A stretch of DNA of 64,000 nucleotides from the sequence record PP989839.1; one strand, given 5' to 3'. The DNA is from Escherichia phage VTCCBPA_322. The notes beneath the pieces are model-generated. The model had not been told where the DNA came from, searched no databases, and saw only the letters and a program-made list of their open reading frames with translations. Both the position numbers and the translations under genes were made by a program. This document shows positions 1 through 64,000 of the stretch, one piece after another (position 1 is the stretch's first letter; each line of letters opens with the position of its first letter).

Positions 1-1
1 C

Positions 2-268
2 GTTCTCAGAATCCTTACAGAATTCCTCAATACTTTTCTTACGCAGAGTCTCAGTCATAGCTGTTTCCTCTGCCAGTTTATTAACGAATGTATGCATTTC
101 TAATTTAGTACGAATGGCTTGTTTCTCTGCCATAGTACTTACATATGAATTAAGCATACCTACTGCTTTAGTTGCTGTACCGAATGTATCTGCAACAGTA
201 GTAGCAGCTGAGTTAACAGTACCAAGTAAAGTTCCTGCGGTCATACGTACAGTAGCTTGAGTAGTCAT
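2..268 (-). CDS. hypothetical protein, 3'-truncated at window edge
   Basis: ATG at 268-266 (MTTQATVRM...) with GGAG SD 8 nt upstream; frame stays open to coordinate 2 (...AMTETLRKKSIEEFCKDSEN). Absent from ORF track because it has no stop in the window. Confidence 0.4.
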   Translation of the reverse strand, partial: MTTQATVRMTAGTLLGTVNSAATTVADTFGTATKAVGMLNSYVSTMAEKQAIRTKLEMHTFVNKLAEETAMTETLRKKSIEEFCKDSEN

Positions 269-501
269 GATGATAGCTCCAATAGTTGATGATAGGACGA
301 CATGTCCATAACATGCGGAGCATGTGTAACGTGTAAGGTGGGGTAGGGTAGTGGCTACACCGTCAACATACCGGGGGGCTAGTTGAGTGTAAGGGTGTAG
401 CCCCAGCCACAACACTGTAGTCATACATAGCTATCACAATTTTGACATGCAAAAATATTATAGGCACTATCTCTATAAGCAGATAACTTTGAGGTATTAA
501 C

Positions 502-627
502 ATGAAAGATGGATGGGGTAACTACAATCCTACAGACCCTGAGAACTGGTTTCACTTTATTGCATGTGCCTGTGTCGCAGGATTCGTAGGTATTGTACTC
601 TTGCCACTGGTTCTACCTTACTTATAA
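502..627 (+). CDS. small hydrophobic peptide (41 aa, one predicted TM helix)
   Basis: ATG 502 with GAGGT SD 8 nt upstream, TAA 625-627; MKDGWGNYNPTDPENWFHFIACACVAGFVGIVLLPLVLPYL. Below the 60-aa track cutoff; followed by hairpin GGGGATA-TCTATC-TATCCCC (636-655). Confidence 0.25.
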   Translation: MKDGWGNYNPTDPENWFHFIACACVAGFVGIVLLPLVLPYL

Positions 628-790
628 ATACTATGGGGGATATCTATCTATCCCCTATTCATCATAGCGTTTGATACTTAAAACCTCACATAGCTTACCA
701 TTAACAAGCAATGGTCCACCTACTTCTACAAAAGCTAGGCTGTGTACTATCACTGGTTCAGGTAAGCCTTTGACTGTTACATACCACATA

Positions 791-1120
791 TTAATCCTTA
801 TAAGCAGTTAAATAGGAGGGAGCATACACCAAATGTGGAAAGTGAAGGGAATCACTCGTGGTGAAGGTAAGAGTGTACTTATCCGTATTCACATGCCAGG
901 GGGAATAAATATGGATAGGCCATGGTACTTCCTTTCCTGGTTCAAGAACTTCTACAATAACCCTCTTGTTTAGAATTAGTGTTAACCCTTTGACCTCATG
1001 AAGTGTTTGTTCATCCGGTACTAGGATAATAGGAGTAAGTCTACCAGGTACAAGGTCTTGCAAGATTGCATGGGTAGTGGGGTTAGGTCCACCAGCATAG
1101 CCTATCTTAGTAAGTTTCAT
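791..1120 (-). CDS. early-region paralog family protein (member 6 in transcription order)
   Basis: 109 aa; shares core motif with five neighbours (PIILVPDEQTLHEVKGLTLIL); overlaps upstream gene by 14 nt. Confidence 0.5.
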   Translation of the reverse strand: MKLTKIGYAGGPNPTTHAILQDLVPGRLTPIILVPDEQTLHEVKGLTLILNKRVIVEVLEPGKEVPWPIHIYSPWHVNTDKYTLTFTTSDSLHFPHLVYAPSYLTAYKD

Positions 1121-1454
1121 GAGATATAATCCTTACTCTTTTAAAATCTTTATTAGGTCTACCATCTATAGTAAGTCCAACGAATCCCTCGTCTATCCTT
1201 GGTTCAAAGAACAAGAATGCAGATTCACCAGCAGGTATCCATATGGATTCTCCTAGATTAAGGATGGTTATCTTAGCTGGGCTATTAAGTAGGAGGATGG
1301 AACCACGGGTACTATCTGCTAGCTCACCGAATAACATAAGCATATGACAGTCCTGCGGGAGTAACCACTCAATAGCTTTATTGATATTCTCGGAGTAAAC
1401 AGAGACTTCATCCTTATACTGATGAAGGTACATTACTCTATTCATATGGTGCAC
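1107..1454 (-). CDS. early-region paralog family protein
   Basis: 115 aa; divergent copy of family motif (HMLMLFGELADSTRGSILLL); overlapping tandem arrangement. Confidence 0.45.
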   Translation of the reverse strand: MHHMNRVMYLHQYKDEVSVYSENINKAIEWLLPQDCHMLMLFGELADSTRGSILLLNSPAKITILNLGESIWIPAGESAFLFFEPRIDEGFVGLTIDGRPNKDFKRVRIISHETY

Positions 1455-1765
1455 TCGTCGCTAGATAAATATGAGGTAGAAGGGTATAAGGTAATAAGTC
1501 TACCAGTTAGGGTAGTTACTACCATAGGTTCATTAGTGGATAGTATGTACACACTGGTGTGCTCTGGTATTTCTACGGAATCTTCCATCTTAATGAATTT
1601 GATAGGTTGCCCCAACATTAAGCAAGTACCAATGAACACTTCTGCTTCTTCACTTGGCTCATACAGGATAGTGGTAACTCTCCCCTTACCTGCCAGGATA
1701 TTATCCAGCGTATACGGGGATAGATAGCAAGTAGTAGCAAAGCTAATAAGGCAGTAAAGATGCAT
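1442..1765 (-). CDS. early-region paralog family protein
   Basis: 107 aa; family motif (TTILYEPSEEAEVFIGTCLML); AAGGAAG SD 7 nt upstream of ATG at 1765. Confidence 0.45.
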   Translation of the reverse strand: MHLYCLISFATTCYLSPYTLDNILAGKGRVTTILYEPSEEAEVFIGTCLMLGQPIKFIKMEDSVEIPEHTSVYILSTNEPMVVTTLTGRLITLYPSTSYLSSDECTI

Positions 1766-1768
1766 AGC

Positions 1769-2083
1769 TTACTTCCTTACATAGTAGTAATGGTATTCCT
1801 CATCCTCATAACGACTATCCCATTGGTAGTCATCTGATACCAACATAAAAGGTAGAGCATCATACGCACCACTATTGGTATAGACAGAAGGAGGAATGAT
1901 ACATACAACTTTACGGTCATTACCTGCTAAGAAGAGTTGACCCCTTACTTCATGATAATCCTCTAAGGTAGGAACCAGGATTACATGCTGAGGGTTGCTA
2001 TCTATGACTTCTTCTAAGGTGAAGTCCGTTGTGTATAAGGATTCCCCTTTAACAAAGCTGGGGGCGGTCAGTATGAATTTCAT
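1769..2083 (-). CDS. early-region paralog family protein
   Basis: 104 aa; motif HVILVPTLEDYHEVRGQLFL; AGGAAGGAAA SD upstream of ATG at 2083. Confidence 0.5.
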   Translation of the reverse strand: MKFILTAPSFVKGESLYTTDFTLEEVIDSNPQHVILVPTLEDYHEVRGQLFLAGNDRKVVCIIPPSVYTNSGAYDALPFMLVSDDYQWDSRYEDEEYHYYYVRK

Positions 2084-2447
2084 GATTGATTTTCCTTCCT
2101 TTGGGGATAGGTCTGAAGTAAATGGAAAGTGTTTTATTAAAGACGTTATGGTCAGCTATTAATTCCCAACCAGGTACTTTATAGAACCTAACTCCTGGGA
2201 AGAATATTTCAAAGCCTGCATACTCAGTAAGGTCATACACCACTGGTTCAGTGAGTATATGCGTATTGATTTGCAGGTTACTTAAAAAGAATGAGCCAAC
2301 TATCTTATGGGATTCTTCACAATCAGGTAAGAATACTACTTGCTTGTGTGTGATGAACTTACTTACTGCCTCTGGTTCTCCAAGGTAGTAGGGGTCTTGT
2401 CTACGTAGTACACCGGTAATATCAATATCGAAAGCGTAGATGCTCAT
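2049..2447 (-). CDS. early-region paralog family protein
   Basis: 132 aa; motif QVVFLPDCEESHKIVGSFFL; GGAGGT SD upstream of ATG at 2447; directly preceded by hairpin and T-run. Confidence 0.5.
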   Translation of the reverse strand: MSIYAFDIDITGVLRRQDPYYLGEPEAVSKFITHKQVVFLPDCEESHKIVGSFFLSNLQINTHILTEPVVYDLTEYAGFEIFFPGVRFYKVPGWELIADHNVFNKTLSIYFRPIPKGRKINHEIHTDRPQLC

Positions 2448-2460
2448 AATTACATACCTC

Positions 2461-2499
2461 CAGAAAAAGAAATGGGGTAGAGCCTCTCGACTCTACCCC
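2461..2499 (-). terminator. intrinsic terminator-like hairpin (9-bp stem GGGGTAGAG/CTCTACCCC) with T-run on - strand
   Basis: Stem 2474-2482 and 2491-2499, 8-nt loop; on - strand followed by ATTTCTTTTTCTG then the SD of the gene at 2447. Confidence 0.4.
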
Positions 2500-2647
2500 T
2501 TACCGTTTTCAATCACGGGTCAGTTCATCACCCTAGATACATGTGTATCGTTAGCCTACTAGGTAGGAAAGGAGCCGGGTAACCCTGACTGTAGAAGTTA
2601 TTAACTCTTTACGAGTACCGCCACTGTCTACTAGGCGGTATGACTAA

Positions 2648-2938
2648 TCACATCGTCACCATCATCCGAACACTGTCTTTACTTCGCCTGACGGAGACAC
2701 TATGAGGTAATTTTGTGAAGAACACAAGAGATGAAATAGACTTTTCTAAAGAGTAACTTTCTCTTGGTTCTAAGATCTTAATGCCTGGACGATTCTCTAA
2801 CAGCATCATCCCAGCTAATTCATGGTAGGAATCTTCATCATGTGTAATGATAATATCATCTGAAAGAATACCAGCCTTGGTATGGTCTAGCTCTTTGTAT
2901 TCATCTTTGGAGTCTTGGACTCTCATATAGATTCTCAA
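2648..2938 (-). CDS. early-region paralog family protein (first in transcription order)
   Basis: Motif DIIITHDEDSYHELAGMMLLEN matches family; TTG at 2938 has AAGGAG SD 6 nt upstream, first ATG at 2926. Confidence 0.45.
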   Translation of the reverse strand: MRIYMRVQDSKDEYKELDHTKAGILSDDIIITHDEDSYHELAGMMLLENRPGIKILEPRESYSLEKSISSLVFFTKLPHSVSVRRSKDSVRMMVTM

Positions 2939-2977
2939 AGGTTACTCCTTTTAGGAATAGGGTCATCGGAACATTAC

Positions 2978-2991
2978 ATACTATTTAGTAT
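2978..2991. promoter_or_regulatory. inverted repeat ATACTA-TT-TAGTAT in divergent intergenic region
   Basis: Near-perfect 14-bp palindrome 40 bp upstream of the - strand gene start at 2938; second hairpin GGGGT-ATCTC-ACCCC at 3048-3062 lies ~50 bp upstream of the + strand gene at 3110. Confidence 0.25.
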
Positions 2992-3109
2992 CATGAACTT
3001 TTTCTATATCATGACTAAAGTGTAACTGTATGGTATGGTTTCTTCAAGGGGTATCTCACCCCAAGAAAAGAATCTTCTTTAATAGACATAACTTTGTAGC
3101 GAGATAAGT

Positions 3110-3799
3110 ATGAGTGAACTAACTAAGCAGCAGATTGTTAATGCCCTACCTGCTAATTTCAAGAATAGTGTAACCCAGGAGTTGGTGGACACGATTAACA
3201 ACATTACCCAAGACCAACTGGTTGCTGAAGCATTCCGTGAAAACTTCATCTCTTACTCTGGAGTTATGAAGGAAGGTAAGTTTAAGACACAGGACTACAT
3301 GAATGCAGTTCAGTATGTGACTTACAAACATATGGGCTATTCAAATAAGGAAGCCTACTTCAAAACATTCCCTAACCGACAAGCAGAACTCGTAGCACGG
3401 GGAACCAGTGAGAAAGATATTAGTGCTTACGTGTCTGCTTACCACAGGGGTAAGTTAGTTAACCTCATCATGGAACAAAGTTTGGTTCCAGTGTGGATTG
3501 TGAACCAGGACAATTATCAGAAGGCAATCAATGTTCAGGTTGAACTGATGACTACAGCAGCAAGTGAGAAAGTAAGATGTGATGCAGCTAACTCTATCCT
3601 TACTCACTTGGCTAAACCGAAAGACCAGATAACAAATATTAACCTGGACCTGAGAGAGAACTCTGGGTTGACTGACCTCAAGGCAACACTTGCTGCATTA
3701 GCTGAGCAACAAATTAATGCAATCAATAGTGGTGTACCCACCAAAGAGGTTGCTGGTTCTAAACTAGTACGTGCAGATGAGGACATTACAGATGTCTGA
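3110..3799 (+). CDS. putative terminase small subunit
   Basis: 229 aa ORF immediately upstream of and overlapping the terminase large subunit gene; first gene of the + strand late block. Assignment is positional only. Confidence 0.4.
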   Translation: MSELTKQQIVNALPANFKNSVTQELVDTINNITQDQLVAEAFRENFISYSGVMKEGKFKTQDYMNAVQYVTYKHMGYSNKEAYFKTFPNRQAELVARGTSEKDISAYVSAYHRGKLVNLIMEQSLVPVWIVNQDNYQKAINVQVELMTTAASEKVRCDAANSILTHLAKPKDQITNINLDLRENSGLTDLKATLAALAEQQINAINSGVPTKEVAGSKLVRADEDITDV

Positions 3800-5381
3800 G
3801 TTAATTAAACAGGAACTAGATGAATGGCTAGACCAGGTGGATTACTCCCACCTTAACTCATCTAACTATGTTCCTAGTCAGTTTGCTCTTACCTTTGCCA
3901 ACTTTATTAAGTTGGTTAATGGCAAAGAGGGTGAATCCAACAAAACACCGCCAGTCCATTTGAAGATGTTGGATAAGATGATTAGCCCGAACCAGTATGT
4001 AGTTAACCTGTGTTTCCGTGGTGCAGGTAAGACTGCCGTGTTCATGGAATACTTTACCCTGTTCCTGGCAGTGTTTGGGCACTTACCAAGTCTGGGTAAG
4101 GTAGAAGGAATGATTTATGTATCTGACTCAATGGATAACGGTGCTAAGTCTGCACGTAAGAACATTGAGTTTCGTTACAAGAATAGTGAGTTCCTTCAGC
4201 AGTGGATACCTGAAGCTACCTTTACGGATAACCTATTAGAGTTCCGTAATGTAGAAGGACATCGACTGGGTGTTAAGCTGTTTGGTGCTAAGACAGGTCT
4301 TCGTGGTACGAAGATATATGGTAAACGTCCAACACTCTGTGTACTGGATGACTTGATTAGCGATGGGGATGCTAACTCCAAGACTAGCATGGAAGCTATT
4401 AAAGACACCGTTTATAAAGGCGTGAACCATGCTCTTGACCCAACACGTCGTAAAGTAATCTTCAATGGTACTCCCTTTAATAAGGAAGATATTATCATTG
4501 AAGCAGTTGAGTCTGGTGCATGGGATGTTAACGTATGGCCTGTATGTGAGAAGTTCCCTTGTAGCAGAGAAGAATTTCAGGGTGCATGGGATGACCGATT
4601 CTCTTACGACTACATCAAAGCCCAGTATGATATGGCAGTTAAGACGGGTAAGTTGGCTGGCTTCTATCAGGAACTTATGCTTCGTATTAGCTCTGAAGAT
4701 GAGAGACTGGTTCAGGATAGTGAGATTAAATGGTATAGCAGACAGCAGCTACTAAGGATGAAGTCCTGCTACAACTATTATATTACAACTGACTTTGCTA
4801 CTTCGGAGAAACAGACTAGTGACTACAGTGTCATTTCAGTTTGGGCTTATAGTTCTAATGGAGATTGGTTCTGGGTTGATGGTGTGGCTAATCGTCAGCT
4901 TATGGATAAAAACTTCGATGACTTGTTCCGTCTGGTTCAGGAATACCAACCACAAAACGTTGGTGTCGAAATTACAGGTCAGCAGGGTGGATTCATCTCC
5001 CTTCTTCAGAAAGAAATGATTAACCGTAATGTCTTCTTTAACTTTGCATCTTCTGAAGGTGGTAAGCCAGGCATACGTCCTGTAACCTCTAAGCTGTCAC
5101 GCTTTAACCTAGTAGTTCCATGGTTCAAAGCTGGTAAGATGTACTTCCCGGAAGAGTTGAGAGATACAACTATTATGGGTCTGTTCATGGGCCAGATAAA
5201 ACTGGCTACCATTAATGGAATCAAAGGTAAGGATGACTGTATTGATACTATCTCCATGCTGGGATATCTCAACCCTTGGAAACCACAAGCAGGTATGACT
5301 ATGGTGGATAACAAGGGTGACCCTATGTGGGATGATGAAGAAGAAGATAGTGTTAACCCTCTACGTTCATATATTGTGTGA
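3792..5381 (+). CDS. terminase large subunit
   Basis: Walker A-like CFRGAGKTAV, Walker B-like LCVLDDLISD, acidic C-terminal nuclease-like region; ATG 3792 overlaps upstream stop (ATGTCTGA); track start 3771 is GTG. Confidence 0.8.
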   Translation: MSELIKQELDEWLDQVDYSHLNSSNYVPSQFALTFANFIKLVNGKEGESNKTPPVHLKMLDKMISPNQYVVNLCFRGAGKTAVFMEYFTLFLAVFGHLPSLGKVEGMIYVSDSMDNGAKSARKNIEFRYKNSEFLQQWIPEATFTDNLLEFRNVEGHRLGVKLFGAKTGLRGTKIYGKRPTLCVLDDLISDGDANSKTSMEAIKDTVYKGVNHALDPTRRKVIFNGTPFNKEDIIIEAVESGAWDVNVWPVCEKFPCSREEFQGAWDDRFSYDYIKAQYDMAVKTGKLAGFYQELMLRISSEDERLVQDSEIKWYSRQQLLRMKSCYNYYITTDFATSEKQTSDYSVISVWAYSSNGDWFWVDGVANRQLMDKNFDDLFRLVQEYQPQNVGVEITGQQGGFISLLQKEMINRNVFFNFASSEGGKPGIRPVTSKLSRFNLVVPWFKAGKMYFPEELRDTTIMGLFMGQIKLATINGIKGKDDCIDTISMLGYLNPWKPQAGMTMVDNKGDPMWDDEEEDSVNPLRSYIV

Positions 5382-5387
5382 GGAACC

Positions 5388-6098
5388 ATGCAAAAATTAT
5401 CGGAAGTATACCGTGGTTTAGCACTAAGTACCTTGAAGGGTACTGGTGCAGTCACGGATGATAGATTAGGTATTGAACCAGATAGTAAGCCTGAAATATT
5501 GGCAGCTATTAATGAAGGGTTGGTTCGACTACATAGTCGTTTCCCCCTTAAGACTAATAGCTGCATTGTGGAGATGAAGGAAGGACGTACTGATTATCCT
5601 CTTCAATCCAAGTATGCTTACTCCAGATTTACTAAACCTACTCTTGAGATTCAGTATCCGTACATCATGGATGGGTTCATGAAACCTTTCCAGGATGATG
5701 TTATTAAAATCTTAAATGTGTTTGATAACTCAGGGAACCGACGTAGACTGAACGACGATTCAGACCCTCGTGCTATCTTCACTCCACGGCCTGATACTAT
5801 TCAGTGTATGCGACCTCGACACTTTGAGGCACTTAACGTAACGTATCAAGCTAAGCACCCAGTTCTTACGGGTGATGAAGAACAGGAAGTTGACTTAGCA
5901 GATACGCTAATGACGGCACTTCATAATTGGGTGGGTTATCGTTACCACACTGGTTTGAATACTCCTGAAGCTAACGCTAAGGCAGCAGAGTATCTGCAAA
6001 CGTATGAAAGCATCTGTGGTGAGGTTGTTGATTATGACCTGGCTAATGGAAGTATTTCAATTACCGAAACTAAATTTGAACAACGAGGATGGCGATGA
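5388..6098 (+). CDS. hypothetical virion-associated protein
   Basis: 236 aa; GAGGAA SD before ATG 5388; between terminase and tail genes. Confidence 0.4.
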   Translation: MQKLSEVYRGLALSTLKGTGAVTDDRLGIEPDSKPEILAAINEGLVRLHSRFPLKTNSCIVEMKEGRTDYPLQSKYAYSRFTKPTLEIQYPYIMDGFMKPFQDDVIKILNVFDNSGNRRRLNDDSDPRAIFTPRPDTIQCMRPRHFEALNVTYQAKHPVLTGDEEQEVDLADTLMTALHNWVGYRYHTGLNTPEANAKAAEYLQTYESICGEVVDYDLANGSISITETKFEQRGWR

Positions 6099-9000
6099 AC
6101 GCACACACTCCCTTTGATGCAAATCAGGATTGGACCAATCCTTACTGCCAGAACAGTTCCAATGACCCTATGGTAGATGCATTACTTGGTAATGCTTATC
6201 ATGTGGTTCGAACTGTTTACTGTAACTTGGGTAACCTGAAACTTATCTATGACTTCCTTAACCAGTATGGAATGGTACTTGGTGTACAGTCTGAAGCAGA
6301 ACTTAAAGCACTAACTACCAAATCTAAGTATGCACGTATCTATGGCTTCTCCCGTGCAGGTGATCGTCAGGTTACTGACTACTTGTATGTGGAAGGTGAT
6401 CGTACTGGTATTATCCCAGATAATCCAGAAGCAACTGGTTCATGGATTACTGTTGCTACCTCTGGTTCTAATGGCGGTGGTACTCCATCTAGTGAAGGTG
6501 CATATATCCCATGGGTATACTCAAACGGTTCTGCTACTGGTGGGGAAACCTCAATCAACGTACCGGATGGTACGGTGGGTGTACCCTTTATTATTATTAA
6601 TGGTGACATGCAGTATGTAGGCCGTGGTTTTGAGTTTAATGTGGATAGCTTGTCCGTAACTCTGGCTCAACCTCTGGAAGAAGGTGATGAGGTAGTATTC
6701 CTTTTGACGGGAGTGCCTGCTGTACCGGATAATCCTAACGTTAATGACTGGGTTCAGATTAACTGGTTATACAACAATGGTACTGCTGTAGGTGGAGAGC
6801 AGGTTATTGCTATTCCTTATACCTTCCAGTCTATTCCGGCAGTGTATAAGAATGGGCTTCGTTTGTATAAAGGATTAACTACTGAATCATATACTGCTGA
6901 CCCAGATAACCAGCGTATCCTTCTTACTGAACCACTGGTAACCAATGACCGATTGATTGTACAGATTGGTGGAGAAGCACAGGTACTGGAGACATCAGAC
7001 CATACTCTTCAGGAAGTTGCTCGTTCTGCTAATGTGAAGGATAGTGAGGTAATTCTGAGTACAGATACCACACAATTCCTGAATAACAAAAAAGTTATCT
7101 ATTCTATTAGTGAACAGAGAATCTATGGTCTCCCTGCCTTACCAACTAATATATACATTCAATCTGTTTCAAATGGTCAGTTAACTTACTTACCGGGTGG
7201 TATTACTGTAGATTTGCTACCTATTGACTCTGCTATTATTTTACGTGAGGAACTAAAAGAAGAGGGTGGAGACAGGCTGGTTAATGGATTTACTTCCATA
7301 GACTCCATGAAGTTATCAACCATACTTTCATTGGGGGATGTGGTATCTACAGGTCGTTCTAAGTGGGAAATTGTTTCTTCAGAGACCCCTATTGCATTAG
7401 CAAACGGCTTATTCGCTAAGTTACTCAACAGCCTGTACATTGATGATTTTGCAGGTACTGGCACGGATAAAATAAACTCACTAAATGCTTATATAACACA
7501 TGGTATGCAAGCATCCTATGCATCTTCCATGTTACTAGAGGCATACAAGTATTCTCTTACCCCTGTTCATGTGGTATTTACCTCCCGTGTAGAAACGGAA
7601 GTACCACTGCTTTTAATGCGTCACGTTCACTATGACCAGGTTGGTAGTCAAACGTATTTCAACAGGCAGATGCCTGTAGGCTTATATTATGCCCCAGCTG
7701 ATTTAAACACATCCGCCACAGAACCAGTTGTTTTTGAGTTGTCAGGCACTTCTTATGTGAGGAAAACTGGCGTTTTAATTGGCACGCCGGACAACGATAT
7801 TACCGATGTGAACGGTTATATCACGATGTCAGATGGGTTCCTATTCGACCTATCCGTGGCATGTTCTGGCGGTGTCAAGATAGGTCTTAACTTCTCAATG
7901 GCCCCTGGATGTAAAGGCACAAAAACCAGTATAGGAATCACAGAACGTGGCGGTAATCTGGTATCCGCACCTCTGTTAGGAATGTATTTTAGATGGTCAT
8001 GGGGTGCTGATTTCCGTTCCCCTAAAGTGTTGGCTATGCGTCAGGGTATCCATCTTTATAAGGCAAACGCCGGGCTACGTATAACCAACCCTTATGTTGC
8101 ACGAGTTGGTGCTAACGCCGACAATCCAGAATTAGTCTATTCAGCATCTGCATGGACTACTGAAGGTAAAAATCAGAACACAGGTATAACTTGCGATACA
8201 GTTCGTGATTTTGTTATTGATGAGCCTGTCGTTGAATGGTGGCGTCAGGCGTTCGCATTTAACGATACAGACATTCACTTACGAAAGCCGCACGTAGAAG
8301 ATGTAGGTGGCAATATGATTATGCGCCACAACTTTGTGATAGCTAATAGTTATATAGATTTGGATAACTGGTCACAAGTTAACTATACATGCCTTTCCTA
8401 TGGTTTTTATTTTTGCGGCCAAGACGGCAGCGAACGTAAAGTTATTGCTCGCGGTATGCCCCCAGTCGGTGGGTTCTCTAATGGGATGGTTGGTGGAACA
8501 TTCACTAATGCTCCGTTACGTGTAGAGAATATAAGTCCCGCTATGACTGACTATGGGAGCATTGGTAACTGGTCTGCTATAAACTATTTAGGGATGGATT
8601 TCTATCGGGAAATCTTTGTTAACCCTACTACCGGTAATGACGAGAACTCCGGATTTGTTTCTGGTAGGGCTGTAGCATCTCTGGAGCGAGCTATAGAAAT
8701 CATTAATATCATTCAACAACGTGGCAGTTTCCGGGGCAACTTCGTTATTAACGTAAGTGGAAGTATTGCTTTAACCAGGGTGGTTAGGGCATACAAAGAT
8801 TTTCGTATAAATGCTGCGGGTTCTGTTATTACTTCTAGCAGTACCGGACATATAGAAATGAGTGGTATTGATGTAATCCTGGCATCTGGCACGTTTAGTG
8901 GTACTGCTGCTCTATTACGCCATGTAGCAGACAACAATAGGGTTTATTTGATAGGTTCCGCTGTTGTAAACACCCCGGCTATAGTTACGGCATCCATAGG

Positions 9001-9184
9001 TTTGGGCACACTACATATTAACCAAACAGCTGGTACTAATACGTCTGAAATATCTAAGTATGTAGATGGTGCTGGAGTTGTAATGGTTACTCTTTTAGTA
9101 AGAGCAGCTAATAGAAATACTGCTATTGATTCTGTTCCTGTATCTGCAAATCAGTATGCTGGTATATCAAGTATTACATCTTAA
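6095..9184 (+). CDS. tail appendage/tailspike-like protein with conserved N-terminal region and divergent C-terminal module
   Basis: ~1030 aa; tandem ~70-aa internal repeat (WVYSNGSATGGE... / WLYNNGTAVGGE...); codon usage shifts after about nt 6950-7150 (ATA, AGA/AGG, CGG, CTA appear); ATG 6095 has better SD spacing than 6089. Confidence 0.55.
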   Translation: MNAHTPFDANQDWTNPYCQNSSNDPMVDALLGNAYHVVRTVYCNLGNLKLIYDFLNQYGMVLGVQSEAELKALTTKSKYARIYGFSRAGDRQVTDYLYVEGDRTGIIPDNPEATGSWITVATSGSNGGGTPSSEGAYIPWVYSNGSATGGETSINVPDGTVGVPFIIINGDMQYVGRGFEFNVDSLSVTLAQPLEEGDEVVFLLTGVPAVPDNPNVNDWVQINWLYNNGTAVGGEQVIAIPYTFQSIPAVYKNGLRLYKGLTTESYTADPDNQRILLTEPLVTNDRLIVQIGGEAQVLETSDHTLQEVARSANVKDSEVILSTDTTQFLNNKKVIYSISEQRIYGLPALPTNIYIQSVSNGQLTYLPGGITVDLLPIDSAIILREELKEEGGDRLVNGFTSIDSMKLSTILSLGDVVSTGRSKWEIVSSETPIALANGLFAKLLNSLYIDDFAGTGTDKINSLNAYITHGMQASYASSMLLEAYKYSLTPVHVVFTSRVETEVPLLLMRHVHYDQVGSQTYFNRQMPVGLYYAPADLNTSATEPVVFELSGTSYVRKTGVLIGTPDNDITDVNGYITMSDGFLFDLSVACSGGVKIGLNFSMAPGCKGTKTSIGITERGGNLVSAPLLGMYFRWSWGADFRSPKVLAMRQGIHLYKANAGLRITNPYVARVGANADNPELVYSASAWTTEGKNQNTGITCDTVRDFVIDEPVVEWWRQAFAFNDTDIHLRKPHVEDVGGNMIMRHNFVIANSYIDLDNWSQVNYTCLSYGFYFCGQDGSERKVIARGMPPVGGFSNGMVGGTFTNAPLRVENISPAMTDYGSIGNWSAINYLGMDFYREIFVNPTTGNDENSGFVSGRAVASLERAIEIINIIQQRGSFRGNFVINVSGSIALTRVVRAYKDFRINAAGSVITSSSTGHIEMSGIDVILASGTFSGTAALLRHVADNNRVYLIGSAVVNTPAIVTASIGLGTLHINQTAGTNTSEISKYVDGAGVVMVTLLVRAANRNTAIDSVPVSANQYAGISSITS

Positions 9185-9192
9185 ACAGTAAC

Positions 9193-9214
9193 ACCCCTCT
9201 TCGGAGGGGTTTCC
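9193..9214 (+). terminator. hairpin ACCCCTC-TTCG-GAGGGGT followed by TTCC
   Basis: 7-bp GC-rich stem with TTCG tetraloop between the two tail genes; short T-run, so likely a partial terminator or attenuator. Confidence 0.4.
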
Positions 9215-9235
9215 TAGAAAAACGAAGAGGTTATT

Positions 9236-11533
9236 ATGAACGAAATGTTCTCGCAAGGTGGCAAAGGCTCCACTGGTATTCTTACCAATAAGCAAGCTAT
9301 TGCCCGTCATTTTGGTATTAAGCAATCCGAGGTTCTTTACTTCTCTGTTGGTGCTGTATTAGATGGTTATAAAGTCATTTATGACAAGTCCACTCAAAGG
9401 AGTTATTCCTTACCTGCTGGTATTCCATCTGGCACTACTGCTATTAGTCTAAGCACTGCTGCTGTACTTGTACACTCAGCAGGCAGTGAGGACTTAGGTA
9501 CTTTGGCTGCTACTCGTAAGGAATTTATAACTAAGCAGGAGAACTTTAATACAGGCTTTACTATTAGTACCCATAATGAGCAAGTAGTTACTCCTGGTGG
9601 GGTTTACTACTGGGCAGGGTCTTTACCTAAAGTTGTACCTCCTGGTTCCTCTATTGAGGAAACTGGTGGGGTGAATGCTACTGCATGGGTTAATTCATAC
9701 TCCAATGCTGTCTTATGTATTAAGGATTTGCTGACACATCCACAGGGTGGCACAGTTAGTGTGGTTGGTTACATTTCTGGTACGGACTTTGGTGGTGGTG
9801 ATTTTTACTGGGATGCTACTCGTCCACGTAGTAAACATAATGGTATTACAGTATTCAGTCCTACTGTTCCATTTAGTGGTTTATATACGGATATACCGAA
9901 TTTCCATGCTAAGGTTGGAGAGACTGCACCTGATGCCAATGGTTGTTGGGTGCGTAAGGACTGTGGTCGTAAAGTTCTAATGTCATGGGGTGGTGTAGAT
10001 ATTTCAGGCACTCAGCCAATGGATGCCGTAGTAACAAGTATGTGTACTTATGTGCATAATACTCGTCAGATTTTGGATGCTGATGAGAATGCTGTACTTA
10101 AGGCAGGGTTTACTACCGGTACTCAGACCAAAGATAAGCACAATGTGTTTACCCAAGCTTCTGTAATCTTAGAGGGTAAGTATGTCACCATTCGTGGTAA
10201 TGGGGCTAAGATTGATACATATCACCCTGTCCACAGAGAACGTTCTGTATTTGTTCTTCGTAATGGTGGGTATAACATTTCTGGTTTTAAATGGAATGAT
10301 GGGTACACTGACTTTAGTACTTCCCCTACGGATACCCAGCACAAACAAGGTGAATGGTGGATGGGTATTGTTGCAGATGGTGCAGTTACTTTAGTAGCTG
10401 ACCACCATGAAGTAACTGCTTCTCAGGTATTTGTACGAGCAGATGCATTTAATGCTACGGACTGGAATGAAAGAGTAACTGTACGGTATAGTAAGTTTGA
10501 CTACATTACTAACTACTGTTTCCTTAGTCGTAAGCTGAAACATTATGAGTTCAGCTACAATGAGGTTAAACACAATGGCCGTGAGTGGCATACTTATGGG
10601 GAAGCATGTGCTCCAACCACATACACCACACATACTATTATACGTAGTAATAACTTCTTCAATCAGATCGCAGAACAATCCTGTATTACTCCTGGGTCAT
10701 ACCATAAGTCCTGTCTGATTGTTAATAACCATTGTGAACGCTATCGAGGCATTTTCGTTGAGATTGGTTCTTCCAGTAATATCAGCATTCTGAATAACTA
10801 CTCTTATTCCAGTGGTGAAAGGGATAGTTCTCATATCCTACTTGTATCTGGTGGGGTAGATGACGAACCAGAGGGTGGTTTGAATAACTTGTTGATTAAC
10901 GGTAATGTGTTTGAGAGTGGACCGTATACGCTGCGGGAGTACAACACTGGTACTCCAGTTCGCAGAGGCATTACATTCTCTAATAACCACATTATTGATT
11001 GCCCTATGCCTAATATGGGTAATGCTGCTTACCACTCAATGGCATTTACCAATAACTACTGCCAGCCACCAGCAGACTTCCCGTATCTGGTATGGGCAGG
11101 TAAGAATCCAATTATTGAAGGCAATACTTTTGTTGGTGGGGTTATTCGTGCTAGAGATCTGGGTTATACCATTACTAACCCAATCATTCGTAATAACGTA
11201 TTCCGTGATGGTAGTACTGTTCAGACATTCCCTGCATTAATTGATATGACTGACTTTACCCGTTTAGTTGCTGAGGGTAACGATGTAACTAATGCTACCT
11301 TTACTCGTGTAATTGTTGATCCAGCCAACTGTACTTCGGTCGGGTTTAAACGTATTGGGCAGGCAGAGGGTTTTGAATCTAACCCAGCTACCTTGTATGG
11401 TGCTAAACTTACGGATGTAATTAATGGTGATATTGTGATGAACAATAACCCAGGTAATGCTGAAGGTGGTTACGCATGGGTATGCGTAAATTCTGGTTCT
11501 AAACAATTTGGTAAAATTGTCGTAGCTGTGTAA
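9236..11533 (+). CDS. tailspike-like protein with predicted right-handed beta-helix (possible polysaccharide depolymerase)
   Basis: 765 aa; recurring N-N/G-N-x-F/I rungs (IRSNNFFNQ, LINGNVFESG, ITFSNNHIID, IIEGNTFVGG, IRNNVFRDG, AEGNDVTNATF) typical of pectate-lyase-like beta-helices. Confidence 0.55.
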   Translation: MNEMFSQGGKGSTGILTNKQAIARHFGIKQSEVLYFSVGAVLDGYKVIYDKSTQRSYSLPAGIPSGTTAISLSTAAVLVHSAGSEDLGTLAATRKEFITKQENFNTGFTISTHNEQVVTPGGVYYWAGSLPKVVPPGSSIEETGGVNATAWVNSYSNAVLCIKDLLTHPQGGTVSVVGYISGTDFGGGDFYWDATRPRSKHNGITVFSPTVPFSGLYTDIPNFHAKVGETAPDANGCWVRKDCGRKVLMSWGGVDISGTQPMDAVVTSMCTYVHNTRQILDADENAVLKAGFTTGTQTKDKHNVFTQASVILEGKYVTIRGNGAKIDTYHPVHRERSVFVLRNGGYNISGFKWNDGYTDFSTSPTDTQHKQGEWWMGIVADGAVTLVADHHEVTASQVFVRADAFNATDWNERVTVRYSKFDYITNYCFLSRKLKHYEFSYNEVKHNGREWHTYGEACAPTTYTTHTIIRSNNFFNQIAEQSCITPGSYHKSCLIVNNHCERYRGIFVEIGSSSNISILNNYSYSSGERDSSHILLVSGGVDDEPEGGLNNLLINGNVFESGPYTLREYNTGTPVRRGITFSNNHIIDCPMPNMGNAAYHSMAFTNNYCQPPADFPYLVWAGKNPIIEGNTFVGGVIRARDLGYTITNPIIRNNVFRDGSTVQTFPALIDMTDFTRLVAEGNDVTNATFTRVIVDPANCTSVGFKRIGQAEGFESNPATLYGAKLTDVINGDIVMNNNPGNAEGGYAWVCVNSGSKQFGKIVVAV

Positions 11534-11535
11534 AC

Positions 11536-11561
11536 GAAAGCCCCCAATTAAGGGGGCTTTT
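11536..11561. terminator. bidirectional terminator hairpin AAGCCCCC-AATTAA-GGGGGCTT
   Basis: 8-bp stem between convergent genes ending at 11533 (+) and 11563 (-); T-rich flank on the + side. Confidence 0.55.
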
Positions 11562-11562
11562 C

Positions 11563-11943
11563 CTATATGGAGTTCACTGTTTGCATTACCCTGACTGACA
11601 CTGATGTTAGGGTAATTACTTGACCTGAGATATTGAACATACCCAGCTGGATACCATCTACCATAAACGGGTCTGTTGAACCGAGTGTGTAAGTAGCTAA
11701 TACATTATCTCTGTTAGCAATGTCCGTACCTTGTACCTTAACACTAGCGTCTGAACCCACTATCGTAGTTCCATTGGTTCGCCTTGTTTGTGTTCTCCAT
11801 TCCCTAGCTGTACCAGCACCTCCTGCAATAGTTCCTGAGATACGTACACTAAACATTACCTGGGTATTTCTGGTTCTAACAGGAAACTTAAGATTACCCT
11901 CTTCAATTGTTAGTGCTGCTGTACCTCCAGGAGTTTTAGTCAT
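11563..11943 (-). CDS. hypothetical protein encoded antisense to the late operon
   Basis: Track ORF 11563-12012 starts at TTG; first ATG at 11943 gives 126 aa (MTKTPGGTAALTIEEG...); rich in AGA/AGG/CGA/ATA/CTA codons unlike core genes. Confidence 0.4.
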   Translation of the reverse strand: MTKTPGGTAALTIEEGNLKFPVRTRNTQVMFSVRISGTIAGGAGTAREWRTQTRRTNGTTIVGSDASVKVQGTDIANRDNVLATYTLGSTDPFMVDGIQLGMFNISGQVITLTSVSVRVMQTVNSI

Positions 11944-12032
11944 GCCTGGTAAAGCAAAGTAATTGAACCAGGACTGGTCATTTACTGCCTGGTTCCCTGT
12001 CCACGTATACAAGTCCAGAAGGAAAGTATCTT

Positions 12033-12188
12033 CTAACTCGGTTGGGGGAAAGGTAGCAGTTCTGGTGGGATCTCTGAGATGTTATTAGCAGAAACTATTC
12101 GTTCCCCATAACTTCCCACGACCAACAATCCTCCCTTCATTTTGCATACAACATCCTTACCACTTTGGAAAATATCTTTAATAGACAT
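12033..12188 (-). CDS. small hypothetical protein
   Basis: ATG 12188 with GAGGT SD; MSIKDIFQSGKDVVCKMKGG...; upstream of the 126-aa gene on the same strand. Confidence 0.25.
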   Translation of the reverse strand: MSIKDIFQSGKDVVCKMKGGLLVVGSYGERIVSANNISEIPPELLPFPQPS

Positions 12189-12312
12189 AGTTACCTCGCA
12201 GTCGATACCAGACACTATGTCTGGATGTATTCCATCATACTAAGTATTATCTAAGAGTCATCTTATGATACGACCCTATTGGGGTTCCTAACTTTACAAC
12301 TACGGTAATATT

Positions 12313-12642
12313 ATGAATGAATCGGGTGAACTGCTTCTAGTCAGACTGGAGGAACGATTGAAGACTCTGTTTGAGAACCAGACAAGGGACAGGCAGGACC
12401 GTGAGAAACTGGAGGAAACTCTGGGAGAACTACGGGATTCAATCAATGACATAGGCAATAGACTAAAGAATGTGGAGGATAGCTTAGCTAAGAATGAACC
12501 TACTATTGAAGAGTTCATCACCATTAAGCATAAGGTCGTTGGTGCCGGAATTTTTGGTAAGTGGGTATGGGCTGGGGCAGGTGCAATTATCGGGGTACTG
12601 GCTGCTGCAAGACGGGAGATATTCGCATGGTTCGCAGGCTAA
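12313..12642 (+). CDS. lysis-cassette membrane protein (coiled-coil N-terminus, C-terminal TM helix; holin or antiholin candidate)
   Basis: 109 aa; charged heptad-like N-terminal region then VVGAGIFGKWVWAGAGAIIGVLAAA; first gene of the lysis cluster. Confidence 0.4.
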   Translation: MNESGELLLVRLEERLKTLFENQTRDRQDREKLEETLGELRDSINDIGNRLKNVEDSLAKNEPTIEEFITIKHKVVGAGIFGKWVWAGAGAIIGVLAAARREIFAWFAG

Positions 12643-12887
12643 AAAGAAAAGTAGAGTTAGTACCTAACTGGAAAAGATGCTGGAAGTGGGCATCAGTTCA
12701 AATTAGTACGTTTGGTTTAATTCTATTCTCTGCTGTAGATATCATCCAACCAATGATGACAGGATTACCTCGCCACATCCTGGATGATATTCCTCATGGT
12801 TCCAATATTGCAATCGCACTGTTTGCCTTAAACATCATAGGTAGATTAATACGATTCCGTCCAAAGGAAAATTCTCATGAAAGCTAA
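12627..12887 (+). CDS. putative holin (two TM helices)
   Basis: ATG 12627 (MVRRLKRKVEL...) after GGGAG SD; two hydrophobic helices (ISTFGLILFSAVDII, NIAIALFALNIIGRLI); rare codons; overlaps endolysin start (ATGA). Confidence 0.5.
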   Translation: MVRRLKRKVELVPNWKRCWKWASVQISTFGLILFSAVDIIQPMMTGLPRHILDDIPHGSNIAIALFALNIIGRLIRFRPKENSHES

Positions 12888-13512
12888 ACAGAAACTTGCT
12901 GCGAAAGGTGGTGCAGTGGGAGGAGTTGTCGCTGCTATTCTGGGGGCAGTGTTCTATATGGAAGGGGGTTATGTAAACAATCCTCGTGACCCAGGTGGGG
13001 AAACTAATCATGGTATTACCCAATCAGTAGCTAAGTCTCACAAAGAAGTTCTGGCTACTGAGTATGGTTGGGATGGTTCTATGAAGGGTTTATCTAAAGA
13101 GATGGCTGCTGAGATATACATTGATGACTACGTACTTAAGCCTAACTTCGTAGCCTTCGCTGATATATCTCCTGCTGTAACACATAAGCTGGTAGATGCT
13201 GGTGTTAATACTGGTGTGACTCGCCCGGCTAAGTGGTTACAGTTATCCCTTAATGAAATGTCCCGTGATGGCAAAGACTACCCTAAAATACAGGTTGATG
13301 GTAAAGTCGGTGTAAGTACTGTTAATGCATATAAAGCATTACAGAAAAAACGAGGCAAAGTTGCAGCATGTCAAGTAATGATTAAGCTGCTTGATGCTAA
13401 ACAACTGAACCACTATACCTCATTAAACATGCCAGACTTTACGTATGGTTGGGTAGCTAACCGAATTGGCAATGTGCCACTGGAGGCATGTAATGAAGAC
13501 GCTAATCTCTAA
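12877..13512 (+). CDS. endolysin, GH108-type N-acetylmuramidase with C-terminal peptidoglycan-binding region; possible SAR N-terminus
   Basis: MEGGYVNNPRDPGGETNHGIT matches the GH108 catalytic signature (EGGY...DPGG.T..GIT); preceded by Gly/Ala-rich weakly hydrophobic KGGAVGGVVAAILGAVFY. Confidence 0.75.
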   Translation: MKAKQKLAAKGGAVGGVVAAILGAVFYMEGGYVNNPRDPGGETNHGITQSVAKSHKEVLATEYGWDGSMKGLSKEMAAEIYIDDYVLKPNFVAFADISPAVTHKLVDAGVNTGVTRPAKWLQLSLNEMSRDGKDYPKIQVDGKVGVSTVNAYKALQKKRGKVAACQVMIKLLDAKQLNHYTSLNMPDFTYGWVANRIGNVPLEACNEDANL

Positions 13513-13999
13513 AGGTTGGCCTTATCTTCTGGTGGTGGTCCTTGGGGCCACCATTTACTTTTGGGGCAATTCCAATGGACAGTCTACTGTTCAAAAGAAA
13601 TGGGATGCCCAAAAGGTTGAAGACCAAAAGGCAACACAAAAATTACAGGACAAATACAATGCTCTCCAAAGAAACCATAGTTATGAAGTCGGGTTACTCA
13701 CTTCCCGGTTGCAGACGGCTGAGAGTAATTACGCAAGCGAGCTTGCTCGCGTTAGCAGTGATTACGACAGCCGGATGCAACAGTCTGAAAGGCGAGCATC
13801 GGTATATAAACGTCAAGCCGAAGCCGGAACCCTTGAGTGCAGAAGTCTTGCAAGCCATGCAGCCAGACTCGACAATAGTCTTGAAGAAGGCAGACGTTTG
13901 GTTGAAGAACTCCGGGCAACTGTTAGACTCCGTGACAACCAACTAATTGAGTTGGGTAAACAAATTCAGGCTGACCGTAAACTTTTTGAACAGGAATAA
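13493..13999 (+). CDS. i-spanin (Rz-like)
   Basis: ATG 13493 overlaps endolysin stop; N-terminal TM ([16 protein letters not shown]) then long charged helical region ([26 protein letters not shown]...). Confidence 0.6.
13683..13946 (+). CDS. o-spanin (Rz1-like lipoprotein) embedded in Rz in a different frame
   Basis: ATG 13683; signal-like [32 protein letters not shown] with lipobox-like TAGC; Pro-rich mature part (KPKPEP); wholly inside the Rz ORF. Confidence 0.5.
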   Translation: MKSGYSLPGCRRLRVITQASLLALAVITTAGCNSLKGEHRYINVKPKPEPLSAEVLQAMQPDSTIVLKKADVWLKNSGQLLDSVTTN

Positions 14000-14001
14000 C
14001 T

Positions 14002-16272
14002 ATGGAACACCAAGACACTTTTAAGCCTTTACCAGACCCGGCTCAATCAGAGAAGTTAACGGACTGGAAGAAGGAACCAAGTATCCAATTACTGAAAGGT
14101 GATCTGGAATCTGCTAAACCTGCTCACGATGCAATCATGGCACAAATTCGTGAGTGGAATGACTTAATGGAAGTCAAGGGTAAGGCTAAACCCCCAAAGG
14201 TAAAAGGGCGTTCACAGGTCCAACCTAGACTGGTTCGCCGTCAGGCAGAGTGGCGTTATGCTCCATTGTCTGAACCATTCCTTTCTTCTAATAAACTCTT
14301 TAAAGTAACCCCAGTTACTTTTGAAGATGAGTTAGCTGCTCGTCAGAATGAACTAGTTCTTAACTACCAATTCCGTACTCAGCTTAATAAAGTAAAATTG
14401 GTAGATGATTATGTGCATAGTGTCGTAGATGACGGTACTGGTATTGCTCGTATCGGTTGGGAACGTAAGACTGTTAAGATTAAGACAGAAACCCCAGTCT
14501 TCCAGTTGTATCCAATTGAGAACCAGGAACAAGCAGATGTTCTTCAACAGGCTTTGCAGCTTCAGGCAGAGAATCCCCGTGAGTATGACGAAACAATGCC
14601 GGAAGATATCAAGGAAGCTGTTAACTACTTCAACGAAACTGGAGAAGCTACTTATGCAATCCAGACTGGAGTTACTGAAGTAGAGGTAGAGAAAGCACTG
14701 GTTAACAGACCTACTGTTGAAATGCTTAATCCAAATAACGTAGTTATCGACCCAAGCTGTAATGGTGACTTAGATAAGGCTCTTTATGCAGTTATCTCCT
14801 TTGAGACTTGCAAAGCAGACCTTATGAAAAACAAAGACCGTTATCACAACCTGGATAAAATTGACTGGGAAAGTTCCAGCCCCATTACTGACCCAGACCA
14901 TGAAAGTAAAACCCCTAGCGATTTCCAGTTTAAGGATGCACTTCGTAAGAAGGTAGTTGCTTATGAGTACTGGGGATTCTACGACATCAATGATGATGGT
15001 TCATTGGAACCAATTGTTGCTACATGGATTGGCTCTACTCTTATTCGTATGGAGAAGAACCCATTCCCTGATGGCAAGTTACCATTGGTAGTTGTTCCTT
15101 ACATGCCACGTAAACGTGAACTCTATGGTGAAGCTGATGCTGAATTGTTAGGCGACAACCAGGCAATTCTTGGTGCAACTATACGTGGGATGATTGACCT
15201 GTTGGGTCGAAGTGCAAATGGTCAACGTGGTTATCCTAAAGGGATGTTAGATACCCTGAACCGTCGTCGATATGATGATGGGCAAGACTATGAATATAAC
15301 CCAATGCAAGGTAATCCCAGTCAGTCCATTATGGAACATAAGTTCCCTGAGTTGCCTCAGTCTGCAATAGTAATGACTCAGATGCAAAACCAGGAAGCAG
15401 AAGCATTAACAGGTGTTAAGGCATTTTCTGGTGGTGTAACTGGTTCAGCTTACGGTGATGTTGCTGCCGGTATTCGTGGTGCACTCGATGCAGCATCCAA
15501 ACGTGAGATGGCAATCCTACGTCGATTAGCTAAAGGCATGGCAGACATTGGTACTAAGATTTGTGCAATGAATGCTGTGTTCTTATCTGAGAAAGAAGTA
15601 GTACGTATTACTAATGAACAGTACGTGGAAATTAACCGTGAAGACCTTAAAGGTAACTTCGACATTGAGGTTGATATTAATACTGCTGAAATTGATAACC
15701 AGAAATCCCAGGACTTGAGCTTCATGGTTCAAACATTAGGTAATACAGTTGACCAGACTATTACGTTATCTCTTGTAGCAAAAATTGCAGAACTTAAACG
15801 TATGCCTGACCTTGCACATGAGTTACGTACCTGGCAACCACAACCAGACCCTATGGAAGAACAGCTTAAGCAATTGGCAATTCAGAAAGCACAGCTTGAG
15901 AATGAAGAGTTGCAAAGTAAAATTGCACTCAATATGGCTAAGGCTAAAGAGGCTGCTTCTAGCGGTGACCTTAAAGACCTGGATTATCTGGAGCAGGAAT
16001 CTGGTACTAAACATGCTCGTGATATGGAGAAACAAAAAGCACAATCCCAAGGAAACCAGAACCTTCAGATAACTAAGGCGTTGACAACACCTACTAAAGA
16101 AGGTGAAACTACCCCCAACATATCTGCTGCTGTTGGATATAACGCTTTGACTAACGGGAACTCTATACCAGAACGTGACTTAGCTGCACAACAAGACCCA
16201 GCTTATTCACTTAGTTCCCAATTTTATGACCCTAGCCAAGACCCAGCATCGGCTCTTGGCATGAACTTGTAA
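14002..16272 (+). CDS. portal protein
   Basis: 756 aa between lysis cassette and capsid genes; size and position match N4-type portal; GGAA SD before ATG 14002. No motif verified. Confidence 0.55.
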
Positions 16273-16285
16273 GGCAGACCTTCAC

Positions 16286-16630
16286 ATGAGTAAAGAATCA
16301 ACAATCGCTGGACTGGAACATCGACTGGAAGCTGCTAAAGGTGCAGTTGCACATGCAGAAGATGTACGTAAACTTCTGGAGAATCCACTGTTCCGTAAAG
16401 TAATTCTTCGCCAGTTCTGTGTGGAAGATTGTGCACGTTACGTGCAGGAGTCTGGTGACCCACTGCTTGAACCTAATAACCGTGCAGATGCACTGAATAT
16501 GGCTCAAGCTGCTGGTCACTTACGTCGTTGGCTCGACCTCGCCATTCGTATGGGCGAAAACGAAGCTGATGTTATTCTTCAGGTAGAAGAAGAACTCGAT
16601 GCAGTTCGTGCTGAACCTGAAGACGAATAA
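16286..16630 (+). CDS. hypothetical head-module protein
   Basis: 114 aa between portal and scaffold-like gene. Confidence 0.4.
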   Translation: MSKESTIAGLEHRLEAAKGAVAHAEDVRKLLENPLFRKVILRQFCVEDCARYVQESGDPLLEPNNRADALNMAQAAGHLRRWLDLAIRMGENEADVILQVEEELDAVRAEPEDE

Positions 16631-16649
16631 TTAACCGGAGATATTTCCT

Positions 16650-17870
16650 ATGACTACGGAAGCTGCAACCACAGCTTCCGACATTCTCGCAATGTCGGAT
16701 GATGAGATTCTGAATATGGAAGCCCCAGCAGTTATTGCTGAGGAAGATACTTCCACTCAGAACAACCCTGAAACCAACGGCGTACAGACTCCTGATGAAG
16801 AAGTTGATCCCTCTGCTGTTGAAGACCTACCAACCGAAGAAACCTCCCCTGAAACCGAACCAGTTGAAGAAGATGCAGCAAATTCTTTAACTTCTGATAA
16901 AGTTGATGATAAAGTTGTTGACACAGAAGTTGATAGTAACGGTAAGCCGATTACTAAAGCTGAACCTTCTACTACTGAACCAGGCCAGGAACAGAAAGAA
17001 GAAGGCAAACAGTCTGAAGGTCTGCCTGCTGACTTCAACTATAAGGAAGGTTACGAGAAGTTGATGGCTCCTTTTAAAGCTAACGGCAAAATGATTACTC
17101 CCCGTTCACCGGAGGAGGCCATTAGCCTGATGCAGATGGGTGCTAACTATACTCGCAAGATGCAAGAACTTCAGCCGTACCGTAAGGTAATGCTGATGCT
17201 ACAGAACAACGGTTTAATGGATGAGGAAAAACTTTCTTTCCTGATTGACCTGGATAAGAAGAATCCTGAAGCCATTAAGAAGTTGCTCAAAGACTCTGGT
17301 ACAGACCCTCTGGACTTTAATCCAGATGAGGAAATTAACTACCAGGGTGGCAATTACCGTGTTACCGACACCGAAGCAGATTTTGCAACCGAAATTGACG
17401 ACTTAAAGTCTACTCAAGAAGGACAAGCTACATTAGGTGTTATTGGCTCGACATGGGATGCTGCCAGTAAAGATGCTCTTTATCAGAATCGTGGCTTACT
17501 CCACACTATTCACGAACAACGTGAGAATGGTATTTATGACACCATTGCTAACGAAGTGAATCGTCTTCAGATGTTAGGCCAGATTCCGGTAGGTACTCCG
17601 TTTATTCAGGCTTATAACTACGTTGGTAATCTCCTTGCACAACAGGGAGCATTTAACCAAGTAGCTAAGCCTGAACCGGTACAAGCAGTTAAACCAGCGG
17701 TTCAGCCGGTAGTGCGTGTAGCACAGCCTAAGCAGACTCTGGCTAACAGTGAGCAAGCTAAAGCAGCTTCCCTTAATCGGGCTGCTACACGCAAAGCAAC
17801 ACCTATTGTAAACCCACTCGCCATGAGTGATGAAGATTTCGCTAAACTCCCAGTACCGGGTAGTCTTTAA
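16650..17870 (+). CDS. putative scaffolding-like protein (acidic N-terminal region)
   Basis: 406 aa; N-terminal third very rich in E/D/P/T; immediately upstream of the major capsid gene. Confidence 0.4.
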   Translation: MTTEAATTASDILAMSDDEILNMEAPAVIAEEDTSTQNNPETNGVQTPDEEVDPSAVEDLPTEETSPETEPVEEDAANSLTSDKVDDKVVDTEVDSNGKPITKAEPSTTEPGQEQKEEGKQSEGLPADFNYKEGYEKLMAPFKANGKMITPRSPEEAISLMQMGANYTRKMQELQPYRKVMLMLQNNGLMDEEKLSFLIDLDKKNPEAIKKLLKDSGTDPLDFNPDEEINYQGGNYRVTDTEADFATEIDDLKSTQEGQATLGVIGSTWDAASKDALYQNRGLLHTIHEQRENGIYDTIANEVNRLQMLGQIPVGTPFIQAYNYVGNLLAQQGAFNQVAKPEPVQAVKPAVQPVVRVAQPKQTLANSEQAKAASLNRAATRKATPIVNPLAMSDEDFAKLPVPGSL

Positions 17871-17886
17871 ACAGGAATAATACGAT

Positions 17887-19089
17887 ATGTTAAACTATAA
17901 CGCTCCAATTGACGGTCAGAAATCTAGCATTGATGGTGCTGGTTCCGACCAGATGAATACCTTTTACTGGCTGAAGAAAGCTATTATTCAGTCTCGTAAA
18001 GACCAGTACTTCATGCCACTGGCTAACACCATTAACATGCCGAAGAACTACGGTAAGACTGTTAAGGTGTATGAGTACGTTCCTCTGCTCGATGACAAGA
18101 ACATTAACGATCAGGGTATTGATGCTAACGGTGCTACCATTGTTAACGGTAACCTGTATGGTTCTTCTAAAGACGTAGGTAACATCACCTCTAAACTGCC
18201 TCTTCTGACAGAGAACGGTGGTCGTGTTAACCGTGTAGGATTTACTCGTCTGTCCCGTGAAGGCTCCATCCATAAATTTGGTTTCTTCTACGAATTTACC
18301 CAAGAGTCCCTGGACTTTGATTCTGATGACCAGCTGAAAGAACACCTGTCTCGTGAACTGATGAACGGTGCTGTACAGCTGACCGAAGCTGTTCTCCAGA
18401 AAGACTTGTTGGCTGCTGCTGGTACTGTACTGTATGCAGGTGCTGCTACCTCCGATGCTACCATCACTGGTGAAGGTTCTACTCCGTCTGTAGTTTCTTA
18501 TAAGAACCTGATGCGTCTTGACCAGATTCTTACTGAGAACCGTACTCCGACTCAGACCACTATTATCACTGGTTCTAAACTGACTGATACCAAAGTATTG
18601 GGTGGTACTCGTGTAATGTACGTTGGTTCTGAACTGGTTCCAGAACTGAAAGCGATGAAAGACCTGTTCGGTAATAAAGCATTCATCGAAATTCAGCACT
18701 ATGCTGATGCTGGTACACTGATGAATGGTGAAATCGGTTGTATTGATAAGTTCCGTATTATCCAGGTTCCTGAGATGCTGCATTGGGCAGGTGCTGGTGC
18801 TCAAGTTTCTTCTAACCCGGGTTACCGTACTTCTATGGTATCAGGTCAGGAACACTATGATGTGTTCCCGATGCTGGTAGTTGGTGATGACTCCTTCTCT
18901 ACCATTGGATTCCAGACTGATGGTAAGTCTGTTAAGTTCTCCATCATGACTAAGATGCCTGGTAAAGAAACTGCTGACCGTAATGATCCGTATGGCGAGA
19001 CTGGCTTCAGTTCTATCAAGTGGTACTACGGTATCCTGGTTAAACGTCCAGAACGTCTGGCTCTGATTAAGACTGTTGCTCCTCTGTAA
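17887..19089 (+). CDS. major capsid protein
   Basis: 400 aa; AGGAA SD; strongly biased codon usage (CGT, GGT, CTG, AAC) suggesting high expression; position after portal/scaffold; followed by hairpin. Confidence 0.65.
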
Positions 19090-19106
19090 TAGTCCGAAAT
19101 AAAACA

Positions 19107-19126
19107 AGGGGGACATTAGTCCCCCT
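19107..19126. terminator. hairpin AGGGGGAC-ATTA-GTCCCCCT downstream of capsid gene
   Basis: 8-bp GC stem; A-tract upstream and no T-run downstream on + strand, so the T-run is on the - strand side. Confidence 0.35.
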
Positions 19127-19156
19127 CTTAATAAAACTGAATGAACCACAGGAAAT

Positions 19157-19798
19157 ATGAACATGAGCATTAACGATAAACCGACCACTGACGTAGAAGT
19201 GAACGTACAGGGCAACGAAGATACCGTTAACGATATTGCAATGCCTAGCGAACTTGAAGTTCTTAAGCAACGTGCAACGTTGATGAATATCAAGTTCTCT
19301 AACAACATCTCCGTTGAAAAACTTCGTGAGAAAATTGAAGCAGCACAAGTAAAAGATGAACCAGTAGTAGAAGAAGCTGCTGTTAATCCTCTGGGTGAAA
19401 AACAGGAAGCTGGCGTTAAGAAGATGACTCTGGGTCAGAAGATTCGTGCAGAACAGACTCGACTGATTCGTGTACGTATCCAGAACCTTGACCCTAAGAA
19501 GAAAGACCTGCCTGGTGAGATTATCACCGTAGCTAACGAATATATGGGTACTGTACGTAAGTTTGTTCCATTCGGTGAAGTAACTGACAATGGTTATCAC
19601 ATTCCGTACTGTATCTACGAGTTCCTTAAAGAGCGTAAGTTCATCAACATTACAACCCGTAAGGGTAAGAATGGCTTACCGGATATTCGTGCAACTGAAG
19701 CACGAGAGTTCTCCATTGAGGTACTGCCTCCGTTGACTGAAGCAGAATTGGCTCAACTGGCTCAGGCACAGATTGCTGCTGGTAGCCTGAACGATTAA
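19157..19798 (+). CDS. virion structural protein (highly expressed)
   Basis: 213 aa; same strong codon bias as capsid gene; second in-frame ATG at 19163 has better SD spacing. Confidence 0.45.
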   Translation: MNMSINDKPTTDVEVNVQGNEDTVNDIAMPSELEVLKQRATLMNIKFSNNISVEKLREKIEAAQVKDEPVVEEAAVNPLGEKQEAGVKKMTLGQKIRAEQTRLIRVRIQNLDPKKKDLPGEIITVANEYMGTVRKFVPFGEVTDNGYHIPYCIYEFLKERKFINITTRKGKNGLPDIRATEAREFSIEVLPPLTEAELAQLAQAQIAAGSLND

Positions 19799-19868
19799 CG
19801 TATAAGCTACAGTTCAACACGGCTCACTGGGGTAACTCCGTGGGCCGTTTCTTTTTGAACCAAGAGGA

Positions 19869-20711
19869 ATGATTATGTCTTGTTCTGCTGAGGTAGAAGC
19901 TAACCGACTCCTAGAAGAGTTAACTAAGGGTGACGACTTTACCCTTCCTGATATTGATATGTCCGGTCCTGAATGGGATATCCCTGGTGGAGATGATTCT
20001 CCAATCTTTGGTGCTATTGATAAAATATCCAACGAATCTCTTACTACCCGAGAAGTGGGTGGTAGTGGTACGTTTGATGCATTAATGGAATCTGCTCACA
20101 ATCACCTTAAAGCTGAGTTTAAAGCTAACCGTATTACCGGTGGTGAATATACCAAAGCATACATTGCTATGATGGAATCTTGCATGAGCAATGCTGTTCA
20201 GTTCTTACTTGGTCGTGACCAGGCATACTGGGCTGCTGCTATGGCACAGATTCAGGCAGTTACTGCTCGTGTTCAACTGGCAACTTCTAAAGCACAGTTT
20301 GTACTGGCTAAGATTCAGGCACTGTCTGCTAAGAGTGAATATGCTCTTACTAAGATGAAGATTGCTACTGAGTCTGAAACGTACTGTGCTGCACTGTTTA
20401 ATGCTAACCAGATGCTACCTCAACAGCTTAAATTGCTTACTGAGCAGACTGAAGCACAACGTGCACAGACACTGGATACTCGTACCGATGGTGCAGTAGT
20501 TAAGGGTTCTGTAGGTAAACAGAAAGAGTTGTACTCTCAACAGATTACCTCTTACCAACGTGATGCAGAAGTTAAAGCATCTAAGCTGTTTACTGATGCA
20601 TGGATTACACAGAAGACTATTGATGAAGGCTTGAACCCACCGAATGGTTTCACTAATGCAAGTATTGATACCATTCTGACCAAGCTGAAGTCTAACAACG
20701 GGCTGAACTAA
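19869..20711 (+). CDS. virion structural protein
   Basis: 280 aa; helical, Ala/Gln-rich C-terminal half; within the structural operon. Confidence 0.4.
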
Positions 20712-20712
20712 T

Positions 20713-23367
20713 ATGGGCTTATTCAGTGGGAAGACTAAAGTATACGTAGCATCCTCTGTCTATAACATGGCAGGGGATATACACAAACGTCCTAACTATA
20801 TGAAGACTGTAGTTATCGGTAATATTGTTTCCAATACAGGATTCACTATGGCAGATACTATCTCTGATAGTTATCTGAATGGGCCAGGCATTCGTATGCG
20901 ACTGTTCTCCAGCTGGAGTAAGAACCACTATGATTCAGTAGTTGGTATGGCTGGTTCTTCATTAGGTGTATTGGCTAAGATTGACCCTACTGTTATAGAA
21001 GGGCAAATTACACCACCTGCTGGAGAGTCAGTCTATGTTCAGGCAGCAGAGATAGGCTTTGCTGACTTTGAGCAATGGTGTGACCAGTATCTTTATGAAA
21101 ATGCTCCAAGTCGAATCATGGAACGATTCGACATAGACATTGACGAAGATACTAATGAAATCACTATGACCTCCTTAGATGGAGGCTCTACTATTACATT
21201 CACACCTACTAACTTTGAACCAGGTGCTTTATATCTCTATGCTGATTACTCATTCTATAAGTCCCCTACCACCAATCCACCAGTAGTAGGACCGACTACC
21301 GTTTATGATGATGAGGATGACTTACCATCTACTTTGTTATGGACTACTGTCTCTAGTGATACGACTGCTAACACAACCAATCTTACTAAGACTATACATA
21401 CTCATTCTGTTTACTCTGATGGTAGACCAGATGAGGACAGTACTGTTACTGAGCCAAGTGTGGATAACTGGAACTCTTACATTAAAGTTTACCGTAGAGG
21501 ATTTACTGAGAAACCTGATGATGTGACTGTAGTTGTATCTGACAGGGTAATGACTCATACAAAGTTTGGAGAGATTCAGTCCAGTACTTCTGTAACTACT
21601 AATGTAGTTGATATAGGTGGTGGTGTTACTCGTACAGATACAATCACTACAACCACAGAGACACTGGTTCGTAAGTATTCATCCCAGACTACTCGTACTG
21701 ATACTGAGATGACTGCTGTTGGTACACCTAAGATGCTTATCTATAAGCAGAACTCCGGTAATGTTGTACTGGATTCACTGTTTGAAACTGAGGCTACTGA
21801 TAACCGATTCTACCCATTTATTCCAATCAGGAATGATAAACAATGGGTAGAGAATGACCCAATCTACCCCCACTGTAAGAAAGCTCTTTATAAAGCTACT
21901 GGTGGGAAAATTGATAAAGTAGTCACAGAGCTTAAGAAGAATGATGACATAGGAGATATTCAGTACATCTATGGTTCATTCGGTGTATCCCTTAATACTC
22001 CTGAGGATACTGCTAAAGAATACATCTACCGTTTCTTTCAGATGGCTACTGAAGCATTTCCACCTGACCCAACTTATCCAACACTGGAGGCAGTAATTGC
22101 AGGTTATCAGGCAGCAAATGATGCAGTTGATGCATACGTGGAATGGTGGAACAGGCAGGAAGGTCAGATTGTTGGAACACCTCCTCCATTGCCAGAATAC
22201 CCAGTCATACCTAAGCGAGAGTTTAGGGTACATAGTAATAAGCAGTACAAGTACGACATGACTATTGGCTGGAACTATGTATCTGAAACTACCCATTCAG
22301 GACAAGCATGGTCTGGTGCTAAGCAAGGACAACTTCGAGCCAGATATGCTGGAGATATAACGCTTACTCGTAAGAACATACGTACTGCTAGTAACTCTGG
22401 TTCAGTTAAGAAGTTGGAAGTTACTACTACATTTTACTCTATGCAGGAGTATGAGTTACTTTGGCAGGATGGTAATGACACTTACCGTAAACTTAGGGTA
22501 TTAGGTCTAAACCACAATAACAGGGTATATAAGAACAAGTCAGTGCACATTGATGTTGCCGAAGCAATGGGAGATGCAGAGGAGAGCGGATTCATTATTC
22601 CACTGCACACTAATATCTACCGTTCAATGTCACTGGTTCGTAGTACACAGCTGTCTACTGCCTGTTCCTACTTAGTAATGAACTCATATAAGAAAGTTAA
22701 GCAGAAGTGGTACACAACATCTGCCTTTAAGATTGTGGTTGTTGTAGTTGCTGTCGTTGTATCTGTATTTACTATGGGTGCTGGTGGTGCAGGTATTCTT
22801 GGGGCATACGGTGCAGTTGGTGCATCCCTGGGTTTTGTTGGATTAGCTGCTGTAATAGTTGGTGCTGTAGCAAACGCAATTGCTGCAATGATTCTGGTAT
22901 CTATTATTACTAAAGTATCTACTTCACTGTTCGGTGATAAGCTAGGTTTTATCATTGCTGCTATTGCCTCAATGGTAGCCATGAACGTTGGTACTGCTTT
23001 GTCTACTGGTACATCCTTATCTTCCCTAGCCGGTGAAATGATGAATGCCCAAAACATCATGCAGCTTACCAGTTCAGTTGGCAATGGTATTAGTCAGTAT
23101 ATTAATGCATCCACGGCTGCTACTATTCAGAAAGCAGAGAATATAATGCAGCAGTACAATACTGATATGATGGCAATCAATAAGCAGTATGAAGAAATGT
23201 TCGGTACTGCTGGACAGGGTGTGATTGACCCCATGCAATTCGTGTCAATGGAGTCGTTGGATTCGTTCCTATCACGTACTCTCATGAATGGTTCAGATAT
23301 AGCTGACTTGTCCTTAGACATGGTTGGCAACTACTCTGATATGACTCTTAATACTGACCTTATTTAA
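20713..23367 (+). CDS. large virion protein with C-terminal multi-pass hydrophobic region (ejection/channel protein candidate)
   Basis: 884 aa; residues ~680-790 contain several Gly/Ala/Val-rich helices (VVVVVAVVVSVFTMGAGGAGILGAYGAVGASLGFVGLAAVIVGAV...). Confidence 0.45.
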   Translation: MGLFSGKTKVYVASSVYNMAGDIHKRPNYMKTVVIGNIVSNTGFTMADTISDSYLNGPGIRMRLFSSWSKNHYDSVVGMAGSSLGVLAKIDPTVIEGQITPPAGESVYVQAAEIGFADFEQWCDQYLYENAPSRIMERFDIDIDEDTNEITMTSLDGGSTITFTPTNFEPGALYLYADYSFYKSPTTNPPVVGPTTVYDDEDDLPSTLLWTTVSSDTTANTTNLTKTIHTHSVYSDGRPDEDSTVTEPSVDNWNSYIKVYRRGFTEKPDDVTVVVSDRVMTHTKFGEIQSSTSVTTNVVDIGGGVTRTDTITTTTETLVRKYSSQTTRTDTEMTAVGTPKMLIYKQNSGNVVLDSLFETEATDNRFYPFIPIRNDKQWVENDPIYPHCKKALYKATGGKIDKVVTELKKNDDIGDIQYIYGSFGVSLNTPEDTAKEYIYRFFQMATEAFPPDPTYPTLEAVIAGYQAANDAVDAYVEWWNRQEGQIVGTPPPLPEYPVIPKREFRVHSNKQYKYDMTIGWNYVSETTHSGQAWSGAKQGQLRARYAGDITLTRKNIRTASNSGSVKKLEVTTTFYSMQEYELLWQDGNDTYRKLRVLGLNHNNRVYKNKSVHIDVAEAMGDAEESGFIIPLHTNIYRSMSLVRSTQLSTACSYLVMNSYKKVKQKWYTTSAFKIVVVVVAVVVSVFTMGAGGAGILGAYGAVGASLGFVGLAAVIVGAVANAIAAMILVSIITKVSTSLFGDKLGFIIAAIASMVAMNVGTALSTGTSLSSLAGEMMNAQNIMQLTSSVGNGISQYINASTAATIQKAENIMQQYNTDMMAINKQYEEMFGTAGQGVIDPMQFVSMESLDSFLSRTLMNGSDIADLSLDMVGNYSDMTLNTDLI

Positions 23368-23380
23368 CAGGAGAATCCCC

Positions 23381-23824
23381 ATGGATTTGTCATTCTTAAC
23401 AGGCAACCAAACTCCACAGCCAGCTGCTATGTCTTGGATGTCTAATAACAATCAGAACTTTAATACCCCGGCTATGAACTATGTACCTGGTGCAACTATT
23501 GGTATGGGAGCAAATACAGGAGTAGCTTCTCCTACCTCTTTCCTGTCTGGTTCAGCTAATCAGTTGGGTTTGAATGTACCCACCTTCCAACTAGGCTTAG
23601 GTGCACTTGGTTCATTAGCGAATATCTATAGTGGTTTCCAGGCTAATAAGTTAGCCAAAGACCAGTTGAACTTTACCAAGAGTGTTACTAACACTAACCT
23701 GAATAATCAGATTAAGTCTTATAACACTGCACTGGAAGACCGTGCTCGTAGTCGTGCTACAGCAGAGAACCGTGACCAGTCTACTGCTGATGCTTATATT
23801 GCAGCTAATAAATTAACCCGTTAA
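23381..23824 (+). CDS. virion protein
   Basis: 147 aa; AGGAGA SD before ATG 23381. Confidence 0.4.
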   Translation: MDLSFLTGNQTPQPAAMSWMSNNNQNFNTPAMNYVPGATIGMGANTGVASPTSFLSGSANQLGLNVPTFQLGLGALGSLANIYSGFQANKLAKDQLNFTKSVTNTNLNNQIKSYNTALEDRARSRATAENRDQSTADAYIAANKLTR

Positions 23825-23836
23825 TAGGAAACCATC

Positions 23837-25801
23837 ATGGCTCAAATTACATGGCGTAATGTTGATGCACCCAACTTCTCTGGGGTTGGTGACAGCATTC
23901 GCACATTTGGCAACATGATTGGTAACGCCACCTCCGGCTTAAGTGATGCACTGGGTAATTTCCAGAACGCTGCCAAGCAGGAGGCTGGCAATGCCGTCAT
24001 GATGAATGCTATGCAGTATCAAGACCCTACTGAGTATCGCAATGCTTTAGCATCCGGTGCACTGTTTCAGGGGGTTGACCCTTCACTGGTAAACCAACGT
24101 ACTCTCCAGAATCTGGATGAGCGAGCAGGCACACTTCTGACCCAACAAGGTCAGCAGGGAACCAATGACTATAATGCTTATCGCTTTGGTCGTTTACAGG
24201 ATACTAATGCTGCATTAGATAGTGCTTCCCCAGCTATTCGTTTACTGTCTGAGGCTTATCAGTCTGGTGACCAGAATCGTATTAATGCTGCATTGGGTCA
24301 GACGCGTGAAGCGTTATCTGCACTACCTGCTGACCAACAACTGGATATGTTGAGTCGTCTACAAGGACAAGGTGGTCAGGCTATCAATCAAGCACAGAAC
24401 CGTTTTGATTTAGGCGTGGCTCAACGTAATGATGCAGATAGTCAGGCAGCTATGGGTGTAATGTCTCAAATTACCCGTGGTGCTGAGAACCCCAATGATG
24501 CTCGTTTGCTGGCAGAAGCATATAGTAAAAACCTGTCCCCTGTTGCACAGGCACGTTTACAGGAAATGCTCGCTCGTGCATACCCGGGTGTCTATGGCAA
24601 TAATGTTGGTGCTACATCTGCTCCCGGTACTGCTGGTACTCGTCAGGGTTCCCCTTATGATGTTACTTATCAGTTTGCTGGTACATCTACTCCTATTACT
24701 CAAATGAGTATTGGTGATGTAATTAAACACCAGGATGTTATGAAGACTAATCAGGGTGCTTCCCCTGTTGGTGCATTCCAGATTAACCAAGCTACCTTGA
24801 AAGACTTTGCCCCCAAAGTTCTTGGTTCAGATTGGCAGAACCAACCTCTTTCTCCTGAGAACCAGGAGAAGATTGGTAAGGCTATTTTTGAGGCTCGTAA
24901 GAATGGTAACCTTAAAGATACCTGGGCTGCTTTACCTAACTCTACCCCTGGTGCTTATAAGGATATGACTTGGGAACAGATTAAACCTGTTATTGCCCAA
25001 GCTGAAGTAGGGGCTGACCCATTCGCTCTGATTCAGAATAATCAAGGAAATCAGGCAGTATCTACCTTGGCTCAGGGTATGATTGGTACACGTTCTATGC
25101 AGGATAACACCGGTAGTCTTAATACCGATTTCCTGGGTACTGTCACCGATAATACTCCAGTAGGTGAGATTGCTAATCGTCTACTGGATGGTGACTTTAA
25201 GGGTGCTGACCGTAACTGGGTACTTAACCGATTAACTGATATTTCTCAACGTGGGAATATGTCTCCAGCTATGGCTGCTGCTGTTATGCAACGTGCACAG
25301 ACTGGTGTACCGGAAGGTTATATTAGTCGTGCTATTGATGCGGTTAACCCATTCATTACCAACGAAGCCGGTAATGGTATGCGTCTTAATGACCGTCTGG
25401 TAGATCAGTTAATTGAGGGTGTACAACGTGGTGAACCACTGGAAGGCAGTGTGCGAAACCTTGGTCGTGCTCAAGCTATGCAGAATATTCAGGCAGCACA
25501 GACTGCTTATGATGCTGCTGTAGCTGCACTGACAAATACCCAGAACAAGATTAACACCGGACAAACCGGTCTTACTGCATTGTTACCCGCACGTCAGGAA
25601 GCTGTTACTAAAGCTGCTGCAATGCTTCAAGCTGCACAAGCCCAAGTACAAGCAGACCCAGCTAACCTGGCTCCAAGAGGTTTTCGGTCACAGGCTAGTG
25701 TGGACAGAGCACGAGCCAAGGAAGATGAAGAACGTGCTGCACGTTACCTACGTCAGGCACAAGGTTTGCCTGAGTATATGCAACCAAGACAAAATCGGTA
25801 A
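23837..25801 (+). CDS. virion protein
   Basis: 654 aa; Gln/Ala-rich low-complexity regions; immediately upstream of vRNAP. Confidence 0.4.
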   Translation: MAQITWRNVDAPNFSGVGDSIRTFGNMIGNATSGLSDALGNFQNAAKQEAGNAVMMNAMQYQDPTEYRNALASGALFQGVDPSLVNQRTLQNLDERAGTLLTQQGQQGTNDYNAYRFGRLQDTNAALDSASPAIRLLSEAYQSGDQNRINAALGQTREALSALPADQQLDMLSRLQGQGGQAINQAQNRFDLGVAQRNDADSQAAMGVMSQITRGAENPNDARLLAEAYSKNLSPVAQARLQEMLARAYPGVYGNNVGATSAPGTAGTRQGSPYDVTYQFAGTSTPITQMSIGDVIKHQDVMKTNQGASPVGAFQINQATLKDFAPKVLGSDWQNQPLSPENQEKIGKAIFEARKNGNLKDTWAALPNSTPGAYKDMTWEQIKPVIAQAEVGADPFALIQNNQGNQAVSTLAQGMIGTRSMQDNTGSLNTDFLGTVTDNTPVGEIANRLLDGDFKGADRNWVLNRLTDISQRGNMSPAMAAAVMQRAQTGVPEGYISRAIDAVNPFITNEAGNGMRLNDRLVDQLIEGVQRGEPLEGSVRNLGRAQAMQNIQAAQTAYDAAVAALTNTQNKINTGQTGLTALLPARQEAVTKAAAMLQAAQAQVQADPANLAPRGFRSQASVDRARAKEDEERAARYLRQAQGLPEYMQPRQNR

Positions 25802-25809
25802 TACTAATA

Positions 25810-25831
25810 AAAGCCCTTCGGGGCTTTTTTC
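25810..25831 (+). terminator. rho-independent terminator AAAGCCC-TTCG-GGGCTTT + TTTC
   Basis: Perfect stem with TTCG loop and T-run directly after the stop at 25801. Confidence 0.7.
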
Positions 25832-25839
25832 TTACACAG

Positions 25840-25857
25840 GCTTACTGTAGAGTAAGC
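25840..25857 (+). promoter_or_regulatory. hairpin GCTTACT-GTAG-AGTAAGC upstream of vRNAP gene
   Basis: 7-bp perfect inverted repeat between the terminator and the vRNAP SD (AGGAA 25883-25887). Confidence 0.3.
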
Positions 25858-25895
25858 TTCCTATATACGATATAAGTTTGAACAGGAAACATGCT

Positions 25896-28800
25896 ATGTC
25901 AACATTTGACCGTCTGGCAGGTTTCGCAGACAGCATCACTAATGCCAAGCAAGTCGATGTCTCTACTGCAACCTCTCAGAAGCAAGCTGCACAAGGGCAA
26001 AGCCCTTTCCAATTAACCCCAGAGAATGCTTACAATCTCCAAACTGGTCGTGTAGGTAATCTTGGAATCGGTGCATTCGAACCAGGTTCACTTCAGGCAG
26101 ATTTCACTCAAGCCTCTCCATTAGAAATTCTTAATAAATACGGTAATGAGCAAGGTCTACAGATTCTTAATAGCCGAGCTAATGCTGCTGATGTTGTACG
26201 TCAGGACTTATCTAAGCAACGTACTAACGCAGAAGCATTTGGTGATACTCTTTCTGGTGTTGGTCTTGGTGTTGCTAATACCCTTGGGGGCATTGCTGCT
26301 CTTGGCACAGGTCTGGTCAATGATAATGCCGGGGCATCCATTGCTTCCGGGATGGATTGGTTGAATGAAGGTGTACACAATCTACAGTCTGATGCACTGA
26401 ATGCTACCCGTAAGGTTGTTCAGAATCAGAACCTGATTTCTGCACAAAAGAACCAGAAACTTTATGAAGAAGACATTAAGAATGGGGAGAGCAGTTTGGT
26501 TGCCTCCTTGTCTCGCATTGGTCGTGACGCTTTTGATTCCGTTGCTAATACACTTGATAATGGTATGGCTGCCACCGATGGACTGAGTGAAGGTGTTGGT
26601 TCCCTCTTTACTGGTGGTCCACTTATCCGTGGTGTATCTGCACTTGGTAAAGTAATGGTAGGTGGTGATAAAGCTATTAAAGGTATTACCTTAGCTGCTG
26701 AGTTAGGTTCACGCCCTGCACAGGTTGCATTGTCTGCTGGTCGTGTTGCTGCACCTGCTATAGCAATTGGTGGTATGGAAGCTGGTGGTGCATACCAACA
26801 GACTGCTTCTGAAATCATGAAGATGTCCCATCAAGAATTAGCAAGTAAGTCTCCTGTTTATCAACAACATATTGCTGATGGTTTATCCCCTGATGAAGCT
26901 CGTCGTCAGACTGCATCTGAAACAGGTATCGTTGCTGCTGGCTTAACTGCTCCGGTTGCTGCTGCTACTGGTCCACTGGTATCCAAATTTGAACTCAACC
27001 CCCTTAAAGTAGGTTCACTGGCTGGTGCTGGCTCTAACATGCTACGTGAGACTGTAGAAGAAGGTATCCAGTCCGGTACTAGTCAGTTTGCACAGAACAA
27101 AGCAATTCAGGGTAATGTAGATGCTAAGCGTGATTTGCTTAAAGGTGTCGGTGAACAAGCAGGTCTTGGTGCACTTTATGGCTTCGGTAGTGCTGGTGTT
27201 GCTCAGGCTCCAGGTGCAACTGTTAAAGCTGTTGGTGCTTCTGCTGGGCCTGCTTTACGTACTACTCTGGCTGGTGCTTCTCTGGTTGGTAGTGCATTAG
27301 CAAAAGCTGCCTCTCCTATTACTAACATCCTGGTTCAACGTGGGGAAGAAGTTGCTAAGCGTAATGAACAAGCATCTCCTGTATCAGACGCTACAGTTAA
27401 CGCTGCTGCACAAGAAGCTACTGCTCAGGCAGAACAAGCACAAGCAACTGTACAGGAAGCAGTAGATGCAATGGATATTTCTCCTGAAGAGAAAGCTGCT
27501 GCTACTCAGTATGCTGCTGACTTAACTCAGGCAATGAAGTTTGACCCAGTAGAGTTAGAGCAAGCTAATCCAGCAATCCGTGAAGCTGTTTCTGGTTCCA
27601 CTAACCGTGTAGAAGCTATTCAGAAGATGGCTGACCTGGTTAATACTGCTGAAGACCCTAACGTTCAAATGGAAGCTGCAATCCAGATGTATGACAACAT
27701 CATGTCTATGGATAGCTTCATTAATCGTGACCCGGGTGCTTTGGCTAATCTGGAACAGGGTTCTCCTGCTGCTAATATTGTTGACCAGTTCTCCGGTCTG
27801 ATGGCTAACGTACAGAATACTCCAAAGGTACTTCGTGCATTCCGTGCCATCCATTCTATGATTCAGGAACAGGCTGAAGCAGGTAAGTTAAAAGCTACTG
27901 AAGAAGCTAATCAAGCCCAAGCAAACAACATTGCTATGGCTGCTGATATGTCTCCAGAAGTATTGGATGCAGATTCAGTGAACATGGTTCTGAAACATGC
28001 AAGTGAAGGTAAGATTACACTGGGTAATCGTCAGCGTGCTGCCTTGCAATCTGCTGCTGCTTTATTACAAGGAGCACGGGAATTTGACGCTAAAGCAGAA
28101 GAACTGGGCTTACGTCCTCAGGACATTGTTAGTAAACAGATTAAAACCGACGAATCTCGTTCTAATGAAGGTCAGTACTCTGCGTTGCAACATGCTAAAC
28201 GCATTCGTTCTGCGTACAACTCTGGTAACTTCGATTTGGCTTCCGCTTATCTCGACGACTTTATGAAGTTCGCCCAGCACATGCAGAATAAGGTCGGAGC
28301 GTTGAATGAGCATCTGATTTCTGGGAATGCGGATAAGAATAAGTCTGTCCATTATCAGGCTCTTACTCCCTCCCGTGAATGGGTACGTAGTCGTACTGGC
28401 CTCGGTGTCAATCCGTATGATACCAAGTCGGTTAAGTTTGCCCAGCAAGTAGGACTGGAGGCCAAAACCGTAGCTGATATTGCTAATGCACTTGCTACGG
28501 CTTACCCGGAGCTTAATGTTTCTCATGTGAAGGTTACCCCATTAGATTCACGTCTGGACAAGCCTGCTGCCCAGGTGGTTAAAGAGTTCCGTCAGGGCAA
28601 TCTTGACGCTGCTCAATCCCAACAGACCAATGAACCAGTGAATCAGGTTGATAAATCTCCTGCACCTGTGCAAGAGGCCACTACTACTGTACAGCCTAAA
28701 GCTAAACTAGTGGTAGAAAATAAGACTGTTCCTGTTAAGGAGACTAGTTCAAAAGCAGAAGAAGTCTCTACTACCGAATCCGAAAGGGATGCTTATGTGA

Positions 28801-31800
28801 AAGAAAATACTATTTCACAGGACATCCTCAATAAGAGCGGTGATCGTAGAGAGAGTCCTTGGCTCTTTGCTGATGGTACTGTTGTTGGTTCTAACGGCGA
28901 TCACATTAGCCTGTCCGATGTATTTGGTCACGATGGCTATCGTGATATGTCTTTGGATACTGGTGCTGTACGTTCTACTTTCTATAAAGGCAGTGAGCAA
29001 CCATTCGTATCTTTGCAACTTTTTGATAATCAGAAGCTAACTACTGAACAATTCAATACTGTTCAATCATTCGTAGAAGCAAACAATGCACTGATTCAGA
29101 TTGGTGTAGATACGTCTGGGCGTAACACCAATAACGTTGAGAAGATAGAAGTATCACTGGCCCAACTGAAAGCAGACTATACCGTTGGTGGTAAACCCCT
29201 GTCTGAGATGGAAACAGTGTTCCCTGTCTATAACAATGACAAGACACCGAACCAGTTCCTGAAAGCATTTACCCTGCCGGAAGAACCTAAGTCTCGCACC
29301 ATTGGTTCTGAATCCCCTTTGACTGATGTTAAGCAAGCACTGTCTTCTGCTGCTCGCTTTGAAGCATTCACTCAAAAAGAAAATAACGCTCTCACAAGTG
29401 ATGTGATTAAGCGTTATCAGGACTTAATGGACTTTGGTGAAACTCTGAAGACTACTTTGTCTGACCGTCTGACTAAGTTTCTTGCTAATAAGAATGTTGG
29501 TAAACGTTTTGCAGAAGGTACTGAGGCTAACCGTTGGGTAGGTGGTAAGTTACTTAACATCGTAGAGAAAGATGGGGATACCTTTAAGTTCAATGACCAG
29601 TTGTTAGAGACTGCTGTACTTGCTGGTCTGCAATGGCGACTTACTGCTACACAAAATGCTGCTGTTAAAGATATGAAAGACGTAGCTGCTATTACTGGAG
29701 TAGAAGCATCCTTGTTACCTGAAGGTATCCTGGCTGAATTTGAGAATGCTCAGACTCTGGTTGAAGCTACTAACTCACTGGCTCAAAAGATTGAATCTTA
29801 CTGGGGTCTGAATCGTAATCCTAATGCACCTCTGGGTTATACCAAAGGTATCCCAATGGCAATGGCTACAGAGATTCTGTCTTCTTTCATTGAGATGGGT
29901 GAAGTTAAAGAATCTATGCTGGATGTGTCTGAGTTTGACCCAGCTTCTAATAAGACTGTTGGTCTGTATACTATTGAGAAACTGGATGATAATGATGCCA
30001 TTAACAAATTCCCTACTGCTATTGAGGAAGCTGTCCTCGTAGAACCAGAAGAGAAAATGTACTTTGGTGATGATATTCCTTCCGTGGCTCAAACACAGTT
30101 ACGTAATCCTGCTGTTAAGAATACCCCAGAGCAGAAAGCTGCTCTTAAAGCAGAACAGGCTACCGAGTTCCGTGTACACATGCCTATGGTTAACTTCTAT
30201 GAAGCATTAGGTCGTGACAACATTCTGGAACTGATGGGTGCTGGTACTCTTAATCCTGAACTGCTGAACGTGAATACTGCTAAATCATTGGAAGGTAAAA
30301 ACCTGTCCGTGTCCATGGCATATGATTCCTTGTTTGGTGTAATCAATCAATTACAGGAACAGGAGAATGGTCTGGATACGCCTATTCACTATGGTTACAA
30401 CATGACCCGTGTAGGTCGTATGCAGATGCTTGGTAAGAACAACCCACAATCCAGCAAGCTGGTTCGTGAAGCAATTCTGCCAACCTTCTCTACTATTGAC
30501 TTAAGTAATGAAAATAGCCAAACGTTCTCTGACTTCCAGTTAGGTCTGGCTCAGGCATTGGGCATCAAGGTTCATAATATGTCCCGTGAAGCTATGTCTG
30601 AAAAACTGACCAAAGCTCTGGAAGGTAATTTGAAACCTGCTGTTGATATGATGGTTGAGTTTGATAAGTCCGGTCACTTACCTGCTGATGCAGTAGATAT
30701 TCTGAAGACATCTCTGGGTGGTGATAAATCATTCGTAGCTCTTATGGCTCTTATGGAATATGCCCGTTACCTTAACAGTACTGACCGTGCTAACTTTAAT
30801 ACCCCACTGTACGTTGAAGCCGATGGTGTAACCAACGGGCCAATCAATGCAATGGTATTAATGACCGGTGGTAAGTTCACTTCGGATTGGATTAAGAATA
30901 CTGCTAAAGGTGGTTTGTTCTTCGGTAAAGCTGGTAAGACTATGAACGAACACCGTTCACAGGATGACAGTGTTGACTTGTATGAAGCATCTACTAATGG
31001 TCTGCAACAAGCACTAAATGAGTTACGTACTACTTACCGTAATAATGTTCCGGTCATGAACCAGATGAATCATCTTCAGAAGTTAATGGACCTGTTCATT
31101 AAAGACTTTAACCTGAACGAAGACGGTACTTTGGACCTGAAACGTGGTATCGCTAAAAACCCACTGACTATTACCATCTATGGTTCTGGTGCTCGTGGTA
31201 TTGCTGGCAAGATGGTTAGTGCAATTACTGACACCATCTATGAACGCTTCAGTGATGTTCTGCAAGCTCGTGCTGCTGACCCTAGCATTTCCCCAGCTAT
31301 GGCAATGTTTGGTAAGGAGGCTGCGTCTGAGGCTAATGCTCAGGCTATGCTGGATACTTTCCTTACATCTATGGAAGCACTGACTGGTAATGTTCCAGTT
31401 ATGCGTAAAGGTCAACTGTCTATTCAACAGGTAGAAGGTGCTCTGACTGGTAAGTTAGACCCACAGAAATTTACTGTATCTGGTAATGCCCTGAAGAACT
31501 TACAAGAGAACATGCTTCACCTGTTCGTTGAACCAATGCGTACTGGTATCCGTAATACTGTTGGTGAAGGTCTTATGCATTCTACTGAGAACTTGCAGAA
31601 GGCTACCCAGATTCAGTCTTTGGTTCTGCAAGACATGTTCCAACAAGCAGTACAGGCTAAGCTGGCAGAAAAAGAAAAAGACCCAACATGGAAGAAGGGT
31701 GATTTCTTAACACAGAAAGAACTTAATGAAATCCAGGAATCATTATCTCCACTGGCTCCAATGATTGAGACTGGTTCACAGACTTTCTACATTGCTGGTA

Positions 31801-34800
31801 GTGAGAATACTGACGTTGCTAACCAAGTTCTGGCTACCAACTTAGATGATCGTATGCGTGTGCCAATGAGCATCTATGCTCCTTCACAGGCAGGCGTTGC
31901 AGGTATTCCATTTATGACCATTGGTACTGGCGATGGCATGATGATGCAGACCCTTTCTACTATGAAAGGTGCTCCGAAGAATACCCTGAAAATCTTTGAT
32001 GGTATGAACATTGGTATCGACAACATCACTGATGCAAGTCGTAAAGCTAACGAGGCTGTATACACTTCCTGGCAGGGTAACCCTATCAAGAATGTCTACG
32101 ACTCCTTCTCTAAGTTCATGAAGAATGTAGACTTCAGCAAACTGTCTGATGAAACCAAACAGGCTATCGCTAAATCTGCTCTGGAATATGACCAGCGTGA
32201 AGGTGCTACCGATGACCTGTTACGTGTTGGTGCTGAACAGATTGAACGTAATCTGCGCAACATTGCTCTGGGTGTGGATATTCGCCACAAAGTAATGAAC
32301 CAGGTACAGACTACTGTTGACCAGATGGCTGCTGTAGGTGCTCCTTATGTGAACAACGGTAAAATCTCTCTGGAAGGTCTGACTGTAGACCAGCAAGTAG
32401 CTAAGCTGAACGAACTGTTTGATGCTGAGTTAAACAAGCGTCGTGATGCAGTACGTGCTGCTAAAGCAGAACCAGTGAAAGAAGTACCAGCAATGGAACA
32501 GGTTGGTCGTGTACTGAAGTCTGGTGTACGTCTGCTGTCTAATACTGCTATCTCTAAGCTGGCTAAAGAGATGTCTCCGGAACAGCAAGCGGTACTGAAA
32601 GAAGTACAGAAATCCCTTGCTGCTAAAGACTACAAAGTTGTTTATGGTACTCCTGCTCAATTAGATGCTTATGCTATTGAGAAGAATATTACTCGCCCAG
32701 CACCAGAAGATATTGAAGCTGCTGAAGCAGGTAATGCATACGGCTGGACTAACTTTGATGATAAGACTATCTACTTAGTTACCCCTTCCTTGGAGACTCT
32801 GGTTCATGAATTGGTACATGCTTCTACTTTCGAATCTGTACTGGCTCATTATGAAGGTACTCCAAATGAAGCAGTCCAAAATATTGAAGACTTAATGAAT
32901 CAGTTCCGTACTCTGGATGTTAAGGATGAATCTCCGGCAGTACGCGAAGCATATGCAGATGCTCTTAATACCATTAATGGTCATTTGTCTAATGGCTTCA
33001 TTGAACCAGCAATGGCTAAAGCTGCTGCACTTAACGAGTACATGGCATGGGGTTTAACTAACCGTGAACTAATTAGCAAGCAGAAGAAAACTACTGCACT
33101 GAAGACTATGGTTCAGGCTGTGTATGAAGCAATCAAGCGTCTGGTATTCGGACGTAAGAAAGCTCCCGCTAATGCAGATGATATGTTCTCTGGTTTACTA
33201 TTTAACTCTGCTGTAGTTATGCGAGGACAAGCTCCTACTGCTGCTGTAGCCAAGGATACTACTCTGTTCCATAACAAAGCATACGGTGACAATACTCGTC
33301 TGGAAGAGCTAGGGAAAACCTTCGATAAACTGATTACAGACTACATTGGTTCAGAACCAGTACAACAAGTAATTCGTAAGGGTAAATTCTCTGATGCAGT
33401 AGTGAATGCAACTAAAGTAACCCGTGATGTTCAGGCTCATGGCTTCACTATGAATATGCAGGAACAGCGTCTATTCACTAACATCGTTGCTGCTCTGGCT
33501 ACTGAAGCTGCCATTAGTCCTGCTGCCCTGGCTCGTGCACAGGAATACTATACGCATGTTACTAAGAACCTGACCGTTGAATCGTTCATGGCTGACCCGG
33601 ATAGTACTAACCCTGCTGACCGTTACTATGCTCAACAGAAGTTCGATACCATTATGGGTGCTAACAATATTGAGTTTGATGCACAGGGCCGTTCTTCCTT
33701 ACTGCCTACCTTTGTTGGTCTGGCAATGGTAAGTGAAGAGGTACGTAAAGTACTGGCAGACATTCCTGTTATGAAAGCAGATAAGCAATCCGGTAATACA
33801 GTTGATGCAATGCTGACTAACATTGGTACTGCTGCAATGGCTAGTCTGAATGCTCGTGTAGCGGGTGATACTAAGGCTACCAATGTACAGGAAGGTATGG
33901 ATGCACTGGCTCAGACAATCATGCAGACGAGTCTCAATGCACAGTCCTTCTATGATTCCGTTGCTACTCCTAGTGGTAATGCTATTGACCGTGCTAACCA
34001 GTATCTGGTGGATTCTATTGATGCATTGTCTACCCGTGCTTTAGAAGGTGCTCGTGAAGTTGCAGCTAATACCAAGAACCCGTTGGTTAAAGGTGCTGCT
34101 CATGCTGCACAACTAATAGCTGCTATTGCTACAGAGAAGAATGGTGAAATCGTAGCTGAAGGCGTTATGGCTGCAATGAACCAGGGTAAAGTGTGGCAAC
34201 CTTTCCATGACCTGGTTAATGACTTAACAGGCCGTACTAAGAGCAATGCTTCTGTATACGATTTGATTAAGGCAGTACGTGCACAGGTACAAGCTGACCG
34301 TCAACAGTTCCGTGAACATTTGCCTACCACTATCGCATCTAAGTTCAGCCGTAAGCTGACTAATGATGAATGGAAAGCAATGCATACTGGTATGGGTAAA
34401 ACTGACTTAGCTGTTTTACGTGACACTATGTCTCTGGCTGAAATTCGTGACTTGCTGACTGACCAAAAGATTGTTGACCGTGAAGTGAATAAGCTGGAAG
34501 CAGACTTACAGAAACAAGCTGGTCGTAACTGGCCTCTGATTAGCCGTAAATCTAAGCAACTAGCTCAGTACATGATTAACGGTACAGTTGGTAATAACCT
34601 GCTGCGTAATGCTACAGCAATCTCTCGTATGCTGGGTGAACGTCAGGCTGCACGTTCTACTGTAGATGTAGCTCAACTGGATAAACTGATTACTCTGTAT
34701 GCACTGGAAGCAATGAGTAAGACTGACCGTGAGATGTTATCTTCACTGGCTCAATCAGAAGTTGATGGAATTGATTTTGCTACTTCTTACCTGGTTGGTC

Positions 34801-36608
34801 AGCGTAAAGATGAAATGGCTAAAGCCAAGTCTGACATGCGTGCAACCCTGAACCAGTACAAAGGTTATATCCCAAGTGAGACTAAGCAAGGTGTTAACCT
34901 GATTGTTGCTGAAGACAGTCAATTTGCTGATTTGATTGAGAAGTCTTATGTACGTCTGGGTACTTATCAAGGTAGTTCTGCTAATCGTGGTTCAGCACGT
35001 AGCTACTACTTCGCACCGGTACAGGCACAGGCTCCATTCTCACAGGGTATTCTACAGAACGTTCGTAATACTGCTGGTGGTGTAGACCTTGGTACAGGAT
35101 TTACGATGGGAACCATGGTGGCTGGTCGTATTACTGACAAGCCTTCTGTAGACCGTATCACTAAAGCACTGGCTCGTGGTGAACGAGGTAATGAGCCACT
35201 GATGCCTGTATATGATGACAAAGGTAATGTAGTTGCTTATGAACAATCTATTGACCCTAACATGCTGAAGCACATTGAGGGTGAGAACCATCTTGCTCGT
35301 GCAATCGGTGTATGGCGTGGTCGTCAGGTGGAAGAAGCTAAGGCTCAGCGTTTCAACGATATGCTAATTGAGAATCTGCATAGCATGTATGAGAACGACA
35401 TTAAGATGTCTGCCTCTAATAAGTCCCAGTACGTTAACCTTCTTGGTTCTAAGCTGGACCCAGTAACTGCTGATGCCCTTAAGCTGATGAACAGTGAAAC
35501 ACGTCAGAAAGCAGAAAGCCTGTTTGGCGAAGGTGAACTGTGGGTTCGTCGTGACATGCTGAATGATGCACTAGGCTATCGTGCAGCTTCCGTTGGTGAT
35601 GCCTGGTCTGGTAATTCTCGTTGGTCCCCGGAAACACTGGATACCTTTAAGAAAGCTATGCTTGGTGTGTTCGGCAACCGTGCCTACAAGTATGTAATGG
35701 GTGGTGAGAACCTGGTTCAGAACTTAGTTAAAGAAGCTAAGACTCTGATTGTAGTTAAATCAGTGGTTGTACCTGCTGTTAACTTCCTGGCTAACCTTTA
35801 CCAGATGGTTGGTCGTGGTGTACCCGTTAAGAACATTGCTAAAAGCATTCCACAGAAGACTGCTGAGATTAACCAGTACCTGAAATCTCGTCTGCGTCAG
35901 GTAGACGCAGAAGCAGAATTACGTGCAGCCACTAACCCGAACCAGATTCGTAAACTTAAGGCTGAGATTCAGTCTATTACTGACAGCCATAAGCGTATGA
36001 GTATCTGGCCTCTGTTAGAAGCTGGTGAGTTCTCTTCAATTGCAGATGCTGGTATTGGGCGTGATGATATCCTGATTACTGAGGGTAAACTCCATGAATA
36101 CATGGATAAACTGGCTGATAAGTTACCTAAGTCTGTACGCAACGCTGGACGTTATGCACTTATCACCAAAGATACTGCTCTCTTCCAGGGTATCCAGAAG
36201 ACGGTTGAGTACTCTGACTTTATCGCTAAAGCAATCATCTATGATGATTTGACTCAGCGTAAAGGTAAGACTCGTGAAGAAGCACTAGGACGTGTAACGG
36301 AGGAGTTCATTAACTATGACCGTTTGCCTGGTCGCTTCCGTGGGTATATGGAAAGTGTTGGTTTAATGTGGTTCTACAACTTTAAGATTCGTTCTGCGAA
36401 AATTGCAGTATCCATGATTCGTAACAACCCGGTACATGCAGCTATGGCTATGTTGGCTCCAACTCCTACCATGTTTGGTAACGTTGGTTTACCTATTCAG
36501 GACAACATCTTCAGTATTGCTGCACAAGGTAATCTTGGTTACTCCTGGGGCTTCGGTCAGGGCTTACGTGCCCATAACCTTAACCCTTGGCTCAACCTCA
36601 CTAACTAA
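25896..36608 (+). CDS. virion-encapsidated RNA polymerase (N4 vRNAP-like giant protein)
   Basis: One uninterrupted ~3,570-codon frame; first in-frame ATG 25896 after AGGAA SD (track start 25878 is TTG); a ~3,500-aa virion RNAP is the N4-like hallmark; RNAP motifs not verified. Confidence 0.8.
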   Translation: MSTFDRLAGFADSITNAKQVDVSTATSQKQAAQGQSPFQLTPENAYNLQTGRVGNLGIGAFEPGSLQADFTQASPLEILNKYGNEQGLQILNSRANAADVVRQDLSKQRTNAEAFGDTLSGVGLGVANTLGGIAALGTGLVNDNAGASIASGMDWLNEGVHNLQSDALNATRKVVQNQNLISAQKNQKLYEEDIKNGESSLVASLSRIGRDAFDSVANTLDNGMAATDGLSEGVGSLFTGGPLIRGVSALGKVMVGGDKAIKGITLAAELGSRPAQVALSAGRVAAPAIAIGGMEAGGAYQQTASEIMKMSHQELASKSPVYQQHIADGLSPDEARRQTASETGIVAAGLTAPVAAATGPLVSKFELNPLKVGSLAGAGSNMLRETVEEGIQSGTSQFAQNKAIQGNVDAKRDLLKGVGEQAGLGALYGFGSAGVAQAPGATVKAVGASAGPALRTTLAGASLVGSALAKAASPITNILVQRGEEVAKRNEQASPVSDATVNAAAQEATAQAEQAQATVQEAVDAMDISPEEKAAATQYAADLTQAMKFDPVELEQANPAIREAVSGSTNRVEAIQKMADLVNTAEDPNVQMEAAIQMYDNIMSMDSFINRDPGALANLEQGSPAANIVDQFSGLMANVQNTPKVLRAFRAIHSMIQEQAEAGKLKATEEANQAQANNIAMAADMSPEVLDADSVNMVLKHASEGKITLGNRQRAALQSAAALLQGAREFDAKAEELGLRPQDIVSKQIKTDESRSNEGQYSALQHAKRIRSAYNSGNFDLASAYLDDFMKFAQHMQNKVGALNEHLISGNADKNKSVHYQALTPSREWVRSRTGLGVNPYDTKSVKFAQQVGLEAKTVADIANALATAYPELNVSHVKVTPLDSRLDKPAAQVVKEFRQGNLDAAQSQQTNEPVNQVDKSPAPVQEATTTVQPKAKLVVENKTVPVKETSSKAEEVSTTESERDAYVKENTISQDILNKSGDRRESPWLFADGTVVGSNGDHISLSDVFGHDGYRDMSLDTGAVRSTFYKGSEQPFVSLQLFDNQKLTTEQFNTVQSFVEANNALIQIGVDTSGRNTNNVEKIEVSLAQLKADYTVGGKPLSEMETVFPVYNNDKTPNQFLKAFTLPEEPKSRTIGSESPLTDVKQALSSAARFEAFTQKENNALTSDVIKRYQDLMDFGETLKTTLSDRLTKFLANKNVGKRFAEGTEANRWVGGKLLNIVEKDGDTFKFNDQLLETAVLAGLQWRLTATQNAAVKDMKDVAAITGVEASLLPEGILAEFENAQTLVEATNSLAQKIESYWGLNRNPNAPLGYTKGIPMAMATEILSSFIEMGEVKESMLDVSEFDPASNKTVGLYTIEKLDDNDAINKFPTAIEEAVLVEPEEKMYFGDDIPSVAQTQLRNPAVKNTPEQKAALKAEQATEFRVHMPMVNFYEALGRDNILELMGAGTLNPELLNVNTAKSLEGKNLSVSMAYDSLFGVINQLQEQENGLDTPIHYGYNMTRVGRMQMLGKNNPQSSKLVREAILPTFSTIDLSNENSQTFSDFQLGLAQALGIKVHNMSREAMSEKLTKALEGNLKPAVDMMVEFDKSGHLPADAVDILKTSLGGDKSFVALMALMEYARYLNSTDRANFNTPLYVEADGVTNGPINAMVLMTGGKFTSDWIKNTAKGGLFFGKAGKTMNEHRSQDDSVDLYEASTNGLQQALNELRTTYRNNVPVMNQMNHLQKLMDLFIKDFNLNEDGTLDLKRGIAKNPLTITIYGSGARGIAGKMVSAITDTIYERFSDVLQARAADPSISPAMAMFGKEAASEANAQAMLDTFLTSMEALTGNVPVMRKGQLSIQQVEGALTGKLDPQKFTVSGNALKNLQENMLHLFVEPMRTGIRNTVGEGLMHSTENLQKATQIQSLVLQDMFQQAVQAKLAEKEKDPTWKKGDFLTQKELNEIQESLSPLAPMIETGSQTFYIAGSENTDVANQVLATNLDDRMRVPMSIYAPSQAGVAGIPFMTIGTGDGMMMQTLSTMKGAPKNTLKIFDGMNIGIDNITDASRKANEAVYTSWQGNPIKNVYDSFSKFMKNVDFSKLSDETKQAIAKSALEYDQREGATDDLLRVGAEQIERNLRNIALGVDIRHKVMNQVQTTVDQMAAVGAPYVNNGKISLEGLTVDQQVAKLNELFDAELNKRRDAVRAAKAEPVKEVPAMEQVGRVLKSGVRLLSNTAISKLAKEMSPEQQAVLKEVQKSLAAKDYKVVYGTPAQLDAYAIEKNITRPAPEDIEAAEAGNAYGWTNFDDKTIYLVTPSLETLVHELVHASTFESVLAHYEGTPNEAVQNIEDLMNQFRTLDVKDESPAVREAYADALNTINGHLSNGFIEPAMAKAAALNEYMAWGLTNRELISKQKKTTALKTMVQAVYEAIKRLVFGRKKAPANADDMFSGLLFNSAVVMRGQAPTAAVAKDTTLFHNKAYGDNTRLEELGKTFDKLITDYIGSEPVQQVIRKGKFSDAVVNATKVTRDVQAHGFTMNMQEQRLFTNIVAALATEAAISPAALARAQEYYTHVTKNLTVESFMADPDSTNPADRYYAQQKFDTIMGANNIEFDAQGRSSLLPTFVGLAMVSEEVRKVLADIPVMKADKQSGNTVDAMLTNIGTAAMASLNARVAGDTKATNVQEGMDALAQTIMQTSLNAQSFYDSVATPSGNAIDRANQYLVDSIDALSTRALEGAREVAANTKNPLVKGAAHAAQLIAAIATEKNGEIVAEGVMAAMNQGKVWQPFHDLVNDLTGRTKSNASVYDLIKAVRAQVQADRQQFREHLPTTIASKFSRKLTNDEWKAMHTGMGKTDLAVLRDTMSLAEIRDLLTDQKIVDREVNKLEADLQKQAGRNWPLISRKSKQLAQYMINGTVGNNLLRNATAISRMLGERQAARSTVDVAQLDKLITLYALEAMSKTDREMLSSLAQSEVDGIDFATSYLVGQRKDEMAKAKSDMRATLNQYKGYIPSETKQGVNLIVAEDSQFADLIEKSYVRLGTYQGSSANRGSARSYYFAPVQAQAPFSQGILQNVRNTAGGVDLGTGFTMGTMVAGRITDKPSVDRITKALARGERGNEPLMPVYDDKGNVVAYEQSIDPNMLKHIEGENHLARAIGVWRGRQVEEAKAQRFNDMLIENLHSMYENDIKMSASNKSQYVNLLGSKLDPVTADALKLMNSETRQKAESLFGEGELWVRRDMLNDALGYRAASVGDAWSGNSRWSPETLDTFKKAMLGVFGNRAYKYVMGGENLVQNLVKEAKTLIVVKSVVVPAVNFLANLYQMVGRGVPVKNIAKSIPQKTAEINQYLKSRLRQVDAEAELRAATNPNQIRKLKAEIQSITDSHKRMSIWPLLEAGEFSSIADAGIGRDDILITEGKLHEYMDKLADKLPKSVRNAGRYALITKDTALFQGIQKTVEYSDFIAKAIIYDDLTQRKGKTREEALGRVTEEFINYDRLPGRFRGYMESVGLMWFYNFKIRSAKIAVSMIRNNPVHAAMAMLAPTPTMFGNVGLPIQDNIFSIAAQGNLGYSWGFGQGLRAHNLNPWLNLTN

Positions 36609-36615
36609 ATGAAAA

Positions 36616-36635
36616 AGCCCCTCTAATGAGGGGCT
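36616..36635. terminator. bidirectional terminator AGCCCCTC-TAAT-GAGGGGCT
   Basis: 8-bp stem at the convergence of the + late arm (stop 36608) and the - arm (stop 36649); T-rich flanks on both strands. Confidence 0.7.
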
Positions 36636-36648
36636 TTACTCTTAGAAG

Positions 36649-36879
36649 TTAAGGTGTTTTCCACATTTTAGGCTTACGCCCTTCACTTGGAAATTTACCA
36701 GTCTCCTTAATCTTTCGTAGTGTTTCTTCAGATGGGAACCACAGGAATGTGAAGTAAAGCTTCTTAGCTACGTAACGAGTTACTCCTAGTTTCTCTGCGA
36801 TTTCATCGAATGAATATGTACGAACGGTATTGTTGAGAATGGCTTCACGAACAACAGAGGTAATAGATACTTGTGTCAT
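36649..36879 (-). CDS. small putative DNA-binding protein (HTH-like)
   Basis: 76 aa; SFDEIAEKLGVTRYVAKK resembles a helix-turn-helix; last gene of the - arm. Confidence 0.4.
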   Translation of the reverse strand: MTQVSITSVVREAILNNTVRTYSFDEIAEKLGVTRYVAKKLYFTFLWFPSEETLRKIKETGKFPSEGRKPKMWKTP

Positions 36880-36901
36880 GCTATTTTCCTATAAATGAGA
36901 A

Positions 36902-36931
36902 AGCCCTCACTAGGAGGGCTTGTTTTGTTTT
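36902..36931. terminator. hairpin AGCCCTC-ACTAG-GAGGGCT with T-run on + side
   Basis: Between the two - strand genes; + strand flank TGTTTTGTTTTGG, - strand flank TTCTCATTT. Confidence 0.4.
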
Positions 36932-37001
36932 GGCTTCTTGAGCCTTACCACTTGTCTGGTAGTTCAGTACCTTTCGGTAAAAACTACCTTACATCTTTGA
37001 A

Positions 37002-37382
37002 TCAGATTGTACAACCACCACCATCACAGGTGTTGTTTTCTGCAAAGGAAGCTAGAGCCTTAGCTGTCTCCTCTTTCTCATGCAGTGCCTGACGTAGCAG
37101 GTAACCCTCTAATTCCCAAATCTTATTGAATGCATTTTCATATGCATACTGACGGCCTTTCTTCTCATCATAGATAGTTGGGTCTACACAGGCAGATACA
37201 CCTTCAACTTTGAAGCCGTTTTCTAGGATGATAATGCAATGAGTTGTCAGACCCAGGTTAGCTAAATCATCTGCCGGGAGTGCAGATGGATCAACGAATG
37301 CAGACTTCACTGCATCAGCACCATTGAAATAGTAGACGCTCTTAATCTTAGCTTCGATTGCTTCTTTACTTACTGTTGCCAT
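37002..37382 (-). CDS. hypothetical protein
   Basis: ATG 37382 (MATVSKEAIEAKIK...) with GAGG SD; track start 37394 lacks SD. Confidence 0.45.
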   Translation of the reverse strand: MATVSKEAIEAKIKSVYYFNGADAVKSAFVDPSALPADDLANLGLTTHCIIILENGFKVEGVSACVDPTIYDEKKGRQYAYENAFNKIWELEGYLLRQALHEKEETAKALASFAENNTCDGGGCTI

Positions 37383-37440
37383 TATTAGCCTCATAGAGTG
37401 GTTTTAGTGTGTGCTTAAACATGATTACGTTTATTAATAC

Positions 37441-37480
37441 TCAAATAAAAAAGTCCCCCAGAGTGACGGCTCCAGGGGAC
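37441..37480 (-). terminator. intrinsic terminator on - strand (GTCCCC/GGGGAC stem, then TTTTTTATTT)
   Basis: 6-bp GC stem 37453-37458/37475-37480 with 16-nt loop; strong U-run in - orientation; closes the ORF-poor RNA region. Confidence 0.5.
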
Positions 37481-38265
37481 TTAGTACTATTTACCCATAG
37501 CTGGGAGGCTTTTGGTTCTTACCACGAAGACAGTCCACGCTGACTAGGCTTGGGATTGATAGTCCCGTTCCTGTGGTAATTACTCAGGCTAGGATTTAAG
37601 GAGTTCCTATTCTCCAGCGAAATTCCCGTCGAGGGGAATAACAATACAATAGCAGCCACTGGACTGTCTTACCAGTGTTGTCTTTAGAGTGCTGTGCAAT
37701 CAGGACTATGTTACTGCTAAATAGGTGAGTCATGCCAGGCTCTAACTGGCTCCTTCTTCGCAATCCTTACATACCCCTACATAATTATTGCGTTAAGCTT
37801 TTTTGTTTAAGTTTAAGTGAAGGCGTTCTTGCTGACTCATAATTAGGTTGGGCGTTTGACGAATGACTAGTTCGTTACTACCCGTTTGCCATAAGTACCT
37901 GGCGACTTTGGTTTGAGGTGGGAGTCCGAGTCCTGTACAGCCTTACCGTTCACACATTGGCAGCGTATCTAGAATAGCACTTCCGGCAACTGGATTTAAC
38001 TGTTACACCTCAAATCTGGTAGGGGCGTCCAGAAGTCTCATCTGGTACTTACGCCGTCGTATGGTTACGACTTACCCCCATTGTTAGTTGCTCGGCTCAC
38101 CCCCTCGACTAAAGTGACCTTTGAGGGGCTACGCTACACTATGTGTTTCATCCCATTACAGAGAATCATCAGGCGTATTAGTTGGTCACCCCGGATACCT
38201 ACTTACCGAGCATTGGTATCGTATGACTCTTCCAATTAGAAGTAGCACTGTTGCAGTCGTCACTG

Positions 38266-38337
38266 CCCATAGGTAAGGACTCGAACCTTACAATACCATT
38301 GGTTTACAATGTCGCTGTACCATTTCGCGTTCTATGC
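38266..38337 (-). ncRNA. tRNA-like element a (possible degenerate tRNA)
   Basis: T-arm TAAGG-TTCGAGT-CCTTA then CCTATGG; 5' partner GCATAGA gives only 5 of 7 acceptor pairs; internal CATTG-TAAAC-CAATG hairpin has a 5-nt loop; no canonical anticodon loop found. Confidence 0.3.
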
Positions 38338-38352
38338 AATGCTACTTTGAAT

Positions 38353-38476
38353 TGGTTATCAGTGAAGGATTCGAACCTCCGGTTGGAGTCTATAGCTTAC
38401 CGCAGCAGCCCTCCAATCTAGCGGTGTCACACTTAGTCCAAACTTGAACATGTCAAGCCATCTCGTGCAACTGATA
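38353..38476 (-). ncRNA. tRNA-like structured RNA b (124 nt; exact acceptor stem, T-arm, encoded CCA)
   Basis: 5' TATCAGT pairs exactly with 3' ACTGATA; T-arm GGAGG-TTCGAAT-CCTTC; discriminator A and CCA encoded (38353-38355 as TGG on +); too long for a canonical tRNA. Confidence 0.4.
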
Positions 38477-38478
38477 AT

Positions 38479-38606
38479 TGGTTCCAGGAGAAGGAATCGA
38501 ACCTCCAAGTCAGGCCGTGAACCCTGACTATATCACCTACACTTAGTAGGCTTACTCTAACTGCTGCGCATTACATTAAAGCTATACCTAGTGTTGATAT
38601 CCTGGA
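38479..38606 (-). ncRNA. tRNA-like structured RNA c (128 nt; exact acceptor stem, T-arm, encoded CCA)
   Basis: 5' TCCAGGA pairs exactly with 3' TCCTGGA; T-arm GGAGG-TTCGATT-CCTTC; discriminator A + CCA; 2-nt spacer to element b; internal hairpins CCTAC-TAAGT-GTAGG and GTCAGG-GTTCACGG-CCTGAC. Confidence 0.4.
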
Positions 38607-39240
38607 ATTGGAGTTGCCAGGGATTCCACCTGGCTCCATCTGTTTTTATAGTCACTCAGATATCGTCTGGACTCTTTACTGTGGGCTGTACCGACTACTT
38701 AGAATAACTACGGCAAAGATTATTCCACAGCTTACATTGATGGTACAACCCATCAAAGAGTACACTAGCACTGGGCCACGCATAAGTGGGCATCGGCCTT
38801 CCTCCCACAGCTAATCTACTAATGTACTCATTGATAGGATGTCATAATAGGAGGGAGGGGACGAATCCTCCCTTTATACCCTATGTTGCATGTAAGACCT
38901 AACATCTCGATGTTGTATAAATAGCGTAATGAACTATCCGACATTATTGGTTAATGTTGTGCTCAACATGAGCGTTAGTTGATAAGGGATCTGAAGCCTT
39001 ATCCTAAAGATTCTAACCTTTGGGATATAGCCTAAGATTCAGAAATGGCCCCTATAGGGAGAGGCCATTGATTAACCCGAATGTTGCTTTACATTTTCTG
39101 TAATAACCAATTCTTAAAATAGTCTGTCTGACGGATGGGGGGCCACCCCTAGCGTCAGTGCCATACGGCAAAGATTAAGTTAAGAAAGGTTATGATAGGA
39201 GTTCCTATCTCAAAGGATTCTAACAGAACCCTTCACGATA

Positions 39241-39411
39241 TTAACTACTCTTTTTTAATGCCTTTACTTCACCATCTTTATACCAAGCATACGGTATTAA
39301 GATTTTGCATCCTTCCGAATCAATGTGGAATGCTTTTTTTCCTTCAGCAGGTTCTCCACCCACGAAAGAACTAACCTTTCCATTGAGCCAGTGAATAGTA
39401 AATTTGTTCAT
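39241..39411 (-). CDS. small hypothetical protein (56 aa)
   Basis: ATG 39411, TAA 39243-39241; MNKFTIHWLNGKVSSFVGGEPAEGKKAFHIDSEGCKILIPYAWYKDGEVKALKKSS; below track cutoff; just upstream of the RNA cluster. Confidence 0.3.
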   Translation of the reverse strand: MNKFTIHWLNGKVSSFVGGEPAEGKKAFHIDSEGCKILIPYAWYKDGEVKALKKSS

Positions 39412-39642
39412 GCTAACCCCGTTTGAACCAATCCCCTTCGGAGAGTATTAAAGGGGACTGGTTCGGTTGTTGTTATTCTGGCGGCTTGTCACCACCGTGT
39501 TTACCACTGCATTTCCACAGGATAATGACAGTGATGATAAAAGCTATGTATGGAGCCGACACGTCTATAATTCTGACCAGTAGTAGCATCAGGACTATAA
39601 ACACTACCACACCTAGCAGCAGCTTCTGAGCCACCTACCAGA

Positions 39643-40086
39643 TTAACTACGTTTAAGGCCAGCGAACAGTGAAGGCTTAGTAGCAGGTTTCTCTGCCGGT
39701 TCTTCAGCCTTAACTTCTTCCTGCACAACTTCTTCTTGTGCTTCTGGTTCAGCTACTGCTTCTTCTTCAGGTTCCGGCGTAGAACTCTCGTTCTGACCAC
39801 CAGTAGAGGTCTGGATTTCTTCTTCCTTTACCTCTTCAACCACTTCTTCCGGTTCCGGTTCTACCGGACGGTGTTTGGCTTCCTGCGGGTTCTTACGAGA
39901 ACGACGTGTCTTCTTCTCTACCAAGGGTGGAGTATCATCGTTATGACTTACCTCTTCGTTAATACCAATGGAGGCTGTGCCATCTGCATTTACAACAATG
40001 CTGGCTTCCCCTGGATAATTAACTTGTTCATCTACGTATGCCTGAATAGCTGCTTCTACTTCAGCTTGGTTCAAAGTGATTTGCAT
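39643..40086 (-). CDS. highly acidic Glu/Pro-rich protein
   Basis: 147 aa; ~50-aa N-terminal domain, basic patch KKTRRSRKNPQEAKHR, then long E/P-rich acidic tail. Confidence 0.45.
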   Translation of the reverse strand: MQITLNQAEVEAAIQAYVDEQVNYPGEASIVVNADGTASIGINEEVSHNDDTPPLVEKKTRRSRKNPQEAKHRPVEPEPEEVVEEVKEEEIQTSTGGQNESSTPEPEEEAVAEPEAQEEVVQEEVKAEEPAEKPATKPSLFAGLKRS

Positions 40087-40087
40087 G

Positions 40088-40642
40088 TTACGCCTTTATT
40101 AAATTAAGAAGGTTTTGGAAAGCTGGGAGATTTACACCAGCATGGATTGCACCGATTGCATCTGCTAAGTGCTCATTCTTATTCAGAAGTTTGCCTTTCT
40201 TATCAGTGAGCCAGTTGGCTTCAGGATAGATAGCATGAGCAGCACGAATCATCGTGTCCTTAGATGCAGTTTTATCACCGACCAGTGCAAGTTTGTTTTC
40301 AATTGGGGATACTTCAAAGATTGGACAACCCAACGCACGAAATGCACCAATTAATCCTACGCATACGCCATAGGATTTCATACCGTTAGCAGACTGAGAG
40401 CCTACCGGTACTTCTACGAATACTGCTTTAGCAGACCGTAACCATTCCTCACAACCAAGAAACAAATCGTGAGCGGCTTGTATATCTTTGGAGTTGGTTC
40501 GAACTTGTTTGTTGTGGTCAACTTCAGTTTGAACCAGTTTAAGTTCGACCTGCTCGAAGACGCCGGAATCAATGTCCAGCATCCCACGAGCTAAACCCCA
40601 ATTGCGGAGACTAATATCTGCACCAACAATTGGGATTTTCAT
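40088..40642 (-). CDS. putative RuvC-like Holliday junction resolvase
   Basis: 184 aa; N-terminal MKIPIVGADISLRNWGLA and C-terminal HLADAIGAIHAG resemble RuvC-fold catalytic segments; by eye only. Confidence 0.45.
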   Translation of the reverse strand: MKIPIVGADISLRNWGLARGMLDIDSGVFEQVELKLVQTEVDHNKQVRTNSKDIQAAHDLFLGCEEWLRSAKAVFVEVPVGSQSANGMKSYGVCVGLIGAFRALGCPIFEVSPIENKLALVGDKTASKDTMIRAAHAIYPEANWLTDKKGKLLNKNEHLADAIGAIHAGVNLPAFQNLLNLIKA

Positions 40643-41439
40643 TAACGTTTACCGAACAGTGATTTACCACCAGCAGGAGCAGTACCCGTGCCAGCACCCG
40701 GTTTAGGAGGCAAGCCTGATTTACCAGTACCACCGGCAGAACTCTTAGTCTTGTCACGAGTTTTGCCTTTGTTCTTTTCCAACCATGCTGCATAGAATAC
40801 AGCCAGTTCCGGGGTCAGTTCTTTCTCAGCCTTCTCTGCTTCCTGAGCCTCGACGACTGTGACCAGCAGTTCCGGGTGAAACACTTTCTGAATCTCGTTT
40901 ACTTCACGAGTTTCGCCAGAGTCAACGTAACCGTTGTCTCCTTTGACTTGTTTGGATTCCAGAACTTTTTCCAGAGCGAAGGTAACAGTCTGACCAACCA
41001 GCTCAACTGGAACCATGACAGACTTATTGACTTCTGCTTTAGCATCGAAGTCATAGACTTTGACAATCTTCTCTTCGAAGTCTGCTTCAGGCAGTTCAGT
41101 ACCGGTTGCCATCAGCATCATGTCATTAATGACGGTATAACCAGGCAAGAAGTATTCTTTACCATTCTTCTCGTAAGTAGGCTTATTGCCTTTAGCATTA
41201 CCAGAAGTGAAGTACACCTGAGCACGGAACTCACCAGCAGGCACACCATCTGAGTTTTTCAGGTCTTCAATAATTAACTGCATCCAGTCTGCACCGGAGT
41301 CAGCTTTACCTACGTAAGCTACTTTGACATCGCCCGTGTAGATATCAGTCTCTTTTGCACCGAATCCACCACCACCAAGGGTGTCTTTTACAGCTTCAAC
41401 GTTTTTGGTTTTTTCTTTCAAGTTACTGAACAGTGACAT
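40642..41439 (-). CDS. putative single-stranded DNA-binding protein (N4 SSB-like by position and size)
   Basis: 265 aa; Gly-rich flexible C-terminal tail (SSAGGTGKSGLPPKPGAGTGTAPAGG); sits between recombination and replication genes. Not motif-verified. Confidence 0.4.
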   Translation of the reverse strand: MSLFSNLKEKTKNVEAVKDTLGGGGFGAKETDIYTGDVKVAYVGKADSGADWMQLIIEDLKNSDGVPAGEFRAQVYFTSGNAKGNKPTYEKNGKEYFLPGYTVINDMMLMATGTELPEADFEEKIVKVYDFDAKAEVNKSVMVPVELVGQTVTFALEKVLESKQVKGDNGYVDSGETREVNEIQKVFHPELLVTVVEAQEAEKAEKELTPELAVFYAAWLEKNKGKTRDKTKSSAGGTGKSGLPPKPGAGTGTAPAGGKSLFGKR

Positions 41440-41479
41440 AATATTTTTCCTAATAAGTGATTAACAACCAGGCAAACGC

Positions 41480-42232
41480 TTAAGCGTAGTATTCAGCCAG
41501 ATGGTCTAAGAGTTTCTGGGCATCGTTATCAATGTAAGTCTCGGACTTATCGAACATACCCATTGGAGAACGTAGACGTTTACCAACAGACTTCTTAGTT
41601 GGGCGAGTCTGGAATACGTGCTTATACCCTAAGTCACGTTCTTCTTCGGTAATTTCAAGCATCTTGTTGCCATATTTCTCCAGTTCTTTAATGTCTACAC
41701 GCTCTGCGTAAACCACTGTAGAGAAGTAAGCCTCAAGACCATTGTTCTTCAGAGAGCCTTTCACTGGGATGAATGTTTTGATCACACCAGCAGCTTCGTC
41801 GAGTTCATCTTTGGCATGAGCAGTAATGATTACTGGCTTACCAAACTTAACAACTTTCTGTTGCAGCAGTATTTTAAAGAACTGTGCAAAATCCCCCCAT
41901 GCCTTCTGAGTATTAGCAGACGGCAGTACATACTGGGATTCCAGCATATCCATCATGAAGGTAGCGGAGTCGATAATGATACCATCAACATCGTCTGCCA
42001 TTTCTCCACCTGGAGATGCAACATCAAATGCTTCCCAAATCTGGTATGGGTCTTCAATGTTGTAGGTATTAAACTTGTTACGGAAAGGTAGACGTTTACC
42101 TGCTTCTGTATTCAGATAGAGCCAGCGTTCCTGGTTCCGGATGTTACGCAGTGATGCTGATTTACCACTCGCTGAGAATCCTGCAATCAGGATTAGCTGA
42201 GTGTTCATATCATTGGAGATTTCTTCGGACAT
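41480..42232 (-). CDS. RecA-like P-loop ATPase (Sak4/AAA_24-like recombination protein)
   Basis: LILIAGFSASGKSASL (Walker A) then WLYLNTEAG, the usual AAA_24 arrangement; Walker B-like IIIDSATF. Confidence 0.55.
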   Translation of the reverse strand: MSEEISNDMNTQLILIAGFSASGKSASLRNIRNQERWLYLNTEAGKRLPFRNKFNTYNIEDPYQIWEAFDVASPGGEMADDVDGIIIDSATFMMDMLESQYVLPSANTQKAWGDFAQFFKILLQQKVVKFGKPVIITAHAKDELDEAAGVIKTFIPVKGSLKNNGLEAYFSTVVYAERVDIKELEKYGNKMLEITEEERDLGYKHVFQTRPTKKSVGKRLRSPMGMFDKSETYIDNDAQKLLDHLAEYYA

Positions 42233-42288
42233 TATTTTTCCTCGTTTAATTTAGGAGTCCTTCAAACCAAAGAAAGACTCCTGTTTAC

Positions 42289-44442
42289 TTATTTACCAGC
42301 GTAGCGTTTAGCCACGGTGACCATTACGGTTGCATTCAATTCATCATCTGGTAATGGATTAGCCAGTTTCTTATTGAATGTGTGGACGGCTTGCTGTACT
42401 TGAGCAAAGTCCCAACCACTATCAACCAATGCCAGTGCGTACTTAATCATTTGATTATTACGATTACCGGAGGCAATACGACTAGCGAACCAACGCTCCA
42501 GATTATCCAACGACTGTACTTCCTTCATCTGGTTCTGGAACTGCTCGTTCTTACTAGTACGAGGAATAAAGTCACGCACATCTAACAGATTCGCATCGAG
42601 ATTATAATGATAAGAACCAGTCTCGCAGGACATCCACTTCTTGGCTCGTTGATTAGCTGACTCATCCGTTTCGAATGGTAGCCAAGCCATAACATTATTC
42701 ATGAACTCTTTATATTCCTCAGTATCGAGGTGTAACTCATAGTTCATTGGAATAATCAGACGGAAGCGGTTCTCTTCATCAGTATGACGCTTGGTGGTAT
42801 AGGTCATGAACTTATATTCCTTCATCAGTTCATGGCACGTATGCAGTGGTACTCCACCATCACAATCAATAACAATCATGTTAAATCCTGGAATAACGTT
42901 CTCTTCAGAACGATGCCCATTCTTCATGTGATGGTTTACCCAGTGCATACCGGGAGCTTGGGTTAATACATGCAACTGGTCGAACGGTACACGCTCACCA
43001 ATGTAGTCATAAGCAAAGCTATCACTATACGCCACAATCATCTCATTGATGTCTGTCTCTTTAAGAGTTTCACCACGGAAGAACTCAATACCCTCATTGA
43101 AGGTCTTCTTAATGATGATGTGCTGTTTGTAACCCCATGCAGTAGCAAGAGTCATCATCTCATTACGAGCTGCATTGCCACTCTTATAGAATGGCAAAGA
43201 CTCCAGTAAGTCAGCATGAGTTACTTCTTTACCTACAGAGGCAATGTACTTAGCCAGCTTCACATAGGCTTTTTCACGATTGAGGATTGTCTGGAATGCT
43301 GCTCCAGATTCCTCTACAAGCAGAATTGCTTGTTTAAGGTGAGCCATCTCAATGAATGAACTCTGGTCAACAAACGCCAGTGCACCTGCCAGCTTAAGAG
43401 CTTTGAAGTAGCGGTGGGAGATTTCAGCCTTACGAATTTCTTCGTGGTCAGCCATAGCCTCTGCTTGTTTCTCACAATCAATCTTGTAAGTAATAAGAGC
43501 AATGCCCACAGCATCTTCCACAATCATCTTAAAGCCAAACAAGTTTGGGTCAGCCAGACTATGGAAGTGGTTAGCCCATTTACCAAGAGACTGTACGTTA
43601 TCCTGTTTAATCAGGTTACGGTAGATTTCTTCCGGAGTCAGTGTTGCATGTGCTCGTTTGTCTAAATGCCCTATGGCAAACAGACAACGACGTGCATACC
43701 CTGTATCAAGGAAATCATAGAACTGGTCTTCAGTCTGTCCACCATCCAGCAGCTTACTCGGAGTACCGAACAGCAGCAGGTTAGTTGGAGTCTTACCATC
43801 CAGTTCTTCGCCACGAACGCTTTCAGCAGTATTCTTGGTCAGCTTCTGCTTAACCTTGCCCTGGTCATATAGCTCCAGGAACAAGGTTAATACATCAGAG
43901 TTAGCCAGCAGATTTGAACCAATTTCATCAATCTGAAGGTTAATAGAACCACAGCCAGCCATTAACAGCTTATGGCGTAGTTGTTTAACTGCTGGTGGAG
44001 TACCTGAGTCAAACGTAAACGGATATGCTCCAGCACGTTTATATTCTGCTTCAACTTTATCAAACTCTTCCTGCTGGTCAGTGCCCTGACGTGCAGAACG
44101 TTCGTTAGCAATCTTCCATAGACGGTCATTTGCAATGACGGGCATGGTGTCTTCCATAAAACGCTTACGGAAGCCAGTCATGAACCCGTCTTCGATGATA
44201 TTTACTGAGTGACCTTTACCGAAACCAGATGTAGCCAACGCTATAGCGTAGATGTTTACCGGCAGGTCACCACGGTCTTTAGTTACGATGGTTGCACCCA
44301 TGCAGGATGCCATTTTAGCCAAGAAGTAGGCTACTTCGACACGGAAGAATCCCCGGTCATTGTTCTGGGTTTTATTGCAGAGCACATCTACGATTTCTTC
44401 AATCGCCGGATGATGCACTACTCCGGTAAGGTCAATACTCAT
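42289..44442 (-). CDS. putative DNA primase / replication initiation protein
   Basis: ~717 aa from ATG 44442 (ATGA overlap with upstream stop); large replication-module protein beside polymerase and helicase; positional assignment. Confidence 0.45.
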   Translation of the reverse strand: MSIDLTGVVHHPAIEEIVDVLCNKTQNNDRGFFRVEVAYFLAKMASCMGATIVTKDRGDLPVNIYAIALATSGFGKGHSVNIIEDGFMTGFRKRFMEDTMPVIANDRLWKIANERSARQGTDQQEEFDKVEAEYKRAGAYPFTFDSGTPPAVKQLRHKLLMAGCGSINLQIDEIGSNLLANSDVLTLFLELYDQGKVKQKLTKNTAESVRGEELDGKTPTNLLLFGTPSKLLDGGQTEDQFYDFLDTGYARRCLFAIGHLDKRAHATLTPEEIYRNLIKQDNVQSLGKWANHFHSLADPNLFGFKMIVEDAVGIALITYKIDCEKQAEAMADHEEIRKAEISHRYFKALKLAGALAFVDQSSFIEMAHLKQAILLVEESGAAFQTILNREKAYVKLAKYIASVGKEVTHADLLESLPFYKSGNAARNEMMTLATAWGYKQHIIIKKTFNEGIEFFRGETLKETDINEMIVAYSDSFAYDYIGERVPFDQLHVLTQAPGMHWVNHHMKNGHRSEENVIPGFNMIVIDCDGGVPLHTCHELMKEYKFMTYTTKRHTDEENRFRLIIPMNYELHLDTEEYKEFMNNVMAWLPFETDESANQRAKKWMSCETGSYHYNLDANLLDVRDFIPRTSKNEQFQNQMKEVQSLDNLERWFASRIASGNRNNQMIKYALALVDSGWDFAQVQQAVHTFNKKLANPLPDDELNATVMVTVAKRYAGK

Positions 44443-45419
44443 GATGGAAAATATCTCTCTCTTTGTTTGCAAATGGTAGCGACAGGGCAGTATAAACAAC
44501 GCTTAACCTGCCCCTCCACGACCTTGATAGCACCTTTGCCACCTTTTTCAGCCATGAAGATACGAGCAGATGCCATATCGTCAAAGTTTTTGGTACTTCT
44601 GGCTCCGGGTACATCTACCTTAGAAGCGTCAGAGAAGTATTTGAACTGTGGCTCTGTTCGCCACAACTCCTCATCAGTACATTCAGGAATTTCCTCTTCA
44701 GGAGCATCCCAGTACTTTTCAATGAGGTGAATCTTCTCTTCTACCCAACGTTCAGTCTTCTCGACAGATAGCAGCGGAATATCCTTATGCATAATACGAT
44801 TAGCAGGATAGTTCGGGTTGCTACTAGCCATGTGCTTCATGAAGTCAGTGAAGATGTAGTTAATACGAATTACATCCTCAGTAATGATGTCGTTGTGAAT
44901 CCAACGGTACAAGCTGCCTTGCATCTTGTGTTCATCATCACGGGAACCAGCAACCCAAGAATAGGTTGAGGTAGACTTAAAGTCTTGCAACAGACCTTCA
45001 GTTACGATGTCGAACTTACCACCGATAGTCCAACCCTTAACTACTCTGGTTCCACGTTGTTCAATGTAGATTGGGATAAGGTCAGGGTTAGCATCAAAGT
45101 CTGCTTTGGTTGGGTTAATGACTACTGCATCAATTACTCGCTGAGGATAACCCAACTTTTTCAATGCAGTCTTATGGCCTAACTTCCAGGCTTTCTCAAT
45201 AGAATCGTGTAAGCCAGTACCCATTGATGTGGAGACGAAATCCATAACATCAATGGATTGTTCACTGAGATCTACGCGATGCTTCATGACGATTTGCTTA
45301 ATGGGTTTAAGCAATGTAGTAGCAGACAAGTACTTAGGATTGTCTACATAATCATACTCGTCATGCAATAGCCATACAGCCAAAGCCAGCGAGACATCAT
45401 GGTTGTTGGTTATCTTCAT
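44439..45419 (-). CDS. PD-(D/E)xK family nuclease with C-terminal cysteine cluster (RecB/Cas4-like)
   Basis: 326 aa; GKFDIVTEGLLQDFKST resembles a D...(E/Q)xK core; C-terminus CLYCPVATICKQRE has three Cys. Confidence 0.4.
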   Translation of the reverse strand: MKITNNHDVSLALAVWLLHDEYDYVDNPKYLSATTLLKPIKQIVMKHRVDLSEQSIDVMDFVSTSMGTGLHDSIEKAWKLGHKTALKKLGYPQRVIDAVVINPTKADFDANPDLIPIYIEQRGTRVVKGWTIGGKFDIVTEGLLQDFKSTSTYSWVAGSRDDEHKMQGSLYRWIHNDIITEDVIRINYIFTDFMKHMASSNPNYPANRIMHKDIPLLSVEKTERWVEEKIHLIEKYWDAPEEEIPECTDEELWRTEPQFKYFSDASKVDVPGARSTKNFDDMASARIFMAEKGGKGAIKVVEGQVKRCLYCPVATICKQRERYFPS

Positions 45420-45919
45420 CAGTAGTTAATCCTGTATTTAAGTACACGGTTCCACTGTATTTCACGTAAATTTGAATAGGAGTAAATATACTTCCTATCC
45501 AGTTCCGTCTTATAAACAACTTCAATGGAAGTAAACTTTTTGGTGAAGTACGGATGGCCACTACCTAAGTAATGCCAGCATCCACCAATAGTAGATATGT
45601 CTGGCGGAGTCTCTGTACCTTTTTCTTTAGCTACTTCTTCACTCTCCTTAGCAAATAAAAGCGCTTTAGCTAATAGTCGGTTTGAGTAGTGAACTAACTT
45701 CTCGCAGTCATACACTGGAGTATTTCCAGGTTTACCATTACCCATACGGGCAGCAGCATTTCGCCATAGAGCTTTAAAGGCACAACCTTCATCGAAGGTC
45801 ATGCCCAGTGCCTGGATAATATCCTCGCACTCTGCTTGGTATGGCTCTTGCTCTTTCCGTTGGGGGTTCTTAACTGGTACTACATACCAGTTATTCAATC
45901 CACCGGAGAGCTTAGTCAT
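45419..45919 (-). CDS. hypothetical protein (possibly DUF3310-like)
   Basis: 166 aa; AFKALWRNAAARMGNGKPG...YDCEKLVHYSNRLL loosely resembles a common phage domain; low certainty. Confidence 0.3.
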   Translation of the reverse strand: MTKLSGGLNNWYVVPVKNPQRKEQEPYQAECEDIIQALGMTFDEGCAFKALWRNAAARMGNGKPGNTPVYDCEKLVHYSNRLLAKALLFAKESEEVAKEKGTETPPDISTIGGCWHYLGSGHPYFTKKFTSIEVVYKTELDRKYIYSYSNLREIQWNRVLKYRINY

Positions 45920-46224
45920 TATTCCCCCTTGGGAATCATGTTTGCCTGGAACTCTGGTTCAGACATCAGACCCAGGTTGTTAATAGACAGATAAACGATG
46001 TCTTTCAAATCAACCGAAGTGTCGAAACGCTGGTCCAGACTAATCTTCAGGGAGTGATTGGCACGGGCCAAGTCTTTATAGGTCACATGAGGCTCGTCAG
46101 TGAGCAGCATTGTGTTCATGGTAAGCAGGGAGCCATCATCAGCTTTGGGAAGCTGGAAAATTACCTGTGCTGCCACCATCCAATGATATTTTCTGACAAC
46201 GGTTTCTTTAGTACTTTTAGTCAT
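45919..46224 (-). CDS. hypothetical protein
   Basis: 101 aa; translationally coupled to neighbours. Confidence 0.35.
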   Translation of the reverse strand: MTKSTKETVVRKYHWMVAAQVIFQLPKADDGSLLTMNTMLLTDEPHVTYKDLARANHSLKISLDQRFDTSVDLKDIVYLSINNLGLMSEPEFQANMIPKGE

Positions 46225-48800
46225 GCGAATGCCTTTTGAATTATTTGATGAACTTCATCTGGGGTAGCGTGATTTGGAATTTCAATCTCGTTAGCCCACG
46301 TTGGGTAAAACAAGGATAGTTCCCCACCCAAACCAACTTCTGGATGAGCAATATCAGGATGGTCTTGCCAGTTAACGGCTTCAACCAGATGCTTGTTCGT
46401 ATACTGCAAGGTGTCCATGTTGTCGCGAATCATGAAGTATTGGGCATCATGAATGTGAATACAAGGGCGTATATCTAACCTGAACTCACTGGTTCTGACT
46501 TTACGCATAAATTCTGAGCCAGCACGGTTATTCAGTAGACACCAGCTTTGACCTAATGCATTACCAGCAGTCCTGCCTTCAGCCTCTGCTTCATATGGAG
46601 TCTTACATGTCCCACGTAAAACCTGAGCCAGTAAAGGAGTACGCACTCTCAAACCAAATGCAGCAGTTACATAACCAGTCTTAGCAGCTTCATCTAGCTT
46701 AGCTTGAACCCACGCATCACTAACTACATAGAGGTCGTGATAACGTTTCTCTGTGAGTTTTGCCTTCTCTTCGGAGAAGCCACAGTTTTTCATTAAGCCC
46801 ATATATGTACCACCATAGGTAAGCAGGAAGGTTGGAGCCTTCGAGTCACTACGTAATGATTTGTACTTATGCTGAATGGAGTTAATAGATTCTACAGTGT
46901 CTTCTATGTCTGGCATCTGCTCGCCGAAGTAAGCATATGCACGGAGACTATGTCCATCATAGCCATCGGTATATACCTTAAGCTTCTGAGGGTCTTTAGT
47001 AGTTAGTGCAGAGATACGGTCTTCAAGGCTTGCAAAGTCCAGTCCACAAAATATCCAACCTGGTGGTGCTTCGAAGCATTTCTTAATCTTCTTGGCATAT
47101 TTGGAACCACTGGGGATGGTCTGTAGATTAGGCTCGGACGCTGAGAGACGTCCTGATACTGTGCCTCCAAGATTGAGGTTACCGAACAGGTAGTGCCATC
47201 CATCTGGTCCAGGCTGTGCATTACGGAAAGCTGGTATGAATGAAGTGATAATCTTATCCACGAGCTTATAGTCGATAAGTGCATTGAGCAGTTCCTTAAC
47301 ATCTTCACTCTGCGTATGTGTACGCAGTGCTTTAATAGTGTCACCGTCAGTAGCAGGTTGCTTGCTCTTAGTAAGACCAAGAACCGGTAAGCCGATATAA
47401 TCAAATAACAGCTTCTGTAGTTGTGGCCCAGAGTTAGGATTAAACTCAATGTCACAATCAGCTAGTGTTACCTGTTTCTTTTTCAACTTAGCATTCTTAT
47501 CGTCTACCCATTCCTGACGAAGCATCAGGGTGAAGTTCTTCATGAGATTAGACTCACGAATAGTTTTCAGAGCCTGGTTCCTGTCAGTTTCCATTTCCTC
47601 AGCTACCTGGTTAACGGTTTCCATATTCATGGGCATACCGGTTAACTGCATTTGAATAATGTCTTCACATGCTGGTTTAAAGATGTTGTTGTAAACATCC
47701 AGTTGGTCATCAGTTACCAGGGTATCCCAGTGCTTCTCATAGGTGTACCACGTACACAAACCATCAATGAGGTTGTAGCGTAACAGTTGCTCATTAGGAA
47801 TAAGACGAATGTCTTTAATATCATCCTGAGCATAGTTACCAGCATACTCCTGAGCCTGCTCTTTTAGACTAAGGTGATTACCAGCACAGCTGTTAGTAGC
47901 CAGATAGGTAATTAATTTAGTACAGTCCCAGTTACGCAGCATGATGTCCATGCCATGTAGTAACCCTTCTGTATCAATCAGGTTATCCATGAATAACTGA
48001 TAGATAAGTATGTATACGTCATAGCTAATGTTGTGATACATCTGCCGTTGGGTGTACTTAATGAAGAACTCGCGTAACAGGTTTCGAACAATATCATTTC
48101 TGTTGATACGCCCGTAAGGTGCTTCAGTAGCTCCAGGAATCGGCTCATAGTCCACGTTAAAGGCTATGCCTTGTGTCTTACTCCAACAGAATGTAATTGT
48201 CCCTATACCGGCGTTATAGTGCTTTAAACCGAATGCTTCGATGTCTATAGCCAGAGGCTTATTCATCTCAAGCAACTGGTCTAGCCAGGCTTTAATCTTT
48301 TCGGGTGTATCTGGGTAGGCTTCAAACTCAATGATTCCTTGACCTGGTTCAGCATACTGTCCACGTATGTGGTTGAGTAATGCATCCATACCCTGAGCAA
48401 TCTTGGATTTCACTACGGGTGGGTCATAAAATACCTGCCTGTAGCTAGGCGTATAGATAACCTTCTGCTTACCCCATACTGAGTCACAAACATAGCCGAG
48501 GTTAGCCTCTGCTTTAGCTTCTTTAGTCAGTATTTTGAAGTAGTCAGAATCGGTACAGATAATGTACTGAGTTTCTGCATCATCCAGTACTTGTTGCAAT
48601 TCCTGCTGTATGAACTCCTTAATCTCCCTTGCTGGAGTCTTCTTCTTGCCGGGGGCAGAATGAAGTTCAATAAAGATGAAATCTTCCATGCTTAGGTCAT
48701 AAGGTAGCAGGTAGGTTTTAATCATCTCCTCCCTTCGGATTTGATGACCGAGGATAGCAATAGGATACTTACCAGTATCCTGAGAGGTGATGTAACGCAT
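46221..48800 (-). CDS. DNA polymerase, family A, with 3'-5' exonuclease domain
   Basis: Exo I AIDIEAFGL; motif A LDFASLEDRISAL; motif B RSDSKAPTFLLTYGGTYMG; motif C IHIHDAQYF; AGGT SD before ATG 48800. Confidence 0.9.
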   Translation of the reverse strand: MRYITSQDTGKYPIAILGHQIRREEMIKTYLLPYDLSMEDFIFIELHSAPGKKKTPAREIKEFIQQELQQVLDDAETQYIICTDSDYFKILTKEAKAEANLGYVCDSVWGKQKVIYTPSYRQVFYDPPVVKSKIAQGMDALLNHIRGQYAEPGQGIIEFEAYPDTPEKIKAWLDQLLEMNKPLAIDIEAFGLKHYNAGIGTITFCWSKTQGIAFNVDYEPIPGATEAPYGRINRNDIVRNLLREFFIKYTQRQMYHNISYDVYILIYQLFMDNLIDTEGLLHGMDIMLRNWDCTKLITYLATNSCAGNHLSLKEQAQEYAGNYAQDDIKDIRLIPNEQLLRYNLIDGLCTWYTYEKHWDTLVTDDQLDVYNNIFKPACEDIIQMQLTGMPMNMETVNQVAEEMETDRNQALKTIRESNLMKNFTLMLRQEWVDDKNAKLKKKQVTLADCDIEFNPNSGPQLQKLLFDYIGLPVLGLTKSKQPATDGDTIKALRTHTQSEDVKELLNALIDYKLVDKIITSFIPAFRNAQPGPDGWHYLFGNLNLGGTVSGRLSASEPNLQTIPSGSKYAKKIKKCFEAPPGWIFCGLDFASLEDRISALTTKDPQKLKVYTDGYDGHSLRAYAYFGEQMPDIEDTVESINSIQHKYKSLRSDSKAPTFLLTYGGTYMGLMKNCGFSEEKAKLTEKRYHDLYVVSDAWVQAKLDEAAKTGYVTAAFGLRVRTPLLAQVLRGTCKTPYEAEAEGRTAGNALGQSWCLLNNRAGSEFMRKVRTSEFRLDIRPCIHIHDAQYFMIRDNMDTLQYTNKHLVEAVNWQDHPDIAHPEVGLGGELSLFYPTWANEIEIPNHATPDEVHQIIQKAFA

Positions 48801-48809
48801 AGCTTTACC

Positions 48810-49340
48810 TTAGAAAATCAGATGGGAAGCTGCATAGTACTCAATAGAGGGCAGAATCTTCTCATACTGTTTTATTGCCATAGCATCGCCAGCGAGTGTC
48901 CAGGCTGCTTCACGAGTACGTGGCAGACCTTTGTACTGACCCGTCTGGTCTTGTGCTACCAGACACTCAGGCAGAGCATCACGTACATCCTGATAAGACA
49001 TACAACCGCGAACCAGGCGATATACAGTCTGGTTCACAAGGTGTACTTCCATAATCAGACGACTGGAGGCTTTCAGATACTTGTCCATTGCAGGCCATAG
49101 TTCTGGATTAAGGGTTAATCGTTCACCGTAGGTTGGGGGTCTGGTAGCGTTAGAACGCTGATAGAACTCCCCCTGATAAAGGAATCCAGCTGATACATCA
49201 ATACCATTGATACGGTCATTCTTATCAATGATGCTGTTTAACACACCATCAAGACGAACCAGTTCTGCTAAGAACAGGTGCTTGACTATCTCGCTGCTAT
49301 TGGCAACCTGACCAATAGTTGCTGAACCAATCTGAGGCAT
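48810..49340 (-). CDS. hypothetical replication-module protein
   Basis: 176 aa between helicase and polymerase. Confidence 0.4.
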   Translation of the reverse strand: MPQIGSATIGQVANSSEIVKHLFLAELVRLDGVLNSIIDKNDRINGIDVSAGFLYQGEFYQRSNATRPPTYGERLTLNPELWPAMDKYLKASSRLIMEVHLVNQTVYRLVRGCMSYQDVRDALPECLVAQDQTGQYKGLPRTREAAWTLAGDAMAIKQYEKILPSIEYYAASHLIF

Positions 49341-49350
49341 ATACCCTCCC

Positions 49351-50661
49351 TTAGAAAGTTAGACCACCGTACTTACTGGCAAGATTGCCATAGAACACTA
49401 CACGCTTACGAGCACGAGACACAGCGACGTAAAGCAGACGGGCAACCATATCTGGTTGGCGACAGCTTGAGAGGTCATTTGCGTCAATAAAGATTGTGTC
49501 GTAAGTAGAGCCTTGCGATTTATGAACAGTACATGCGTGAGTAGCACGTAGGTCTGGAATGGTTTCTTTAAGACGGAAGTAAGGTTCCCAGTTCTTCTCT
49601 TTACCTAACCACTTAACTAAACGGTTGAAGTAGTCTGGGTCGGTAGGTACTGGAACTTCACTAACAATACCACCATAACCAAGGTCAAGAGTACTATCAC
49701 GGACTTCCAGTTCCAGGTCACCTGTAACTTTAACCATTCGAGTACTACTATCCTGGTCGATGAGTTTTACGTCTTGCTCGATAGACAGACGATCATCCAC
49801 ACCTAAGCGAACAGCAGAGTTAGATACCAGCTGCTCGCCGATGGAGTACTCACCTACGTAGCCATTAGCCTCACGAATGTAGTTATTGTAATTAATAACC
49901 TGGTCATTTGTGTAAGCAACAATACGGCTGTTGGTAGGTTGAGTGAAGTGACTGAGAACCAGTCTCTCCATCTCTTCTTCCTGTACCCAGTCAATAATGC
50001 CTGGAATACATTTAATAGGCAGGAAGCCTGTCTTACCTTCCACCGTGTCACGCAATTGCTGGTGCAATGCCTTAAGTTCCGGTGCGTCAGTACGCATCTG
50101 TTCAGTCAGATAGTGTGTTGGGATATTACCTGCGTATACCGGAGACTTATTCTCTTTAACGGGCAGAAGCTGGGAAGCATCTCCTACAAATACCAGTTTG
50201 CACTGGTGAGTACCTTCACGAGCATACTTAAGTAACTGACGGTCAATCATGGATGCTTCATCTACGAAGATGATTTTGTTCTTCTTAATATTGAATGACT
50301 TAGAAGGTACGACATTAGCCTCACCAGTCTTAAAATCATTTTTAACAATCAGTCCCTGGAAGGAATGATAGGTAGATGTTGGACGTCCGGTAGCCTGAGC
50401 CAGAACTTCAGCAGCTTTGTTCGTGGTCGCAGTCATAACAACCTCGTTATACAGAGGCTTGGTTCCCATAAGGGAGCAAGTTTCCATATATGCAGGCATA
50501 GTGTCATCAATGAGGTGCGACATCAGGAATGTCTTACCAGTTCCCCCAGGTCCACTAATATTGAATTCTGAGGCATTAGGGTCGAGCAGGAAGTCGAAGA
50601 ACTCCTTCGCAACCGCTTCTTGCCCCTTGTTCAGTGGGGCTTTGGTAGGTTTGGAAAACAT
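49351..50661 (-). CDS. SF1B DNA helicase (Dda/RecD-like)
   Basis: Walker A FNISGPGGTGKTFL; Walker B IFVDEASMI; late motif ATHACTVHKSQGSTYDTIFID. Confidence 0.85.
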   Translation of the reverse strand: MFSKPTKAPLNKGQEAVAKEFFDFLLDPNASEFNISGPGGTGKTFLMSHLIDDTMPAYMETCSLMGTKPLYNEVVMTATTNKAAEVLAQATGRPTSTYHSFQGLIVKNDFKTGEANVVPSKSFNIKKNKIIFVDEASMIDRQLLKYAREGTHQCKLVFVGDASQLLPVKENKSPVYAGNIPTHYLTEQMRTDAPELKALHQQLRDTVEGKTGFLPIKCIPGIIDWVQEEEMERLVLSHFTQPTNSRIVAYTNDQVINYNNYIREANGYVGEYSIGEQLVSNSAVRLGVDDRLSIEQDVKLIDQDSSTRMVKVTGDLELEVRDSTLDLGYGGIVSEVPVPTDPDYFNRLVKWLGKEKNWEPYFRLKETIPDLRATHACTVHKSQGSTYDTIFIDANDLSSCRQPDMVARLLYVAVSRARKRVVFYGNLASKYGGLTF

Positions 50662-50694
50662 TAAAATCTCCAGTAAAAAACCCTCCGTAGAGGG

Positions 50695-51162
50695 TTAGAT
50701 GTAAGGGGTTAAATCTGGGGGAGTGTAGTCTTTCCCCTTCATAACTTTCTTATTCTCATTGAAGACTGGTTCCCCATCTTCAAACTTAGAATAGTTAGAG
50801 CGATTGACTTCAGCCAATGCTCCAGGGACATTCATCCCAAGGAAAGTACCGACGCCAGTTGCTGTAACAATCTGGTCTGCCAGTGCATCCAGTAGTTCTT
50901 TACGGTCTTCTTCTTTAATGAAGAAGCTACCCTCTTCTTGCTTAAGCAAGTTGGATACAAATCGTAAGTGTTTACGTGCATCATCTAACTTGTTTTTATA
51001 GCCAGGATACTTAGTCTGGAGCACATCTAGCATCTCCACTACTTCTTCCAGATGACAACCAATCTGGGTACTAATGTTCTTACTCGTCGGATTTGGTACT
51101 GCTTTCCGGAACCAGGCTTCCGTATTTGCCAGCGTACAAACGGATGAACTTGTCATACTCAC
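50695..51162 (-). CDS. putative MazG-like nucleotide pyrophosphohydrolase
   Basis: 155 aa; HLEEVVEMLD and ELLDALADQIV resemble the acidic EExxE/D metal-binding helices of MazG/HisE-like enzymes; the ORF as listed overlaps the upstream gene by 83 nt, so the true start is probably internal. Confidence 0.4.
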   Translation of the reverse strand: MSMTSSSVCTLANTEAWFRKAVPNPTSKNISTQIGCHLEEVVEMLDVLQTKYPGYKNKLDDARKHLRFVSNLLKQEEGSFFIKEEDRKELLDALADQIVTATGVGTFLGMNVPGALAEVNRSNYSKFEDGEPVFNENKKVMKGKDYTPPDLTPYI

Positions 51163-51475
51163 TCTCTTGGTTAAGGTGGCGATTATTATATGCCTCCAGA
51201 ATCAAGTCCCTTACATATGAGCGAATTTCATAAGCAGGACCAACTTGTTCTGACAGCCAATCTGCCACATGGGTTGGTAAAGGACGTAATACGTTTTCCA
51301 TGAACGTGCGACGTGTGTCGGCTGGTTCAATGTTTAAAGAACGCAATCGCAAAGTAACCGTAGTGGGGTGAACCCCCAACGTCTTAGCGATAGTTGCGAG
51401 GGACAGACCAACAGCATTCATACGAATGATGTCTTCATCAGTTGCTTTGCGATTACTTCTGAATACTTTACTCAT
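51080..51475 (-). CDS. helix-turn-helix DNA-binding protein
   Basis: ATG 51475 (MSKVFRSNRK...) after GAGGAGG SD; HTH-like LSLATIAKTLGVHPTTVTLRL. Confidence 0.45.
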   Translation of the reverse strand: MSKVFRSNRKATDEDIIRMNAVGLSLATIAKTLGVHPTTVTLRLRSLNIEPADTRRTFMENVLRPLPTHVADWLSEQVGPAYEIRSYVRDLILEAYNNRHLNQESEYDKFIRLYAGKYGSLVPESSTKSDE

Positions 51476-51490
51476 AGTACAATTCCTCCT

Positions 51491-51522
51491 CAAAATTACC
51501 CTCACTTTATTACAAGTGAGGG
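51491..51522 (-). terminator. hairpin CCCTCACTT-TATTAC-AAGTGAGGG with T-rich flank on - strand
   Basis: 9-bp stem 51499-51507/51514-51522 between the rIIB-like stop (51538) and the HTH gene SD; - strand flank TAATTTTGAGG. Confidence 0.45.
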
Positions 51523-51537
51523 CATTTGAACAGGCTA

Positions 51538-53589
51538 TTACTTAACTGCTTTGACTAGCTTGGTAGCTAATTTAGCTTCTTCTTCAGTCAGACCCATTGC
51601 AGTGAATGACTTCTTAGCATGACGCTTATAGTCTTGCAGGGCATGACCCTTCTGATAGTCAGAGTATGACGTATCGTTCAGGATGCTACGCAGATTATCA
51701 GCGTGTTTACCAGAAGGAGCTACTTTAGTAGCAGCAGCAGAACGGTGAGCCTTAGCTTGCTTCACTGGTTTAGGTTTACCGATTGGTTTAGCTGTGTAAG
51801 TTGTACGTACATCAGCAATCTTAGCCACCACATCGCTACCTACGCCCAAAGCAGCCCATGGCTTACGAGCCTTGCCTCGCATTTCCACAAGCAAATCAGC
51901 AGCAGCTAACTTATCTTCTGGGGTTGTTGCATTAAGTAACTCTTTAACCAGTTCCTGGATTTGTTCTTTCACAGTAGGAGCCTTCTTAATAACAGGTTTG
52001 AGGTCAGTAGCTTTCACTGGTTCAGCAGCTACAGCTTCATTTAGTGACTCTTCCATATTCAGTGCTTCCTTACTAGCAACTGTACGGAATTGTTCTACAG
52101 AACCAGATGTGAGATTAGTGTATTTGAGGTTAGTACCACGATGCCCACCAACCATAACAAGTGTGGTAGGGGAACTGTGGTTCCCAACGATGGCATCATT
52201 AAGCAACTTCTTGCCCACTTCCGTCTTAGACAGATAGATACCATTGTTAACGTTGCAACGTTCCTCTTCCGGCAGTTCAGCAATAATGTGATATGCAGAT
52301 ACACGCATCTTATTAGTGTTGTACTGAGGAACAGCAAATACATCTTCTGGTGCTACTTTACCAAGGATAGTTACGTTACCACCGAAGCTACGAATGTAGC
52401 TCATGGATGCTACGTGTAGGCCATTAGAACAGTCCTGACGACGGTCAGGGTCTACCAGGTCTTCACGTACCTGCACTTTACAGCCTACCCATTGACGAAT
52501 GTTGCCTGAGTGACAGTCAACGAATACACGTTTACCATCTTCTTTCTCTTTATACTGAAGACGTTTCAGGAACAAGATAGAACCATCATCAGCAATAGGC
52601 AGTTCAGCAGTTTCCATGAACTTCATCAGGTCTTCTACTGAGTGCAGACGGTCTTTAATAACCGGAGCCAGACGCTCAAGGAACTTAGTAAAGCCCTTGT
52701 AGTCTTTCAGCTTGGCAGACTGACGCAAGTGACGTTGTAGGTTCTCAACTCCAGGGATAACCCCATTGTTGGTAACAGCAACAACCACTTCATCTTCCTT
52801 CACATCAGTGTGGAAGTTAGCGTCATCAGTACTAATGGCACCTAATGCAGCTAACTTCTCAGAAGCAGCAGCCAGCTTATCCTGGTTCGAAGTTTTAGTT
52901 ACTTCAATGTAAGGCAGTGGTGTCTGTTCACGGTTGGTAAATACAACATGTACGCCTTTTATGTGCTTAGCTTGTTTAGCAAACTCACCCATTTCATCAT
53001 CAGATACTGCACGAATTGCAACAGGCCATTCTTGTCTGAGCATGGTGTTGGTATGTTCATACCCCCAACCCATTACGTCGTTAATAAAGCGAACCAGTGC
53101 AGGATGGTTATGGTCTTTGTCCCAACCAGTAACCCACATCAGATTGTCACGCTTGTCATAACAACCATCTGATACTGTTACTTCTGGTTCATTAGCCTGT
53201 ACAGCCAGGAAGGTATCCATAGCTTTAGATACTAATGTCTTAGTGGGATTGCCCAGCTTAATATCAGCAACGTTACGGGCTGGTGGAACATCAGTATCAT
53301 CATGGAAGAACTCTTTAAGCTTAGCTTTAGCTACCTTGAAGAAACGAACGAATCCGTTAGTGTTCTTCTCTGCTTCCAGATACTCAGTACGTAGTGATAC
53401 CTCTGGTGCAATGTTTACTTCTATCAGGTCTTTGGTAATTCCCAGACCTTTGGTTTGTGCTTCAGATACAATACGAGCAACCCGTGGGTCGCTCTGAGGA
53501 TACACAATTGTGGAGCCATCTGGCTTCCACAATGTTAGGTTTCGACTGTCAACTGCCAGTGCGATGATAGAAATCAGTTCGATTTTCAT
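51538..53589 (-). CDS. rIIB-like protein
   Basis: 683 aa directly downstream of the rIIA-like gene, as in T4/N4 gene order; positional assignment. Confidence 0.45.
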   Translation of the reverse strand: MKIELISIIALAVDSRNLTLWKPDGSTIVYPQSDPRVARIVSEAQTKGLGITKDLIEVNIAPEVSLRTEYLEAEKNTNGFVRFFKVAKAKLKEFFHDDTDVPPARNVADIKLGNPTKTLVSKAMDTFLAVQANEPEVTVSDGCYDKRDNLMWVTGWDKDHNHPALVRFINDVMGWGYEHTNTMLRQEWPVAIRAVSDDEMGEFAKQAKHIKGVHVVFTNREQTPLPYIEVTKTSNQDKLAAASEKLAALGAISTDDANFHTDVKEDEVVVAVTNNGVIPGVENLQRHLRQSAKLKDYKGFTKFLERLAPVIKDRLHSVEDLMKFMETAELPIADDGSILFLKRLQYKEKEDGKRVFVDCHSGNIRQWVGCKVQVREDLVDPDRRQDCSNGLHVASMSYIRSFGGNVTILGKVAPEDVFAVPQYNTNKMRVSAYHIIAELPEEERCNVNNGIYLSKTEVGKKLLNDAIVGNHSSPTTLVMVGGHRGTNLKYTNLTSGSVEQFRTVASKEALNMEESLNEAVAAEPVKATDLKPVIKKAPTVKEQIQELVKELLNATTPEDKLAAADLLVEMRGKARKPWAALGVGSDVVAKIADVRTTYTAKPIGKPKPVKQAKAHRSAAATKVAPSGKHADNLRSILNDTSYSDYQKGHALQDYKRHAKKSFTAMGLTEEEAKLATKLVKAVK

Positions 53590-53593
53590 CAGA

Positions 53594-56158
53594 TTAGTTA
53601 CCTTTCAGTTTATTTAGACGATTACGGTAGAGGGATTTAAACCCAGGAATATCCTCTGGATTCCTCTTGAGATGTTTAACTAAACTATCTAAGTCCAGAT
53701 TTTGAAGGATGTCACTATCACTCCAGCTATAATGGAATAATCCTTTGTACTGATTAAGTATTTCAAAGTATTTATGATTACGTGGGCTGGTCATTTGTAT
53801 GTAAGGTAATAAGTCTTCCCTTGACTTAATGTAACCCATTTCAATGAGCTTCTCCTCTTTACTCCGATGATTTCTTAGGAAATCATACGCCCATTCATAC
53901 TCTGGTTTAAAAATCAGATTCTGTAATGGTTTGAATGTTAGACCCAGTATGTCGAGGATTTCCCAGTATTCCCTGTCATCTAATCCTACATATTCCAGAA
54001 TACCAATACGGTGTTCAGTGACATACTTCTTAAATCCCTTACTGGTAATGACAGGCATCAGTTCCTTAAAACGAACATCGTCAATGTGAATAGCACCACG
54101 TCGTTTAGCCTTGTTAGCTTCTATTTGATTACGGCAGACAACAGTCTCTGCCTTCATCTCATCAGATAACTCATACCATTTCCACATGGTTCCAATCCGG
54201 GCAATTACTGGACTACCAGAAGCAACCTGATTGGCTAGTACGTAGTACTTAGGTTGTTCCACTTCAACAAAACCATATTTCTCATGGCGGCTTGGGTCAG
54301 CAAACTCCTTCTGGATGTATGGTTTATATACCCAATCACCACTTTTATCTCGTACAGGAGTAGTACCAAGAACTGCATTCAATGAAACCAATGCATTAGT
54401 TTTACCAGTTGCTTTGGTTTTATTGGCAGCTATTGTCTTAGCCCGTCTTTCAGCAGCTATCTTAGCTTGCTCTCTGCGATAGTTAGTTGGTTTGTCCCAC
54501 TCATTATATTGAGTGAGGTCAATTACCCGATAACCCATAGCAGTGAACTTAGCTACAGCTTCCTCTGCTGCACCCTTCTTAGGACCAACGACGTGAACAA
54601 AAGCTGTACGCTCCAGGTCATCTCGGTTGTACTCTGGGAAATATGAGAAAGAGTCCGCACAATCAGATAAACGTCGAGTAACTACAACGTTCTTGGTAGT
54701 GAAAATACCAATACCCAAATGGCAGTTATAGCCCATCTTAAAGTAATCAGTAAGTTTACCTTTCACCAGATCAACACGGTTACCCTGGTTCATTATGTAA
54801 CCAGACCATTTAACACCAGTTGCTTTTAAAGCAGCAAGCTGAGGTAAATGTAGATGGCGATATACCAATTCCTGGAATGGATAGCTTGTACCATCTGCAC
54901 GAGTATCTTTAAGAGCACTCATAGCCTTACTATACAGTTTCTTAAGACCTGCATATTCAGGACGAGCTAGTAGTGCTTTATTAGATAAGTTACGCCAATG
55001 CTTGATGTGATGTTTGCGTTGTTTAGCCCATAAGCTAGAGGACATATAGCGTTGAACAGTTCTGTCTGTAACTGCAAGTAAGAAAGATGGATATTCCCAA
55101 TAACGGGTAGATGATTTAGAGGCGTATTCTTCAATCTGCTTAATAGCTTCAGGAATTTTAGCCTTAATCTCCTTCTCCATACGGTCTACTAAATCTACAC
55201 ATAGAGTAGTAATACCATCGTCGGTTAACTTCTGGTTAGACAGTGTTTCTCGACTAGGAGCAATAGCTAGAGTATCCGGTGCAGCCTGAACTACTAAATT
55301 GTCAGCACCAATAATGTTCATAAAGTTGAGAATAAGACCTACAGCCTCTTCACTAGCAGGGCTGGATACTATTGGGTACATTACATTACCGTAACGAACA
55401 AATAGATTACTGTTACCCATATAGCCTTGATACCAGCTATCAGACATATTATAGGAACCAGGTTCAAATGACATGCCTAGTGTATTCAGTAAAGTGTAGT
55501 CGCCCTGCTGAATACTATTACCTTCTTCTGTTTTAACGAGTTTAGGGATACTAAGTTCAGCTTTAATTTCACCGTTAAATACAATAGATGTAATGTAATG
55601 CACAAAGGTATTTAAATCATGCTTGCCTAACTGGAATTTAACTTCCAGGCCAGATTCCTCAGTAGGAATGTTAGTAACGATAGGAACAATTCCGGGTTTA
55701 CCGTCATTCTCAATCGCAGCTTTAGCTACGTTATATACAGACATCTTTCCCTGGTTCCATGAAGTAACCTGAAAGCTATCTGTATAAGCGAACGGGGATT
55801 TACATCCCAGACCAAAGCCACCAGTAACACTACTGTTGGCTTTCTTAGTAGATGCACCATAGACACCATAAATGGAACCAATGAGTTCATCAGGGATACC
55901 ATTACCGTAGTCACGGAATGTAATAAAGTTGTCTGTATCAATAGTGATACGAATAGGAGTATCAGTCTTACCTGCTTCAATATGAGCATCCCAACTGTTA
56001 CAGATAGTCTCACGAACTACTGCTAAAGTAGGATTGTTATATAAGGAAGTACTTAATACATGAAAGAATGCCGGGTCATCAGAGATGCCAAAGGCAATTG
56101 TTTCTTTGCCACCCAGTGTCGCTGAGGTAGCTACTTCATTGGTATCTGCAACTAACAT
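53594..56158 (-). CDS. rIIA-like protein (N-terminal GHKL/HATPase-like segment)
   Basis: 854 aa; N-terminal AVVRETICNSWDAHIEAG resembles the GHKL ATPase N-box; followed by rIIB-like gene. Confidence 0.6.
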   Translation of the reverse strand: MLVADTNEVATSATLGGKETIAFGISDDPAFFHVLSTSLYNNPTLAVVRETICNSWDAHIEAGKTDTPIRITIDTDNFITFRDYGNGIPDELIGSIYGVYGASTKKANSSVTGGFGLGCKSPFAYTDSFQVTSWNQGKMSVYNVAKAAIENDGKPGIVPIVTNIPTEESGLEVKFQLGKHDLNTFVHYITSIVFNGEIKAELSIPKLVKTEEGNSIQQGDYTLLNTLGMSFEPGSYNMSDSWYQGYMGNSNLFVRYGNVMYPIVSSPASEEAVGLILNFMNIIGADNLVVQAAPDTLAIAPSRETLSNQKLTDDGITTLCVDLVDRMEKEIKAKIPEAIKQIEEYASKSSTRYWEYPSFLLAVTDRTVQRYMSSSLWAKQRKHHIKHWRNLSNKALLARPEYAGLKKLYSKAMSALKDTRADGTSYPFQELVYRHLHLPQLAALKATGVKWSGYIMNQGNRVDLVKGKLTDYFKMGYNCHLGIGIFTTKNVVVTRRLSDCADSFSYFPEYNRDDLERTAFVHVVGPKKGAAEEAVAKFTAMGYRVIDLTQYNEWDKPTNYRREQAKIAAERRAKTIAANKTKATGKTNALVSLNAVLGTTPVRDKSGDWVYKPYIQKEFADPSRHEKYGFVEVEQPKYYVLANQVASGSPVIARIGTMWKWYELSDEMKAETVVCRNQIEANKAKRRGAIHIDDVRFKELMPVITSKGFKKYVTEHRIGILEYVGLDDREYWEILDILGLTFKPLQNLIFKPEYEWAYDFLRNHRSKEEKLIEMGYIKSREDLLPYIQMTSPRNHKYFEILNQYKGLFHYSWSDSDILQNLDLDSLVKHLKRNPEDIPGFKSLYRNRLNKLKGN

Positions 56159-56201
56159 TTATTTACTCTCCAGATTAAATGTTGCTTCCTGGTTATGACT
56201 A

Positions 56202-56426
56202 TTAAGAATTTAATGCTGATTTACAGGCTTCAAAGATTTCTTTACGCAATTCCCGTTCTTTTTCTGGTTCTTCATGAGGATTGTAACCAAAAGGACTGTT
56301 TTGCATAAAACTAGCTAGAATTAGTAAATCTTCTTTAGATAGACCATCAATAGTGATGGAGTATTGGTTTTTGCTTTTTACTGTAGCGTTAGCCATTTCG
56401 TTTCTCCGCCATTGCTTGTAGTACAA
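56202..56426 (-). CDS. small hypothetical protein
   Basis: 74 aa ORF in a run of short overlapping genes. Confidence 0.35.
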   Translation of the reverse strand: MYYKQWRRNEMANATVKSKNQYSITIDGLSKEDLLILASFMQNSPFGYNPHEEPEKERELRKEIFEACKSALNS

Positions 56427-56703
56427 ATACTACAGTGTCTGAAATCTGGTCATCAGTAGGCTCAACTAATTGACCATCCTTGTCATACATTTCTTTCAGA
56501 AGTGCATTAAGTTCAGCCATACCAGCCAATACCATTTCTTTGCTTGGCTCCAACCATAACTTACGTTCCTCTGCTAGTGCAGCAATGCACATACACAGAG
56601 AGGCAATGTTTGCAGGACATGCAAGAATATCTCCAGTAAGAGCTACTTCACTTAGGGGTACTGCTTTGCCTGTTTCAGACAAAATTACTTCAGGATTAAT
56701 CAT
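56389..56703 (-). CDS. small hypothetical protein
   Basis: ATG 56703 (MINPEVILSETGK...) 2 nt after the upstream stop; 104 aa. Confidence 0.4.
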   Translation of the reverse strand: MINPEVILSETGKAVPLSEVALTGDILACPANIASLCMCIAALAEERKLWLEPSKEMVLAGMAELNALLKEMYDKDGQLVEPTDDQISDTVVFVLQAMAEKRNG

Positions 56704-56938
56704 GTATTTGCTCCAGGTTATGGGCAGGAATAGGGAAGCATGGATAGTCACCAGTAGGGTCCAGTGTCACTGATACATGTAGTGTATTTGTCATTTGGGT
56801 TAACATAAGAGCAGCATTGAAATCATCCTGAATACAGGCATATACAATGTCACCCTTCTCACCTTCACACATTAGTGGGGTGTCTTTAATGCGGTATTTA
56901 GCAGGCATATGTCCTCCTAAAAGAGTTAATAGAATCAA
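56696..56938 (-). CDS. small hypothetical protein
   Basis: 80 aa; Cys-containing (CEGEKGDIVYAC). Confidence 0.35.
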   Translation of the reverse strand: MILLTLLGGHMPAKYRIKDTPLMCEGEKGDIVYACIQDDFNAALMLTQMTNTLHVSVTLDPTGDYPCFPIPAHNLEQIHD

Positions 56939-56967
56939 AAAAAGACCTCCCGGAGGAGGTCTTAGGT

Positions 56968-57204
56968 TTACTTACTATTTTCTTCAATGAAACGTCTCAT
57001 ACGCTCCTTTGCTTCATCATGCTCCTTAATGGCTACATAGTCTCGTGCATAATAATATGCACACCATAAGCCAAGAACGCATGCAGAGAAGCGAGCCACT
57101 ACGAAGAACATTTCCTCCAGGCTTTGAGCATTGTGCAATGAAAATACAAATTCCAGAACCAGGATGATACTTATAATCATTGCTTGTATAGCTAGTCGTC
57201 TCAT
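56968..57204 (-). CDS. small membrane protein (two predicted TM helices)
   Basis: 78 aa; AIQAMIISIILVLEFVF and FSACVLGLWCAYYYA; overlaps thyX stop. Confidence 0.4.
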   Translation of the reverse strand: MRRLAIQAMIISIILVLEFVFSLHNAQSLEEMFFVVARFSACVLGLWCAYYYARDYVAIKEHDEAKERMRRFIEENSK

Positions 57205-58145
57205 TCAGTAATAGTCTCACCGGGGATTAACTTACGGAATTGGATAAAGTGAAGTAGGTTACCTGAGTACAGATTCCCTTCTTTATCCATGGATGTAACA
57301 CCTTGTTCCCATGTAGCCGGGTTCATGTTATTCACACACTTTTCACCAAGATTCATAGGTGTAGCCTGATGTTCAGTAGGTGAAGCATGAATAGGCTGTT
57401 TCTCTACCAACTTAGCAAACAGGTCAAGGTCATCGCTGATAGTGGATGGCTTACCTTCGAAGTTGTTATAAGAAGCACGGGCACAACGAGCAGCAGAGAC
57501 TTTAAGCAGCAAGCCTAAAATTTCTTCATTACTTGGTTCATCACGAGTAATTCGCTGATATTTGCAATGATTGTAAGCATTAGCACAATCAACACTGCGA
57601 ATATAAGGCAGATGCCAGTCACCTTTCTTGAGCTTTTGCGGAACAGATTCTTCATGAGCCTTCTTCATGGCCTGGGCCAGTAAACGAATTTCTGGTTGGG
57701 CATCCTCATGGTCACGTAAGCCATAAAAGTTAGCCCAACTTGTTGAAGTTACCACGACACGGATATGTGTGAATGGTTCCAAGATACGGTTAACAATCTG
57801 CTTATGTACTTGCCCACGTCGTAACTGTTCAGCATACACAGCAGCAGCAGATGCAGCGTTATCCCAGATAAACTTAGCATCCTCAATTTCCATAGGAGTG
57901 AGTTCTTCTTCTGCTTGCATACCCTTCTGGTTCTTGCCCCAGTGACTGGGCATCACTGGTTCATTACGAACTTGTTCGATGAACTTAGCTGTTGGAATAG
58001 CACGACTGCTTGAAGCATTACGGTTAAATACACGGTGGGTCATAAACTCACTGTGGATGAATCGGGGATAAACCAATTCAAAGGTAGTAATACGAGTTCC
58101 TGTTTCTGGGTGAACGGAATCTGCAATGACAGTTGCCTTAATCAT
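57201..58145 (-). CDS. thyX: FAD-dependent thymidylate synthase ThyX
   Basis: 314 aa; MTHRVFNRNASSSRAIP fits the ThyX signature (R/T)HR-x7-S-x-R. Confidence 0.7.
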   Translation of the reverse strand: MIKATVIADSVHPETGTRITTFELVYPRFIHSEFMTHRVFNRNASSSRAIPTAKFIEQVRNEPVMPSHWGKNQKGMQAEEELTPMEIEDAKFIWDNAASAAAVYAEQLRRGQVHKQIVNRILEPFTHIRVVVTSTSWANFYGLRDHEDAQPEIRLLAQAMKKAHEESVPQKLKKGDWHLPYIRSVDCANAYNHCKYQRITRDEPSNEEILGLLLKVSAARCARASYNNFEGKPSTISDDLDLFAKLVEKQPIHASPTEHQATPMNLGEKCVNNMNPATWEQGVTSMDKEGNLYSGNLLHFIQFRKLIPGETITE

Positions 58146-58588
58146 TAGAATGACCTTAGATAGTTGGTAATACCACTACGGTTTTCTGTAATTTTCTTAA
58201 CCTGAACGTATACCAGTTTAAACTCACTACGAGGTAGTTCCTGTAATACTGCTATACCTTCAGTAAGAGCCACAGAACACGCTACAGCGGTTTCTTTTTT
58301 AAAGGAGTACAAGTCTTCGTACATGATGGCTTCATACTCCCTGCGGAGCATACAGAGAGCATCTCTTGCCTTATCACTTACTTCTTGTGAACCAGCAGAC
58401 ATAGCTAAACTGTATATGATAAAGACTTGTTCAAAAACAAAGTCCAATAATCTATCAGGATTGTTAGTCCCCATGAATAATTTTGTTGTGTAGGAACGAG
58501 CTTTACGGTTGAGTTCGTACTCATTCTCTATACCTTTATTATAAAGAACCGGATTTCGTTCCCTTTTCCGTAGGAATGGGATACGCAT
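58145..58588 (-). CDS. hypothetical protein
   Basis: 147 aa; ATGA-type coupling with downstream thyX. Confidence 0.4.
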   Translation of the reverse strand: MRIPFLRKRERNPVLYNKGIENEYELNRKARSYTTKLFMGTNNPDRLLDFVFEQVFIIYSLAMSAGSQEVSDKARDALCMLRREYEAIMYEDLYSFKKETAVACSVALTEGIAVLQELPRSEFKLVYVQVKKITENRSGITNYLRSF

Positions 58589-58968
58589 TAGTATTTACTA
58601 CCTCTTCTATACCAAGGGTAATGATGGGTAGTACTTTTACCTTTGAATACATCCTTAGTACGTGGATTCTTTTGTATTTGAGCCAGGTAAAGATGCATAT
58701 CATCTCCACACGGGCTAAGCCAGAACTTATCTATGATTCGGTCTACCTTAGATTTCAGATGAGGTTCCGGAGGAATGTATGAAGGGAAAGGTCTGCTAAT
58801 AGTCCATCCTTTCTGAACAAGAGCCTGCATTGTCGTGTAAAGATCTAATGCAATATCATTATCTACTTGATCATGGATAGTTTTACCTAAAGTAAGCATT
58901 GCAGTTTGTTCCAGCTTACCGAAGTCCAGTCCTTGCAGGATAGACTTACCATTTCGTCTGTTTGACAT
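58588..58968 (-). CDS. hypothetical protein
   Basis: ATG 58968 (MSNRRNGKSILQGL...) with AGGT SD; the track N-terminus (to 59070) runs through a terminator and is probably untranslated. Confidence 0.4.
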   Translation of the reverse strand: MSNRRNGKSILQGLDFGKLEQTAMLTLGKTIHDQVDNDIALDLYTTMQALVQKGWTISRPFPSYIPPEPHLKSKVDRIIDKFWLSPCGDDMHLYLAQIQKNPRTKDVFKGKSTTHHYPWYRRGSKY

Positions 58969-58980
58969 AAGAGTACCTGT

Positions 58981-59010
58981 AAATAAAAAAGCCCACGGGT
59001 TAAGTGGGCT
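58981..59010 (-). terminator. rho-independent terminator on - strand (AGCCCAC-GGGTTAA-GTGGGCT then TTTTTTATTT)
   Basis: 7-bp stem 58990-58996/59004-59010; U-run in - orientation; between the Imm-like gene and the next gene. Confidence 0.6.
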
Positions 59011-59085
59011 TGGGTTAGGAGATGGATAAGCAATGAGCTGGAAGTAACTTCCACAAGCACCACTATGCAATGATGCTTAGGTTAG

Positions 59086-59364
59086 TTACTCTGCTTTACT
59101 ACCACCATTGGTTTGAACAACAGTTACGTTTGTAACTTGGTTCTGACCTTTGTTGGACAGTGACCAAATCAGTGCTACTACCCAGAAGACTAAAGACCAG
59201 CCTAATACAATATTGAGCACACCAATACCCCACTTGGAGGCATGGCCTCGTGCAAAAGCAATGATAGTAGGGATAAGGTATACAGCTAGTATGAATAAGA
59301 AAACAAGGATTGCTGCTAAAGATTCCATGATGGTTCCTATGTGAGGTTGAGTTAGTTTCTTCAC
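59086..59364 (-). CDS. superinfection immunity (Imm-like) membrane protein
   Basis: 92 aa, two TM helices; YLIPTIIAFARGHASKWGIGVLNIVLGWSLVFWVVALIWSL closely follows the Imm-type pattern (P-[ST]-I-I-A-F-A-R ... GW ... W-V-[VI]-A-L-I-W). Confidence 0.6.
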   Translation of the reverse strand: MKKLTQPHIGTIMESLAAILVFLFILAVYLIPTIIAFARGHASKWGIGVLNIVLGWSLVFWVVALIWSLSNKGQNQVTNVTVVQTNGGSKAE

Positions 59365-59401
59365 AAATAGCCCAACTATGCTGGGCTATTTAGGCAGCTA
59401 C

Positions 59402-59602
59402 TTACTCTGCGTCAGAGACAGCAGTCAAAGCTTTACGGATGTAACCACGCACAGAACGGTAACTTTCTTTTACAGATACTGTTCGCCCATCAATCAGATG
59501 AATTACAGCACCGACTGATGTCTCATCTACGTCTACTACGTTAGTTGCAACAATAGTTTTACGCACGGTACTTCCAACAGGAGTTACTTGAAATACTGAC
59601 AT
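59402..59602 (-). CDS. small hypothetical protein
   Basis: 66 aa. Confidence 0.35.
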   Translation of the reverse strand: MSVFQVTPVGSTVRKTIVATNVVDVDETSVGAVIHLIDGRTVSVKESYRSVRGYIRKALTAVSDAE

Positions 59603-59632
59603 GTTGTTTCCTTAATTAAGCTGGATAGCCTT

Positions 59633-60139
59633 TTATTTTGAAGGTCTAGCAGCTACTGGTTGGTTTTCCTGGTTCTGATACTTGCCATTGTAATTAGCAG
59701 GTTCCTGAACCAGATGAAATAATACTTGAGCTATCCCAGCACCAGCCGGGATATGTAGTTTTTTACGACCATGATAGACCAGTTCAAGGGTAAGATACCC
59801 TTTCCATCCTGGTTCTATTACGGTATTAAACACTGATAATGCACGTCTTGCCCACGTAGACTTATCGTGAACGATAGCTACACAGGAAGGAGACATGTTG
59901 AACTTCTCAATTGCTGAAGCCAAGGTGAACTTACCGAGATGGTGTGATACTTGATTCCCATCAACGACTTTCACCATTGGAATCAACCCAAATAAGCGAT
60001 AGAAGGTAATATCTTGTTTGATACGAATATCGTAACCAGCTTCACCCAATCCATAGCTTACACCATGCTCGGATACCTTGCGGTCTGGGATATCCAGCAA
60101 CTGAGATGAACGGTATAGAGAATTACCATTAACAACCAT
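59633..60139 (-). CDS. dCTP deaminase (dUTPase-fold)
   Basis: GYDIRI, VIEPGWKGYLTLELVY and IPAGAGIAQVLF match conserved dCTP deaminase segments. Confidence 0.65.
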   Translation of the reverse strand: MVVNGNSLYRSSQLLDIPDRKVSEHGVSYGLGEAGYDIRIKQDITFYRLFGLIPMVKVVDGNQVSHHLGKFTLASAIEKFNMSPSCVAIVHDKSTWARRALSVFNTVIEPGWKGYLTLELVYHGRKKLHIPAGAGIAQVLFHLVQEPANYNGKYQNQENQPVAARPSK

Positions 60140-61314
60140 TATTTCATTCCTTTAGGGATATGAACTACCTCCCCAAAAGGTACGGTAGCATTGGGATTAT
60201 TCAGAACACACCAGATGATAGGAATATCAAATGGTAATTCTTCCATAGGATGAACATACATATCGGAGAATATGATTGCAGCAGTTGGTTTATTCTTAAT
60301 AATCCAATCACGTACTGGCACAAGGCTTGTACCACCACGACCAGTAATCTTAATCTCTTCAAAAGTATCTTCTTCAGTGATGTCTATTTCTTCTTGGATA
60401 ATATCGTCGAAGGTAATTAGGGACATCTTCTTAGGATTGAACTGGCTCTTAACGTAGGCAACCTCTGAGTTAAATCGCAGAGAGTCTGCACTACTAATAG
60501 AACCAGATACATCCTCAAAGTAGGCCAAGTGTCGTAAACGTCCTTCATCATCTTCCAGTGAAGGTAGATAAATGTCAGTGTAACGACGGTTAGGTCTGGC
60601 CCACGTATAATGAGTATCATCAATGTCGGTAAAGAAGTTCATCAGAACTTCCTGCCATGGAACCACTGGTTTGAGGAATTGGGTAATAACCTCTTCCATA
60701 CGACCAGCACCTTTACCAGGCAATGTTCCACCAGCCATTTTCTGGCTCTGCATTGCACGTACTACGTTGTTGACGACAGCACCCTGGGACTGCCCCGAAG
60801 TGGGGGATTTCATGTCGCCAGCAAGACCTGCTCCAGCACCCCCTGACGGCTTCTGCCTTTTCTGAGGGTTCTTCATCAAGTCATCGTAGATGTCTTCTTC
60901 GACCCACCCTTTGTATTGTGGGTCTTTGCAAATACCTTCATCAATGCCAGTGAACTTGTAACCATCTTCTTCTAACTGAAGGTTAATGAAGTGGTCACAT
61001 GCCTGGTTCCAGATTTCTGGGTCACGGCTTCCACGACGAATATCGTGTAGGTATGCCACATGCCAAAGTTCATGCATTAATACTGTTTTTCTTGCATCTG
61101 GGCACATCCAGATGAAGAAATCAGGATTGAAATGGAGTTCTATCCCATCAGTACATGCAGTGGGACAATCCTCACGTTTCCATGAGAACTTAAGACTACA
61201 TAGTAATGAACCAAAGAACGCAGCAGACTTGCCTAGGAAAGCCTGAGCTTGAATACGGTCATACTCACGCATGAGTTGTTCATCACTAAGGGAGTGCTGA
61301 GGAAATTGGTTCAT
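60139..61314 (-). CDS. VWA-like protein with N-terminal HExxH metallopeptidase-like motif (partner of the AAA+ ATPase)
   Basis: 391 aa; MHELWHVAYLHD (HExxH); C-terminal acidic segment LITFDDIIQEEIDITEED; directly downstream of the MoxR-like gene. Confidence 0.5.
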   Translation of the reverse strand: MNQFPQHSLSDEQLMREYDRIQAQAFLGKSAAFFGSLLCSLKFSWKREDCPTACTDGIELHFNPDFFIWMCPDARKTVLMHELWHVAYLHDIRRGSRDPEIWNQACDHFINLQLEEDGYKFTGIDEGICKDPQYKGWVEEDIYDDLMKNPQKRQKPSGGAGAGLAGDMKSPTSGQSQGAVVNNVVRAMQSQKMAGGTLPGKGAGRMEEVITQFLKPVVPWQEVLMNFFTDIDDTHYTWARPNRRYTDIYLPSLEDDEGRLRHLAYFEDVSGSISSADSLRFNSEVAYVKSQFNPKKMSLITFDDIIQEEIDITEEDTFEEIKITGRGGTSLVPVRDWIIKNKPTAAIIFSDMYVHPMEELPFDIPIIWCVLNNPNATVPFGEVVHIPKGMK

Positions 61315-61318
61315 TGTT

Positions 61319-62371
61319 TTATCCGTGAAGGTAACGAGAGATATTAGCAGCAGCCTTACGCCATTCAGGGGTAGCCTGAAGTTCTGGCAATGCTCTACCT
61401 ACTGTACGGAAGTACAGAATCTTATGAGTGAACGTTTTAAATCGTTCAATGTACTGAAGAACATCAGCGAAGTTCTCTTCAGTAGTTTTGTTAGCCAGAT
61501 GGTTAACGGTAGCCCAGCACAGGTTGTTATCTTCTGGTAGTGCACAGCCCAAGGGGTCTTTTACTACCTTTTCAATCGTAATCATACGATTGTATACCTG
61601 AGTAAATTGAACAAACTCTGTAGCCTTACCAGCAGTAACGTGCCCTGCATAGTAGATAGAATCTTCGTCAGGCAGAGCACCTTCAGGGCGGTTCTTAAGG
61701 TCTTTGTTAACAAAGTCCCAGGTACGAGGGCAACAGAACGTTTTATTCTTATGTGCTGGGTCAAAGTCATGCAGATAACCGGGGTTAGCATGTAAGAATG
61801 CAACCAGACGTTCATCCCATTCTTGAGGAATCATTACGTCTTCAACAAAAATGTCGAAGTTGAGTTCCATTTCGAAGTGGACAACACGAGACTGCATTGC
61901 AGTACCCAGTGGGTTAACGATGGCACGGTCAGTAGCTTTGTTACCTGCACATATAATCATCACATTAGGATGAAGTTTTTTCTGACCAGTCATACGGTCT
62001 AAAATCAGTTTATATGCAGCAGCTACTACTTCTTTTCTGGCTGAGTTGAACTCATCAAGGAACAGGAGCCAACCATTATATCCTTCCGGTACTTTATCTC
62101 CCTCAATAGGGAATAAGTCAGCGAATGGGATAAACTCTGCACGGTCACCATTACGGAATGGTAGGCCAGACAAGTCTTCCGGGGCAGAAGTAGACAGACG
62201 ATGGTCTATCAGCTTCATACCAAATTCTTCTGCAACAGAGCGAATGATTGCAGATTTACCCATACCTGGTGATGAAGTCAGGAACGGTACGTTACCTGCT
62301 TGCAGGGCACGGATAATAAAGTTACGGGCCTGACGTGTATTACATACGGTCAGTGAGTCAATGCTCGCCAT
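61319..62371 (-). CDS. MoxR-like AAA+ ATPase
   Basis: Walker A SSPGMGKSAI; Walker B LLFLDEFNS; sensor-1-like ICAGN; Arg-finger-like TAMQSR. Confidence 0.65.
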   Translation of the reverse strand: MASIDSLTVCNTRQARNFIIRALQAGNVPFLTSSPGMGKSAIIRSVAEEFGMKLIDHRLSTSAPEDLSGLPFRNGDRAEFIPFADLFPIEGDKVPEGYNGWLLFLDEFNSARKEVVAAAYKLILDRMTGQKKLHPNVMIICAGNKATDRAIVNPLGTAMQSRVVHFEMELNFDIFVEDVMIPQEWDERLVAFLHANPGYLHDFDPAHKNKTFCCPRTWDFVNKDLKNRPEGALPDEDSIYYAGHVTAGKATEFVQFTQVYNRMITIEKVVKDPLGCALPEDNNLCWATVNHLANKTTEENFADVLQYIERFKTFTHKILYFRTVGRALPELQATPEWRKAAANISRYLHG

Positions 62372-62405
62372 TTACTTACTCTCCTAAAGTTAATGGAATT
62401 ACTAA

Positions 62406-62732
62406 TTAAGATTTAATACAAGGGTATGCTGTATCAATTGCCAGCAGAACCATGTCTGATGGTACTTTTACTGCATTAACCTTTCGGTCGTACAGAATAA
62501 TAGTGGCTACTTTGTCAAAGACATTTCCTAACTTTAAACTATCTGGTACGCAGTTTTTGCCTGCTTCTACACCCATAGTAACCATGCCCATGAAGTAACC
62601 TTGGTTCACAAAGCTATCATTCCCGGCCTTATAAGCAGCAGCAGCTTCCAATAAGGTTTCACGGCTGGATGCTTGAGCATTGAATGACAGAGCTGATAAA
62701 GCTACTACAGCAACAGCAATTAAAGTTTTCAT
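62406..62732 (-). CDS. small secreted (periplasmic) protein
   Basis: 108 aa; signal-peptide-like MKTLIAVAVVALSALSFNAQA; two Cys in the mature part. Confidence 0.45.
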   Translation of the reverse strand: MKTLIAVAVVALSALSFNAQASSRETLLEAAAAYKAGNDSFVNQGYFMGMVTMGVEAGKNCVPDSLKLGNVFDKVATIILYDRKVNAVKVPSDMVLLAIDTAYPCIKS

Positions 62733-62918
62733 TTAGTTACCTTTTAACTCGTTGAGTTGAAGTACTCCGGTAGGGGTTAATGACCACCCAAGACCAGCGT
62801 TGAACTGTACTAGGCCCAGTTTCTTAAGAGACTGTGCGGTTTTGTTATTACGGTTGCTGGTGGCAGAGCCACCTTGAACCATACGAAGGAAGATTGCTTG
62901 GGACTGAGTTAATTTCAA
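62733..62918 (-). CDS. small hypothetical protein
   Basis: 61 aa; abuts downstream gene. Confidence 0.35.
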   Translation of the reverse strand: MKLTQSQAIFLRMVQGGSATSNRNNKTAQSLKKLGLVQFNAGLGWSLTPTGVLQLNELKGN

Positions 62919-63124
62919 AGGTAATATCCTTCCAGGTTTATTGGTGTTACAAATGTACTAGCTGATAGACAGAAAGACTTACCAGTTTCTACAGCAACAG
63001 CAGCAGGCTTACCATCGGGTAAGTGAATCTTTAAACATACTGACTGGTTATATATAAAACCACAGGCAGGTTGCACATCACCGAAGGTCACTTCATTGCT
63101 TTCAGAACGATTCGTTACTTTCAT
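62915..63124 (-). CDS. small hypothetical protein
   Basis: 69 aa; ATGA-type overlaps both sides. Confidence 0.35.
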   Translation of the reverse strand: MKVTNRSESNEVTFGDVQPACGFIYNQSVCLKIHLPDGKPAAVAVETGKSFCLSASTFVTPINLEGYYL

Positions 63125-63309
63125 TTCTTCTCCGGTACGAACTGCATTACACAGTTTTGATTACGAGGGATATTCAATTCACATTCATGCTTGAGGGTTT
63201 GCGTTACAGAATTTGGAGTAGAACCAAAGTAGGTATTAGAAATAGCTACGAATCCTGCACCTATCAAACCACCTAGTAAGAATGAGAAAAATGCAATCTC
63301 TTTATACAT
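63121..63309 (-). CDS. small membrane protein
   Basis: 62 aa; N-terminal TM helix IAFFSFLLGGLIGAGFVAI. Confidence 0.35.
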   Translation of the reverse strand: MYKEIAFFSFLLGGLIGAGFVAISNTYFGSTPNSVTQTLKHECELNIPRNQNCVMQFVPEKK

Positions 63310-63332
63310 TTCCTGGCTCCAGGATGTTTAAG

Positions 63333-63364
63333 TCAAAAAAAGACCTCCCTTCAATAGGGAGGTC
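63333..63364 (-). terminator. rho-independent terminator on - strand (GACCTCCC-TCAATA-GGGAGGTC then TTTTTTTGA)
   Basis: 8-bp stem 63343-63350/63357-63364; long U-run in - orientation; downstream of the Ig-like gene. Confidence 0.6.
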
Positions 63365-63414
63365 AAACTTGAGGGTTTCATTTCAGGGTTTATAACCCCA
63401 AACAAAGGATACCC

Positions 63415-64000
63415 TTATTCTGCAACAGTAACAGCGATGGTTACATCGACCGTACCGTTGGTAACTACTACAGAAGTATCTTCGCCAGCAGCTACCGGTT
63501 TAACCGTCAGTACGTTACCAGCAATGGTAGCTGTAGCACGAGCAGAATCTGGGGCAGTTTTAATAGACAATGTACCAGCAGAAGAACCAACAGGCATAGC
63601 AGCAATGGTTACAGTCTTACCGGCAGCAGTATCATCAGCAACAGACAGAGCCAGTGAATCAGGAGTAGCTACCAGTGAGCTTGCTTCGTAGTAGCCTACA
63701 GCCAGCAGAGACTCATCTTCTACAGTGGTTCCATTAGCATCAGTAACAATTACTTTATAAGTACCGGCAGAAGCAGCTGTTACGTTGTTAAGGGTCAACG
63801 TTGCAGTAGCAGCGGATGCGTTATCACCAGAATCAATATCGGCGAATACTGCACCGGCAGTATCGGCTTTAAATTGCCATTTATAAGTAAATGGTGCTTT
63901 ACCACCTGCTACATCAACATGCCAGTTAATGTCTTCGCCTTCGATAGCAGAGACTACACGAGGCAGTTTAGTAGCAATAGTCAGTCGTGGAGTAGCTTTC
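63415..64000 (-). CDS. Ig-like domain protein, 5'-truncated at window edge (capsid decoration protein candidate)
   Basis: Frame open from 63415 to window end; track M at 63798 is an internal TTG; Ig-like strands (FTYKWQF...TLNNVTAASAGTYKVIVTDANGT). Confidence 0.45.
   Translation of the reverse strand, partial: KATPRLTIATKLPRVVSAIEGEDINWHVDVAGGKAPFTYKWQFKADTAGAVFADIDSGDNASAATATLTLNNVTAASAGTYKVIVTDANGTTVEDESLLAVGYYEASSLVATPDSLALSVADDTAAGKTVTIAAMPVGSSAGTLSIKTAPDSARATATIAGNVLTVKPVAAGEDTSVVVTNGTVDVTIAVTVAE

Follow-up and report, generated by a model that had tools for sequence, protein, structure and literature searches.

Gene layout and genome setting

The window (the whole stretch of DNA analysed, 64,000 nucleotides of Escherichia phage VTCCBPA_322, PP989839.1) belongs to a Gamaleyavirus (G7C/N4-like) and shares 91-96% nucleotide identity with genomes of the G7C group. 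Two neighbouring minus-strand genes at 60139-62371 are the orthologues of N4 gp24 and gp25 in this G7C-like coliphage. Both open reading frames of the AAA+/HExxH gene pair in the original prediction were recovered, encoding proteins of 350 and 391 aa, with the following layout.

61319..62371, minus strand: gp24 orthologue, 350-aa MoxR-class AAA+ ATPase (ORF, Pfam, PHROG, AF2, Foldseek, G7C annotation)
60139..61314, minus strand: gp25 orthologue, 391 aa, HExxH domain and VWA domain (ORF, Pfam, AF2, G7C annotation)
62381..62385, minus strand: Shine-Dalgarno AGGAG, 9 nt upstream of the gp24 ATG (sequence read)
61315..61318, minus strand: 4-nt spacer from the gp24 stop (TAA) to the gp25 ATG (sequence read)

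The suggestion that the two genes are translationally coupled held in part, as only 4 nt separate the gp24 stop from the gp25 start but there is no overlap (GGATAAAACAATG). The gp25 start is preceded by only a weak GGA as compared with the strong AGGAG of gp24 (sequence read). A 477-bp HNH homing-endonuclease gene (gp24.1 in G7C) is inserted between gp24 and gp25 in G7C and several relatives, and is absent between the window genes; this separation indicates that tight coupling is not obligatory. The overlap of gp25 with the next gene, encoding dCTP deaminase, is 1 nt (TAATG).

The pair is flanked in the window by ORFs for a 108-aa secreted-type protein and the dCTP deaminase. It lies on the strand opposite to the virion genes, in the same run as dCTP deaminase, ThyX, rIIA/B, helicase and DNA polymerase. 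No structured RNA was detected in 56000-64000 (Rfam), and a sigma-70 promoter scan gave 6 sites as against a mean of 15.8 in shuffled sequence, a low count that is consistent with N4-type transcription.

The G7C annotation describes gp24 as 'similar to N4 gp24' and gp25 as a 'VWA-like domain-containing protein, similar to N4 gp25', and both N4 genes are listed among the signature genes of the Schitoviridae (PMC7650795). Our analysis agrees with this annotation and makes the hypothesis on function more precise, and adds no new kind of system.

Motifs and domains of the two proteins

We are confident that this pair consists of a MoxR-type AAA+ ATPase and a partner that combines an HExxH domain with a VWA domain. 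The motifs of gp24 are located as follows.

62252..62275, minus strand: Walker A / P-loop SSPGMGKS, residues 33-40; G38, K39 and S40 invariant in phage homologues
62075..62200, minus strand: insert between strands b2 and b3, residues 58-99, with the invariant RLSTSAPEDLSGLP motif (AF2, alignments)
62051..62068, minus strand: Walker B LLFLDE, residues 102-107 (sequence, alignments)
61940..61942, minus strand: sensor-1 Asn144, at the end of strand b4, after a b-hairpin (residues 131-144) (alignments, AF2)
61886..61888, minus strand: Arg162, invariant, at the probable arginine-finger position (from AF2 topology)
61724..61726, minus strand: Arg216, invariant, at the probable sensor-2 position in the lid domain (from AF2)

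The full AAA+ motif set that had been predicted (SSPGMGKS, LLFLDE, N144, R162 and R216) is thus present, and is invariant in 58 phage homologues. The same five motifs are kept in 59-62 of 63 bacterial homologues, and G38, K39 and S40 of Walker A each in 59-60 of the 63, with exceptions in both cases being mostly alignment gaps. In phage U1G a probable intron splits the ATPase gene exactly at Walker B. The AAA+ core of gp24 spans approximately residues 1-220 and is followed by a confident helical C-terminal extension (AF2 model, overall pLDDT 88).

Family searches assigned gp24 to Pfam AAA (1.9e-6, 28.8 bits against a threshold of 21.2) and to phrog_1297 'ATPase' (1e-133), while NCBIfam returned no match for gp24 or gp25. 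The AAA_5 score was 18.1 bits, below the gathering score of 22, and the description of gp24 as 'MoxR-like' therefore rests on its fold and its homologues. The best Foldseek matches in the PDB were NorQ (9qh4; E=6e-8, target-normalised TM 0.62) and CbbQ2 (6l1q), with dynein and Rea1/midasin after them; PDB sequence matches were to midasin AAA modules only; and bacterial homologues scored 27-30 bits for AAA_5, above the gathering score. These three lines of evidence bear out the assignment to the MoxR class.

By prediction, gp24 would form a hexameric ring that hydrolyses ATP. The insert at residues 58-99 (~40 residues) has low pLDDT in the AF2 model, and R58, P64, D66, G69 and P71 within it are invariant in the phage and bacterial alignments. 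By analogy with NorQ (PMC13036017), it is a candidate helix-2 insert or pore loop contacting gp25. The features of gp25 are given below.

60556..61266, minus strand: DUF2201_N putative metallopeptidase domain, residues 17-253 (Pfam 7e-57; structured core approximately residues 11-150)
61045..61074, minus strand: HELWHVAYLH, residues 81-90, HExxH plus H90, candidate metal site (sequence, alignments)
60559..60609, minus strand: YTWARPNRRYTDIYLPS, residues 236-252, conserved motif (alignment; predicted disordered on its own)
60157..60528, minus strand: VWA domain (DUF2201), residues 263-386
60499..60513, minus strand: MIDAS motif DVSGS (D268, S270, S272) (sequence, alignments)
60328..60330 and 60262..60264, minus strand: T329 and D351, completing the MIDAS (sequence, alignments)

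The guess that the partner would be DUF2201-like proved correct, with matches to DUF2201_N (E=7e-57, 193.5 bits, cutoff 23.2) followed by DUF2201 (E=4e-34, 117.7 bits, cutoff 26.4), and both families were matched by 58/58 alignment members. The partner is accordingly a VWA protein with an HExxH domain and a complete, invariant MIDAS; the absence of any VWA or metallopeptidase-like fold, named in advance as the point that would count against the pair, was not what we found. All five MIDAS residues are invariant in a 74-sequence alignment spanning 22-49% identity, and in bacterial homologues D268, S270, S272 and T329 are kept in 78/78 and D351 in 76/78.

The HExxH motif, which had also been predicted, occurs as HELWH at residues 81-85, with H90 following. 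In the AF2 model of gp25 (overall pLDDT 81), strands at residues 42-62 are followed by a helix (72-87) that bears this motif. H81, E82 and H85 do not vary among the 58 phage sequences. All 78 bacterial homologues retain H81 and H85, 76 retain H90 and 71 retain E82, and conservation is higher for the candidate metal ligands (H81, H85, H90 and D107) than for the catalytic Glu. This Glu is missing from 7/78 bacterial homologues, which keep the metal ligands; thus, proteolysis may not be a universal activity of the family.

Structural searches gave a less distinct picture of the N-terminal domain. Both fold searches with gp25 returned VWA matches only, with none to a zincin fold for the N-terminal domain. 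A PDB sequence search with gp25 alone gave no match, and one with family profiles gave only weak matches to integrins, minigluzincin and BepA; those in the HExxH region were to zincins only (minigluzincin MJ1213, E=0.06; BepA, E ~2). A permissive Pfam scan of the 58 members found scattered sub-threshold matches to the zincin families Peptidase_M91, YgjP-like and PhageMetallopep. Literature searches found no experimental report of peptidase activity for DUF2201_N + DUF2201 proteins and nothing relevant on DUF2201 or DUF3150.

In segment 236-252 (RPNRRY), W238, R243, R244, Y249 and P251 are invariant in the phage alignment, and pLDDT falls below 50 at residues 235-242 and 247-257 (AF2). The segment is a candidate ATPase-engaging element.

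Distribution of the module and its possible role

The gp24/gp25 module is also found in V5-like phages, jumbo phages, many bacterial chromosomes and conjugative plasmids, and the family is large, with ~13,000 representative clusters at 50% identity. The ATPase and VWA genes remain linked in ~60 bacterial loci as well as on plasmids and in jumbo phages. Where the flank of a bacterial locus is long enough, there is almost always an upstream gp24-like gene in the same orientation, which either adjoins the gp25-like gene or stands one conserved gene away. Bacterial and plasmid loci often have a third, DUF3150-like gene between the two (a sub-threshold DUF3150 match only, and no PHROG match), and neither the window nor the phage loci yielded a homologue of it. 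The three-gene version lies between a PRTRC cassette and T4SS genes, with TraI nearby, on a conjugative Burkholderia plasmid and occurs also in ICE-like or defence-island-like chromosomal regions. Desulfobacter loci of the module are set among housekeeping genes. PADLOC defence-system models gave only a sub-threshold DolB match for gp24 (E=0.0063, 13.8 bits) and nothing for gp25.

Genetic data come from homologues in the V5-like phage Bas54 that are distant from the window proteins (22-27% identity). The Bas54 MoxR and metallopeptidase genes are both non-essential on K-12. In transposon data for the clinical isolate CFE311, the MoxR gene had a log2FC of -7.23 (q reported as 0) and the metallopeptidase gene one of -2.20 (q=0.009), with co-depletion of the helicase bas54_0068. 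Knockout of the MoxR gene renders Bas54 sensitive to defence system DS-28; the second DS-28 hit in Bas54 is another gene, bas54_0140 (10.1101/2025.11.20.689424). Our literature search found no functional study of N4 gp24/gp25. The CRISPRi-ART paper does not contain 'phage N4', 'Schitoviridae', 'gp24' or 'VWA', and its two mentions of 'gp25' concern PTXU04 gp25; two transposon-mutagenesis papers and one mRNA-silencing paper do not mention N4-like phages. A report on Vibrio phage HH109 was discarded as a source, having 'N4-like' in its reference list only and no mention of an ATPase or metallopeptidase.

The explanation that we judge on balance to be probable is that gp24 and gp25 form a two-component MoxR-AAA+/VWA machine acting on a host protein. 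In the mode of action that we infer, and consider fairly probable, gp24 would form an ATP-driven ring with which gp25 would associate, docking through its VWA domain and/or the RPNRRY segment in a manner analogous to the 'finger-in-pore' contact of NorQ-NorD. The invariant MIDAS site would bind an acidic residue of the target protein, ATP hydrolysis would remodel this target, and the N-terminal HExxH domain would then cut it or at least keep a metal beside it. The target may be a host protein involved in defence or takeover, met soon after infection in the early-to-middle phase. Early or middle action is suggested because the pair lies opposite the virion genes in a replication and nucleotide-metabolism run, while a function unrelated to virions is suggested because the three-gene version occurs on a conjugative plasmid and in ICE-like or defence-island-like regions. 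We put forward only tentatively that the role is host-directed, which we regard as more likely than virion building. Several points count against the explanation as a whole. Depletion in Bas54 was far weaker for the peptidase gene than for the ATPase gene, the second DS-28 hit there is a different gene, and the Bas54 homologues are distant and non-adjacent. Signature status across a whole family is unusual for counter-defence genes, since such genes are commonly variable. Some bacterial homologues lack the catalytic Glu, no zincin fold emerged from the fold searches, and the Desulfobacter loci are set among housekeeping genes.

An alternative that we regard as unlikely is a chaperone for metal insertion or enzyme activation, in which the pair loads or resets the metal site of a phage or host enzyme and the His/His/His/Asp site of gp25 would hold a metal and not cut peptides. 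NorQD inserts Fe into NO reductase, CbbQO activates Rubisco, and CoxDE and CobST are comparable. This reading fits with NorQ and CbbQ being the closest solved structures of the ATPase, with the match of 11/58 VWA domains to VWA_CoxE (Pfam), with the proximity of the genes to nucleotide-metabolism enzymes, and with the greater conservation of the ligands than of the Glu, which is absent in a Desulfobacterota clade among housekeeping genes. However, the catalytic Glu is invariant in 58/58 phage sequences, no client enzyme recurs beside the pair throughout the phage, plasmid and chromosomal loci, and dCTP deaminase and ThyX are not known to need such a chaperone.

Next in probability, and likewise improbable, is a virion-assembly chaperone and protease that folds or assembles structural proteins and then processes them. 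Iyer et al. 2021 (PMC7824862) proposed such a role for the MoxR AAA+/metallopeptidase-vWA pair of group 2.2 jumbo phages, which shares its two-gene architecture and Pfam domains with the present pair and is homologous to it, and tail assembly of Acidianus two-tailed virus reportedly requires a MoxR/VWA pair. Membership of the Schitoviridae signature set alongside structural genes (PMC7650795) also points this way, and no prohead protease was noted in the examined part of the window. The genes, however, are on the early/middle strand together with replication genes and opposite the virion genes, the module is also found where no virions are made, on conjugative plasmids and in bacterial chromosomes, and both Bas54 genes are dispensable for plaques on K-12 (10.1101/2025.11.20.689424).

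We see a still smaller chance that the pair assists DNA transactions, as an AAA+-assisted protease stripping bound or crosslinked protein from incoming or replicating DNA. Wss1/SPRTN with Cdc48 provides an analogue, and the targets would be, for example, ejected vRNAP complexes in N4-like phages or relaxase complexes on plasmids. The setting in the replication module near rIIA/B and helicase in N4-like and V5-like phages, an extra DnaN adjoining the module in Pseudovibrio, the T4SS/TraI genes beside the plasmid module and the co-depleted Bas54 helicase are all consistent with this reading, but the argument is wholly circumstantial, and neither a DNA-binding domain in gp24 or gp25 nor a SprT/Wss1-type zincin was seen in Pfam scans. 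Finally, a phage-borne defence or superinfection-exclusion system is very improbable, for although vWA-MoxR conflict systems exist (Kaur et al. 2020) and an Edaphobacter locus is flanked by a RES toxin and an AAA_21/DUF4276 pair, the pair has no PADLOC model beyond the sub-threshold DolB match (E=0.006), its flanks of small proteins and dCTP deaminase provide no VMAP-like third component or effector domain, it is part of the core genes of a family that is strictly lytic, and the Bas54 data favour counter-defence.

Returning to a machine that acts on a host protein, its wider function may be one of 'establishment', common to phages and conjugative plasmids. It is possible, though doubtful, that gp24/gp25 and their DUF3150-like three-gene relatives together represent a widespread establishment machine of invading DNA, in which the MoxR ring would employ the MIDAS-bearing VWA adaptor to capture a particular host protein, of defence or housekeeping, and the fused zincin domain would inactivate it; the machine would then have become a fixed core function in the Schitoviridae. 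The pair is among the fewer than 20 genes common to all N4-like phages, and members of the family occur on mobile DNA of three kinds (lytic phages, conjugative plasmids and ICE-like islands). Should the Bas54 result hold for gp24/gp25, the module may provide a general ATP-dependent route by which invading DNA neutralizes host proteins, and if the establishment reading is true it would define a new class of counter-defence, namely ATP-driven, adaptor-guided proteolysis of host immunity proteins. A Bas54 result that carries over would also be relevant to the choice and engineering of therapeutic coliphages, since the candidates for phage therapy include several that are G7C-like.

Comparison with known systems

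Among cellular MoxR/VWA systems, NorQD provides a mechanistic template through the 'finger-in-pore' contact seen by cryo-EM (PMC13036017). NorD and CbbO, unlike gp25, have no HExxH domain, and, as compared with theirs, the VWA domain of gp25 is minimal (~125 aa) and shows no obvious long finger. Relative to NorQ and CbbQ, gp24 has an extra ~130-aa helical C-terminal region. The NorQ-NorD and CbbQ-CbbO pairs have client enzymes, whereas none is linked to gp24/gp25 loci. Midasin/Rea1 is a eukaryotic single chain of 5000 aa with six AAA modules and a MIDAS domain but no peptidase domain. The vWA-MoxR ternary conflict systems (Kaur et al. 2020) differ in that no third component (VMAP or equivalent) or effector domain lies beside the window pair.

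Viral systems also offer parallels. The Acidianus two-tailed virus also has a MoxR/VWA pair, with a cited role in extracellular tail development, but this is an archaeal virus and its pair is without a peptidase domain (PMC7824862). Asteriusvirus jumbo phages have an adjacent AAA gene followed by a DUF2201_N+DUF2201 gene, both tblastn matches of the window proteins; the jumbo-phage proteins have ~25-30% identity to the window pair and are larger (441 and 474 aa). In Bas54/Bas48 (Vequintavirinae), the MoxR ATPase bas54_0063 and putative metallopeptidase bas54_0055 are full-length homologues (hhalign probability 99.4% and 99.6%) that keep the HExxH, the MIDAS and RLSxxxPxDLSGLP, with the motif of the gp25 segment appearing as 'RKPGRR'. 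These genes have rIIA-rIIB-helicase downstream, as in N4-like phages, but lie ~3.4 kb apart on opposite strands, unlike the adjacent window pair. The closest likeness is to N4/G7C gp24/gp25, which have the same order and neighbours as in the window, with gp17.x upstream and dCTP deaminase gp26 downstream.

Identity and surroundings of the gene pair

Two adjacent open reading frames occupy the positions at which the original prediction had placed a MoxR-like ATPase and a VWA/HExxH partner. Megablast of region 59600-62800 placed the phage in Gamaleyavirus, making it a G7C-like N4-like coliphage (family Schitoviridae), with identities in this region of 95.5% to phage PBM-3 and 91-94% to phages of the G7C group. 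The equivalents in the G7C reference annotation are N4 gp24 ('ATPase') and gp25 ('VWA-like domain-containing protein'), so the feature is genuine, and close relatives already carry an annotation for it. The pair lies on the opposite strand to the virion genes and the 3576-aa vRNAP, in a run that takes in, further on, ThyX, rIIA/B, helicase and DNA polymerase, which we take to be the early/middle region of N4-type phages. Terminator-like hairpins bracket this run.

56942-56963, both strands: strong bidirectional terminator-like hairpin
60139-61314, minus strand: gp25, 391 aa
61319-62371, minus strand: gp24, 350 aa
63342-63364, minus strand: strong terminator-like hairpin

Sigma-70-like promoters were fewer in 56500-64000 than expected from shuffled sequence (6 versus 15.8). 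Directly upstream of gp24 lies a 108-aa ORF (62406-62732, minus strand) whose N-terminus resembles a signal peptide and which matches Rap1a immunity proteins below threshold (E=0.005); some relatives' annotation calls it 'Tai4', the name of a T6SS-amidase-immunity-like protein, here in a lytic phage. Where the window has a 92-aa membrane-protein-like ORF (59086-59364, minus strand), G7C carries gp27.1, according to its annotation a superinfection-immunity protein like T4 Imm.

The two genes had also been predicted to be translationally coupled. A strong AGGAG lies 9 nt upstream of the gp24 ATG, and gp25 overlaps the next gene, for dCTP deaminase, by one base (TAATG). With 4 nt between the gp24 stop and the gp25 start (GGATAAAACAATG, 61315-61318) and no upstream signal for gp25 beyond a weak GGA, coupling is plausible. 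Judged from sequence comparison, tight coupling cannot be essential, because where the window has this spacer alone, G7C has a 477-bp HNH homing-endonuclease gene (gp24.1, locus L001, 7670-8146) exactly between gp24 and gp25, as do several relatives.

Domain architecture of gp24 and gp25

The Pfam AAA match of gp24 was over threshold (28.8 bits) and the AAA_5 match under it (18.1 bits, cutoff 22), while the only matches in a sequence search of the PDB were midasin AAA modules (6e-5). The MoxR-like assignment is supported by the confident AlphaFold model (pLDDT 88), for which Foldseek against solved structures ranked NorQ best (6e-8, target-normalized TM 0.62) together with CbbQ2, followed by dynein and Rea1, and by bacterial homologues that exceed the AAA_5 gathering score (27-30 bits). 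Residues G38/K39/S40, D106/E107, N144, R162 and R216 do not vary across 58 aligned sequences (50-88% identity), and each is kept in 59-62 of 63 bacterial homologues, the exceptions being mostly alignment gaps. A 40-residue b2-b3 insert, modelled with low confidence, contains RLSTSAPEDLSGLP, an invariant motif that even V5-like phages retain. As the helix-2-insert/pore-loop region of NorQ contacts its VWA partner (PMC13036017), we infer by analogy that this insert is a candidate helix-2-insert/pore loop touching the VWA partner.

In agreement with the original prediction, gp25 matched Pfam DUF2201_N (7e-57) and DUF2201 (4e-34), and its model has a pLDDT of 81. All five MIDAS residues of the VWA domain (D268, S270, S272, T329 and D351) are unchanged across 74 aligned sequences, which include jumbo-phage, V5-like, bacterial and plasmid members with identity down to 22%. 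Among phage sequences the HExxH motif (H81, E82, H85) and D107 are invariant and H90 near-invariant; H90 and D107 are both near-invariant in the diverse alignment. VWA matches swamped both fold searches, and for the N-terminal domain a zincin fold is putative; the only non-VWA sequence matches of this domain were zincins, minigluzincin MJ1213 (E=0.06) and BepA (E about 2). Between the two domains, YTWARPNRRYTDIYLPS hardly varies although disorder is predicted for it, a pattern typical of motifs that order on a partner, and we propose it as a segment that may engage gp24. The observation behind the original prediction is confirmed and its interpretation supported.

Distribution, variants and annotation errors

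The gp25-like family is large (13,207 representative clusters at E<=1e-3), and among phages the pair occurs throughout Schitoviridae, in V5-like Vequintavirinae and in some cyanophages and others. The 75-kb A. baumannii 'plasmid' pRBH2-3 (NZ_CP110465.1) encodes a phage-type RNA polymerase and both genes, with HNH and small ORFs between them, and has the appearance of the genome of an N4-like phage, or possibly of a phage-plasmid. A 69-kb contig of an 'archaeon' MAG (JANQNF010000027.1), of N4-like genome size and with gp24 and gp25 about 79% identical to those of the window, is almost certainly a coliphage-like contig that was mis-binned.

Among 80 bacterial or MAG loci, almost all of those with sufficient upstream sequence have a gp24-like gene on the same strand, either adjacent/overlapping or ~0.9 kb away. 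One conserved ~300-aa gene, matching DUF3150 below threshold, fills the gap in 31 of 43 spaced loci; a search of the window found no homologue of it. This three-gene version (L023, 2990-6140; L085, 6888-10158; ~31 other loci) is carried by many bacteria (Acidobacteriaceae and others) and by a conjugative Burkholderia plasmid, where a PRTRC cassette lies on one side of it and VirB/TraI/TraD (T4SS) genes on the other. Flanks elsewhere include a RES toxin, Sipho_Gp157 and an AAA_21/DUF4276 pair, or DUF4942, DUF5983 and an extra DnaN. A Desulfobacter/Desulfobulbus clade and one Armatimonadetes genome (L068, L046, L073, L081, L038, L065 and L034) have the catalytic Glu of HExxH replaced (HTVMH, HLVMH, HAVMH); both His, H90, D107 and the full MIDAS are kept, and loss of the Glu with retention of the metal ligands suggests a non-proteolytic variant. 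In the two of these loci with annotated neighbours (L068 and L046), the pair is adjacent and among housekeeping genes, the setting noted for the Desulfobacter loci.

Many records (PV053165, NC_070871, NC_070872 and others) label gp25 orthologues 'HNH endonuclease', the label of the PHROG that gp25 matches (phrog_1314, E=2e-143). The domains of gp25 are DUF2201_N and VWA, with no HNH domain, and the mislabel probably derives from the homing-endonuclease gene adjoining gp25 in G7C-like phages. In phage U1G (L084), gp24 (1977-3911) is broken at about residue 106/107, in the Walker B motif, by ~940 bp with an HNH ORF annotated as a 'phage intron'; the Rfam group I intron match is sub-threshold (23.7 bits, gathering score 50, E=0.005). 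By tblastn, gp24 is also in two pieces in pSb-1, pYD6-A and JSF3. The U1G gp25 (795-1969) is annotated as a pair of overlapping ORFs, of 167 and 224 aa, each labelled HNH endonuclease and each matching the gp25 profile, which points to a frameshift or else to an error in sequencing.

Possible roles and comparison with known systems

The sole genetics found in the literature concern the homologous pair of the V5-like phage Bas54, whose members are distant but full-length homologues of gp24 and gp25 (hhalign probabilities 99.4% and 99.6%). On K-12 neither bas54_0063 (MoxR) nor bas54_0055 (metallopeptidase) is essential. On the clinical isolate CFE311 both show depletion, with log2FC -7.23 (q reported as 0) for the former and -2.20 (q=0.009) for the latter, and a phage with the MoxR gene knocked out is sensitive to DS-28, a defence system of two genes (HIDEN-SEQ preprint, 10.1101/2025.11.20.689424). 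Label and data appear mismatched in Data S6 of that preprint (supplementary file 9), which is headed 'resampling_K-12_vs_CFE303' and records a command and input files for isolate '311'.

These genetics, the plasmid and ICE-like occurrence and the early/middle genomic position favour a host-directed role, in counter-defence or takeover. Against this reading, the pair are core genes of Schitoviridae, the homology to Bas54 is distant and the Bas54 peptidase phenotype is weaker than that of the ATPase. Roles in metal insertion or in DNA transactions are possible. A role in virion assembly, as proposed for the jumbo-phage pair (PMC7824862), is disfavoured by the same three lines of evidence that favour a host-directed one.

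The pair itself is already known, being annotated and listed by Wittmann et al. (PMC7650795) among the signature genes of the entire Schitoviridae family. Its architecture has likewise already been described in jumbo phages, those of Asteriusvirus type having adjacent gp24- and gp25-like genes in the same order as in the window.
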